DNA of 64,000 nucleotides from Octopus sinensis. Lineage: Eukaryota. The translations under genes and the position numbers were made by a program. The notes under the pieces are model-generated. The model was not told the origin of the DNA. It saw only the letters and a list, made by a program, of their open reading frames with translations, and made no database searches. Below are positions 1 to 64,000 of the stretch, piece by piece; within the stretch, counting starts at the first letter, position 1, and each line of letters opens with the position of its first letter. The DNA lies in NCBI RefSeq assembly GCF_006345805.1, contig NC_042999.1, forward strand, positions 147,932,001 through 147,996,000, read 5' to 3'.

Positions 1-150
1 TCAGTTTCCGTCTACCAAATCCACTCACAAGGCATTGGTCGGCCCGAGGACATTGTAGAAGACCTTTCCCAAGGTTCCACACAATGGGACTGAACCCGGA
101 ACCATGTGGCTGGTAAGCAAGCTACGTACCACATAGGCACTCTTGCGCCT
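1..150 (-). mobile_element. tRNA-derived SINE, 5' part (CORE-like, resembles octopus OR2-type SINE)
   Basis: The reverse complement reads AGGCGCAAGAGTGCCTATGTGG...GGTTCAGTCCC (A/B-box-like), then ACCTTGGGAAAGGTCTTC, resembling the CORE domain start ACCTTGGGCAAGT. It runs off the window edge. Confidence 0.7.
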
Positions 151-989
151 GTTCATGAAGATGTATAATAAAAACTGTTCTGTCCATAGACCTCCTATAT
201 GTATGTATGACTAGGACTAAAATATTCAACGAACGTGTTTCGAGATTGTATGATGTGATCTTATGGCTATTTGACTGATCCTGCAAGCAGACCGAGTGAC
301 TACGAAGAATGTCACGTGGTGATTAGACGAAACTGCTTCGTAGGATTAGGAGCATTTTCCAAAAATAACGAAACTATCAAAATTAATCTGAATTGATATA
401 TTTACCAAGTTATATCCTTGTTACCGTACACACATATCTTCAGAAGACGGTGTGATTACGTTAGTATGTGTGAATGAATGGGTCTGGGTATAATTAAATA
501 CAACGATTATGCAAAAATATCGGAGGTGGAAATGTGATTCATTTCCAAAACAAACATTTCACTTTAATCTTCTGAACAACAAAGAACATCGATATTGATA
601 ATTAACAAAGAACAGACAAGACTGAAGCAAATAACATCATCAGTAACAAGCAAACAAAAGCAATGAATAAATAGACAAATTTACAATAAATAAATAAATA
701 TATAAAGGGAATTTCTATCGCGTCACTTATATTTCTTTACGAGTATGCCACCACACTCATCGACAAATTCCATGCCGTCTTTAATATTTCCACACCTAAA
801 TGACAGGACTTTCCTTTACAAGCAAAACTCCGATGACATTGGTTAAAAGACTAACATAACACTTATGTCAATTTAAATTGACGTACTGGACATCATATAA
901 TCTATAAGTTTTTGACTGCCCTTAAGATTCAGTCTTCTTCCTCCGGGCTATACGTCTATTTAAACAGTGATAATAAATGCAAATAATTT

Positions 990-1405
990 TCAAATGTTGA
1001 CACAAGGCTAGCAATTTCGGGTGAAGAGATCAGTTGATTACATCGACTCCCCTCTTCACCTAGTACATATTTTATCAACCCCGAAAGAATGAAAACAAAA
1101 GTCGACCTCAGCCGCATTTGAACTCAGAACGTAAAGATGAACGAAATGCCGCTAACGCTTCTGCCACTTCGCCATCTTAATGTTACTTAATATTAGCAGT
1201 AACAAAAGCGACGAGCTGGCTGAATCTTTAGCATACCGGGCAAAATGCTTAAGCGGTAATTCGTCTGTCTGTACGTTCTGGTCGACTTTGCCTTTCATAC
1301 TTTCGGGGTCGATAAATTAAGTACCAGTTGAACAATGGAATCGATATAATCGACTAACACCATACCCCAAAATTCTTGGCCGTGTGACATAATTTGAGAC
1401 CAATA
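990..1405. mobile_element. Two degenerate copies (minus then plus) of the dominant SINE family A (Meta-like central domain)
   Basis: Both carry GTCGACTTTGCCTTTCATnCTTTCGGGGTCGATAAATTAAGTACCAG or its reverse complement. This motif recurs many times across the window. Confidence 0.8.
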
Positions 1406-2203
1406 TTAGCAACAGCAATTTTGTTGGCAAACGTTACAGTAATGACAAAATCTGTGACAAATAACAGATATAAAAACCAGGTGAGAAAGAGCCGATTTCT
1501 TTATTTTCTCATACATGTATCGCTGTAGTGAAATCAGTACAACCTGGATAGGATTCAGACGTAAATTAAAATGTATTTTTAAAGTTTTATATATTTTAAA
1601 CCGCCCATTATTGATCATCGAGTTTTCTACATTTAGAACTCAAAACCTTTTCATAGACTGAAAAAGGAGAGCCGCTCTCGTTAAATCTACATTGAAAGTG
1701 GATTCATCGGAGAAATTAATGGTTCCTAACTCATATTTATACTTTGTCACTTGCCTAATCAGTGGAAGATGTAAAGTATTTTCAGCTCTTTTCAGGATCT
1801 TTAAGATGTGTAGGAAAAAGATAGGGAGCTATAGACAGATGGAACACTTCGTTGTAGGGGTTATCTCGTAGGGGTTATCTTTTCGAGCCTACTGGCTAAT
1901 TAGACTAGAACTTATTCCATTTTCTGTTAAGTATAGGTGACTGAGAATACAAGTGGCGCTCTTAACGAGACACGAGTCCGTAACATAAACACTGTTTACC
2001 AACAATCCTTGGTTCTCATTCACAGCCGAGTTCTTCTGAAGCAGCATTAAACGAAATAACATATTCAAGAACACACCACTTCCTGTTTCAAGAAGTGAAC
2101 CAACGATTCTAGCCACAAGCCTAACACCTAAACTACAAGGTCATAGTCCTTCGGGTGACTGAACTGGTAAGTAATAGGGAACCTCTTTATCACTTCTGTT
2201 TAC

Positions 2204-2420
2204 GGTGGTGAGCTGGCAAAATCGTTAGCTCATCAAGATAAAAATCTTTGAGAAATTTGCTCCAGGTTTTTGAAGTTCAAATCCTGCTGAGGCCACTTCG
2301 GTATTTCTTCCTTTCGAGGTCGATAAAATAAAGTATTTGTCAAGTACTGGAGCTTATGGTATTAACTAACTGCCTCATCTCAAATTTGTTGGGTTTGCTT
2401 CAAAAATAAAACAATTATTC
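2204..2420 (+). mobile_element. Degenerate SINE family A copy
   Basis: GGTGGTGAGCTGGCAAAATCGTTAGC...GTTCAAATCC...CTTTCGAGGTCGATAAAATAAAGTA. Confidence 0.7.
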
Positions 2421-2454
2421 ATCTTTCTATCGTAAACCTTAGAGCATCTGTATA

Positions 2455-2686
2455 CAGTAATCTGTTGATCATCGCGTCTGTTACATTCCAAAATCCCCAG
2501 CAATAGGTGAAAACCCGTGAAGTAAAAACAGTACTGTATATATTTTTTTATTATTCTTATAATTTGTATGTATTTATTTTATTATAAATGTAAAACAACA
2601 CCACAAAGGAATCGACGTAAGCTTAAATAATAAACCGCGATAGGTGAACCGCGAAAGGTGAACCGCGATATGGTGAGGGATTACTG
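2455..2686. mobile_element. Tigger/pogo-like MITE
   Basis: TA|CAGTAATC... and ...GATTACTG|TA terminal inverted repeats with a TA target duplication. Subterminal GAACCGCGA repeats are present. Confidence 0.75.
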
Positions 2687-3088
2687 TAATCACCTTGTCT
2701 CTATTTTCAGTTAAGAAATCCGTTTAGTTTTCTATTTAATTTCTTTTTCGCCTTTTTTTGTTGTTGTTGTTGTTGATGTTTTTTTTTCTAATGTGAATCT
2801 CGGTTGTAACTTCGAGTAGTGTGTAATTGCTAGCGTTTTGAAAGTTTTATCACAAGGTGAGCTCGCCTTGCAGAGACATCCCGCTAATATCTAAATATCC
2901 TACACTTCTATACAACACAATATTCCACGATGATAGCAATGGTGAAAACTCGATAATTTGTTTGCCAGAAAAAGAAAAATTAAAATAGTTTTCTAAATTA
3001 CCATTTCCAAAACAGAATGGAAAAAAAAAATGTTGTTTTCTCCCAAGATTATATTTTACGCTCAATATTTCAACATTTCCAACAACGG

Positions 3089-3120
3089 ATAATAATAAAA
3101 ATAATAATAACAACAACAAC

Positions 3121-3182
<62 letters not shown>
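3089..3182. repeat. (AAT)n microsatellite
   Basis: Direct reading. Confidence 0.95.
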
Positions 3183-3183
<1 letters not shown>

Positions 3184-3699
3184 CAGAACTATATTTTAAG
3201 ACTTGTTTTATATTAGACGTATAAAATAGTAAAAGGAACGTCACAAAATGACCTCCTCTCTTTCTGTCTTTGTTTCATGCTGTTAGCTTCTACATTCACA
3301 TCTTCCTCTCCTCTATCCTCTCTTTTCACACATCGCCCCCGCTCCTCCACCGTATTTTCCAATTCTTTCTCTTCCTTCTTCTCAGCTACGAATTTTCACT
3401 AATGTTGGAGTCCCGCACTAAATATCTCCTTGCTTCAATATTTTAGTATTTTTAATTAAAATACAAGAAGACGCTTGCCTTCATTTCAGTCGCCTGCATT
3501 CCGCTTTCTTTCTCTCCCGAGAATCCTTAGTCTTGTGTCTCAATAATAGAAATCACCATCATCGCCATCCTCATCTTCCTTCCCCCTCTTCCTTTTCTTC
3601 TTCGTCTCATCATCACCACCACCACCACTGCATATTTATCTTCATTACCTCTTTTCAGTAATTGATACTATCTTGTTTCGTGGTTAGGCCAGCTGCACC

Positions 3700-4480
3700 T
3701 CCTGTACTTCTTGTATAGTGTGGAACCTTATCTTCTGTGAAACTAGGATGATTTCATCTGATTTAGTTTGTTGTAAATGTTGTTTTATTATTCATATGTA
3801 ATTGTTTTATTTTGCTTTTTGCTGTTGTAAATATTGTAATAATATAGGGAGGTGATTGGTCACGACATATACTTTATGAGTTAAGTTACTGATAGTGGCT
3901 TGTGCAGAATGCTTACTTTGCCTTGAACAACTCAGTTTTTATTCTCTAAAATTGTACTCTCTAGTATAGCCATTACAATTTTGTTCATAATCGTTTTATT
4001 CAAAACCGCAAAACTAGATATTTTGTATAACTTGTTATATTTTCATACTTGACATCTTATTGAAATGTAATTGTATTTTAATACTCTTCTGACATCCATC
4101 ATAACAGTATTGTGGACAGGAGTACATAAAGAATGTGTATGCCTATAGACGTCAAATTGATGTTTACTAGCGTAGATATAGTCTTTGATTATGATATTCA
4201 GGTTGTTCTTTATCTTGTAATTTTGAATAGGAATTCCTCAGTATATCATAGCCATAAATTGTAACTCACTTGGTTTAATAGGACTGTGTATCCTTTATTA
4301 TCATATGCAACCATTTGTAAATTGCCCGATATTTATAGCTCTCTGTATGGCTATATAAACAGTTTTCGTGATCTGTGTACCCGGAAATATGATCGATATT
4401 TTCGGAAATTAATAACATGATCTAAACTTACTGCTAACCTTTTGTCTGCTTTAGTAATATTAGCTGCTGCTCATGATTCT
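3700..4480 (-). pseudogene. Possible very old LINE APE-endonuclease remnant
   Basis: Only weak motif traces, e.g. TNHLPILL resembling SDHLPI near 3840-3870. Many stops. Confidence 0.25.
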
Positions 4481-4489
4481 ACAGTTTTT

Positions 4490-4640
4490 GGCGACGAATT
4501 AGCAGAGTCGTTAGAGCATCGGACAGAATGCTACGTTGTATTTGTTCCGAATCTCTAATTTCTGAGTTCGAATCCCACCGAGGCCAAATCTGCTTTTCAC
4601 CCTTTCAGAGTCGATAGAAAAGCATCGATCCAAAGCAGGA
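4490..4640 (+). mobile_element. SINE family A, partial
   Basis: GGCGACGAATTAGCAGAGTCGTTAG...GAGTTCGAATCCC...CTTTCAGAGTCGATA. Confidence 0.7.
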
Positions 4641-4884
4641 GATTTACAGGACTGTATGGACGATGGACCGTTATTTACTCCGGCTCTTTGCATTCTGAGT
4701 TCAAGACCTTTTGCGTGGTAGAAATAACTTGTCAACCATCCCCGGCATTTTAGGTGCCTTTAGCGGAGTCTTCTATCGTGCAAGCATTCAAGCCAGGTTT
4801 CCAGTTTTGCAAAGTTTCTTTCCTTGCCCCTTGTCACCTAACATAGTCCATTGACATTGCCCTAACACCAGAGTAAAAGATATA

Positions 4885-5108
4885 TTTCTTTATTGCCCAC
4901 AAGGGGCTAAACATAGAGGGGACAAACAAAGACAGACAAAGGGATTAAGTCGATTACATCGACCACAGTGCGTAACTGGTACTTTATTTATCTACCCCGA
5001 AAGGATGAAAGGTAAAGTCGACCTCGGTGGAATTTGAACTCAGAACGTAGCGGCAGACGAAATACTGCCAAGCATTTCGCCCGGCGTGCTAACGTTTCTG
5101 CCAGCTCG
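4885..5108 (-). mobile_element. SINE family A, well conserved copy
   Basis: Near-identical to the reverse complement of the copies at 31112 and 47952. Confidence 0.9.
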
Positions 5109-5206
5109 ATAAAAGTAAAGACAGTTTAATCCTGATCAACAAGGACCTTATAACGAAGAAAGTCTTAACAGGATTTACATCTACATTATATCCAATGTGT
5201 GAGAAT

Positions 5207-7250
5207 TTAAATCATTCCTATATGGGAGACACTTTGTGTAAGGGCCAACAATCTGTCTTTTTCTGATACACTAGTACTGTGAAGTTCGGCGTCAGTGGAT
5301 CTCATAACTTCCACAGCCGTGAAAGCTACCGAGTACAGTTTGCTATTTCCAATCAACTTGTGAAAGATCATGATTGATCGCATCCCAGTCTGCGTTATGG
5401 AGATCCATAGTGTCACTGGATTTGATCTTTCGCTGGTAGAATCTCAGATCACAGAGAACCATGTCATGCTCTGAGAGTAGTGGTGTTTTTTCCATTGCAA
5501 TATTCAGGATAGTATCAGTGTGGTTACTGAACACTAGGTCCAAGGTGTTTTTGTGACACCTTGTTGGTTCGCGAACAAATTGGATCAGGGAAAACTCATC
5601 CATGAAATCAAAAAGCAATTTGATTCCTTCCTTATGAGAGGTTGAGGTAGAAAAACCTGGTTTCAAACTGTTTGTGGACCAATCAGCATTGGAAAGGTTG
5701 AAGTCCCCCATCATAATATGTTGTCAGCATGACATTGATGGATGAATCACTTAATACTGTTGAGGCATTCCATGAAGCGTAGTAGAGGAGTTAGAGGTGG
5801 TCTATAAAGCCCATCTACAATTAAATTGTTGGTTTTATTAAACACAGAAGCTGTTTCACAGTAGCTATTGGTAAATACGTCTATTGATTCAGCCGAAAAA
5901 GAATCGTGCATGAAAATGGCCGTCCCAACCTTTCTTCTGCCGACACTATCTGCACGGATGGCTGTACAATTCTTCAGTATCACCTCAGCTTCCAAGTGGA
6001 GGTTATTGAGATGGGTCTCTGTGAAGACGAAAAAAGGGATATGGTGTGGATGGTCATTAACCGAGTCCTCAATAAATTGGATTTTCCACTTTTGGGCATT
6101 GGTGGAAGGGCTGATGCCTTGTGCATTGAACAAAATGTTGAGGCGATAGCGGTGACTGATTTTGACTGTTTTGGTGATTTGCTTGTTACTGGCAGCAATG
6201 GGAGTTTCTGCAATAGGGTTGTGGTGGGGTGGCATTGTGTGATGGCTAGAATGTTCTTTTGTAGCTCTTTCGCCAGATTCATCATGGCTACAAAAGAATT
6301 CCGCTTGGAGAACTGAAAATGTTTATGGTTGTAGGTTTTGCATTGGTTATGGATCCCGTTTATATTTTTATTTGTGCGACGAGTCCCCGGGAGATAGGTA
6401 AATGGATGATTATTCTGTAGACATGATCTGTTACGCTGGGAATAGCGGGAGACTCTAGGGTCCTGTGTAACATGAGTGTCTTTTTTTTTCAAATTTGATT
6501 TAGTATTTGGTGAGGGTGGTTGTGGAGTGGTTTTAGATTGTGCACATTGGTGGTAGCGGCTGTTGTGACTAAGAATTGAACGTTTAGTCCCTGGTATGAA
6601 TGAATTTTCAATCAGTCAGTGCACAACCTCTTGCGTAGTGAATAGCGGCATTTTGGGGGCTTCGTGCATAGGTTGCGGGAGGCATAGATTTTAATTTGTG
6701 TACATTTGCGTTTGGCAAATTCATTAAGGGGTCTTCAAGTAAGCATTTAGTTGGTTGATCACAAATTGAGATAGTAGTAGGTTGAAGCTGTATCTGTTGC
6801 TGTTTTGAGGTTATTGATGTTGTTATTGTGATTCTTGTTGCTGTAATTGTTGCTGCTGGTGAAGATTTGATAGGTGGGTAACAAACTCTGGTTGAATTGG
6901 CTATGAACAACTGAAATCTGAGAAGCTGACCGTTTCATTAAGTAGGTCATCAATTGTGGATGAATTAAGGAATGTTAAAGTTTGAGGCTGTGTCATTTGT
7001 TCTTGCTGTGCTTGTTCTTGTTGATGCTGTGGTGATTGCTGTTGTTTTTGCTGAGGTGGTCGTTGTTGTTGCTGTGATGATTGTTGTTGTTGGTGTGGTG
7101 GCTGTTGTTGCTGCCGAGGTGGTTGCTGTTGTTACCGTGGTGGTTGTTGTTGCCGTAGCGGTGGTTTATACTGTTCGTGTTGACCAGTATTTGAAGAGAA
7201 AACACGTTGGAGTTTTTCAATCGTGTATCGTATATAAACGAGCAAAAATA
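5207..7250 (-). mobile_element. CR1-like LINE, 5' portion: low-complexity/zinc-finger ORF1 plus APE endonuclease, frameshifted and 3'-truncated
   Basis: APE motifs FNAQG, FTETHL, RAD..GR.K.GTAIF, LYRPP, MGDFN, PTR..NTLDLVFSN and SEHDMV (ORFs 5747-6235 and 5343-5714). ORF1 traces PPKCRYSLRKRLCTD..KFIH look like a CCCH finger. Confidence 0.85.
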
Positions 7251-7704
7251 AACTATTATTTGCATTTTTTGCGTTGTGTTTGCATTTTGTGTGCAATACT
7301 TCACCCATTTTAGTTATTTTTATCGCTTTATTTTTTGAGCTAATAACTGAAATTGAAATTATAAATTTAGACAGAAATAAAGCGTCAATCAGAAAGAACG
7401 CAAAACGATTTTTTTTTCTATATTGGGTTTCACTCAACACAAAGAAAATTTTTTGCAAGATTTTCTTCGCAATGAAATATGGAAAAAATAAACTGAAAGA
7501 AATTTGAAAGTTTTCCTCTATCTTTATACCAGTTTCCACTGTGACGACGGTGAAATATCCTCTTCAAGAGCAAATTTGCATTGTCAGCACAGTATATTCC
7601 CTGGGGAAACTCGCGACGATGGTATACAAACAACTGTAATTAAATTCAATGTAGAAGCATAATTCCTGATGTTATTGTTTTAATTAATGTGGTGCATTAT
7701 CAGA

Positions 7705-7815
7705 GTGGGTAAAGCGCTGGATATAATTTCGCATTATTCGTTCCAACTTCATGTGATCTGACTTCAAATTCCACTGAGGTCAAATTTGCTTTCATCCGCT
7801 CTGAATCGATAAAAG
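7705..7815 (+). mobile_element. Degenerate SINE family A fragment
   Basis: TTCAAATTCCACTGAGGTCAAATTTGCTTTCATCC...ATCGATAAAA. Confidence 0.6.
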
Positions 7816-8129
7816 TGTAAGAATCCAAGGCAGTATATTATAAGAGGCTGGTGTCTGTTTTAACTCTAAATGTTCTGAGCGCAACGTCTGATATTTTGTG
7901 TCGACTTATGTCTACGGTCCTTCCCTAGGATATCCATCGGATATCCTCGGAGACTTGCATACATGGACAACTGCTTGTCTTCCTCAGTCTTGCCATGGTA
8001 TCCCTATATCTCTAGAGAAGCTTGATCAACAATGACTAACGGATGCCACCACAAGGTTACCAGATTATCGGGAAGATTGTGAATCGGGGAAAGCAGTAGG
8101 GCACTGATAAAATTAATTGTACCTGGGAC

Positions 8130-8870
8130 GAACGGGATCCAATGGTGGAGTGGTGCTTTTCTGGAAAGACTTGCTTAGAATTGTATGGCGGACAGGTCTC
8201 TATTTAGGAGCATTATGTCAGCTGAATCTCCTCCTTCTCCAACAACCCCTTCCATCTGATGTCCACCATTATAAAAACATCATCATTTCCAACAACCTTT
8301 GTTCTATTGTCACCAAGCTAATCATCCATACCTACACTGCACCCTATAGTTCTTCACCCACATTCCCACACTGAACAATTCAATCACCCCCTCCTCACTC
8401 CTTTCTACGGCAGAATGTTTAATACTGCCTTTCCTGCCCACATTCCTGACACCAATCACACTATTCTCCCCCTTTAAATCCGTTGCATTCTCTGGAGTTT
8501 CTTCTTGTTTTTCTCGCTAGATTTTGAATTCTTATAAACAGTCATCCCACATGTTGATAGTCTTCTCACTCACGTTAAAACCAGAACTTCTACCCTCTTC
8601 TGCATTGCTGAGCTTATCCTCCCCCTGAAATTGTTGGAGTAACCATGGGAACTAGGATAGGCCTTAAATATGCTAATTTATTTTGCTGATTATGTTGACG
8701 AATAATCTTCACTCCAGATCACTGGCCCCAGTCCACAGCTCTTATCCCACCCAACTCACCACCTTCATAAACTTCGTTGACTCTTTGCACCTAGTTGTCG
8801 ACAGCACTTTCAAATTCTCCTCTTCTGTCAATTTATTTTGACATCTCTGTCCTTATTGATTGATACGACT
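8130..8870 (+). pseudogene. Penelope-like element reverse transcriptase remnant
   Basis: VWRTGLYLGALCQL resembles VVWRTDLY.EA.RQL. TLFCIAELIL and GVTMGTRIGLKYANLF resemble GVAMGTRMGPSYANLF. FINFVDSLH and FDISV are also present. Confidence 0.75.
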
Positions 8871-8899
8871 TCTCTTTCCCAACAAATCAACACCTTCCC

Positions 8900-9300
8900 T
8901 ACGCCTACATAACCATTGTAGCTATGGTCACGATTTCGAAAACTAGCCTCACTTGATGGTCTTTCACTTTTTGCACCTGGGCTATATCTTGTCCCTTGTC
9001 AAAAATGCCGTCCTCTGAGTGTGTATGATCGCATCTCTGCCTGTATGCCATGCACCAATTGTAGTCTATGACCGTTTCCCCTCCCATTCAAATTCCACCC
9101 TAATAATTTATTTCTTGAACACTCCATCCCGTGTACTTTTGCAGTCTTTACTAAGACTACATGGCCTCTCTCATATTCCATAGATTTTCTTTTGCCTTTT
9201 TGAAACCTCTGATTTGCATCACGTTTAGCTCGTATCCCTTTATTGTAACTGCTACCCTAGATCTTGTTCTTGGTGAATGCAATGACATATAGTACATGAC
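8900..9300 (-). pseudogene. Degenerate LINE (RTE-like) endonuclease fragment
   Basis: ERGHVVLVKTAKVHGM and GGETVIDY resemble the APE motifs (N..G..L..FA..H.L, QIDY). Confidence 0.35.
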
Positions 9301-10334
9301 CTTGCATTCACAACACTACTGATTTCCTTGGAACCAAACAGTATCTCCTCCTTAACATTGACCTTTTTACTTGTGTCAGATATCTGTCGTCCTACATGTC
9401 AGTCATTTCAGCTCTGATACATTGAAAAGCCGGCTGTAAGGTATACGGATTGTATCCTCAAACATTTACAAGACGCCTACCTAAAAATAACGCGTTACTT
9501 GTCTATCACAACTTCACCCCAAACGCTCACACTGTTTTTCCCCTCTCATTCTATTGTGTAAGTTCAGGCCTCAGTTCACGTGCTTTTTACTACCACAAAG
9601 TACACCACCTCACCTTTACCCTCGGCTATTTCTCAACCCCGAACATTAATAACGTGTTGATGTTCACATAAAAGCATTCTGTCACTTCGATTTCTTACCT
9701 CCTACATTACACCCCACCACAATATAAATGATAATAATGCACATTTATCTTACACCCACCATGTTTCGCACTGCGGCCTCCTGATACTACCAGCCAACAT
9801 GGGTCCAACCGTCTGTGTCCGTAGATGAGCCAGCTTATCTCAGTAGACCGTAGGCGAGCTCAAAAAGCCAAGTGGCTTAGAGATCGAAGTGTTAGTCATA
9901 CAAATCAGAAGAGTTGAGAATAACAAACAAAACTGTTGAGTATAAGCAAAATAAAAGAACTTTAAGAGGCAAATAAACATTTATGGAATATATTTTCGTG
10001 AGTTCTTTCATTTACCTCTGAAATGTGTAGACTTTATTCACCAGTCAAATGGTTTATCTGCCATCTTTCCTGTTTTTTTTTTGCGACTGCACTCTGCTGT
10101 TACCTCAGATTCACGTTAGTCCGGTAACCAACTTCACGCTCTGCGTTCTTTACGTTGCCAAGTTCACACTGACTATGTTCGTAGTCAGTTCAAAACCGTT
10201 CACCTTACAGCAAAGACGCTACTGTTTATATTAACCACTGATGAAACTATCGCATCGAACCGTCTTATCAACTGGCGTAAACTTCCCGGCATTCACTTCG
10301 AACCAACCGCTCAACACCAACTCGCATCGTCTAC

Positions 10335-10568
10335 CTATTTCTTTACTACCCACAAGGGGCTAAACACAGAGAGGACAAGCAAGGACAGGCACACGGATTA
10401 AGTCGATTACATCGACCCCCAGTGCGTAACTGGTACTTAATTTATCGACCCCGAAAGGATAAAAGGCAAAGTCGACCTCGGCAGAATTTGAAGTCAGAAC
10501 GTAACGGCTACGAAATACCGCTAAGCATTTCGTCCGGCGTGCTAACGGTTCTGCCAACTCGCCGCCTT
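10335..10568 (-). mobile_element. SINE family A, near full length
   Basis: Reverse complement of the GGCGGCGAGTTGGCAGAACCGTTAGCACG...GTCGACTTTGCC...AGCCCCTTGTGGGTAGTAAAGAAATAGG consensus. Confidence 0.9.
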
Positions 10569-11335
10569 GCGTCTACCGTCGCACATCGGCTCCCTGCATG
10601 GACTAACTCGCTATGTGCTCACCAGTAGTATGTACAGTCCGCGCACACAGTAAAAGCGCGCCAAGCCGTATAGCCTACGCTTTTAACAGTCACGTGTTCG
10701 CAATGAATTATATATATTTTTTTTTCCTTTTCCCTTGCAAAACCAGAGGGTGGTGTTCTAATTCGCCTCGTACGAACGCGAAATTATCTGAATATAATTT
10801 TTCATTCGTGACAATATATTCAGATATCGATATTCTGAATTTAACCACTTTCTATTCTTATTGTCTCTCACTTGTACGCTCTTTCAAAACCTCATTTTTC
10901 TTATCATGTCCGTCCTTCTCTATTTTCTCTCTATCGTTGTTGACTATGCTCATACAATATGTAATCTGTCGCCAACTTTGGCGATTTCTCTCATTATATC
11001 TCCCCACTAATTCAATCTTTCATTTTCTCAATCTGTCTCCATCTCACGCTCTTTCAAGACTTACTCTCACTAAGATCGACACTTCCTCTTCATTTGCATT
11101 CCTTTTATCTTTCTTTACAACTTTCTTTTTACATTAATCCTGCAACGTAAACGGATGTCGTACATTTGATACTTTTCCGTTGTTTTTTTTTTCTTGTTTC
11201 TCACAACTTTGACTTCTATTTCAGAAAGGGGTTACCCAACAAATGCTTGATGCATTTATTTTCAATAGCATATGTATCTTTAATGGACCCATTTATTTTT
11301 TATTCTACATATGTTTGATAGTTTATGTTTCAGGT

Positions 11336-11402
11336 TTTTACGCTTCTCCAAATATGTTTTACGCTTCTCCAGATATGTTTTACGCTTCTCCAGATATGTT
11401 TA
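11336..11402. repeat. 21-bp tandem repeat (TTTTACGCTTCTCCAGATATG) x3
   Basis: Direct reading. Confidence 0.9.
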
Positions 11403-12569
11403 ACTTCACTTATTATTATTTATTATTTGCTTGCCTCTTCAATACGGATTCTACTTGCTACTGCCACAGTTAACCTACTGTGTTTTTAACTTTTAGAACT
11501 CAACACCTACATTCCATTTTACTGATTACTCGACCTAGGTGGATATAGAATGAAATTGGAGTCAATATAAAATGCAATGATCTAGCTTGTGATAGAATGA
11601 CAGGGATATTTGTAGATATTAAATCTTATAACCTCTCTTCCTATCACTACAAAATGCTACACTAAAAGAACGAGTGAAAAGTTCGTCTACGCAATAGGTG
11701 GATCTGCTTGAAATGCTTGCTAAATCTTATTAAAACCATAGCCTACTGATTAAAACATTGATCGAGGGCACAGAGTAGCTAGGAGTACAGCACATGTGGA
11801 ATCAAAATTAGATAGTCGTAGCTGAAATACATTTGAACTTAAGTCCGGCTATCAAGCAACACCTGGGGTACTACAATACTAACGCTATCTAAATTCAGTT
11901 TGTATTTTGATTAGAATAGTTAAGTTCTAACAATGTTTAATATACTTTTAAACAAGATCTTCAACGCATTTATGAATCCATTATATTGGTTTAATTTTGG
12001 TTCATTATTTCGTTATGATAAAAAGAATATCGAATTTCATTATTATCATTTAGGGATAAAATATAGCGAATTGACTCTCTCTTTCTCTTTCTCTCTCTCC
12101 CTCCTTTTCCCCCTCTCTCTCACACACCCATATACACTGTCTCTCTCTCGCTCTCTCTTTTCAACTCTGTTTCTTTCTTTCTCCCTCTCTCCCTCTCTCT
12201 CTCTCTCTCCCTTTCAATAACATGCAATATTTATTTTATTGGCCCCCAAAGGTGTATCTGAAAAATCATACCCAAGAACATAGGCGCCATTTCTTTCGGC
12301 CAATTTACCCAACAATCTACTGTCCCTTTCATTTTATCCATTTTTTTTTTCTAGTAGAAATACCAATAAAGAAATTTGGAACACAAGTAAACTTGATACC
12401 GCTTCACTTATGTTTGCGACAAATTCGAACCTGTAAAAGAGCCATTCACTGCATAGTTTTCATGAAGAAAAATTCTCGATGTAGACAAAAATGTGTAAAC
12501 ACACCAATCAGTCCGGAGCGAAGAGAGCGATGGATGCATGCATTTTGATGTAGTTATCTTCTTTTCGGC

Positions 12570-12803
12570 ATCACAAACTGGGATAGTAGCAGGTTGGAGC
12601 TGTATCTGTTGCTGTTTTAGAGGTTGTTGATGTTGTTGTGATTCTTGTTGCTGATGTTGAAGATTTGATGGGTAGGTAGGTAACAAACTCTGGTTGAATT
12701 GGCTGTGAACAACTGAAATCTGAGAAGTTGACCGTTTCATTAAGTAGGTCATCAATTGTGGATGAATTAAGGAATGTTAAAGGTTGAGGCCGTGTCAGTT
12801 GTT
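12570..12803 (-). mobile_element. Second fragment of the CR1-like ORF1 region seen at about 6770-7000
   Basis: Near-identical sequence; both translate MMTYLMKRS.SQISVVHSQFNQSLLPTY. Confidence 0.85.
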
Positions 12804-12949
12804 GAACGAGAGGTTCTCCAAACTAAGACAGACCAGGTCTTTCTTTTTATGCTCCAGTAAGGGTACTGACTAGTTGCGCCAGTAGGCGACCCGGCAGTAG
12901 TAAAATACGGATTAGAAGCTCTTTTATCGAAGCATCATCCAGTCAGGCT

Positions 12950-13500
12950 GGTTGCCCAGGCCAGCCTAACTACCTCTTTACATCCCTTCCGATCCTCCAT
13001 TATTGTTTTTAGGTCTTCAACTTGGCATATAACATCTTCTGCAAGGTGTTGTATATACGTCTTCCGTGGTCTCCAGCCGCTGTGGTATGATGATTTGGTG
13101 TCCACAGCAACACATTACTCACAGGTTCTTCTTTACTTCTCCAGCAGAAGCCAGCAAACCGCAATCTCCACTCTTGGATGGTTGATGAGACAGTTGATAC
13201 ATTCCCATATAACCGTTGTTTGTTAGTTGCTCCCTCCAAGAGGTGTTGACCACTGCACGTAACATTCCGGTACAGGCACCGTCCAACTCTCTTGGTGAGA
13301 GACCAAGTCGGAAATCCATATACAAGCACAAATTCAACAACTACTCTGAACAATTCTCTCTCCAGTTTATGTAGAAGGGTTGATCTCCACATTGTTCGAA
13401 GACCGTCTATAGCTGCCCAAGCCTTAGCAACGCAAGATTTAATATCTTTTTCAGTGGACACGATATTACTGCCTAGGTAAGAAAAATCGTTGAAAATAAC
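12950..13500 (-). pseudogene. RTE-clade LINE ORF2 C-terminus, frameshifted
   Basis: DFSYLGS..STEKDIK..AKAWAA, VEFVLVYG..TWSLT, LDGACTGMLR, RLRFAG, LLWTP, GRPRKTY. Confidence 0.85.
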
Positions 13501-13524
13501 ATCTACAATAATAGTTGCCAATTT

Positions 13525-13784
13525 CTAAGTAATGATATATTCAAATATAAACTTGTTACCTGTTCAACTATGCTTGAGACATTTTATAACTCGTAAGAAT
13601 ACAATTCGCTGCATTTTGTCATGTAGAAAAATGTGTGCCGTTGACAAAGAGTGAGAACAGACCAAATCCGTCTGAAGTGCCCTCCATGACAAAATGAAGT
13701 GAAAGGCTTTCTTACGGGCTCGAAAGTGTTTCAAGCATATTTGAACTGGTAACAAGTTTGTATTATATAGATATCACAACTTAG
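13525..13784. mobile_element. Old fold-back/MITE-like element with about 100-bp imperfect inverted arms
   Basis: Left arm CTAAGT...AAACTTGTTACCTGTTCAACTATGCTTGA...CGTAAGAA...CATTTTGTCATG is mirrored by CATGACAAAATG...TTCTTACG...TCAAGCATATTTGAACTGGTAACAAGTTT...ACTTAG. Confidence 0.7.
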
Positions 13785-14830
13785 CGCTTCTAATCCATAT
13801 TATATGGGCTTTGTTGCAAGAAGCAATCATATCCGTTTCGTACACTCTTTTATTTGTTACACAGTAGTGCATATTGACTTGGATTTCTACCCAAACATTA
13901 CGAATTCAATCTTACGGAACTTAATCATATCACTGTTAAACTGCTATGTTATACGCTTTTGAACTCAACTTCTACTTATTAGTTTTACTGATCATTCTAA
14001 GCTGATGACTATAGAATGAATACTCGGCTCAATAGAAAATTCAGTGTTAAAATTAGTTTGTGGTATATTAGATCAGTAATCGCTTAATGGCAGAGGTAAA
14101 TGTAGCGACAACACAGATCGCATAGATTTGGACACTTGCAGCAGCGTGTTAAAGTCTAAAGCCCTAAAAATTGCAGTGATAACTTCCATGCTCATTTTAA
14201 TTATAAATATTCTTTTAAGTTTAAGAAGTAATATATAACATAGTCTTGTTTTCTTTGATAGAGATGAATCGCTTTCCATCAAAATATCAAATATAGCAAG
14301 TAATATTTTACGGCTATAGAATTTCATTTGACATTTCATTGCCGTCAACTTCAAAAGTTTTCGCATAGTAGTATTAACAAAAGCTGTTAATATTTCGTAA
14401 AGCAGCCATTTTTAAATGTTTCTCTTGGTACTTCGCTGACGTTAAATCAGCGTTTATGATTATGATAATATATTGGGAGATAAAGGAAATCATATACGTT
14501 CATTGTTGTTTGATATTTGCCTATATTTTTGATCTGACAAACCGATTTATATCGAGTAAATTTCTAGCTATCATGGGAAGTGGTCCATTGAATTTATCGG
14601 AACGCAACCAGCCCTTTCAGCAACACCCACATCACCGGAAGAATACTAACAACGACATTAACAACAACTTATTAGACAAGTTATTTCAAAGCGAGTGATT
14701 TGATAAAAGCAATATATTTTTTTATAGCTCCCAGAATAGTTATTAATTTGTACTGATATTTTGATATGAAGATAAAGAATAGGGTCCTATTGTATATCCT
14801 TGTATATTAGGCATACAGCACTAGGTACTA

Positions 14831-15325
<495 letters not shown>

Positions 15326-15945
15326 CGCCAGATGTATTATAACTGACAACTGAACGAATGATCTGTCAATGCTCTACGAGATTAATATGTACGCGATTAA
15401 CATTGTTTATCTATAAATATTACCATATTTTATTATATTAAGTAGCGATGTTTGTGTAATCTGATAATGTTTCCTATTCATAATAAGGCTGGCGTAAAAA
15501 TTGCTAAACATAAAACTGTTCAAATCATTTACTGTTATCCATACGTGTGACGTCACTAGGAAAATACTTTCTGATTGCGATATAAAGCAGTTAAATAATA
15601 AGAGGGGTTGATAATGGTACCTGGAAACCATAGTGCCTAAGGATCAATGACGCGGATTATATGCAAATACATTTGGGGGTTGTTTTATTGTCTTATTGTC
15701 TAATGATTACATTCAGAGGAATGCGGTTATGTTGGGACAACGTAATGGCGGAGGTTTCGTTGATTATTATCAACTCCAGTGATCTCCGACATTTATTATT
15801 GTAGGATCACAAGAGAAGATAGGGAAAAATTGATCTGGTTTTATAAAGGTCAATTCTTTGTATTGACTTTTACACCCAGGTCAGTGGATGTGGAATGCAG
15901 CGTAAGCTAATTTTGCCCGACTTAACTGTCCCTCCCACACTGATC

Positions 15946-16095
15946 TATATACATACATACATACATACATACATACATACATACATACATACATACATAC
16001 GTACGTACGTACATACATACATACATATATACATACATACATACGTACATACATACATACGTACATACATACATATATATATGTATATATGTGTA

Positions 16096-16155
<60 letters not shown>

Positions 16156-16230
16156 ATATATATGTATGTATATGTATATATGTATATAAACATATTTACC
16201 TATTTTTACATATATATCTACATATATTCA
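15946..16230. repeat. (TACA)n/(TA)n microsatellite
   Basis: Direct reading. Confidence 0.95.
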
Positions 16231-16274
16231 TAGACAAATAAATACATAAATAAGTATTTATATCTTTGATTTTT

Positions 16275-16425
16275 TTTTACTTGCTTCAGTTGACTACGGC
16301 CAAGCAGGAGCACCGACTTGGAGAATTTTTAGTACAATGTATCAACCCCAGTACTTAATTTTTAAGCCTAGTTCTTATTCTATCGATCTCTGTAGCCGAA
16401 TCGCTAAATTACGGTGCCGTAAATA
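16275..16425 (-). mobile_element. SINE fragment (family A-related 3' region)
   Basis: TTACTTGCTTCAGT...GGAGCACCG...ATCAACCCCAGTACTTAAT...CCGAATCGCTAAATTACG. Confidence 0.55.
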
Positions 16426-16461
16426 CATTACTTGTGGGAGTGGACGAACACAGACAGACAG

Positions 16462-16509
<48 letters not shown>

Positions 16510-16554
16510 GTGTGTGTGTGTTTATACAGACACACTTTTTTATTATATATATTT

Positions 16555-16985
16555 TTACAGAAAAACAAATGAGTAAGACAGGTGTACGAACAAGCAGGTG
16601 TAATAGTTTGACGCTAGGGAAAGTGAGAAAGTCTTTCAAGTTTCGAGCCTGCGCTCTTCAACAGAAAGGAATAAGAGAAAATAAACAGGGACAGAAAAAA
16701 ACTTGTGGATTTAGCGATCAAGCATGGCGACTGCTTGGGAAAAAATGTTTTCACAGGAGAGCTAGAAAGAATGGGAGATAATAAAGTATTGGGAATCCCA
16801 AAACGGAGGTGTTGGAGAGGAACGGGCACGTGCGGCAGTGTGGACGAGAGCAGCGGAACGAGCCAGGTTGGGAGGTGGAGTTAGGGAATAAATTGTGGAC
16901 CAGGAGGTCATGCAGGTTGTGGGCTCGTTGGAAGGAGGGAAAGGGTAGGTTGGGGAAGATGTGCGAAGTGGAGGGGTCAGTTGGT
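16555..16985 (-). mobile_element. Penelope-like element 3' fragment with pLTR-like tail and hammerhead-like motif (16632-16668)
   Basis: The minus strand translates DPSTSHIFPNLPFPSFQRAHNLHDLLVH...PGSFRCSRPHCRTCPFL, the PLE linker before GIY-YIG and the same family as 22000-22650. The tail carries CTGTTGAAGAGCGCAGGCTCGAAAC. Confidence 0.75.
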
Positions 16986-17149
16986 CACCGTCTGTGAGGA
17001 AAACTGCCAGGACACATTTTACTCTGCCAGGAATTTGGAAGCGATATGCTGCAATGCTTGGCATTTGCGGCGGAAGCTCCAATACGAACATTTCAGAGTG
17101 TTTGGGTCTCTATCTGAAGACTTGCCGTGTCCCCAAAATATATATAGAG

Positions 17150-17358
17150 TGATAAAAATCGAACATCCAGTCAACATCATAGCGTTTGGAGTGATCACAA
17201 GTGATGGTGACGTTATGCCTCCACTCATCGTCTCACGCAGCCTCAGACTCAACACATGCCTATATCAAGTGCCTGGAGGAGGCAGTGCTACCCTGGGCCA
17301 AGAGGATGGCTGCTGGAAGACCCTATGCCTGGCAACAGGACTCTGCACCATGTCACAC
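17150..17358 (+). pseudogene. Tc1/mariner-superfamily (maT/DD37D-like) transposase fragment
   Basis: HPVNIIAFGVITSDGDVMPP, then a frameshift, then YIKCLEEAVLPW..RMAAGRPYAWQQDSAPCH. Confidence 0.8.
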
Positions 17359-18101
17359 ACGCAAAGTTTGATGTTTTAAAGCAACTGATGTAGTGATGAA
17401 TGCTAATCAATAGAAAAAAGATTCTTCTGACAAGTGGTGCACCTGAGCACTGTATACAATAATTTCATTATTATTATTTAAGATGATTAATTCGTAAATA
17501 CATTTCAATGTTGTACTTGTTCAAACGATTGATGAAGGAGAGCTGATGTGATATATAGGTAAAATATTCGGAAACATTTCTTCCTACCGACGGTTCGCAA
17601 TAGGAATTATCATTACTGACTAAAAAACATTTTTTTTTTTAAATTTGATATTTTCATTGCTCTAATTCCTGATGTAAGGCTGCAAGTTTGAGTGGGGGAA
17701 AGGTGTTTCTGATGTGTTTATAAATTTATGGTAGATGTTAATGTATTTGAAATGCAGAACTATCATTCAAGAATAAACCAACCTCGTTTAGTGTTAGCTT
17801 CAACGGCGAATAAGCTAATGTTGTAGAAAGATATAATAGCTATTGGAATAACACGCTGTTAGTTTTGTTTGTGTGTGTGTGTGTGTTGTGTTCCTAATAG
17901 AAGTGCTTATTCAACGTAAACTAGCTGTGGAAGCAGCTGAGATTTTGGTGCAAACGTACTTAATTGAAATGCTATTTATGCTGACGATTTTGGAAATCCC
18001 GGCAATTATTATAACGGAAAACATTGAAGAAATTTTTCTTCTAATAATATTTATGTACATATATAAGTGCGTTTGTGTCCGTGTGCATGTTGCGTGTGTG
18101 C

Positions 18102-18151
<50 letters not shown>

Positions 18152-18726
18152 CCGTTTTTCGAGTTTATACGTGTGTATGTACAAGTGTTTATATGCGTGT
18201 CCGTGCGGGGGTGGGTGGAGGGTGCAAATACTAGGTGCCTGCAAGACTGAAGATGAAACACTGCATATTTCTGAATTCTGAATTATGCGAAATTTATGGT
18301 ATTGAAAGACAGTTATTTTGTAAGATTTGTAGTTATTCTACATGTTGCGTAACACTCCTAGGTGATATGTTTCCCTATCACTTTTCTATTAGAGAAACAG
18401 GATCAGGTATAAACAAATGCGTTATAGACAGAGGCTATATGAAAAGCCTTTACACTGTATGAGATTAAGCACTTACACGTCCTTATATATTATAGAAGTG
18501 ATTATCAGGCTTTTATGCAAACATACGTTAACAGACACACGTACATATACAGAGCGAGAGAAAGAAGGAGCGAAAGAAAGAAGGTGATAGAAAAAAGAAA
18601 GTTGGAAAGAAAATGTGCTAAGCAGCACGTGAGAATACGATAAACAGAAACACACATCTGCACAAAACAATAATACGTCTATTTGTATCTCGATATATGT
18701 ATATTTTACGTAATTATACATATGTG

Positions 18727-18794
<68 letters not shown>

Positions 18795-18846
18795 AATATT
18801 TCTAAGTCTCTCTATAGGAGACTACGGCAGCGGTACTGGGTACTAA

Positions 18847-18948
18847 TAGTTATCGCCAAGCTAACATGGCAGTCCAGCAAAATAGGACGAAAGCTGCCGT
18901 TGATTAGCTCAAAGAGGCCATCGCCTCTAGCTAGCTTAGCGATAACTA
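18847..18948. mobile_element. Small inverted-repeat element abutting (TA)n
   Basis: 17-bp inverted repeats TAGTTATCGCCAAGCTA / TAGCTTAGCGATAACTA (1 mismatch). Confidence 0.55.
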
Positions 18949-19054
18949 TATATATATATATATATATATGTAGGTCCCGGGTTGAGTCGGGGTTAACCAC
19001 AGTAAATAAGGTACTCAATACATGGCAGAGTAAATTAATTTATTTTATAGAAGG

Positions 19055-19105
19055 AGCTTCTACAGGACTAGAACTGTTTCATTCAAATGAAATCATCAGG
19101 AAGCT
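19055..19105 (-). ncRNA. Type-I hammerhead ribozyme motif with intact catalytic core
   Basis: Minus strand reads AGCUUC-CUGAUGA-UUUC(AUUU)GAAU-GAAA-CAG(UUCUAGUC)CUG-UA^-GAAGCU. This gives a 6-bp stem I, a short stem II, a 4-bp stem III and a GUA cleavage triplet. Confidence 0.85.
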
Positions 19106-19299
19106 TGGCGTCAAGAATAGTTTTGGCATTTATACATTTAGGCAGATTTGATGAGGTGGGGGTGGGGGACTTTTTTGGGGGTAGGCAGGGCACAAACTGT
19201 CTTTCTTAGGGGAGTGGTCAAAAGAATCAGTGATAAAGTGGATAAATGGATAAATAGAATAATAGAATAGAGTTTTAGGTAAATAGGAAGACTATTGCT

Positions 19300-19312
19300 T
19301 ATATATACATAT

Positions 19313-19360
<48 letters not shown>

Positions 19361-19549
19361 ACACATACATACACATATGTATACACATATACACATGTAT
19401 ACACATACACACACACATACACATACTCATACACACACACTTATATACATACGCACATATATATATCTACACATATACATATATAAAAAAGGAATATACA
19501 CACCCATACACACACACACATACATATACACATGCATATATACACACAT

Positions 19550-19595
<46 letters not shown>

Positions 19596-20044
19596 GCATA
19601 CATGCACATATATACACACATTTTTTCTCCCTTATTTTATTTTTATTTTTATTTTTATTTTTATTTTTATTTTTATTTTGACCTCTTCAGAGGTCAAAAT
19701 AAAAATATATATATATATACACATATATATACATATATATATATACATATATATATAATATATACATATATATATATGTATATATATACATATATATATG
19801 TGTGTGTGAGTATATATAGGTATATATATATGTGTATATATATATGTATATATATATGTATAACTATATATATATGTGTGTGTGTGTGTGCGTGTGTTTG
19901 TATTAACATTAACAAACATCATGCTCTACTACGACTACTACTACTACTACTGTTGATGCTGCTGCTACTACACCTGAGAAGAAGAAGAAGAAGAAGAAGA
20001 AGAAGAAAAGAAGAAGATGATGATGATGATGATGATGATGATGA

Positions 20045-20092
<48 letters not shown>

Positions 20093-20497
20093 AAAGAAGA
20101 AGAATGAGAAGAAGAAGAAGAAGAAGAAGAAGAAGAAGAAGAGAAGAATGGGAAGAAGAAGAATGAGAAGAAGAAGAATGAGAAAAAGAAGCAGAAGAAG
20201 AAGAAGAAGAAGAAGAAGAATGGGAAGAAGAAGCAGAAGAAGAAGAAGAAGAAGAAGAAGAAGAAGAATGAGAAGAAGAAGAAGAAGAAGAAGAAGAAGA
20301 AGAAAGCTACTGCCACAGCTGATGATGCTGAAGCGTCTGCTGGTGCCACTTCTACTGCCGCTGTTTCTCTTTTCATCTCATTCGGTTTCCGCTGGCATCT
20401 TTCTTTCTGTAAGACGAGCAAAATGTCTTTCCCTTCGTATTTACAAGAGAGAGAAAAAGACAGAGATAGATAGAGAGAGGAGAGAGAGAGAGAGGAG

Positions 20498-20534
<37 letters not shown>

Positions 20535-20545
20535 GGACAGATATT
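19300..20545. repeat. Large compound microsatellite: (TA/CA)n, (TTTTTA)n, (CTA)n, (AGA)n, (ATG)n, (GA)n
   Basis: Direct reading. It explains the 401-aa and 239-aa low-complexity ORFs. Confidence 0.95.
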
Positions 20546-21926
20546 TGAAGTCGACTGTCCGGCAAAGACAAAGACAAAGTGACAGAGATAGAAATGGACA
20601 GTTTGTAATATAAGTATGTGAAGACCAATAAGCGTTTTTGTCACATCTGTGAAATGTAACAAATTAGCTAGTTGGCCAGTTTATAACAATTATAATAAGT
20701 AGAATCTCTATTTTCCTGTTGACTTGATATGTCGCAGATCAAACAAGCTCGGACAGTATTCAGTTTCGTTGCATCAAACAGTCACTCTAACAGATAATAT
20801 GTTTGCTTGAGTAAGTCAGTGAGAAATAACATCCATAAAGAGAAGTGATAATAGGTCAGTGATATTTGACACTTGAAACTTCATAGTATAACTTGAATAA
20901 CATGAAGAAAGATAGTGAACAATCTTAAAAGAATAGGAAAATATAAGATTGACCAGCTATTCTTAAAAGCTTTTGTTTCTTGTCTAATGGAACGCAATTG
21001 TTTTATTTTATTCTTAGTATTTTTTCTTGTTTCGCTTTTGTCATAAGGTCATTCGTAAATATGGTGACAGAGAGTTAATTTAGCTGGCCTCACTTTATTA
21101 TCTGCGTTATTTTATAAACTCTACCAGAGGAATAATGGGTGACGTCGGAAATCTTGAGATTGAACTCTTAAAATGTTTAGCTTGCTAAAAGCCCCAACTA
21201 AATTTTCGTCACATCTCTTTCTAATGCTTTTACAATTAGTGACACATTTAGAGAATGTGGTCATACTTACATTACATCTTAATAAAGAGCAGCAAAGTCA
21301 CAGCTACTAAATTGCACCAAACTTTCGTTTGATGTCTATGTGTGTCTATATGCGTGCGTTCAGCCCTAAAACAGTCCTGAATATAGAAATGACATTTCCA
21401 ACCACGACCATCACGGGTTGTATTAGGATTACTGCCCGAGTGTCCAAGTAAAGATCCCAAGTTCGCGCATGAACCCGGTGCGTGCATGTTTGTACCCTTT
21501 GTACGCTTTGTTCCGCGAAATGTACCCTCACATTCTTTTACTTGTTTTTGTATGACATACTTCGTATTTCATGCTCGGCAAATGATGACCAAACTCTTAT
21601 TGTAACACCGATATATACACATATCTACCTATATGCATACAAATATCTTTCCCGTATTATTAGGTGTCTTGTTCATTTTATATGTGTTTATATCATATCA
21701 ATTGAAACATTATTTCTATTTTACGCATCATAAAGCTTTAAATATCACATACATGCTGGCAAATATCTTTTTCACTATAATTGATTCACTTGCACACATT
21801 CAAGATAGAACTATTTGAAATAAATAGATATATGGAAGTTCATAAAAATTTTTATTAGTTCATTTATCTCTAAGAGTGCAACCTCTTACTTTCCACTAAT
21901 TACCTTCTCCTAATTACTACGACCGT

Positions 21927-22660
21927 GAAAGCGCGTGGCTCAGTGGTTAGGGTGTCAGCATCATGATCGTTTTGAGACTCAGTCTCAACTCATGACTCGC
22001 CACATCATTCTATGTGGATATCTCCTCACCATTATCTACATTGTCCTTACTCGGGCTCGATGTATGGATCGTGACGTTGCCCTTTCCCTCGCGCACACCC
22101 CACTCTTACCCGTCTCCAGTTTCCCCTTAACTACCACCCCTCCAACGCACCATTCTCCATTCTCCAGCGAATCCAGTCCAATCCCTCCACCTCACACACC
22201 TTCCCTAACCTTCCCATTTACCCCATTCAAAGGTGCCTATAACCTGCATGATCTCCTGGTTCACAGTTTCTCCCCTACACTTTCCTCTCAGCCTGACTCA
22301 TTCCCCCTATTCCCACCCACGCTGTTGCACCTTCCCTTACCTCTCCAATACCACCATCCTAAATGGCACCCATCGCCGACACCTTTACCTGCAACTCTAG
22401 TTATGCTATTTACTGCATCTCCTGCTCTCTATGTTCTTCCCTGTACATTGGTCAAACGGAACAGCGCTGGGTTGATCGGTTCGCGAAGCATCTCCGAGAC
22501 ATCAGATTCGGCAATGACACCCGGATCTTCCTCCACTTCCACTCTACCGGGTTTTTGCTACAACATCTATCTGTGTTCGGACTGTTTCTGCACACGGGCT
22601 ACCTGGACTCCAGCCTCGCCATGAACAGGAATTAATCTTCTCTCTTCGGTCCTCTGTGCC
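21927..22660 (+). mobile_element. Penelope-like element 3' fragment (GIY-YIG endonuclease) preceded by a short tRNA-SINE head remnant
   Basis: FTCNSSYAIYCISCSLCSSLYIGQTEQRWVDRFAKHLRDIR...LSVFGL, with NLHDLLVHS upstream. GCGTGGCTCAGTGGTTAG (A box) lies at about 21932. Confidence 0.85.
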
Positions 22661-23616
22661 ATATGTACTCAACTCATTACTTCTCTATATCTGACACAGA
22701 CCCCACATGGATTCCCATACACTTCCTACATCCAACTCCCCCAACCTACACACATGCATATCGCCTACTTCGGTACCCTCACCACACACACACACGCACA
22801 CCAGTATACAAACACCCACACACACTGTTTAACTCAGTACACACACTATCATACACACTTTAACATCCACACAAGCACTTAATACCTGAACGCAGACAAT
22901 ATATACACACACAATCAACACACATATACAAAGATAACTTTCGCCCACAAGCATACACTATACACATGCACATTATTTAGTGACAGACACACACACACAC
23001 AGATACACATGTGCACACACCAGTTGAACAAGCACACATCGACTGCTATCATACAACATACATACACACACTCACATACGTTAGACTCACTTGCCCACAT
23101 TCACTCACACACACAGGCGTTAGACTTACTCGTCCCCATTCGCGCATACACACTCTCACACACAATTCACCCATACACACACACGCTTGCGTACCTTACT
23201 GTTTTGTTCCATTTATATTTTGTGTTTTGTAAACTTTCCTATGTTGATTTCGCACGTGTCTTTCGCACATGTTTCACTGAGACATCGTGCACGGGAAACT
23301 GTGCTCTGTATAGCAGTAACATTTTTGTTATTATTTATATTAAAAGCCGCTTTTGTTATTATTTATATTAAAAGCCACTTCCTTTAAGTTTTCCACAGAT
23401 CCCTTTATCTCATTCTACTTATGTTATTAGATTAGATCTGTTTTGAATGGAGCGCTCGGTGTAGCACACCCATGTTGTTATTATTATCTTCCTTTCATTC
23501 AACCTCTTTTTTCTAGTCATCACGCCATGTTGCACCTTTGAACTCTGCATTTCCTTCCTTCCTCCGCTTTTTCATTCTCACTTCATTTTTTCCTCTAATC
23601 CTTTCTATCGATGAGC

Positions 23617-23690
<74 letters not shown>

Positions 23691-23706
23691 ATAAAGAGAG
23701 AGAGAG

Positions 23707-23883
23707 AGAGTTCACAAAAGTGACAAAAGGTACTGACTAGCACCGCTTTTGCTAAAGATATGAGTTAAACTAACTCAAAGTCGCAAACGCACTGTCTTAA
23801 GTGGCTGATAAAGGGGACTTACCTCCCTTTGCCAGGCACAAAATCAGAGCTAATCAGTAAGGTTTGTCACTTTTGTGACCTCT
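23707..23883. mobile_element. Small element with about 35-bp terminal inverted repeats next to (GA)n
   Basis: AGAGTTCACAAAAGTGACAAAAGGTACTGACTAGC versus GCTAATCAGTAAGGTTTGTCACTTTTGTGACCTCT. Confidence 0.7.
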
Positions 23884-23961
23884 GAACATTGCCTTTAGGT
23901 TTTAATTGTTAATAAGCCACCCTTTTAATTTATTATACACACACACACACACACACACACA

Positions 23962-24002
<41 letters not shown>

Positions 24003-24005
<3 letters not shown>

Positions 24006-24164
24006 TATTCATAAGCAAGAATGTATGTAGTCGTCATAACTGACTTCGAATTTTCGAACAGTTAATACATCGTCATAATGTCAGCTAAGTCATCATCGGA
24101 TGATGGCTTAGCTGGCCAAAATTTTCGAGGTCACTGTGAACAACATTCTTGGTTAAGAATAATA
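24003..24164. mobile_element. Fold-back element next to (TA)n with degenerate hammerhead at the turn
   Basis: Outer arms TATTATTCATAAGCAAGAATGT / ACATTCTTGGTTAAGAATAATA and a central palindrome CAGCTAAGTCATCATC-G-GATGATGGCTTAGCTG. Confidence 0.65.
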
Positions 24165-25019
24165 CATTTGTACTACTCTAAGGACGTATAGAACCACCCG
24201 TACTCTACAAAAACTATGAGTTAGAGTAATGTAAATGAAAAACCAAAGGGATAAGTAATATAAATTTTAGGAGTCGAATTTACAATTGAAGGATAAGGGT
24301 GGTAGTAAAATATAACTTAGGAAATTCATGATATTAAAGTGAGAAAATTTAAATCAATTTATAGAAGATGGATAGAATTTAAATTTAAAACAATAATGGA
24401 ATGCTTTACTATGTACGAAAAATATTAAGACTTTTCCGAAATAAAGTGTGTAGAAGATCATAATAAAAACATTCTTCAATGAATGTATAACGGCATTAAA
24501 TAATCATATGAATAAAAATTCATAGTACATTTTAAACTAATATCAGAACTATTCTCTTCATTACGGATGGATAAATATAAGATTTCCTAAATAATGGTAT
24601 CCAATATATGGGGTAATTGAATTAGAGGTATACTAAATGTATAACGGAGTGCATTCAGATACAATACATAAAACAATTTGGGCATGTAAACGCTTAAGGA
24701 ATATGTTGCATGATTAGTAGTCACTTGAAACGGCGGTAATGAATTGACACATCTATATCTTTTCTGGTCATTTTTATTACATTCACCTACGTTGGAATCT
24801 GCACTTCGGAAATACAATAGAAAGTACCTTTATAAAAAGTACTTGTCTGGATTACCAAGAGCGGATATCTTAACTTTGCTGGGTTGCGTTTTCTGCACAC
24901 GCAGCAGGAATATCAGTTACAAACACTACTGTATGCGTCTTCATATTCAATACTCAATTAATACTGTTTGGGTATCCTGATTATACCGACCTAGCATGTA
25001 TATAGATATGATTATAATT

Positions 25020-26425
<1,406 letters not shown>

Positions 26426-27116
26426 GTTTAAAATATGAAAAAACTCTTTAGTAGCGCAAAGCATAAAGACAATTTAGGAATTTTTCGAAGTCAACATATA
26501 CTAACAGCTGGCAAAGCTAATTACCATAAGTTGATGGTGATTTTTTTTTATTGCAATAGTCTCACATTGCTGAAAAACTCAACAAATCCATAACTATTAA
26601 CAAATCACTTGAATGAAATCAATTTTGATTAGCAAACATTAACCTCGGCGCCATCTTGCTTTCATTAACGTCACTTCTTGCTTTTCGTTTCATTTAAAGA
26701 TTTTTTTTCATTCTTAATTTCAACGTCCATATATTTCTGTGTCTGGGAAAGAGGAACTTCTTCCCCCACCTCTGTGTCTCTCATTCTCTCTATCTCAACA
26801 TTTTGCCTCGAGTTACATGCAATTTGCTTCAATTGTACATTAGTGTTTTGATAAAATAAATCGCTAATTTGGTAGCTAGTAAAATCAAGCTAAGTCATCG
26901 TCACATTTCTACTGGACTAATCAGCAAGTAATTTAAAACAAACAGAAATAGCAAGCTTTCAGTAGTTCTTTTGCACCCATGATATGTCAGGTGTCAAGAA
27001 TCTTTTAGCATTTATAGAATAGGTATATCGTTGCTCAATGTATAGGAGAGAACAAATCTATCACTTTTCCTTGACTAACTCAATGATATTTTTCAAAATA
27101 CAGAAGTACATTTTCC

Positions 27117-27174
<58 letters not shown>

Positions 27175-27208
27175 CTCTGTCGCACTCTGCTGCGTCTACT
27201 CATATATG

Positions 27209-27268
<60 letters not shown>

Positions 27269-27818
27269 TTGTATATATATATGATATATATGTATATATA
27301 TATGTATATATATATATATATATGTATGTATGTACATATATATATATATATTATATATATATGTGTGTGTGTGTGTGTGTATGTATATATATATATATAT
27401 GCAACTTATAAACAAGGGCAAAGGAAATTATTTCTATGCCAATTTGCTGATAACAGACTTTTAAATCGTCAATTTCCACATATTATTATATACCCACTAC
27501 AGAAATACGTTGTGCTGAAGTCGAGGAAAGCTAGCCAACAGATTTTTTTTTAAAGTTCGTTATTTCCATATTGAATCAATTTAGGAATTAATCTTATAAT
27601 AGATTTTTTCCTCTTCAGTAGAAAATATGAATAGAAATAAATGAAATACTTACATGCGCCCATGGAAAAAGAAAACCGAAGCAAAAATCATGAGTACACA
27701 TAAGTACCCCAGATATATCTAAATATAAAATCCTTTGGTTAGCCTCAGCACACGTGTGAACTGTTCTCCACTACAGCTTATAGTTGTTACCAGTTCCTAT
27801 AGCGAATAGTAATAAATC

Positions 27819-27876
27819 TACTACTAATATAGGATGAAGTTTTTTTACAGAAAAAATTCATCCTATATTAGTAGTA
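27819..27876. repeat. Perfect 20-bp-arm hairpin adjoining (TA)n
   Basis: TACTACTAATATAGGATGAA...TTCATCCTATATTAGTAGTA. Confidence 0.85.
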
Positions 27877-27896
27877 TATATATATATATATTTGTA

Positions 27897-27929
<33 letters not shown>

Positions 27930-27934
<5 letters not shown>

Positions 27935-28304
27935 ATAATATTAGGGAATATATCCAAATTTACATGGAAAAAAATCAGATTTAGGATTAAATCCATTTTA
28001 TAGTAAAATATTATAAAATATTTTTGAGACAAAACCACTATTTTGCAAAAAAAACAAGGAAAGACTTAATCAATACATAAAATTAATAATATTCAAAAAA
28101 CCGCACTACAATCGTTTCTTGTCTTGATCGACAATCTCAGGTGGACTTCCAATAATTCAGTTTTGTACTGATTATTGAAGTCCACCGAAGATTGTCGATC
28201 AAGACAAGAAACGATTGTAGTGGCGGTTTTTTTGACTATTATAAATTTTATGTATTGATTAAGTCTTTCCTTGTGTGCAAATATTGTTTTTTTCAATAAT
28301 ATTT

Positions 28305-28308
<4 letters not shown>
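27930..28308. mobile_element. TA-embedded fold-back element (PLE pLTR-like) with a hammerhead motif in each arm
   Basis: Inverted arms of about 145 bp around a 7-nt loop (28161-28167). The consensus of both arms is CCAC-CUGAAGA-UUGUC(GAUCAA)GACAA-GAAA-C(GAUU)G-UA^-GUGG. Confidence 0.8.
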
Positions 28309-28335
<27 letters not shown>

Positions 28336-28336
28336 G

Positions 28337-28415
<79 letters not shown>

Positions 28416-28431
28416 ATGTATATGTATTTAT

Positions 28432-28467
<36 letters not shown>

Positions 28468-28477
28468 GTATATATAT

Positions 28478-28515
<38 letters not shown>

Positions 28516-29614
28516 GTATGTAATATATATATGCACGCATACACGCATATACACACATAGATTACACACACACACACACACATATATATATCATTGAAAC
28601 TAAAAAGGTTTCTTAAAGTGTTATTCTAAGAGGTTTTCTAGATGTTTTTATATAAAACCCATGTTAGCTTTTATTGAACAGATCTCTGAAGAAAGACATT
28701 CAAGCCATTTCTGTTCTGCTTAGTGCGTATTTGAAAATATTTTCTAAGACGACAGCGTATGATTTCTAAGAGTTAGCTGGTATTGCTAGACAGGCTGGTT
28801 GCGAAACCTGAAAGAGTTTCCTGCGTTTCTTTCTCTGTCCTGTGTTACTAACGTTAAAATAGAAAAGCAATAGAGATGAACAAGTTTTAAAATAAGAAAT
28901 CATAGCACGCGTCGTATCAGAAGTATTATTATACGACAAAAGATGTGAAGGTACGTAGCTTTATTAGATAGGAAAACAAAATTGTTACAAATCTACTTGC
29001 CTTTTTAACAATTTAAGGTTATCCATGAAATCAATCACAACAAAACGAAAATGTAACAGAAATTGCTAAATACACGAAATTTATATCTTCATTATGCAAT
29101 CTATTTCGTTCGTAACACAAATTGGTGCGAATAAATGAAGATAAATTACAATAAACGAATAGAGCAAGGTAATTATGGCATTCACTCTACTGATCTTGGG
29201 ATTTTAGAGAATATCTAATTGCTAAATCATCGATCAATGACGTCTCGTTTGTCCACCTCACACAAATATTACTGTCATTCTTCACTCCTTTGCGGCTTTA
29301 ATTATAATTGATATTGAAGTCTCTATGTATAGGAATATAAACGGGGGAAGAAATGTAGTTTGTGCTGCATTAGTTTAGCTGGTTGTAAATGACGATTTTT
29401 GAACTTCAGACTTGAGAAACTAGTGTGACAGGTACAATTTGTTATTAAGCTAACAAGAAGATATACTCTTTCTTCCCTTATACCCTGCAACGTTACTACC
29501 TATTGTATCCTACTGCAATTCATCGTTGTATAACTGAAGTTCTTAATCCATTATTACTGCATTACATCTGCAGAGCGCAAATAGCATGTGTATATATGTA
29601 TGTATATCATAGAA

Positions 29615-29775
29615 TAAGAAGGCTTGCTGGCAGAACAGTTAGCACTTCGGGCAAAATGTTTAACAGCATATCTTTCGGCTCTCTTAACGTTCGCGCCGAG
29701 GTCAACTTTGCCTTTCATCATTTCAGGTTTGGTAAAATAAAGTACCAGCCAAATACTTGGGGCGATGTAATGCTG
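29615..29775 (+). mobile_element. Degenerate SINE family A
   Basis: CTGGCAGAACAGTTAGCAC...GCCGAGGTCAACTTTGCCTTTCATC...AAGTACCAG. Confidence 0.75.
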
Positions 29776-31111
29776 ATATTTCGAATGGTTTTATAGGGTT
29801 GTGTTAATAAATTAATTTTCTGCTACACCATTTACACACTCTTCCTTACCTTGACTAAATTATCTAACTGACTATTTAAATGCATACATTCCCTTTGCTT
29901 TATAATCTCCAGGTACAACCGATGCTTCCTAAAGAGATATTTGAGAGAGCTTTTTTTTTGTCTTTCTTCTATTGTTCACTATTATTTTTTCAAGTTATGC
30001 AACTTTTCTTTTGTTTTTCCAAGCATTCACCACTGAGTGGAAGCTAGTTTGTAAGTTGCTTGAACTTTGTATAAGGTTAGCATCAAGACTTACCGTCGAG
30101 TTGCGTATCTTGACTCCTATGATAGGCGTTCAATTGCGATTACATATACAAAATTATCTCCTCTATCTGCCCAAGCTGAAGATAATTACAGTATAGAGCA
30201 TCCGGCTTCGGATAAAATGGATCGTTCAGAAGACTATGTTGTTATAGTTGGTTGAATTCTTTGAAGCGTGTTTATTAAAATTTGTTTTTGCTTGCACAAG
30301 TAATCTTCATCGGTGTTTTGTGGAGGAAGAAGGCTTTGTGTGTGCTTAGCCTCTAACTTTTAGCTGTCATGTTAATAAAATATAGGTTTACCGATTTCTT
30401 TCCTCAGCACCGATGAAGCTTCTGTAGAGAAACCAAACAGCACCGTGCCTTTTATCTAGCTGGAAGAATTTTCGAACAAACTGGACTTCATAGGGATCAC
30501 AATTATCTCAAAATCCTTCGAAATGATAATAGTAAAGTTCTCTTGAAATTCAGTTACCTTACGCAATATACAATTTAAGTGACGAACAAAAGTCGATGCT
30601 ATGGAAGTGGATGAATCTAATTTTTTTTACCATTTTAAGCCCACAAGACACAGATGTTCATTTTCACTGAGTGTATATTAGACATTAACTTTAGTATTGA
30701 TGATGCCCGTAATTTGATAACTTTACTGATGTCGGTTATCGCCGAGTTCAGAATTGCGTTTAGGGATAAAAATAGTGCCATCAATAATCACGAGGATCTA
30801 TTAGATCTCTTCGCGACTCAAACTACAGATAAGTGGAAAGAGTAAAATGTTATTTGAGTATCTTGACTATAAGAGCCGATGATCAGAATTAAAATGCGGA
30901 GCATTCTGTTCTCGAACTAGCGCTAGATTATATACGGCCTCTAGTTGTAATTTTTTTTACTATTCATTAATAAACAACAAAAAAAAACAGTATTTTATAT
31001 AGTTTCCACGCGTTTCTTCTCTTTATTCTGTGAGTTATGAACTCGATCATGCTTTATTAGGAAGTAGAATTGTGTGCTTTATATTTCTACATTTTTTATG
31101 AAACATTATAG

Positions 31112-31385
31112 GGCGGAGAGCTGGCAGAATCGTTAGCACGTCGGGCAAAATGCTTAGCGGTATTTCGTCTGTCTTTACGTTCTGATTTCAAATTCCGCCG
31201 AGGTCGACTTTGCTTTTCATCCTTTCGCGGTCAATAAATTAAGTACCAGTTACGCACTGGGGTCGATATAATCGACCTAATCCGTCTGTCTGTCCTTGTT
31301 TGTCCTCTCTGTGTTTAGCCCCTTGTGGGTAGTAAAGAAATAGTTATTTCGTCTGCCGCTACGTAATGATTTCAAATTCCGGATT
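31112..31385 (+). mobile_element. SINE family A, full length
   Basis: GGCGGAGAGCTGGCAGAATCGTTAGCACG...GTCGACTTTGC...AGCCCCTTGTGGGTAGTAAAGAAATAG. Confidence 0.9.
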
Positions 31386-31725
31386 TGAAAAATTATAATA
31401 TATCAGGATGAGACACGTGTTATTTGGGCTCTAATTTATATGTTAATGTTTTGGCGTATCTGCTGATGAGAACTTCGCCTAGCAGATTATTTAGTTTGCT
31501 AATTAAAGTTCGGAACCTGAGAGCCGGCTGCGAAACACGGTAAATGTTTTTATTCTTCATTCCCTTCGAAATTGTTCTTAGCTGTGGTTTGGACTTTGTG
31601 ATTATTCTTTCTAGCATGTTAGGCAACCTGTTAAGGTTTCGCCTCTTTGTACTTATATATATATATATATACATATGTATACAAAAATACACATACACAC
31701 GTATTTTCACATACATATGGATATA

Positions 31726-31768
<43 letters not shown>

Positions 31769-31877
31769 GGTATGCATGTATATATATATATGTGTGTGTG
31801 TGAGTATCTGTTATATATATATATATATATATAATATATATATATATGTATATATATATGTGTGTGTGTGTGTGTGG

Positions 31878-31912
<35 letters not shown>

Positions 31913-32199
31913 CAGATACTCACACACACACACATACACATACGGCGGCAGCGGACGCGGCACGATGGACGCGGCAGTGGGGGACGATTTGGTTATGGCG
32001 CTGATTGTAGCAAGAAAAAATGTTTCCTAATAACTGATGTTATTGATGTTCATTCTCAATAAACACTTCTCTGTTGATAGAGATGCTCAGTAAATATATT
32101 TTTAATATTTTTGTGTGTGTGTTTGCGTGGGTGTGCGTGTGTGTTACACGTTCTTCCACTCTTTCTTTCATACCTTTGCCTTTCTCTTGGATAACACTG

Positions 32200-32432
32200 G
32201 TGGCGTGGAGAGGATAGGCCGGTATGCCGGGCGAAATGCTTAGCGGTATTTCGTCTGCGTTACGTTGTGAGTTCAAATTCCGCCGAGGTCGACTTTGCCT
32301 TTCATCCTATCAGGGTCGATAAATTAAGTACCAGTTATACACTGAGGTCGATGTAATCGACTTAATACCCATGTCTGTCCTTGTTTGTTCCCTCTGTGTT
32401 TAGCCCCTTGTGGGTAATAAAGAAATAGGTAT
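32200..32432 (+). mobile_element. SINE family A
   Basis: Same consensus as 31112. Confidence 0.85.
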
Positions 32433-32557
32433 GCATGGGCGACTGCTGGTCTTCCATAAACCACCTTGCCCAGACTTGTGACTAGGAGGGTAACTTTCTA
32501 GGTGCAATCACATGGACAGTGTCGTGACCGAAGGGGATCCCAGACATATATATATAT

Positions 32558-32766
32558 AACGGGAAGCTTTATGAAAATAGACAAAAGTCGAAGGCAGGTG
32601 GAAAACAAACAAACAATTGTATTAGTATGGCGCTCAGGAAATATAAATAAAACAAGTCTTTAACGTTTCGAGCCTACGCTCTTCAACAGAAAGATACACA
32701 GAGAGAAAAAAAACACAGAAAGAAGGAGAGAAAAAAAAATGCGCGCAGTAACTAACGAACCAAGAC
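32558..32766 (-). mobile_element. Solo PLE pLTR-like element between (TA)n tracts, with minimal hammerhead motif at 32657-32694
   Basis: Minus strand UCUUU-CUGUUGA-A-GAGC(GUAG)GCUC-GAAA-CGUU-AAAGA. It resembles the tail of the PLE fragment at 16555-16720. Confidence 0.75.
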
Positions 32767-32768
32767 AT

Positions 32769-32826
<58 letters not shown>

Positions 32827-32974
32827 ATTATATATTGTATATATATATATATTATATATATATATATATATATATCTATATATATATATATATATCTATA
32901 TATATATATGTATATATATATAATATATATATAATATATATATGTATGTATATATATATATATATAATATTATG

Positions 32975-33012
<38 letters not shown>

Positions 33013-33069
33013 ATATATATATATAATATAATATATATATATATATATATATAATATATATATATATAT
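32767..33069. repeat. (TA)n microsatellite
   Basis: Direct reading. Confidence 0.95.
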
Positions 33070-34159
33070 GCTTGGTCCGTCACCAGAGTAATATTTTTAG
33101 GACCTTAAATCAAGAATCAATTTTAGAAAATCATTTTCCGTATTTAGGTAAAATCTGTGTATGTACGTGCATGTGCGTGTGCATGTGCGTAAATGTATTT
33201 TTATAAGTAGATGTTTGCAAGCCAATACGTGTATGCAAGAGACGATGAACACTTTTGTGGAATTTGATGATGTTGTTACAAATGGACGAACCAGTCATTA
33301 AGTATAATTACCGAAATATGTTCTGCTCCTCAAATGCTCTGCTTCCTGGGGGAAGAAGCCCAGAAAACACTTGACCTATTTCTTTTTATATATGTTAAGC
33401 AGCATTGCTCTAAATTACTAAAGAAATTTATGTACACTCCTTCATCTTACGCCGATTTGTCTGTGCAAAATAATTAAAATAGAATACAAAGCAAGAAACA
33501 GTCACCAGCAATAATGGCATTATCCGTTCAAGCTCTCATCCTGTCTCCTATGTGTCCAGCTTCCATAGTAACGTATTGAAGTCAACATACAGAAGTGTCA
33601 TTTGAATGAAGTTGCAAAGAATTTGTTACTATAATTATAAATCAAATTACAGGTGGTTGCCGACAGAAATCAGTAAAAAGAAAAACGAATCATATCTCGT
33701 GGAATTTAAAGACATCCCTTATAGTTCTGAAACCGAAATCATATCACGATCAATTCTGCTTCGTATTTTTTTATGACACACTAAGTCAGAGTCAAATATC
33801 TATGTTTATATAATTGTCTGTTCTCTGTATCCACGTTTATGACCGTATCACGGTGTTTACATTTATGATTTGCTGTGAAAATTTAGATAATGAATTCATA
33901 CTCATGCTCAACGTAAACGCTTTTCAGATGTAATTAAGTTCGATACATAGGTGTTACAAAACTTTCTGTGAGTCTCAAATATTTATGGTGTTGGGTGATA
34001 GACGAGTTCTCTTCTCTGTATGCAACAAAATAAATGGTAGGTAAATATTCTAATCTCACAAATAGAATACAAGTCACTCGACAGTATGGTTCACCAGAAA
34101 ATCTAGTTTCTATTTTGCAGTGTCTATTTTAGAGACGAAAAATAAGATATATATATATA

Positions 34160-34452
34160 TAAATAACTTAGAATAACTTAGAAAGGTTTTGGCCAGTATT
34201 AGCCCAGGCCATGTCTAACTTAATAGCACCACCTGACGAAGTCTTTCAATTCAGGATTTGGGCACCAAGGCCCATTCGAGCAGAGAGTTATTGTTTGCGG
34301 AGACATATCCGGGTGTGGGTGGTTTGTCCGGGACTGTTTGAAGGAATTTGTCCAAAGACTTCTTGAATTTTGTGTGGTCAGTTTCTTTTTTGATGTGTCC
34401 TGGTTGAAGAGAGCGGGTCCAATTGAGGTGAAATAGTTGTGCCGTATTGTCG
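34160..34452 (-). mobile_element. CR1-like LINE 3' end (5'-truncated)
   Basis: TIRHNYFTSIGPALFN...KFKKSLDKFLQTVPDKPPTPGY..ANNNSLLEW, then a 3' UTR hairpin GGCC..GGCC and a (CTAAGTTATT)2 tail. Confidence 0.8.
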
Positions 34453-34456
34453 TTAT

Positions 34457-34569
34457 GTGATATAACGTGATATAACGTGATATAACGTGATATAATGTGA
34501 TATAACGTGATATAACGTGATATAACGTGATATAATGTGATATAACGTGATATAACGTGATATAATGTG

Positions 34570-34574
<5 letters not shown>
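34457..34574. repeat. 10-bp minisatellite (GTGATATAAY) x about 12
   Basis: Direct reading. Confidence 0.95.
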
Positions 34575-34647
<73 letters not shown>

Positions 34648-34663
34648 TGTCTGTGTGTGTGTG

Positions 34664-34932
34664 TGGAAGCGCAACAACTCGCTGTTGTAGGATCGCGGTT
34701 TCGATTCCCAGACCGGGCGTTGTGAGTGTTTATTGAGCGAAAACACCTAAAGCTCCACGATGCTCCGCCAGGGGGTGGTGGTGATCTCTGCTGTACTCTT
34801 TCGCCACTACTTTCTCTCACCCTTTCTTCTGTTGGCCTGCTCACTTAGCCAGCGGGGTGGCGTCATTTGAATGCGAACGCATTGTGACCAGCGATGTGTT
34901 GCAACATCTGAGAGCCTGGTCGATCACGGTGA
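34664..34932 (+). mobile_element. tRNA-derived SINE family B variant
   Basis: GGTTTCGATTCCC B box and GAGCGAAAACACCTAAAGCTCCACG body shared with 59340 and 40150. Its 3' tail differs. Confidence 0.75.
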
Positions 34933-34959
34933 TATATATATATATAAATGAAATTGTTG

Positions 34960-35445
34960 TATACAGTGCTTAGGTGCACTACAGTTGAGAAAAAAGTCAT
35001 CAGATGTACTTTTGGCGGAACCATAGAAGTTTTAAAGGATATAGCGTCTCAACAGCTAACGACTGATGCGGATGGTTTATTCCATGTTTCAACAATTCTG
35101 AGCGTGAAAAAATGTTTCCGTAAGTCATGGGTATTGTGGTGAATTTTGATTTTGTGATCAAGTCCACGTGTGTTTGACATATGGAATTCAAAAAGGTGCC
35201 CAAGATTGTTGTTGGAAAGATGGTGGATAATCTTGTGAGTGTCTACCAAATCCGTTGCCAGACCTCCAATGTGTTCATTCCCAGAGAAGCAAGACGTTCA
35301 GAGTATGGTATTTGCCTGACGACGAGTATTTGTTTTGTTGTACGTTTCTGAACAGTTTCCAGGGTTTTTATATGCTGATCAAGATAGAGGTTCCAGACTG
35401 GTGATGCAAATTCGAAGTGTAGACGTAACATTGTCATATAATACT
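34960..35445 (-). pseudogene. CR1-like LINE ORF2 C-terminal fragment
   Basis: RLHFEFASPVWN...LETVQKRTTK...YSERLASLG, and DLVDTHKII...NTRG...RKHFFTLRIVETWNK. Confidence 0.85.
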
Positions 35446-36323
35446 TTTGTTATCATTGTTTTATTTTTTTAGATCTAGGTCAACCTTGATCAAACAAAAA
35501 TTTAATCAAGTCGTGCAAGCCATTATTGTTTTTTTTTATGCCCGTTGCATTATTCAAGGTTCCCTTTCTTTATTTTTAAAAAAGTAGGTTGTAATTTAAG
35601 AGAGATTTGGCGGTTATTTTTAACAGCTCCTGTGACTACATAGGGTCTTTTCCAAGGTTTGAGTATGAAACATGTAGCAAAAGTGGTTCAGCTAAAGAAA
35701 TAATATCGTGTATGTCCATGTAAATTATTTCATTTTGTGCCTTAAAGGTTAATTCCCACTTACTTTCATTTTATTGAAGTATAGGGTATGTTTTGGTGAA
35801 TTCAGTATATCCTTACGCAATAAATACATAACTTGTCTTAACAATACTTCAACCGTCACATATCATTCATTGGATATCTCTCGTACGTTGAAAGACGCCT
35901 TTCGGCGCACGACCTTCAAAATTTCGTGTAAATTTCAGGTTATTGATATCAGTGATGAGTGATTATTATCTGTGTAGACAGTTTCAACATAGTATTTTAG
36001 CGGCAATTAGCGGTAATTTGTGGTGACATCTCATTACATTCCATATCGTTTGACATTATTGAGCTGAAATGGAATGATCACTGCACGTGTGGATTTTCAT
36101 ATTCTAAGGCAGAATCTGGGTATTTGAAAAAACAGAGAATGTTGCTTCGATTCTGTTCAAACAGATAGCATTGTTATGGTAGCTTTCACGATGGTAGGTT
36201 ATGAATCGGTTCCACGAATAAAACTAAACAATAATAAAGAATTTGTTAGAGTGTGTTTGCAACTCTGAATACAACTAACACATCCTACTTCATAATTTCA
36301 CCTTACACATACAGCTGTACTCC

Positions 36324-36512
36324 TATAGTTCTATACTTGAGAGATGAGGAATTATGTACATTATTTACATTTGACAGATATTTGTCCTCATCTTGTTTGT
36401 TGTTAACATAACGTTTCGGTTGATATATACTCTAGCCTTCATCAGGTGTCTTAGGGAAATTTCGAATCTGGGTTTTCATTCCTACGGTATTTTTCGATGT
36501 TATTATTATTAT
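36324..36512 (-). mobile_element. 3' half of a tRNA-headed SINE-like element (family C) carrying a hammerhead motif at 36405-36450
   Basis: Matches the body of the copy at 37616-37797 in inverted orientation. It contains GACAC-CUGAUGA-A-GGCU..AACC-GAAA-CGUU-AUGUU. Confidence 0.8.
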
Positions 36513-37496
36513 TTTTTTTTTTTCTTCTTTCAAATTTTCTTCCATTTCTTGCCGAGTGTCTTCCCGACTCCTAGGGCAAAGAAACTCAGTGTATATTGGT
36601 AGGCCATTAAACCAAACTCAGTAGTTCGTTCTTTTTTTTTTTTTTTTTAAAGTTAAATTAAAATGCATGAGCAGCAACAGTTCTCACATCGACAATGCTC
36701 TTCTCAATACGTGTGATGTACCAGTTAAGACAATCTTTTGCACTTCTTGCAGGGATGGTAAGCCAGGGATCATTCTCATATAATTTTCGGTTCCCTTCTT
36801 GATCATTCCTAGTGCTCCTACGATCACTGGTATTGTAACCGCCTTGAGATGCCACATTTTCTCAATTTCAATGAGTAGGTCTTTATATTTTCTGAGCTTG
36901 TCAAACTCTTTCGCTGAGATATTATGATCACAGGGGATGCTCATGTCGATCAATAAGCAAACTTTATTGTTTTGGTCTTTCACACAATATCTGGTTTATT
37001 GGCCTTGATGGTTCGGTCTGTATGTACTGGAAAGTCCCACAGAATGGTTACATTTTCTCCTTCAGTTACAGCCTCAGGGTGGTGATTATACCACTTGTCG
37101 GCAGTTTTGATATTGTAATGCCGACTTATTAGCCAGTGGAGATATTGGCCAACTCTGTCATGTCTTAATTTATACTCCACTGGTGCTAAGACTTTACATC
37201 CAGAGATTAGGTGGTCCACTGTTTCAATCATGTCGTTGCAGAATCGGCATTTTGGGTCTGCTCCATTTTTCATCACATTGGCCTGGTAGTTCCGGGTTGA
37301 TAGGCTTTGGTCTTGAGCAGCCAGGATGAAACCTTCGCTCTCTGCTTTTAGCCCTGAGCTCCGCAGCCACTGATGGGTTTGCTTCTGGTCAACATCAGCT
37401 TGTTTGCTGCGGGTCACATATTTGCCGTGCAGAGGTTTCTCCTCCCACCTATCAGCCAATTGCTCGTGCGCTTTTTTCATTGCCATCATTTTCACC

Positions 37497-37500
<4 letters not shown>
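36513..37500 (-). mobile_element. R4/Dong-clade non-LTR retrotransposon, 5'-truncated, inserted in (TAA)n
   Basis: KPLHG, EGFILAAQDQ, CRFC-x8-H-x4-C zinc knuckle, RHD, ILWDF, PDIV..LID..IP...K..KY restriction-like endonuclease and GALG. One frameshift near 36981. A-tail and TAA repeats on both sides. Confidence 0.9.
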
Positions 37501-37545
<45 letters not shown>

Positions 37546-37615
37546 TCACCGAATTAAGGAAGGATAGGAAAATATTAGATTTATAAGCTCTAAAATTCAC
37601 TCCATAATTCCACTC

Positions 37616-37797
37616 GGGCATATGGCATAGTGGTTAAGAGCGCGGGTTACTAACCCCAAGATTCCGAGTTCGATTCCAGGTAGTGACCTGAATAATAATA
37701 ACATCGAAAAATACCATAGAAATGAAAACCCAGGTTCGAAATTTCCCCAACAACAAACAAGATGAAGACAAATATCCGTCAAATGTAAATAATGTAC
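37616..37797 (+). mobile_element. tRNA-headed SINE-like element (family C) lacking the hammerhead segment
   Basis: A box TGGCATAGTGG, anticodon-like stem GGG-TTACTAA-CCC and B box GAGTTCGATTCC. Then (AAT)n and a body matching 36324-36512 minus 48 nt. Confidence 0.85.
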
Positions 37798-38869
37798 TCC
37801 TATAACCCGTGTACTTCAGTGTGTACAATCAGCGTCTGACTACACCACCTAAACAACAATTTCAACTTATAATGCAATTGTAAACTACAAAGCTCAGAAG
37901 ATAAATTATGCTAAACCCTGAAGGATATGCTGACATTGGCAAACTTAAAATTATCTTCGTACCGTTTTCATAAACTACTGGTGCCACAAGACGATTTGAA
38001 GAACTGGAAGGAAGTGTTAGCGTCACTGATTCCGCTTTGGCTGTAGCTGATGATGAGAGAAAGAAGAGGACAATGATGACGACGACGTCGAAGAAGATGA
38101 TGATGATGATAACAACACTGATTAGTTTACTGTCGCCAATTGAGAGACTAAAAATATTAATATTCTTGATATCTTTCTAATCAATACATAAAGGCGAGTT
38201 TAATAACCGTGAATTATTCCAGCAGCGTTACAATATCGACTCTGTCTCTTTCACTTTCTCTCTTTGTCTCTCTCCCCCCTCTTTTACTCTCACTCTCTAA
38301 ATAAATATATATATGTATATATATATTTCTCACTTGTTCTTTCTTCAGAAAAAAAAATCTGGTTTTGTGAGACTATTGATCTCATAAAGAATCATTAGTG
38401 TGTTGAGTTTGTTATTGTTCTCTTTTGTCATTTGCAGTTCTTGTTTTTCCATTTAACTTTTTATTCTGTTTTTCATAGCAATTGCTTCTTGGTTTTTTTT
38501 TTATTTGTTGTTTTTCTTCTTTTTTGTATTAAGTGATTTTTTCTTCCTTAGAATATTGGAAACGTTCGTCTAAGGAAATGACAAAAACAAAATTTCTGGA
38601 GGAAAGACTTCTAAGATAGTTTTAACATTAAAAAAGTAATAAAAGTTGGTTTTAATTTGTTTACAAATTAGAATAACGACCAGCACGACAAAGAACGTTG
38701 AGTGAATCTTATAAACAACAGCTTGTTAGATTTTCCTGAAAAATTTTTTCCTGTTTTTATTTTATCATTTTTTATTGACGTTAACAAAATAACGCAGGTC
38801 TAAAGTAAGTAGAACGTAATAGCAACTTATAAGTAAAACCAAAGGGTCCTAACACCAATAATGTCTCTC

Positions 38870-39023
38870 ACGTTACGTTCCTGTGACAGGCATGTCAAAC
38901 TGAATGACGTTACGTTCCTGTGACAGGCATGTCAAACTGAATGACGTTACGTTCCTGTGACAGGCATGTCAAACTGAATGACGTTACGTTCCTGTGACAG
39001 GCATGTGAAACTGAATGGCGTTA
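38870..39023. repeat. 37-bp minisatellite x4 (ACGTTACGTTCCTGTGACAGGCATGTCAAACTGAATG)
   Basis: Three identical units plus a fourth with one substitution. Confidence 0.95.
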
Positions 39024-39129
39024 GTTTACATTGCTAAAAATCAAACATTGTCGTAGTTAAAAAAATAGACGGATTACTTTACCTAGCAATAAATTATTGC
39101 TTATTAATTTGATACCATATTAATTATTG

Positions 39130-39530
39130 GTTTCAAATTCTACCATAAGGCCATCAGTTTCGAAGGAGCGGGTACTTATTTTATCGACCCGGAAGGATGA
39201 AATGCAAAGTCAATCCCTGCTGGCATTCGAACTTAGAACGTAAAGAAGGAAAAATATCGCTAAGCATTTTGCCTGGCAATTTCTGCCAGCCCGCCGCCTT
39301 AGTCACCGTATTCTTTTCTATTCTGGGCACAAGGCCCCAAATTTTGGGGGAAGGGATCAGTCGATTAGATCGACCCCAACACACAACTGGTACTTAATTT
39401 ATCGACCCCGAAAGGATGAAAAGCAAAGTCGAGCTCGGCGGAATTTGAACTCAGAACGTAAAAGCAGACCAAATACGGTTAAACATTTTGCCCGGCGTGC
39501 TAACGTTTCTGACAGCTCGCCGCCTTAGTC
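39130..39530 (-). mobile_element. Two head-to-tail SINE family A copies
   Basis: Two reverse-complement consensus copies flanked by ACCATATTAATTATT on both sides. Confidence 0.85.
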
Positions 39531-40149
39531 ACCATATTAATTATTACTTAGATATGCAGCGGCCTAGCTTACTTACCGACATACCAATGGATTTAAGGTG
39601 GTAATTTGGCAGAGTTGTTAAAGCATTGGATAGAGTACCTCACAGTACATGCTTCTGTTGTTTGCTCTCCAATTCAAATTCAACGGAAGCCAACCTTGTA
39701 CTTAACCTATCCTTTCGGTGCCAATAATATAGATGTACTTTTGCAGGGCATCGAATTTGCGAAACTGTTAGGGTATCTGAATTTGCGAAACTGTTACGGT
39801 TATGTTTTGCAGTATCTGTTTCCGGGCCTTTGTGTTCTAACAGCAACGCCTACGACGATTTTGGTGCCGGCTCTAAAACTATGATTTTTTAAATTTTTTC
39901 TTTGGACAAGAACAGTAGTGTAGAGATGCAGGGGGAAGTGTTTCATGTAACGATTCTCCAAGTAATCTTATCCAGAGCAACACGTACAGGGGAAGAAGCA
40001 GGGGCAGAAAGTGAGGAACGCATGTGCTAGGTTTCATTTATACGCCGTGATGAAAGCTAAGGACAGATACTTCTGGTAAACTGTTTTCTCCATGCCATAA
40101 TCTCGTTAATATTGTATACTCACACACACACACACATACACATATATTG

Positions 40150-40425
40150 TTATCGTTTGTTCTTTCTCGAGCCATGCCTGGCTCATAAGGGCCAGTTTCT
40201 CGGTTTCATTGGCTTATAGGCTCCACACTTGGACGGGCCGCCTGTCCGTCGCAGGTGAGCTGCTATATGCAGAAGGAAAGAGTGAGAGAAGGTTGTGGCG
40301 AAAGAGTCAGCAGAAGTTCGCCAGTACGGAGCCGCGTGGAGCTTAGGTGTTTCGCTCATCAACACACGCATTGCCCGGTTTGAGATTCGAACCGACTGCT
40401 CTGACCACTTTGTCATGTGCTTCCA
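40150..40425 (-). mobile_element. SINE family B (internally deleted)
   Basis: Reverse complement of the copy at 59340-59640. Confidence 0.85.
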
Positions 40426-40432
40426 CTATATA

Positions 40433-40493
<61 letters not shown>

Positions 40494-40835
40494 ATATATA
40501 TTATCTAGAATAACTATTGGTAAACCATTTTCTCACGCCGTCTCCGAGGAAGGGATATATAAATTATCCCGGAAACAACAGATATAAGACATATTTATAA
40601 ATGTTCTGAAAACTTTCACAGCCTTGAATTTTTATCTCATTCTGTTAATATATATATATGTATATATATATATATAAGATAAACTTATATGGAAATGGAT
40701 GCGTGGCGTTCAATCATATAATAATATAAATAATATATATATATATATATAAGATAAACTTATATGGAAATGGATGCGTGGCGTTCAATCATATAATAAT
40801 ATAAATAATATATATATATATATATATATATAAAT

Positions 40836-41068
40836 ATCTTCATCCATTTCCTTCCGGTCTTTTAAAATATGACCTCGTGTGTACCGTTGGCGATTTTTTT
40901 TCCTCTGTCTTCCCTTCTCTGGATCTTTCCTTCTCCTATGTTTCCCACGAAGAGCTCCGCTCGAAACGTTAAACCCTCCTTCTTTCCTTCTTTCCTGAGC
41001 GTCCGATAATACTATATTTGTTCCACGTCCTCGCGTTGCTGTGTTTTTTTGTGCTTTCTTGTTTGGAT

Positions 41069-41073
<5 letters not shown>
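40836..41073 (+). mobile_element. Solo PLE pLTR-like element between (TA)n tracts with degenerate hammerhead (40940-40974)
   Basis: GUUU-CCCACGA-A-GAGC(UCC)GCUC-GAAA-CGUU-AAAC; the first core box is mutated. Confidence 0.65.
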
Positions 41074-41160
<87 letters not shown>

Positions 41161-41165
<5 letters not shown>

Positions 41166-41749
41166 TATGCATATATCCATACATATATGTACATACTTAC
41201 ATGTATATGTATATATATATATGCATATATTGGTATAGGACGTCACAAAACGTAAACAACATGAAATACGAAGACGATCTTTTGTATGCGAACAAAGAAA
41301 GAAACAAATAGAAAACAAGATGAGTAGCATAAACAACGACTCTTCAGCAGTTGTTGGTTGTTTATCTACTCCACATTTCGAGCAATTCCCGACAGTATGT
41401 GCCTTCGAGAAAACAGTTGCTCCCACGCACCAAAATAAAATTTGGGAATTGCGGAGGGTCAACAGGACAGTGAAAACAAACTGTGAGGGCGGCGACGCCA
41501 TACGAAGTAAGGTGACGAACGCTGGAGGAACAATATTTGACAGAAGAAAAGATAGGAGAGGAGACAGACAACAATGCTGTTCTTTATGTTACTTGTCTTG
41601 TTTTCCATTTGTTTCACACACAAAAGCTTATCTTTGTATTTCATGTTTTCGTATTTCATGTTGTTTACGTTTTGTGACGTCCTGTACCCATATATGCATA
41701 CCTATGTACATGTACATATAAGTATGTACATATATGTATGAATATATGC

Positions 41750-41799
<50 letters not shown>

Positions 41800-41820
41800 A
41801 TGTATATATATATATATTAT

Positions 41821-41877
<57 letters not shown>

Positions 41878-42020
41878 TGATTGAACGCTACGCGTCCATT
41901 TCTAAGTAAGTTTATCTTAAGAATTTTGATGCGACTTTGTCCTGTACGGTTCTCTCTCTACCCCTTTTTGTTTTCTCTTTTCCTTTCTCCAATTCGTTTT
42001 TCTCCTCTTCACCGTTTTTG

Positions 42021-42054
<34 letters not shown>

Positions 42055-42465
42055 TCCTTTACTTTTCGTTGCTCACATGCGATCATCATCCATCTTTCTT
42101 TTCTCCACATAATCATTATATTTTTCGGTCTGTGTCACAGACCAGACGCATTCTTGTCTGTCTCCTCTCCAATCTTTTCTCCTGACAAAGATAGTTCCTT
42201 CAGTGTTCGCCACCTTACCTTGTATGGCCTATCGGCACTCCCTGTTTGTTTTCTCTGTCCAGTGTTTGTTACCAGCTTTGATCCTCCGCAAATCCCAAAT
42301 TTTATTTTGGTACGCGAGAGCAACTGTTTTCTCGCAGACACATATTGTTGTGAATTGCTCGAAATGTGGAGTAGATAAACAGCCAACAACTGATGAAGGA
42401 TCGTTCTTTGTGTTACTTGTCTTGTTTTCCATTTGTTTCTTTCGTTGTTCGCATACAAAAGTTTG
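41161..42465. mobile_element. Cluster of three copies of a unit of about 300 bp (minus 41280-41575, partial plus 41581-41760, plus 42150-42463), pLTR-like
   Basis: Direct and inverted identity is readable by eye (e.g. GACGTCACAAAACGTAAACAACATGAAATACGAA and CTCGAAATGTGGAGTAGATAAAC). Flanked by (TA)n. Confidence 0.7.
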
Positions 42466-42499
42466 CTCCTGCTGTGGCTTCCAGTGACACTGCACAACG

Positions 42500-42960
42500 C
42501 ATTGAGCAGGTGCAAGAACCGTACATTTCATGTTTGTGCTGCTTCTAGTTCTCACATAACTTGAACATCTTTTGTACAACATCAAGAGCTCGTCTAAATG
42601 AAAGTTTCTACAATGATGCAAGTTTATCATCTTCTATGAAGCAACCATCAGCAATAAAAGAATTACACTGGGCAACTAATTCTAACTTTTTGTCTCTTGA
42701 CCTAATTTTGAGACCCGTTTTAGGGTAATTTGGGGTCACTGAGTTTTAAAATGGCAATATTTTTTATGGGTTTTTTTTCTATCACGTTGATCTTTATTTA
42801 TGAGCTAGTCCATATTGGCCCCACCCGTTGCTCCATGTTTCAGAAATTTCTCGACGTATATTTCGTAGAGTACGTAAGCTGTAAGAGTCTCAATGTCAGT
42901 TTGGCGTTCAATGAGTGAGGTTGTGACGCTCTGTAGGCCTAGTATTTGTACCTGTGTAGA
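42500..42960 (-). pseudogene. Possible degenerate PLE C-terminal fragment
   Basis: Weak traces LRLLQLTYST..SRNF and RISCPV resembling PLE LSYS..RN / CNC..CPL. Confidence 0.3.
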
Positions 42961-43072
42961 GCTGTGCTACCTAACAACTGCGGGCTCGAACGCTCGGTCG
43001 TCTTAATCTGCGTTGTTAATCTCTTCTTACTATCAACAAACGTACAAAAGATATCCTTTCGATGAACATGCT

Positions 43073-43192
43073 CCTAATCTCGGAGAGGTGAGCGACGAGT
43101 ATGGTGAGCGTTTTTATTAAGCAATCAAGATTATGGAGGAGAGATATCAAGACCGATGGGACTTTTGGAGTATCCAAAGAGATTGTGTAGAT
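43073..43192 (+). pseudogene. Chapaev3-like (CMC superfamily) transposase C-terminal fragment
   Basis: PNLGEVSDEYGERFY*AIKIMEERYQDRWD-FWSIQRD matches the NLGAVSDEQGERFHQDI..ME.RYQGRW...CW.L.RD motif. Confidence 0.7.
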
Positions 43193-43507
43193 ATGTAACA
43201 CTCCAGACACTCACGCAAGTGAAAATTTGTTCCATGAATATGAAGATAAATGTATGATGGTTTATGTTTTATCCATCATATTTGAGAATTAATAGTAGGT
43301 ATTTAGTAAAAGGTGATGCTAGCAAACATTTCATTTATGATTTCGTATTCTATTCACATCATAACTTACGGTTTGAAGCTATAAGATTTAGTAAACTATT
43401 CTGACCAAGTAAATTATCTATAGAGTATGTCATAAAATAGGAATAAGATTTAGAATGAAAACTTGATGTGTTAGAAAAATAATGGATGCAATATCTGAAA
43501 AAAGCAA

Positions 43508-43935
43508 CGCGGTGAGCTGAAATGTTAGCACGGGCGAAATGCTTAGCGGTATTTCATCTGTCGCTATGTTCTGAGTTCAAATTTCGCCGAGGTCGACTTT
43601 GCCTTTCATCCTTTCGGCGTCGATTAAATAAGTACCAGTTACGCACTGGAGTCGATATAATCGACTTAATCCTTTTGTCTGTCCTTGTTTAGGACAGACA
43701 ATGTTTAGCCCCTTGTGGACATTAAAGAAATGAGAAACGTTACCATGCAAAGCGAAATGCTTAGCGGTTTTTCGTCTGACTTTACGTTCTGGGTTCAAAT
43801 TCTAAAGAGGTCGACTTTGACTTTCAACATTTCAGGATCGATAAATTAAGTACCAGTTGCGTACTGGGGCCGATCTAATCGACTGACACCACTCCTGAAA
43901 AATTTCGGGCCTTGTGCGTAGAGTAGAAAAGAATA
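43508..43935 (+). mobile_element. Dimeric SINE family A
   Basis: Two successive GTCGACTTTG...AAGTACCAG cores. Confidence 0.85.
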
Positions 43936-44619
43936 TATGTAATAAGCATCTCAAAATTAGCTAAAAACAGCCAGAAAACCGAAATCAGTGTTATTGAATC
44001 CTTGAATATTAAACAATGTCGGATCCTTAAATCGTGCCGTATATTATCGGTGAGTTACCCTCGCCCACGTCGTCATCGAGGTCGTTGGCGTAGTTATTGT
44101 TGTTGTTCTTGCTGCTACTGCTGCTTCTGCTGCTGCTGCTGCTGATGATGATGATGATGTTGTTGTTGTTGTTGTTGAAGTAGGTATTGTTATTTGCTCA
44201 CAAGGGAACACCGAATTAGCAGATCTATGATGAATGCAGTTCCAGAGGGATTCCTTCTCCTTGTTTTGAGAGTATCTAGTATTGCTCTTAAAAATGTGTA
44301 ATTACTGCTTTCGAAACAATGGGCTCTGAAGGGAAAAATTTTGGTTATAATCTCCAACACTAACCAAGTAAAAAACACACGCGAGCACACACACATACAC
44401 ACACACATACACACACACACACACATACACACGCAAACACACACACACGAACACACAATTACACTTATACTTCCTGTTTTCGCAAACAAGGATAGTGGGT
44501 AGCATGTACCACACCTTTGCTATTTGGTTGAAGTTTATCGTATTGATGAGTAGCCATAAATAGCCTCTCGGTATTCCCACCCTTGATCCAGTAGAATAAC
44601 CAGGACGTGACAGCTGGAG

Positions 44620-44621
44620 GA

Positions 44622-44656
<35 letters not shown>

Positions 44657-44709
44657 TAGACAGACAGACAGACAGAGACAGACACAGAGACACAGAGACA
44701 CAGAGACAC

Positions 44710-44741
<32 letters not shown>

Positions 44742-44888
44742 AGAGACAGAGAGACAGACACAGACACAGAGACAGAGACACAGAGAGAGAGAGAGAGACA
44801 GAGAGAGAGAAAGAGACAGAGAGACACAGAGACAGACACAGACACAGAGACACAGAGAGAGAGACAGACAGACAGAGAGACAGAGAGA

Positions 44889-44935
<47 letters not shown>
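44620..44935. repeat. (GA)n/(GACA)n/(GAGACA)n compound microsatellite
   Basis: Direct reading. Confidence 0.95.
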
Positions 44936-45209
44936 ACACAAGAATTAGGCCGGAACTCATCTTAGTGAAATAAAGGACCAACGTATCGGCTGGGATGGGA
45001 ACCCACAACCTCATAGCTGTGAGCTTACACTTTAGGCACGTTCATGTCAAATAGGGAGCTTCAAATTGTTCGAGCCACAGCAAACTGAATATGACGCTAA
45101 ACGTTTTGAAGAGAATTATTATACAAACGAGTGTTGGACTTGAAAACATGTATAATGTAATACATTCCAGAAACATAGATTCCAGTATAAAAATGGGATT
45201 ATCATAGAA

Positions 45210-45585
45210 CTAGCAGTATCGCCCGGCATTGCTCGGGTTTGTTTCAACCCTTTTTGAAATTGGAATTTTTGAAAAGTAAAAATTTTGTTATTCTCTTTAA
45301 GTGGACATTTTTCTGGTTGAAATACACCGGAAAATGGCGACACAGCAGTAAAAAAAAATCGTAAAAAAAGGTATTTTCATAGAAAAAAAGCACCTTTTGA
45401 TGTAAATAATTTTTGGTGTTAACATCGTCCAATTTGAATTTTTTCTTCTACGAAAGGAAGAGCAAGGCTTCTTCTATCATACTCTCAATTTTGGTCAACT
45501 TGCACCGCAGGGTCTCGGAGGGGATAATGTTAGTTGAAGGCTACCAAACCTGCCATACACAGACAACTTCAGCTTTAGAGAGAGA
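45210..45585 (-). mobile_element. Complete short non-autonomous Helitron
   Basis: The minus strand starts TC(TCTCTCTAAAGCTGAAG) after an A. It ends with hairpin CCCGAGCAATGCCGGG then CTAG followed by T. The 3' end is shared with the element at 62616. Confidence 0.8.
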
Positions 45586-47300
45586 TTAGGGGAGAAGAGT
45601 AACCTCGTATGAATCTAATCGCTAAATGTCTCGTGTTTAACGTGTTTAAACAGTTCCATTTATAAAAACGCAAAGAATACAGAAAATGGAGTCTTGCACA
45701 TTATAAGGTTGATGTTACTTTGTTGAAGCGTTAGATGTGTATGGGATGTGATAATCAGTTATTGAAACTGGAATGATAGCAATACCATAACCTTATAAAA
45801 AAGAATGATGAGGTAATGCAAGGTAGATAACTGTATTCATGGTAAACAACTCTACACATAAAATTGAGCTGACAAGGTACATAACTCTTAATGTATTTAA
45901 TATATATTTATTCAAGTGGGGATAAATATTATCTCTTAATTTGTATTCGTTTTGTGTCAAAAATTGCAATATTTAATGCGATAAAATCTGCATCGGTTCA
46001 AAAGAAACACATACTGGTTTCTAAATATACTTACAATTGACATGGACTTGCTAATAAATATAAACAATATCAGTTATTTTATATCGTTTCTGTTTTTTAA
46101 ATATTTCTCTCTCTCTCTTTCATATTTTTTTTCTTTTTTTTCTTTCTGTTTTTCCTTTTGCACTGGTAACTTGTTGCTAAATTTGTCACTATCAATTGAA
46201 TCACTCTCCGATATATTATTGATGCTCATTTTTATCGACTCTCGGTGCTCGAAGAATACTTTGACACCAGTGAGGTTTGAAATGAAAGCATATAGATGTA
46301 ACTAGTTTGCAAAGCAATTTACACAGTGCTGCACCCATATGACGACAGCTGCCACAACATCAATTATAATTGTTTAATAACATTGCGTACAAGTTGCATT
46401 GAATTGTCCTTTAGCCTTGAAAGTAAACGGTTGAGTCAATGCGGAAGAATATTCATCAGAATGGAGAGAGTCTTAACTAAACAACACCATTTTTGTTTTG
46501 CCATCCATAAATCAGTTTATTACGTGGAGAAGAATTAACAGTGTAATGGGCTAAATATTTAGTTACCTCATAAAAACATGCCCCTCACTGCTTTCTGTGT
46601 ATAATTATTTATCTATATATAATTATTTATCTATGTATCTATATATCTATTTAATTGCTTATTTATCGACTTATTTATATATTTATTTACTCACTTAATA
46701 ATGTATTTATTTAATTATCTATTTAGTTATCTATTTATTGATTTTTTTATTGGTTTATTTACTTACTTCTCCTTTCATCTTTTTAGGGATCGGTAAACAA
46801 AAAACAAGAATAGCACTGGCACCGGTATTGATTTAATCGAATGTTACTGTTAGGAAATGGGTGATTTTGTGCCTTTGTTTGCAAACCATTTGTGCCTATG
46901 CTACAAACTATTTGCATAATTTATTCCGCTACTTTAACTTCTGACTTCAAATCCCGCCATGGTTAAATTTCCCTGTCACCTTCTCAGAGAAGATACACTC
47001 ATTGACAAATGCTGGTATTGATGTAATCGACTAGGCATAACATTTCAAAATTGCGGGTCTCATGCCTAAATAATAAAACTGCATTTGTTATTTGTGAGGA
47101 ACGATAACAAGTGCAACTGCTAAAACATCAGACCTACTATCATGTGTTATTTAATTATGTTCCTCGATAGACTTAGATCAAATAATCCCGGAGTTGCCTT
47201 TGTCTCCCAGACATCCCTAACCAGGAACTAGAATCGGTTTGTCTAAACCCATTCCTCTGATGTATGGACATCTGGCAGATAATCTCCCGGATTATACAAT

Positions 47301-47701
47301 ATTCTCTTCTACTCTAGGCGCAAGGCCCTAAATTTTGGGGGAAGTGGGTTAGTCGATTAGATCGACCCAGTATCCAACAGGTACTTAATTTATTGACCGC
47401 GAAATGATGAAAGGCAAAGTCGACCTGGGTGGAATTTAAAATCAGAACATAAAGACAGACGAAATACCTATTTCTTTACTATCCACAAGGGGCTAAACAC
47501 AGAGAGGACAAACAAGGACAGACATACGGATTAGGTCGATTATATCGACCCCAGTGCGTAACTGGTACTTAGTTTATCGACCGCGAAAGGATGAAAAGCA
47601 AAGTCGACCTTGGAGGAATTTGAAATCAGAACGTAAAGACAGACGAAATACCGCAAAGCATTTCGCCTGGTGTGCTATGGTTTCTTCCAGCTCGCCGCCT
47701 T
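47301..47701 (-). mobile_element. Dimeric SINE family A with 14-bp target-site duplication
   Basis: Flanked by CCGGATTATACAAT at 47287-47300 and 47702-47715. Confidence 0.9.
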
Positions 47702-47951
47702 CCGGATTATACAATGTTATAGCACATTATTTTTCTGCATTCAAGTGAGGCATAAAAGCGTCAGACATAATGCTATCCAGTATTTGCGTTCTATCTAGAA
47801 ACCACACCCAGGTCAACATTCACATTCATTTAGAGGGAAAAGGTCGATAGAATAATACGCCAGTCAGGAACTGAGTTCGATTCAGTTGATCTTTCCTCTG
47901 AATTTCAGACTCGTGGTTTTATAAACAAGTATTGTTATTTTATATTTTACA

Positions 47952-48590
47952 AGGCGGCGAGCAGGCAGAAACGTTAGCACGCCGGGCGAAATGCGTAGCC
48001 GTATTTTGTCTGCCGCTACGTTCTGAGTTCAAATTCCTTCAAGGTCGACTTTGCCTTTCATCCTTTCGGGGTCGATTAAATAAGTACCAGTTACGCACTG
48101 GGGTCGATGTAATCGACTTAATCCCTTTGTCTGTCCTTGTTTGATCTCTCTGTATTTAGCCCCTTGTGGGTAGTAAAGAAATAGGTATTTCGTCCGTCTT
48201 TACGTTCTAAGTTCAAATTCTGCCGAGGCCGACTTTCCCTTTCATCCATTCGGGGTCAATTATATAAGTACCAGTTACACACTGGAGTCGATATAATCGA
48301 CTTAATCACCTCCCCCATGCACAAGCTACCCTTGTGGCAAAAATTTGAAATCGTATTTATTTTATATTCCATTAGGGTGGTGAACTGCCAGAATCGTTAG
48401 CACGCCGCGGGGAAAATGTTTAGCGGCATTTCGTCCATCCTTACGTTCTGAGTTCAAATTCCGCTGAGATCGACTCTACCTTTCATTCTTTCGGGGTTGA
48501 TGAAAAAAGCACCAGTCGAGTACTGTGGTCAATGTAATTGACAACCCCCCGACGCACTAATTTCAGGTCTTGTGTCTATAGTAGAGAATA
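47952..48590 (+). mobile_element. Array of SINE family A copies
   Basis: Three cores, with TTATTTTATATT repeated before, between and after. Confidence 0.85.
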
Positions 48591-48789
48591 AAAGATTATT
48601 TTATATTCTATTGAATATCATCATCACGTTGTCTGCATCTGAAGTAAGGGGGATACCTTATATTGTGGTTGCATAATAAGTATTTATGCAATCACAATGT
48701 CACACAGAATCATCTGCAACTAGCTTCGAAAATTAGCGAGAAATGTACTGGCTACTGATTGATAAGCTAGTAATTATGGATGACTTCAG

Positions 48790-48960
48790 GAGTTAGTCAA
48801 TTTCATTGACCACAGTGTTTCACTGGTACTTCATTTATTGATCCAGGAAGGTGAAAGGCAATGTCGACCTCTGCAGAATTTGAACTCAGAACGTAACGGC
48901 AGACGAAATACTGCTAAGTATTTAGTCCACACGCTAATGATTCTGTCACCTCGTTACCTT
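48790..48960 (-). mobile_element. Degenerate SINE family A followed by (AAC/AAT/GAT)n
   Basis: CTGGTACTT...GAAAGGCAATGTCGACCTC...GAACTCAGAACGTA. Confidence 0.75.
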
Positions 48961-48973
48961 AACAACAACAACA

Positions 48974-49028
<55 letters not shown>

Positions 49029-49029
49029 C

Positions 49030-49074
<45 letters not shown>

Positions 49075-49399
49075 ATGCAATACCAGGCACTGGCTTTCAT
49101 GGCTTCTGGTCTTAACTGATTGGAGATGTTATCGTATACATGTTTTGTCTTGGTATAAAAAGATGGACTAGAGTAAATATTCTGCTCGATACCACAGATT
49201 TGCCAGTCAGTTGCGTGACCTTAGCCAGTTGAGCATATCCCTTAGTGGTTAATGATATGTGCAGCTCTGATCCCGAGCAGGAGTAGTGGGGGAGTGTCAT
49301 AGCCACGTGATGAGAAGAATACTTTGGGGTCTGAATAATTCATCTTTGGAAACATGGTTGTTCGTTCAACATCCTTAAACAACCCTTAATTATATAGAT

Positions 49400-49883
49400 A
49401 CGTGTTCACAGAGATTGTAATCGCTCAAAACCATCGATCGAGAATTCCTTATAACTCATGTTCCAATTTCAACTATTTCCGTTGGTTCTTCAGTAAGGAC
49501 TACTCGTTCGGCTGATACCGCGCTTAATTCTCTATCAACATATATGCATTCACCATTTATGGATAATTTAGAGATTTGCTAATATGTAAACAAAAATGAT
49601 TATAAATAGCCATGGGCAATGTGTTACCATAAATAAAAAATATGTTACTAAATGCGAAGATGTCAGAGCAACTCCATTGCTAGAAATAAGAAATAAAATG
49701 CTCTAATATTGTAGGGAAAACACATAATTGTATGCATATATGTTCACAGGCAATGTGAGAATATTGCCCAGAATATTGACCGAGAATTCCTTATACTAAA
49801 ATTTCACTTTCGGCTATTTCAATATCTTCGGCAGTAAGGACAGCCCGTTCGGCTAATTCCGGGCTTAATTCTCTCTCAGCATA
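49400..49883 (-). repeat. Diverged tandem repeat (period 342 bp) with a hammerhead-like motif in each unit
   Basis: CCUUA-CUGAAGA...GAAA...UUA-UAAGG (49447-49498) and CCUUA-CUGCCGA...GAAA...GUA-UAAGG (49789-49839). Confidence 0.6.
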
Positions 49884-51620
49884 CGAGGGGGTACCCAAAA
49901 GAAACCGGAATTTTGCAATTCTATTCATTTAGAAGGCGGCGAGCTGGCAGAAACGTTAGAATACTTAGCGGCATTTCGTCTGCCGCTACGTTCTGAGTTC
50001 AAATTCCACCGAGGTCGACTGAGCCTTTCATCCTTTCGGGTTCGATTAAATAAGTACTAGTTACACACTGGAATCGATATAATCGATTTAATCCGTTTGT
50101 CTTTCCTTGTTTGCCCCCTCTGTGTGTAGCCCCTGGTGGGCAGTAAAGAAATAAGAAACGTTAGCACGCAAGGCGAAATGCTGAGCGGTATTTCGTGTAT
50201 TTACGTTCTGAGTTCAGATTACGCTGATGTCGATAAATTAAGTACCAATCGCGTACTGGAGGTCGAGATAATCGACTGGCCTCCTCCCCCAAAATTTGGG
50301 GCCTTGCGCCAAGAGTAGAAAAGAATATTAATTTAGAAGGCGGTGAGCTGGCAGAAACGTTAGCATACCGAGCGAACTGCTTAGCCGTATTTCGTCTGCT
50401 GCTACGTTCTGAGTTCAAATTCTGCCGTGGTTGACTTTAGTTTTCATTGTTTCGGGGTCGATGAAATAAGTACCAGTTACGGACTGGAGTTAATATAATC
50501 GACTTGTGCTCTCCCCCAAAATTTCAAGATCTTGTGCCCAGATTAGAAATAATTATCTTATTTACTTAGTTTTACATGTTTACACTTTTGCCGCCTTCAA
50601 AGTATTCTCCATTTGAAGCAGCACGTCGGGCCAGGCGAATTTTACACTGTTCGAAGTAGTCCTGAAACTCTTGCGAAGTGATACCTTTTAACGCTTCCGT
50701 CGTTATTATCATTATTATTTTATTTTTTTTGTATCTCTTCCACATCTGCAAAACGTTTTCCTTTAAGGTCTTTTTTTTTCATTCAGGGGAACAAAAAATA
50801 TCGCAGGTTGCAAAATCGGGTGAATAGGAAGGGTGGGTAAGCGCGGTCATGCCATTTTTGTTTAAAAGCTATCTCATACTCAAGGCGGTGTTCACAGGTA
50901 CATTGTCGTGATGAAATCACCACTCTCCACTTTGTCACAGGTTGAGGTGTTTTCGTATCACTGCGTCTCGCAAATGCTTCAGAACTGCCATGTAAAATAT
51001 CTGATTAAAGTTTGACCAGGAGGTACAAATTCTGTGTGCACAATTCCTTTCGCTTCGATGAAACAAATCAGCATTGTATCGACATTGGGCTTCACTTGAC
51101 ACACTTTGGTGGGACGTGGTTACAGCAGATACTTCCATTGACTTGATTGCTGCTTCGTTTCCGGGTCGTAGCCGTTGCACCAGCTTTCGTCACCAGTGAT
51201 GACCATTGAAAGTTCCGGATCAAATTCCAACTGTTCTTTCAGTTTACGACACGCATTCAGTCGAAACTTTTTTTGATCTTCCGCGAGAAAGCGAGGCACA
51301 AATTTTGCTGAAACTCTTTTTATTCACAATTCCTCGCTCTCAAAATTCGTTGGCAGGAGCTCCAGAACACACCAGTCATATAAACAAGGTCATCAATTAT
51401 CCGACAGTCGTCCTCCAAGATCAGTTTTTTCATTCATTCAAGAGGTCGACGGTTGCCCTGAGCGAGGTTGGTCATCAAGCGACAAGTGACCATTGCCAAA
51501 GCTCAAAAGTCACTCATAAACTTGTGTTTTGCTCATGCCAGCGGCTTTGTAAGTTGTTTTGAGCATGACAACTATATCAGCCGCCATTTTCCCCAGCAGA
51601 AAACAGAATTTCACTGAAAG
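49884..51620 (-). mobile_element. Mariner transposon remnant interrupted by SINE family A array (about 49933-50550)
   Basis: TA|CGAGGGGGTACCCAAAAG TIR. The minus strand encodes VITGDESWCNGYDPETKQQSSQWK, FLFP*MKK.LKGKRFADVEE and ASNGEYFEG. Confidence 0.85.
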
Positions 51621-51714
51621 GAAGGCTAGGAGAGGAAGAGAGGGAGACGAGAATAAGAGAAATGCACACACATGCAGATACATTCAGTCAGACACACAGA
51701 CAGACATACAGACC

Positions 51715-51731
51715 GATAGATAGATAGATAT

Positions 51732-51802
<71 letters not shown>

Positions 51803-51844
51803 CATACATACATACATACATACATACATACATACATACATACA

Positions 51845-51872
<28 letters not shown>
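51715..51872. repeat. (GATA)n(TACA)n microsatellite
   Basis: Direct reading. Confidence 0.95.
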
Positions 51873-51875
<3 letters not shown>

Positions 51876-53039
51876 TGTTTATGTTCATATACGTCTTTGT
51901 TCGTCTTTGGGTGTGTATGACAACTTTACCCATTGAATATTTCCACATTTTAACGCAATTAAAACTTAACATGATATTTAAAAATAGAATATCTTACACT
52001 TGATTTGAAAGCTTTTCATGCCTTTGTTGTTTTTCTTTTTTTTAATAGGTGCGCTTTGTAATGACTAATACAATTTCACTCATGCTTTAAGAATAATTTC
52101 AATAGGACTTTGCCAAAATGACACTCCTAACGTGAAACATAGTTAGATCTCTTGCACAGGAAAAGGATTTTGCAACAGGTAAACTCTTAACAAATATACT
52201 TGAAGTTTAATGTAAATCATTAAAAATGTTTTCCACGCCATTTGTAAATTTGGGTCAACACACCCCCACCTAGAACTTTCAAATTCGTCACTAGTCAGGC
52301 TTTGTTGTCAATGGTTAAAATAGAAAATAAAACTGTGTAGCAACACACTATAATAAAGCAAATAGATCTCGGTTTCAACAATGAGTACTGAGGTATTCCT
52401 TCAACTGAACTACCTGCTTGTTGTATTGGTTGAATATTCCGGAGACAGATATACCCATAATATAACCTTCAGGGAGATTCTGTGCGATAGTTTGTGACAA
52501 GGTTGACACTCAAAATAAAGATAAAATCCATCCGACATATTTGCACATTTTATCAGCCACTGACTATCACTCTGATATTTTGGGTCAACTACCGTAAAAT
52601 AAGTCCAAGATACATGCATCGAATGCGGGGCGTTGTGATTGTAGCCATGCATCCACATACGCTCACTCACACACACACACACACACACATTCACGCACAC
52701 ACAGGCACGCACGCACACACACTCACTCATTCACTCACATTTTCACATCCTCACAAACACGTATAAGCCTATAGGATATTATTCGCACAGATTCTGAACT
52801 ATATTTACAGAGAATTTAATTCATTCAAATTTTCCATTCTCACATCAGTACCAAGGTATAATATTTCCGTTGATGTAAGTGTAATATCTTGTGTGTTTAC
52901 ACATTATTCTTTTTGTTTTACCATTCATAATATATCTAGTACACTTAAGTCTTCTCCTCACTGTTTTTGTTTTTTCTTCTTTCACCATTATCAACTCTTG
53001 TAAACTTCACAACACAATTTCGAAAATACTCAGCAAAAT

Positions 53040-53512
53040 GTCGAATTAGAATGGAGCAAGCAGAAAATATGAATGAAACCAGCTCACATGGTGAACAAAT
53101 CACAGTAAAAAAGTAAAGAATATTACTAGACTTAATTACTGGGAACGTCTAAAAGCTCTTCATTTCTATTCTCTTGAACGCTGAAGGGAGAGTTATACTA
53201 ACATATACATATGGAAAATCCTGCAGAGGTATGTTCCAAATGTCGGCATTACAGAGATATTTAATGCACGAACTGGCAGATACTGTCGGCTTCCAAATAC
53301 AACACTCCATTTTATTAGTCAAGTATTTAGAACTCAACTGTTTCAATTGCTTACCTAAAGAAATCTTAAGTATAAAAGGAACATTCAAAGGAACATTGGA
53401 TAAACTTCTAACGATGATACCAGACCAGTCAAATATTCAAGGATACACTCAGGGAAGATCAGATTCTACAAACTTCATCATGGACCAATTTCCTGCCATA
53501 AAGCGGCTATAA
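53040..53512 (+). pseudogene. CR1-like LINE ORF2 C-terminal fragment
   Basis: LDLNYWERLKALHFYSLER, WKILQ, FNCLPKEI..FKGTLDKLL..IPDQ...GY. Confidence 0.75.
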
Positions 53513-53589
53513 ACTCGAAAGAAGTACGTAATAATTGAATAATATTGCACACTTATCTATGCACACTTATCTATGCCAAATTGAAGCGT

Positions 53590-53985
53590 CTTTAGAATCT
53601 GTATTAAGGAATCTATATTTTTTTTTTACTGAAAAGCTTCAGGTCATCCATGTAGAACAACTGGTTAATTTTTCGCTTACTATTTCTGAATTGATACCCT
53701 ACCATTACCTTCCTTAATAATAAATTGAGGTGGGTGGGGGATCAAAAGTAAGACAAATATTAAAGAGGATAACGAGTCCCTTTAGAAAATACTCCTCTTA
53801 TTATTAACTTTGCATAAGACTGTGTCACCTGAGTAGAGTTCTACTTTCCATTTCTTCACACTAAAGCTAAGTAATTCTTTTTTGTTGTCTGCTATACTGA
53901 ATATACTCAAACCTTTACTTATCCATGAGTGTGGGATCATGTCGTAGGTTCTCCTATAATATATCCATAATATATCCATATATAC
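53590..53985 (-). pseudogene. R4/Dong-clade RT fragment
   Basis: WIYYRRTYDMIPHSW...KRSIF*GDSLS and INQLFYMDDLKLF. Confidence 0.8.
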
Positions 53986-53989
53986 TTAG

Positions 53990-54250
53990 TTTTGGCACAA
54001 AGTATTTTCAGTTTGAAAAATTTTCCCGCTGTCTTCTATCTTATATAAACCTTTTCTGCACAACCTTCGAAGGCTATTGGAAATACAGTGCAAAGAAGGT
54101 AGGAGCAGGAATACCACTCTGTTTAACACCATTTCCTATAGAAACGGGATCTGATAAGGCTACCTCCAACATTAATTCTCACCTCCATCTCGTCATGAAA
54201 TGTTCCAAACATTCTCATAAAATTTTTAGGGCAGTCCAGCTTGTGGGTGT
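53990..54250 (-). pseudogene. RTE (BovB-like) RT fragment
   Basis: FHDEMEVRINVGG, GNGVKQ, IPAPTFFALYF, VYIR..TAGKFF.L..L.AKTK. Confidence 0.7.
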
Positions 54251-54459
54251 CCACCGTGCAGAGGCGTGTCTGTTTGCTTGTGAGTTAACGTATGTGCTGG
54301 TCAAACTCTTTGTCGGACTCCAAGGAATCGGTGGCGGGACAAAATTGGGGAACTGGGAATTATAGTCATGATGGGATACACAGGTATGATAGGATGCTGA
54401 GAAGCAAATGATTTTAAAGATCTCCCAGCACCCAGGCATTTCCTTGAATAGGAAATGCC

Positions 54460-55110
54460 TGGGTAGTGGGAGTTATTTAAAAGCAATCTTTTCTCAGCTA
54501 ATTATAACCAGCACTTCCTGCTGCTATTGACGGACGTTTTACATTTCTCTAGAATTTTCCATTTTATGCTGTTTTCGGTGGTGCTTTCCTCCAATGATCA
54601 TACATACTTAGCAAGTGTCGTAGCGTTACGTATCTCCGGGATGTTGAAGGAGGGCTTGTGGTTGTTATCGCGGGTACTGTAGGAGACTTCAGTTACTCCC
54701 ACCTACTTTCACACGTTTGGTTGCCCATATGGTTCTATTGCTCTTACCTCTGCCTCGTACATGACGGTCTCCGCGTTACAGAGGACATGTGCTAACCTTA
54801 CATGAACATCATGCCGCTATCTCTAGTGTGGGCAACTTACTAAAATCTTTTTCAAATTGGATGCACAGCTAAAGGAAATTTTCACTGTATGCTTGTTAAA
54901 TATTTTGCTGAACGTATTTGTACGAGAGAAGTACTTGTCTACTAAGCTAAGAAAAATCTTACCTACTTGTGTTTCAAGATTTAAAGAGAAGGGCGCTGAA
55001 AACCACAACATTTTACGGTTGAGTTTTCTCTCGGGTGGGTTAGGGTCTGGTGTGTAACTAATTCTATCCTTGAAACACTCATTGTAGTCTCATTGTAGTA
55101 CAAGGCGGCA
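54460..55110 (-). pseudogene. Penelope-like element C-terminal fragment (GIY-YIG region)
   Basis: LWFSAPFSLN.ETQVGKIFLSLVDKYF...KIFNKHTVKISFSC, VMYEAEV, VGVTE, HKPSF..ATTLAKYV, IKWKIL. Confidence 0.8.
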
Positions 55111-55119
55111 GCATCAAAA

Positions 55120-55560
55120 GTCTCTTTGCTTGAATGTATGTATAAATATGCAATGTTAAATGGCAAGATCGTGTTCGAAATAGTGAGTTACTGGAGAGGT
55201 GTGAGATCAGTGGTATTGAAACATTTTTGAGTAAGATACAAATGCGGTGGGTCTGGTCATCTCGTAAGAATGGATGACTCAAGAGTTCCAAAGCAGCGTT
55301 TTTATGGGCAATTGACAAATTCTTCCCGTCCAACAGGGCGTCCTCTTCTTCGTTACAAGGACAAACTAAAAGACAATCTAAAGCGTTGTGACATTGCTCT
55401 GAGCTCCTGGGACAGTGCAGCAGGGGATCGCAGCAAATGGAGGAAAATGTGCTTTCTAAAGACTAGAGAATTTGAAAGTAACCGTCTTCGTCATAGGGAC
55501 GCCCTTCGTGCAAATTTGAAAGCAACGCATCAGCAAATCCACCAAACAATGACTGTGTGC
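55120..55560 (+). pseudogene. RTE (BovB-like) ORF2 C-terminus, running into the gap
   Basis: VKWQDRVRNSELLER...MRW, RMDDSRVPKQ.FYGQL...GRPLLRYKDKLK.NLK...W...A.DRSKWR. Confidence 0.85.
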
Positions 55561-55660
55561 NNNNNNNNNNNNNNNNNNNNNNNNNNNNNNNNNNNNNNNN
55601 NNNNNNNNNNNNNNNNNNNNNNNNNNNNNNNNNNNNNNNNNNNNNNNNNNNNNNNNNNNN
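55561..55660. other. Assembly gap (100 N)
   Basis: Run of N. Confidence 1.
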
Positions 55661-55681
55661 ACGCTAATTTCTCCTCACTCA

Positions 55682-55734
<53 letters not shown>

Positions 55735-56695
55735 TTCTCTTCTCATTACCCGTCTCTCTTTTTCTCTGTAGTTTGCACTGGACATTTTTGAGAACCCTAA
55801 ATACACTACATGATGATAAACAATACTCTGGTGCTCCTACTGGGTTACGATATAACTCATGTTCATTCCGTAAACATGAGAACTATAATACCTTGTGTGG
55901 ATTGTACTTTTTTTATGTGTCAAGATAAGGAAATACAAAATAATTTCACACTGATAAAAGCTTTATTGAAGATCATTGATAATTATAAACGTATTATAAA
56001 ACTGATTTAAAAATTATAAAAAATTATTCATTGGCAATAATACATAGAGACTTTACTGTATAAAAAGTTTGATAATGTAGAGTATCAGGCAATTTGCAAA
56101 TAAATGAATTATATGTAAAAATGAAACCTCAAGTTGAAAAGAAATAACATAGTAAAAGAACGATTACAACTTGAGGTTTCAAGTTGAAAAGAAATAACAT
56201 AGTAAAAGAACGATTACAACTTCAAAATTTAATTGCCTTTTAGCCTGATATAGCTACAATCATATAATCTCACAACTTACAGGTCACCAAAGAGTCTAGG
56301 AAGGTTTATAATCTGTCATTAAATACACATTAAACTGAGAAGTGGGATTTTGTCAGTAAAATTAATTAATAATCATAACTTTTTCAGTTGATATGAATCA
56401 TTTGAGAGGGAATATTTCTGGGAAAATTAATCTTTTTATTTAGATATTTAGAACATATATGATTAATGTAAGTATTTTAAAAGTATAAATTTAATATGTT
56501 TAAACGTGGCATATAAATCTTTAGAGAACAAATAAGGATAATAAAAATAAGGAAGCAACAAATGAGACTCGAGAGTTAGTCACATGGTTAGAATTTGCAA
56601 AATTTAATTGTGGAATTAAGCAGTTAATGAAATCAATTTAAATCAAATTAATCATTAGTAATTAACATTGTAGCAAACATCTTGTATTTAACATG

Positions 56696-56851
56696 TTATA
56701 TTTCCTCTTCAATCCAATCTTTCATATCATATACTTCAAAAGCTACTGAAGGATGTAAATCAGTAGCATAACATGAAGTGTGATGACCAATACCATACAC
56801 CGTCCACTTGCCATGTTCATTGGGGCATGTTACATAACTTCCTCCAAGAAA
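56696..56851 (-). CDS. Terminal coding exon of a trypsin-fold (peptidase S1) serine-protease homolog
   Basis: Acceptor ttttatttttcatAG, phase 0. Translates FLGGSYVTCPNEHGKWTVYGIGHHTSCYATDLHPSVAFEVYDMKDWIEEEI*, aligning with GDSGGPLVC..GKW.L.GIVSWG.C...PGVYT.V....DWI. Candidate AATAAA at 56435-56440 (minus). Confidence 0.85.
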   Translation of the reverse strand, partial: FLGGSYVTCPNEHGKWTVYGIGHHTSCYATDLHPSVAFEVYDMKDWIEEEI

Positions 56852-57477
56852 CTATGAAAAATAAAATGTAAGAATACTCAGATATTACTGAAATATTTTG
56901 GAATTTTATTATGTATGTATCACATTATTAGAAGTCTAATAAAAGGATATCAGATAATTGTCACAAAATCAATATTCAAACACAATTATCCGTAAATATA
57001 AAAGCGAAATCTTTTTCCCTTAAATGACAAAACTGTAAATGTCAATGGCAGTGTACCTTCAAATTTTACTTCAATAATGATAGAAACTGTAAAAGGATTC
57101 ATAATTGAATCTGTAGTATATATAGCTAATGTTCCCTCATATCTTTATTAATTTCATTCTTATTAATGTTCAAAATCTATTATGAATTGTAAATTTGACG
57201 ATGATATGGTTATCCAAGATGTGTTTTCACACTAATGTACAATAACAGAGATAGGGATAGATTTGCAAATGTAAAAAGAAACTAAAACCTAATGGACTAT
57301 AGATATGTAATGACCTGCTTCAAAATTAGTATATATATATTATATATATATATATATATATGTTCCAATAAAATGTCATTTAAGCATAAGTGATTGCTAA
57401 TATCATTTCTCTTGACTCCCATTTTCAACATATTATGATGCCTAGTGTAATTAACTGAAAACACTTTGCTGCGCCCC

Positions 57478-57531
57478 TTAGCAGAAATAGTCCTTTTCTT
57501 GACTTAGCAGAAATAGTCCTTTCCTTGACTT
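57478..57531. repeat. Short tandem duplication (CTTAGCAGAAATAGTCCTTTyCTTGA) x2
   Basis: Direct reading. Confidence 0.85.
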
Positions 57532-57838
57532 TTGAAAAGATTGTCGGTTTGTTAGTGCTGAATCAGGTATATCGGATATTTTCGAAAATATAGTATAAAA
57601 AGACTTTCTTAAAAAGCATTTATTAAACTCTCTTCACACATTGTCAACTTATAAATGTATACAGTTAGAAGTAGAAAGTTTAATGGGGAAAGAAATTAGA
57701 ATCTTTGACTAGAATTTCATTGACATTCTATCTCCTGTACTCATTTATAGATGATGTGATACAGCTTTCTGCAGTCCCTTGAAATAAGTCTTATTTGATG
57801 TTCGTTTTCAGTAATAAAAACTCAGTTTCTTCCTATTA

Positions 57839-57914
<76 letters not shown>

Positions 57915-57919
<5 letters not shown>

Positions 57920-58184
57920 AATATTAGGGAATAAATCCAAATTTACAGGGAAAAATCAGATTTAGGATTGAATCCAATTTTATAATAAAATATAATATAA
58001 TATTATTAGAGACAAAACTACTATTATGCAAATCAAACAAAGAAAGACTTAATTCCAATACATAAAAATTTTATATAAATTAAATATAATTAAGATATCT
58101 TAATTATATTTAATTTATATAAAATTTTTATGTATTGGATTAAGTCTTTCTTTGTTTGATTTGCATAATAGTGGTTGTGTCTAA
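57915..58184. mobile_element. TA-embedded fold-back element, same family as 27930-28308, spacer-less palindrome
   Basis: Shares TATTAGGGAATA.ATCCAAATTTACA.GGAAAAA.TCAGATTTAGGATT...GAAAGACTTAAT. Arms of about 90 bp (58006-58184) are centred on GAT|ATC at 58096/58097. Confidence 0.85.
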
Positions 58185-58187
58185 TTA

Positions 58188-58189
<2 letters not shown>

Positions 58190-58278
<89 letters not shown>

Positions 58279-58562
58279 ACATATATATATATATTATATT
58301 ACATATATACATAATATATATAATATATATATAATACATATATTATATATATATATATATAACATATATATATATATATATATACATATATACATATATA
58401 TATACATATATACATATATATCTATATATATATATATTATATATTTACCATATATATATATATATATATATATATCTATATATATATATATATTACATAT
58501 ATATATATAATATATACATATATCTATATATATATATACATATATACATCTACATATATATC

Positions 58563-58598
<36 letters not shown>

Positions 58599-58603
58599 AT
58601 ATA
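58190..58603. repeat. (TA)n microsatellite
   Basis: Direct reading. Confidence 0.95.
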
Positions 58604-59339
58604 ATGTTTGTCTCAACATGCTATGCTTTTAGATACAAATTCATAACTACGATGGTGTTTATATTCAGTCTTGTGTTCACAATGTCATAGCAGATGTAGA
58701 AAAATAAACAGATGCTGAGTTGCTATAAGTTGCTTCAATCAAACAGTGATGTTATGAACTATTAAATTCTCTTTTGTGCTTTTATACTTCTAATATCTAT
58801 CAATGTTACTTTAAATTTGAAAGCAGCAAAACATTTTCCAAGTTGTTTTAAAATACTAAATGTTTAATATATTAACTGAATGCGACAGAATATATCTATT
58901 TAAACCACAATCATAAAATCATAGGGGACATGGTAACTTCGTACTGTAACCGATTTTACATTTCAGGAAATTGCAACCAACCAACTCACCAATTTGAAAT
59001 GCCACTCTAATTTGATTTTAACAGCAGTTTAGAGAACATTGCTGGCGATTTTGGTACCAATATTATTAATGAAATATTGATGTCCTTCGTTTTCAAAGTA
59101 AATGTTTTATAACTATTTTTCCATATAAGAGTGGATTATACACATTTTTCCCTTGATATCTTTACATATCTTTGAACCATGCATGTATGAGACATAACAC
59201 CCTTTGGATTTCTGTTGGCTGCTTCTTCTGAATTTTCCAGTTATTTTCCTTTCAATAATATCTTTCATTACAGATTCCTCACAAATTTTCACTCTGTCTG
59301 CATCATCAATTCCCATCATTACATATACAAACCAGTGTG

Positions 59340-59645
59340 TGGAGGCACATGGCCTAGTGGTTAGAGTAGCAGACACGCGGTCGGGGGATCGCGGGTTCGA
59401 ATCTCAGACTGGGCGATGAGTGTGTTTATGAGCGAAACACCTAAGCTCCTCGCGGCTGTGGCAGAAGGTAATGGCGAACTTCTGCTGACTCTTTCGCCAC
59501 AACTTTCACTCTTTCCTCCTGCATCTTGCAGCTCACTTGCGACGGACCAGCGTCCCATCCAGGTGGGGAACCTATACGTCAAGGAAACCGGGAAACCGGC
59601 CCTTATGAGCCGGGCATGGCTCGAGAAGGAACAAACAAAAAACAA
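59340..59645 (+). mobile_element. tRNA-derived SINE family B, full length (tRNA-Arg-like head, resembles octopus OR1-type)
   Basis: A box TGGCCTAGTGG, B box GGTTCGAATCT, and an A/C-rich tail. Confidence 0.85.
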
Positions 59646-59839
59646 ACCAATGTAGACTTTTCTAGAAATTACATGGTAATGCCTTTCATATCAAGTCAAT
59701 ATCGGTTCATATTGCTTTCTTCCAGATCAGCCTAAATCAATCACACTTGAGATAAAATGAATTCCAATTTTTCAGATATTATATCTAAAAGTATCCATTC
59801 CGTAATTCTTAAGTAGTAAGTTATTAATCGAGGGTGATT

Positions 59840-61522
59840 GCTAATTCTAGCAAGGGAGACCTCTGTACTTATCTTTTGTTGACTTGGAGAAAGCCTTTGA
59901 CAAGGTCTCCTCATCCCTTATCTGGGTGGTCAATGCGGATACTGGTCATAGACGAGTGGTTGGTAAGAGCTGTACAGGGATGCTGTTAGTAAAGTGAGGG
60001 TTGACAACGAATATAGTGAAAAATACCGGGTAGAACTAGGGGTTCACCAAGGATCAGTTCTCAGCCTCCTCATATTCAACGTAGTCCTCTAGGCAATAAC
60101 AGAGGAATTAAAGACATGCTCCCCCTGGGTGCTCCTCTATGCTGATCACCTTGCTCTAATAGCCGAGTCACTACCAGAAATATAGATGAAGTTTAGGGTG
60201 TGGAAGCAAGGTCTAGAAGCTAAGGACCTTAATGTTAACCCAGAAAAAACTAAAGTCTTAGTAAGTAGGAACGCTAACAAATCACACACCTTTTCAGGTA
60301 GACGGCCCTGCTCGATCTGTAGAAAAGGCGTGGGTAGAAATTCTATAATATTTACCCGGTATAAGCTATGGACACATAAAAGGTGCAGCAATATCAAATG
60401 TAGGTTAACCAGGAAGATAGTTTTTGTGTGTGGCAGATGCATAGGAGCAATAAACTCTGAAGATGTATAGAAAACAGATTCCACCACATACTATAGGAAA
60501 AAACTAGAAGTAGTTGATAGCTTTCGCTACTTAGCCGACCAAGTCTGTGGTAGAGGTAGTTGTTCTGAGAGGGTAGCGGCTAGAATAAGAATAGTCTGGG
60601 TAAAATTCAGGAAGCTCCTACCTCTACTGACAACTAAGAGCCTCTCGCTCAGGATGATGCATGTGTGTGAACTCTCATGCTACACGGCAGTGAAGCATAA
60701 GCCATGACTGCTGAGGACATGCGTAGGCTTGAAAGAAATGAAGCTAGTAGGAACCGCTGGATGTGTAATATCAGTGTGCATACACGATAGAGTTTGAGCG
60801 CCCTGAGAGAAAAGTTGGACATTTTCATCAAATGTGGTGTGCAAGAGAAACGTGTGCTGGCATGGTCATGTGTTATGTATGGATGAGGACAGCTGTGTGA
60901 AGAAGTGTCAAACCCTAACTCTAGAAGGAGCCTGTGGAAGAGGAAGACCCAGGAAGGCATGGGACGAGGTGGTGAAGCATGACCTTTGAACTTTGGGGCT
61001 CGCAGAAGCAATGACGAAAGACCGAGATATGCTGTGATTGAAAAGACCCGGCAATTAAAGAGAGATCGCAGCCATGGCCGATGCCAGTGTTGCATGTCCG
61101 GCCCATTTAAAAGTATCCTTAATGAGTCAGGCGATACGATATGCTTGAGAAGACCTATTGAGTCAAGTAAAACCAAAATTGTAGCTGTGGTCAGTGCCCC
61201 ACTGATTGGCTTCCGTGCCGGTGGCACGTAAAATGCTCCACCCGAATGTGACCGATGCAAGTACCCCTTGAATGGCTCCCGTACCGGTGGCACGTAAAAT
61301 GTACTATATAAACGTGATCATGCCAAGGCCGCATGACTGGCTCCCTTTTACGTGCCGGTGGCACCCACTATACTCTCTGAATGTTTGGCGATAGGAAGGG
61401 CATAAATCTGTAGAAAAATCGCCAGATCAGATTGGAGCCTGGTGCAGTCGCTGGATTTCTAGACCTGTGTCAAACTGTCCAACGCGTGCCAGCATGGAAA
61501 ACGAACGTTAAATGATGATGAG
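59840..61522 (+). mobile_element. RTE-clade LINE, 5'-truncated and degenerate, with 3' UTR and (ATG)n tail
   Basis: FVDLEKAFD, GVHQGSVLS, LLYADHL, EKTKVL, FRYL, MLHGSE, GRGRPRK. The tail is CCAGCATGGAAAACGAACGTTAAATGATGATG. Confidence 0.9.
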
Positions 61523-62029
61523 GATAAGAAGGATCGGAGTTTTCTTCTTTCCTCATGTAACCACATGATATCGCAGGTGCTTTTTATCAGTTAAACGTTG
61601 CAAGTAAAATATGATATATTGACAATATCATATTCAACTTATTCCGCTTCATTCACCTTAGATAAGTTGCACTCATTTTCCATTTTCCTGCAATATACTT
61701 ACATTTAAAATATGCTTCATACATGCTATTTCTCTTCCCTTGAAGCTTATGAAAGGATCTGTAAACCGTTGCTTATTTTACAAGAAATAGTAACCTAATT
61801 TCGTTTACCAAATGCAAATAAGAGAGATTTAGAATATTATAGACCCGTATATATTAAAGCGTACAAAATGACGATATGTTCGCTGCGTGAATGCATCCGA
61901 GCAAGTCGCTTTATTTTGTATTTATCTGCTAAACTATAACACTTGTGCATTTTAACAACAGAACAATTTGTTTTAGAAATAATTGAATTTTTTAATACAA
62001 ACTGAGTAAATGAACAGAAAATAACTTAC

Positions 62030-62163
62030 AGTACAGTGTGGTGGCTCGTCGTGTTTGTCGTTGAAACAGAATGTATTGTTTCCACTACTTGGATTATGCT
62101 TCTTGCAGAATGTAGGTTCTGTTTTTTCAACCTTTAATTCTTCTAAGCGTGTTGATACACGCC
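62030..62163 (-). CDS. Penultimate coding exon of the S1 serine-protease homolog
   Basis: Acceptor ttttgaaattAG (phase 1) and donor GTAAGT (phase 0). Translates RVSTRLEELKVEKTEPTFCKKHNPSSGNNTFCFNDKHDEPPHCT, aligning with S..LQE..V.....C...Y....NMFCAG....DSCQ. It splices in frame to 56851. Confidence 0.85.
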
Positions 62164-62439
62164 CTAATTTCAAAATTAAAGAAAATTAGAAGACGAAACA
62201 GTTAATACAACAGGCATGTATAATAACATTTTAAATTTGATGAATCTAATTATTTCGAACAAAACCTTGGAATATAATTATCAGTTTGTTCTCATTCTTA
62301 GCTTATATTTGTGCAAAGATACCAAATCTTGTGTTAAGCACATCAGCTGCATGTAAAAGTAAATTAACAATGGAAATAGAATGTTTAGGTACTAAGTCGT
62401 TATAACTTATGTACATAGTTTATCATATTGATTTCAAAA

Positions 62440-62600
62440 TTTTGACTCAAGTCCGGCAATATCGGAGGAGGGACGTAGGGATTCCGAAGGGTTGAAAAGA
62501 AAGGTATTTCGCGATGGAATTTGAATTCAGAACAAAGGACAGACGAAATGAGGCTAAGCATTCTGCCCGGCGAGCTAACGACTCTGTCAGCTCAGCGCCT
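62440..62600 (-). mobile_element. Degenerate SINE family A
   Basis: GGAATTTGAATTCAGAAC...GACGAAATG..GCTAAGCATT..GCCCGGCGAGCTAACG. Confidence 0.7.
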
Positions 62601-62615
62601 TTACATTATATAATA

Positions 62616-64000
62616 CTAGCAGCATAGCCCGGCGTTGCCCGGGTATGTAAGAAACTTTGTCGATAAGCAAAGCCCCTTACCTTTTTACCCTTTTTTGTGC
62701 TCATTGAACCGTTATTTTGTAAAATGAAGCCTAAAAGGCATTAAGGTATTCAAGGCACCGTTCCCTTGCATGCATGAAGAAAATCTATGACAGTCAAAGT
62801 GCATTTTCTGGTTTTGTTTAGCACACCCAACCCAGTTCTGCGGGATCAGTGTCGCGACGGGAGCGCATGGGTTGGGAGTTTGACAAGCAGAGGTGATAAG
62901 GTTGCACATGCCGGCCCTTTTGACACCCCACCCGAACCCAAGTTGGGTTCAGACCACAGCTAAGCCCTACCTAATCCTAACTTAAGTCTAGCGAAAGGGG
63001 GCTCGGGAGCCTCTAGTAGGCAACGACTAATCCCGATCTAGTCCTTTCCCTCTAGGGAATGAAAGCGCATGTGTAGGTTGCAACGTCTTCTCTTCACTTC
63101 AATACTTCTGTGTATATGACGTTCCTAGCTGTCCCTTTGGACGAAAACATGAAACAGCTTGGCGAGCTCTCCTCTGTTGTGGTGTTTCGGCAGATCGAGC
63201 CGTGACTGTGTTTGCGGCGTCAGCAGCTTGGTGAGCTCTCTTCTGTTGAGGTGTTTCGGCAGATCGGGCCATGGCTGTGTTTGCGGCGTTAGCAGCTTGG
63301 CTAGTTCTCCTCTGATGTGGGGTTTCGACAGATCGTGAATGGCCCTTTGTTTGGGTTCTCGCGAGCTCTGCGGATTGAAGCACAGGAAGAAGCCCGCATG
63401 TTTTGGCTGGACTGTTGCTCTTTCGTCAACCTCGAGCGGAGCGAAGATCTATACGCTACGGCACTTGCAAGTCGGGTAGAACGGTCGCTAGTGGTTTCAG
63501 ATGCCCGAGCAGCGGCAGAACGGGAAGCTTTTTGCGAGAGGCGCAAGGCGGTTTCCTCGTGGGTCTCGCGTGCCCTTCTAGCCCTAGCAGCCGATACCTT
63601 GGCCGTCCGAGGGCTGAGGAGGGTCCTTCTCTTCTTGGGTGGCATTTTGGTGGATAGCAATGTGTTTGACAAAGGTGTAATAAAAAGGAACACGTGGGGT
63701 AAGTATCCCAAAATCTATAAAAATGTACAAAAACAGGAAAAAAGCAGGCAGCAATGTCAGTGACAACAAAGAAAAAGCGAAAAGTGACCAAACTGAACAA
63801 ACGAATGGAAAAGGTTTTTTGGTGCACACGACAAAAGCGGCTTATAATAAACCAAGAGTTTGCAAGTAGCGTCCGAGGACCCTTAGGGTACGTCAAAAAT
63901 TTAAGGTAAAACGTTTGGGGTGGTAGTTATAAAGAAAGTTTAAACAAAAAAAGTATTCGAATAACTTGTGGCTGCAGCAGCGATTAGCAGAAGTAGGCCA
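62616..64000 (-). mobile_element. Internally deleted Helitron (3' end at 62616; 5' end outside window) with RepHel N-terminal remnant
   Basis: 3' hairpin CCCGG-GCAACG-CCGGG then CTAG|T. ORFs MPPKKRR..ARARRARET.EE...RL and 60-bp repeats encoding RSAETPQQRRARQAADAA (STPR-like repeats typical of Helitron RepHel N-termini). No Rep or helicase motifs. Confidence 0.8.

Follow-up and report, generated by a model that had tools for sequence, protein, structure and literature searches.

In a stretch of 64,000 nt from the Octopus sinensis genome (hereafter the window, by which we mean the whole stretch of DNA that was analysed), a short fold-back bearing a damaged hammerhead ribozyme motif in each arm lies between two (TA)n tracts, and the question raised by this locus is how such a structure was made and from which molecule. 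A sequence-only reading had described it as two inverted arms around a 7-nt loop, bounded by TA tracts, with one base missing from the hammerhead of each arm. On alignment, inverted arms of about 150 nt do occupy 28011-28161 and 28167-28308, and the TA tracts do bound the fold-back, but the loop is of 5 nt and not of 7. The whole element is asymmetric, because positions 27931-28010 extend the left arm only and the right arm is without those 80 nt. The features considered below are the following.

27875..27931, no strand: left (TA)n target tract, read from the window sequence
27931..28161, minus strand: long arm (arm B), copied in sense from the spliced leader, of which it spans position 16 up to the fixed end B, the distal one (about 255)
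27931..28010, minus strand: the 80-nt tail between fixed ends A and B, present on one arm only
28104..28144, minus strand: type I hammerhead motif of arm B, with two single-base deletions relative to the family
28154..28173, no strand: head-to-head centre, where both strands keep remnants of exon 1 (23 nt), by comparison with intron-containing copies
28154/28153 (minus) and 28173/28174 (plus): exon 1-exon 2 splice junctions of the window copy, by comparison with intron-containing copies
28161..28308, plus strand: short arm (arm A), likewise copied in sense from the spliced leader and stopping at the fixed end A, the proximal one (about 172-176)
28182..28223, plus strand: type I hammerhead motif of arm A, with one single-base deletion, in the core
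28305..28532, no strand: right (TA)n target tract, read from the window sequence
57914..58201, no strand: second A+B head-to-head insertion, a copy from the same family in (TA)n, more diverged and truncated below the hammerhead

Each arm does hold a hammerhead remnant; the loss of a single base is right for the right arm, whereas the left arm lacks two, and as assembled the hammerhead core is broken in both. Relative to a copy of the same subfamily, the window arms carry 24 deletions, 5 substitutions and 1 insertion, and palindromic arms are rich in deletions in this assembly (123 deletions versus 14 insertions in 98 arms). Given these two excesses, a consensus error is likely in the window hairpin, as had been supposed for the one-base losses. 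The mean number of deleted bases over the stretch that was scored was 1.3 in other palindromic arms (n = 98) and 0.5 in solo or unequal arms (n = 16), with p 0.036, one subfamily being the scoring reference, so that fixed differences enter this comparison. At position 28136, most or all of the depth in contigs of four public runs, which mix all family copies, shows the family base. Judged from these alignments, the broken cores of the window copy are probably deletions of the assembly consensus. The unusual richness in deletions of the window copy would also suit a palindrome that is, as a whole, a long-read assembly chimera, but the same two fixed ends occur in hundreds of loci with unrelated, non-mirrored flanks, and we give this explanation next to no credence.

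When the bases missing from the two arms are restored from each other, as had been proposed, the resulting minimal type I hammerhead is the exact family sequence: the 45-nt motif has 1,593 exact matches genome-wide, and its reversed control has 0. Family members also keep CUGANGA and GAAA, in agreement with what had been expected of them, the core (both motifs, stems I-III and an NUH site) being intact in 97 of the 117 family arms examined. Rfam gave 0 matches at gathering score in the window; at E < = 10, the region 27800-28400 gave 26 matches, none of them to a hammerhead family, and the microRNA matches among these were rejected as generic hairpin matches. With the hammerhead fold imposed, the 43-nt motif reaches -5.4 kcal/mol, versus a minimum of -6.5 kcal/mol, and in a 56-nt context it folds into another structure (z 0.42); a weak stem III is usual for motifs of this kind (PMC4209133). 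No mapped arm starts at the predicted cut (leader position 72). The arms cross this site, hence the RNA that was copied was uncut there. The hammerheads of the window insertion occupy opposite strands and, in a read-through RNA, would pair with each other as one long hairpin; therefore no function is expected and we predict that they do nothing. The presence of one hammerhead in each arm is a by-product of one region having been copied twice.

We then considered the family to which the window copy belongs. A DNA search of the genome with the window element gave 708 candidates, of which the best 40 were scored, with four duplicate loci (L011, L013, L021 and L023) removed; the family is large and young, and the window hairpin is one of many hundreds of short remnants. 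Some pairs of opposite-strand hammerheads are kilobases apart, and the stretches between them carry an ORF with a reverse transcriptase (RT) followed by a C-terminal nuclease, in line with the Penelope-type origin that had been suggested. Translation of 11 long loci showed RT motifs and YIG, with no unbroken ORF among the 11, and the broken frames possibly come from the same assembly errors. In a predicted structure model of modest quality (mean pLDDT 60.5), residues 429-541 matched the GIY-YIG domain of I-TevI with Z 10.1 and rmsd 2.5 over 90 aligned residues, whereas the matches of the RT palm were weaker (Z about 5-6). Pfam missed both the RT and the nuclease domain in the parent protein and found GIY-YIG in only 1 of 5 homologues, below the cut-off; Foldseek with the same model returned nothing at E < = 0.001. 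The protein has a DKT motif and a CxCX5C linker, past which the sole CxxC was found at residue 518, with a CxH near residue 546 and no internal CCHH cysteines in the nuclease; at the position of RWK, present in most homologues covering that region, it has KWK. Between the RT thumb and the linker there is an asparagine-rich insert (37% N, residues 212-340 of the fragment L062:680-2362), which 3 of 12 aligned homologues also have, at varying places, and inserts of this type are described for rotifer Penelope elements (PMC3846280).

The unit is 5.7 kb long in L066, one of the tandem or pseudo-LTR copies (the others being L074, L083 and L091), and its ORF begins about 60 nt past end B; in the tandem long copies the 80-nt tail between A and B continues into the ORF-bearing body. 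Five loci (L060, L063, L080, L084 and L090) contain direct repeats of about 1 kb inside the long 3' region, in varying number, which include exon 1 and its donor. Judged from its motifs, the parent is an EN+ Penelope-like element, RT then GIY-YIG, with the features of the Hydra clade as this was defined by Craig et al. 2021 (C-terminal GIY-YIG, DKT, CxCX5C, and CxxC plus CxH around conserved E and N; PMC8557442), and a placement in that clade fits these motifs. An identification as Neptune was dropped, since the definition of the Hydra clade fits instead.

The comparison of long with short copies explains what was copied. In long copies a 23-nt first exon is followed by a GTAAGT donor, a GT-AG intron (about 1.3 kb in one subfamily and 1.8 kb in the others) whose acceptor is a pyrimidine run and AG, and the hammerhead exon. 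In short copies, including that of the window, exon 1 is joined exactly to the hammerhead exon and the intron is gone, so that the RNA origin assumed by the sequence-only reading is borne out by an intron removed precisely at GT-AG. Exact counts over the genome gave 1,434 spliced junctions versus 723 unspliced acceptors, with 0 for the controls, and a second donor, 4 nt downstream, accounts for 56 further exact junctions. Of the 1,434 spliced arms, only 16 continue by exact match upstream of the first leader base, and most arms start within leader positions 1-26; position 1 is hence a putative transcription start, as far as arm ends can indicate it. Against L066:5700-7900, the public contigs of four putative RNA runs showed no joint at the intron, in a cover that was only fragmentary.

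In six loci (L092, L199, L200, L203, L204 and L205) the intron is removed and the sequence extends 100-370 nt upstream of the usual start; these are rare and may derive from splicing of the downstream repeat or of a read-through RNA. For nine spliced loci that read past the start, neither the RT nor the nuclease portion of the ORF was present within about 6 kb; in one of them the partner arm included the first 200 nt of the body.

Three variants of exon 1 pair with three variants further downstream, both in short and in long copies and with some cross-combinations. The head-to-head centres seldom agree: 37 loci gave 32 distinct ones, 4 of the 37 were identical, and the commonest geometry occurs in all three subfamilies. 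From the matching subfamilies and the varied centres it follows that the short copies were made afresh from the RNA of the parent. The window sequence thus reads as the spliced 5' leader of an autonomous element of the same genome, and the earlier proposal of a separate non-autonomous element is not supported. In its strongest form that proposal would have an element, similar to a SINE or a retrozyme, arise once from the spliced leader and propagate itself as a hairpin unit, and it can point to spliced arms exceeding unspliced ones two to one and to the few centres that recur. It should not, however, yield three matching subfamilies in short and long copies, nor two splice isoforms, nor so many different centres with the commonest geometry shared by the three subfamilies. 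Besides, the short copies do not carry what lies upstream of the start site, the 100 listed places on contig C1 showed no spliced units in direct tandem, and none of 103 loci was an A-to-G hyper-edited copy, as would mark a re-copied hairpin RNA. We therefore consider self-propagation quite improbable.

Two known classes of short element were rejected as well: a MITE or foldback DNA transposon, because the ends differ by a fixed 80 nt, the centres vary and the intron is removed, and a non-LTR retrozyme, because of the 0 direct spliced-spliced neighbours at the same 100 listed places. Six loci (L004, L069, L092 and L172-L174) have whole short insertions in tandem together with their flanks, which points to local or assembly duplication.

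One of the copies also records splicing of a host RNA to the element. In L068 (G000:C1:96557100-96560400) two host exons, with canonical donors and 69 kb apart at their sources (G000:C1:88521525-88522711 and 88591997-88592109), are spliced to the acceptor of the element, in both arms of an A+B insertion, and we read this as exon trapping and subsequent retrotransposition. No Pfam match above the cut-off was obtained for the host ORF fragment. The acceptor-bearing copy that did the trapping was not found in the 200 kb downstream of the host exon, where there was only a truncated pair without acceptor.

The ends of the insertions were considered next. We drew 40 loci in order from the first 100 listed spliced places, minus those already sampled, and in these position-picked loci 30 insertions were A+B, 6 were A only, 3 were B only and 1 was unclear, with no A+A or B+B insertion. 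The ends A and B are 80 nt apart on the leader (A at about 172-176, B at about 255). A (TA)n tract was present on both outer sides in 38 of the 40 copies, versus 7.9% of random window positions for a tract on one side, so that both the TA targeting and the flank bias expected for collected copies were found. Among long insertions 25 of 26 were A+B, and the remaining one (L084) is incomplete in the sampled stretch.

In these long insertions the tail-less arm reaches further upstream in 14 cases (one of which, L067, is doubtful) and the tailed arm in 10, with 1 tie; L064, which is complex, and one 14-kb pair were left out of this scoring. The extra reach of the tail-less arm is up to several kb. 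In L037 and L098 the tailed arm is little more than the tail itself, and the arms overlap barely or not at all. Foreign sequence lies between the arms in L030:1571-2179 (about 600 nt) and L101:458-715 (about 260 nt), either captured at the junction or inserted later.

Regarding the template, head-to-head pairs on C1, taken from 100 spliced and 84 unspliced listed places, were spliced-spliced in 33 cases and unspliced-unspliced in 24, with 0 mixed pairs. The two arms agreed in subfamily in 54 of 54 loci (0.33 expected), and in 16 pairs both arms show the rare donor. Of 24 unpaired rare-donor arms none had a common-donor partner, only 4 of these arms being informative because most partners are truncated or absent. 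In 74 loci, 11 rare substitutions were common to both arms, versus a mean of 0.22 and a maximum of 3 in 1,000 shuffles, and 67 were present in one arm only. By all of these sequence comparisons both arms come from one RNA molecule. A 718-nt internal deletion common to both arms of a long insertion (L082:1787 and 3631) is another sign of one template.

For the head-to-head layout of rotifer Penelope elements, palindromes arising by self-priming on an antisense transcript have been proposed as an account of why introns are retained (PMC3846280), and the octopus layout is the same. An antisense template would nevertheless retain the intron, whereas 33 of the 57 pairs on C1 have lost it at the sense GT-AG, in both arms, and L068 has host exons spliced in; the proposal would be viable only if the spliced genomic copies were themselves transcribed antisense. 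We regard it as very improbable for this family.

The other explanation to be weighed starts from a sense RNA but from a single priming: a cDNA primed at B reaches the RNA 5' end, folds back and is copied as far as A, a nuclease then resolves the structure, and any asymmetry is due to later deletion. It accounts for the perfect agreement of the arms, for centres with no loop (e.g. L054) and for the tiny fold-backs of exon 1 alone seen in L181 and L187, and the tail is ascribed to nuclease resolution by Craig et al. (PMC8557442). Precisely, however, it predicts a tailed arm that is never the shorter one, while in 13-14 of 25 long insertions it is the tail-less arm that extends further; nor does it suit the 6 of 40 short loci in which a tail-less arm stands alone between TA tracts, or the two loci whose arms hardly overlap. 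Insertions of this kind exclude a simple fold-back of a tail-primed cDNA unless a deletion followed, and we hold single priming to be unlikely, though of some weight. The splice junction, the fixed ends, the agreement of the arms and the fact that either arm may be the longer are all read in the genomic copies as assembled.

The explanation that we prefer, and consider probable, is that the window element is a head-to-head pair of spliced leaders produced by two RT primings on one spliced sense RNA. In this case the protein of the element would nick a (TA)n tract on both strands, and the 3' end at either nick would prime a cDNA at one of the two internal sites, A or B, of the same sense RNA. 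The two cDNAs would extend toward the RNA 5' end and would then be joined head-to-head via short microhomology or a small fold-back, the hammerhead being carried along uncut. Priming at the leader of the spliced mRNA would give dead-end copies of 250-430 bp, while priming at the downstream repeat, whose copy of the intron would rarely be spliced, would give long copies that bear the ORF and keep the intron. The downstream intron is in fact seldom spliced (16 versus 723 exact matches), perhaps since the donor works only near the cap, and this would explain the retention of the intron without any antisense template.

From the same copies we infer the start site, the dual priming, a strand displacement and the joining route, and several points count against two primings. 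A single RNA stretch would have to be copied twice, which would require strand displacement; the exon-1 fold-backs of L181 and L187 fit self-priming of a cDNA end; the asymmetric arms could result from post-insertion deletions at unstable palindrome centres or from assembly error; and the recurrent centres (those 4 among 37) speak against this explanation too. In the twin priming of L1 elements, a further nick allows another cDNA to be primed at an internal site of the RNA already in use, with an inversion as the outcome. L1 inversions are non-overlapping and begin from the poly(A) end, whereas the octopus copies start at two fixed internal sites and their arms usually overlap.

Among described elements, the octopus family is closest to the Hydra clade, with which it shares RT then GIY-YIG, DKT, the CxCX5C linker and no CxxC inside the nuclease core, a canonical type I hammerhead near the 3' end, (TA)n targeting, and an inverted 5'-truncated copy, given there for Penelope-13_HM (PMC8557442). 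It differs in its unit of 5.7 kb or more (versus < 3 kb), its tail of 80 nt (versus 30-40), the asparagine-rich insert, the long 3' region with an intron of 1.3-1.8 kb and KWK for RWK, and its hammerhead, compared by eye, differs in sequence from the Hydra-1_oBim motif (PMC8557442). Inverted truncated copies and tails are hence already published, while spliced short copies are not mentioned in the sections of Craig et al. 2021 that deal with these structures (PMC8557442).

For Poseidon of Anolis carolinensis, purified protein in vitro cuts and extends both strands of AT-rich targets on an uncut RNA template, with RT starting at two internal sites between which the tail lies (Frangieh et al. 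2024, PMC11167929). The octopus family is similar in its two internal ends bounding a tail, in the copying of uncut RNA and in its AT-rich target; unlike it, Poseidon belongs to another clade and has the tail inside the ORF, and inverted arms and splicing are unaddressed in the relevant parts of that paper (PMC11167929).

Penelope of Drosophila virilis likewise has a start inside the pseudo-LTR, a short first exon and a 5' UTR intron abutting the hammerhead, as well as partial tandems and inverted ends (PMC2377424, PMC4209133). Its intron is of 75 bp, the retention is ascribed to selection, and intronless genomic copies go unreported in the corresponding sections of these papers (PMC2377424, PMC4209133), whereas in the octopus spliced arms are the majority.

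Cervera and de la Pena 2014 (PMC4209133) described dual minimal hammerheads in Schistosoma, on opposite strands and 100-700 bp apart, and traced them to truncated Penelope-like elements; these pairs are the general form of what was observed in the window hairpin, and the passages describing them do not link them to splicing, fixed ends or priming. Metazoan non-LTR retrozymes resemble the octopus copies in being small, non-coding, provided with a type I hammerhead and related to Penelope pseudo-LTRs, but they are direct tandem units, whereas the octopus copies are head-to-head, keep the splice junction of the parent and track its subfamilies (bioRxiv 10.64898/2026.07.22.740005, in the portion describing these units). 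In the literature searched, the scope of which left out Arkhipova 2003 and 2006 and Evgen'ev and Arkhipova 2005, there was no report of spliced Penelope leader copies or of twin priming for these elements.

Other features of the window were recorded apart from this argument. A different high-copy repeat (27410-27862; 2,001 candidates, best 40 scored) adjoins the left TA tract. Its copies are flanked by TA and include partial arms in tandem and in inverted arrangement, which would suit a further family of Penelope type, and 3 of the 4 copies inspected have a CUGANGA-like half core. Frame fragments at 5747-6615, 13009-13524, 36980-37540 and 55231-55791 resemble, by eye, remnants of a LINE endonuclease or RT, and a run of N lies near 55560-55670; a general repeat search of the window was swamped by TA tracts.

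Taken singly the window insertion is ordinary, and its value lies in the family, which offers young products in their thousands, marked internally by subfamily, splice state, rare donor and host exons in ways that separate the models. These markers indicate a sense, spliceable template, an origin of both arms from one molecule, and that either arm may be the longer. In our best reading, the family speaks against antisense self-priming as published and suggests why the intron is retained.

More generally, we incline, with due caution, to see these insertions as a record of Penelope integration, in which a pair of proteins primes both TA strands at two sites of one sense RNA and in which the repeat that is bound would alone decide the product: a dead spliced leader, an intron-keeping element or a chimera with host exons. 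How inverted ends form and why an intron is retained despite an RNA stage are both stated as open, in PMC8557442 and PMC3846280, respectively. If our reading is true, it would settle both, with the intron being spliced next to the cap and almost never downstream, and Penelope elements would be a source of host retrocopies through exon trapping.
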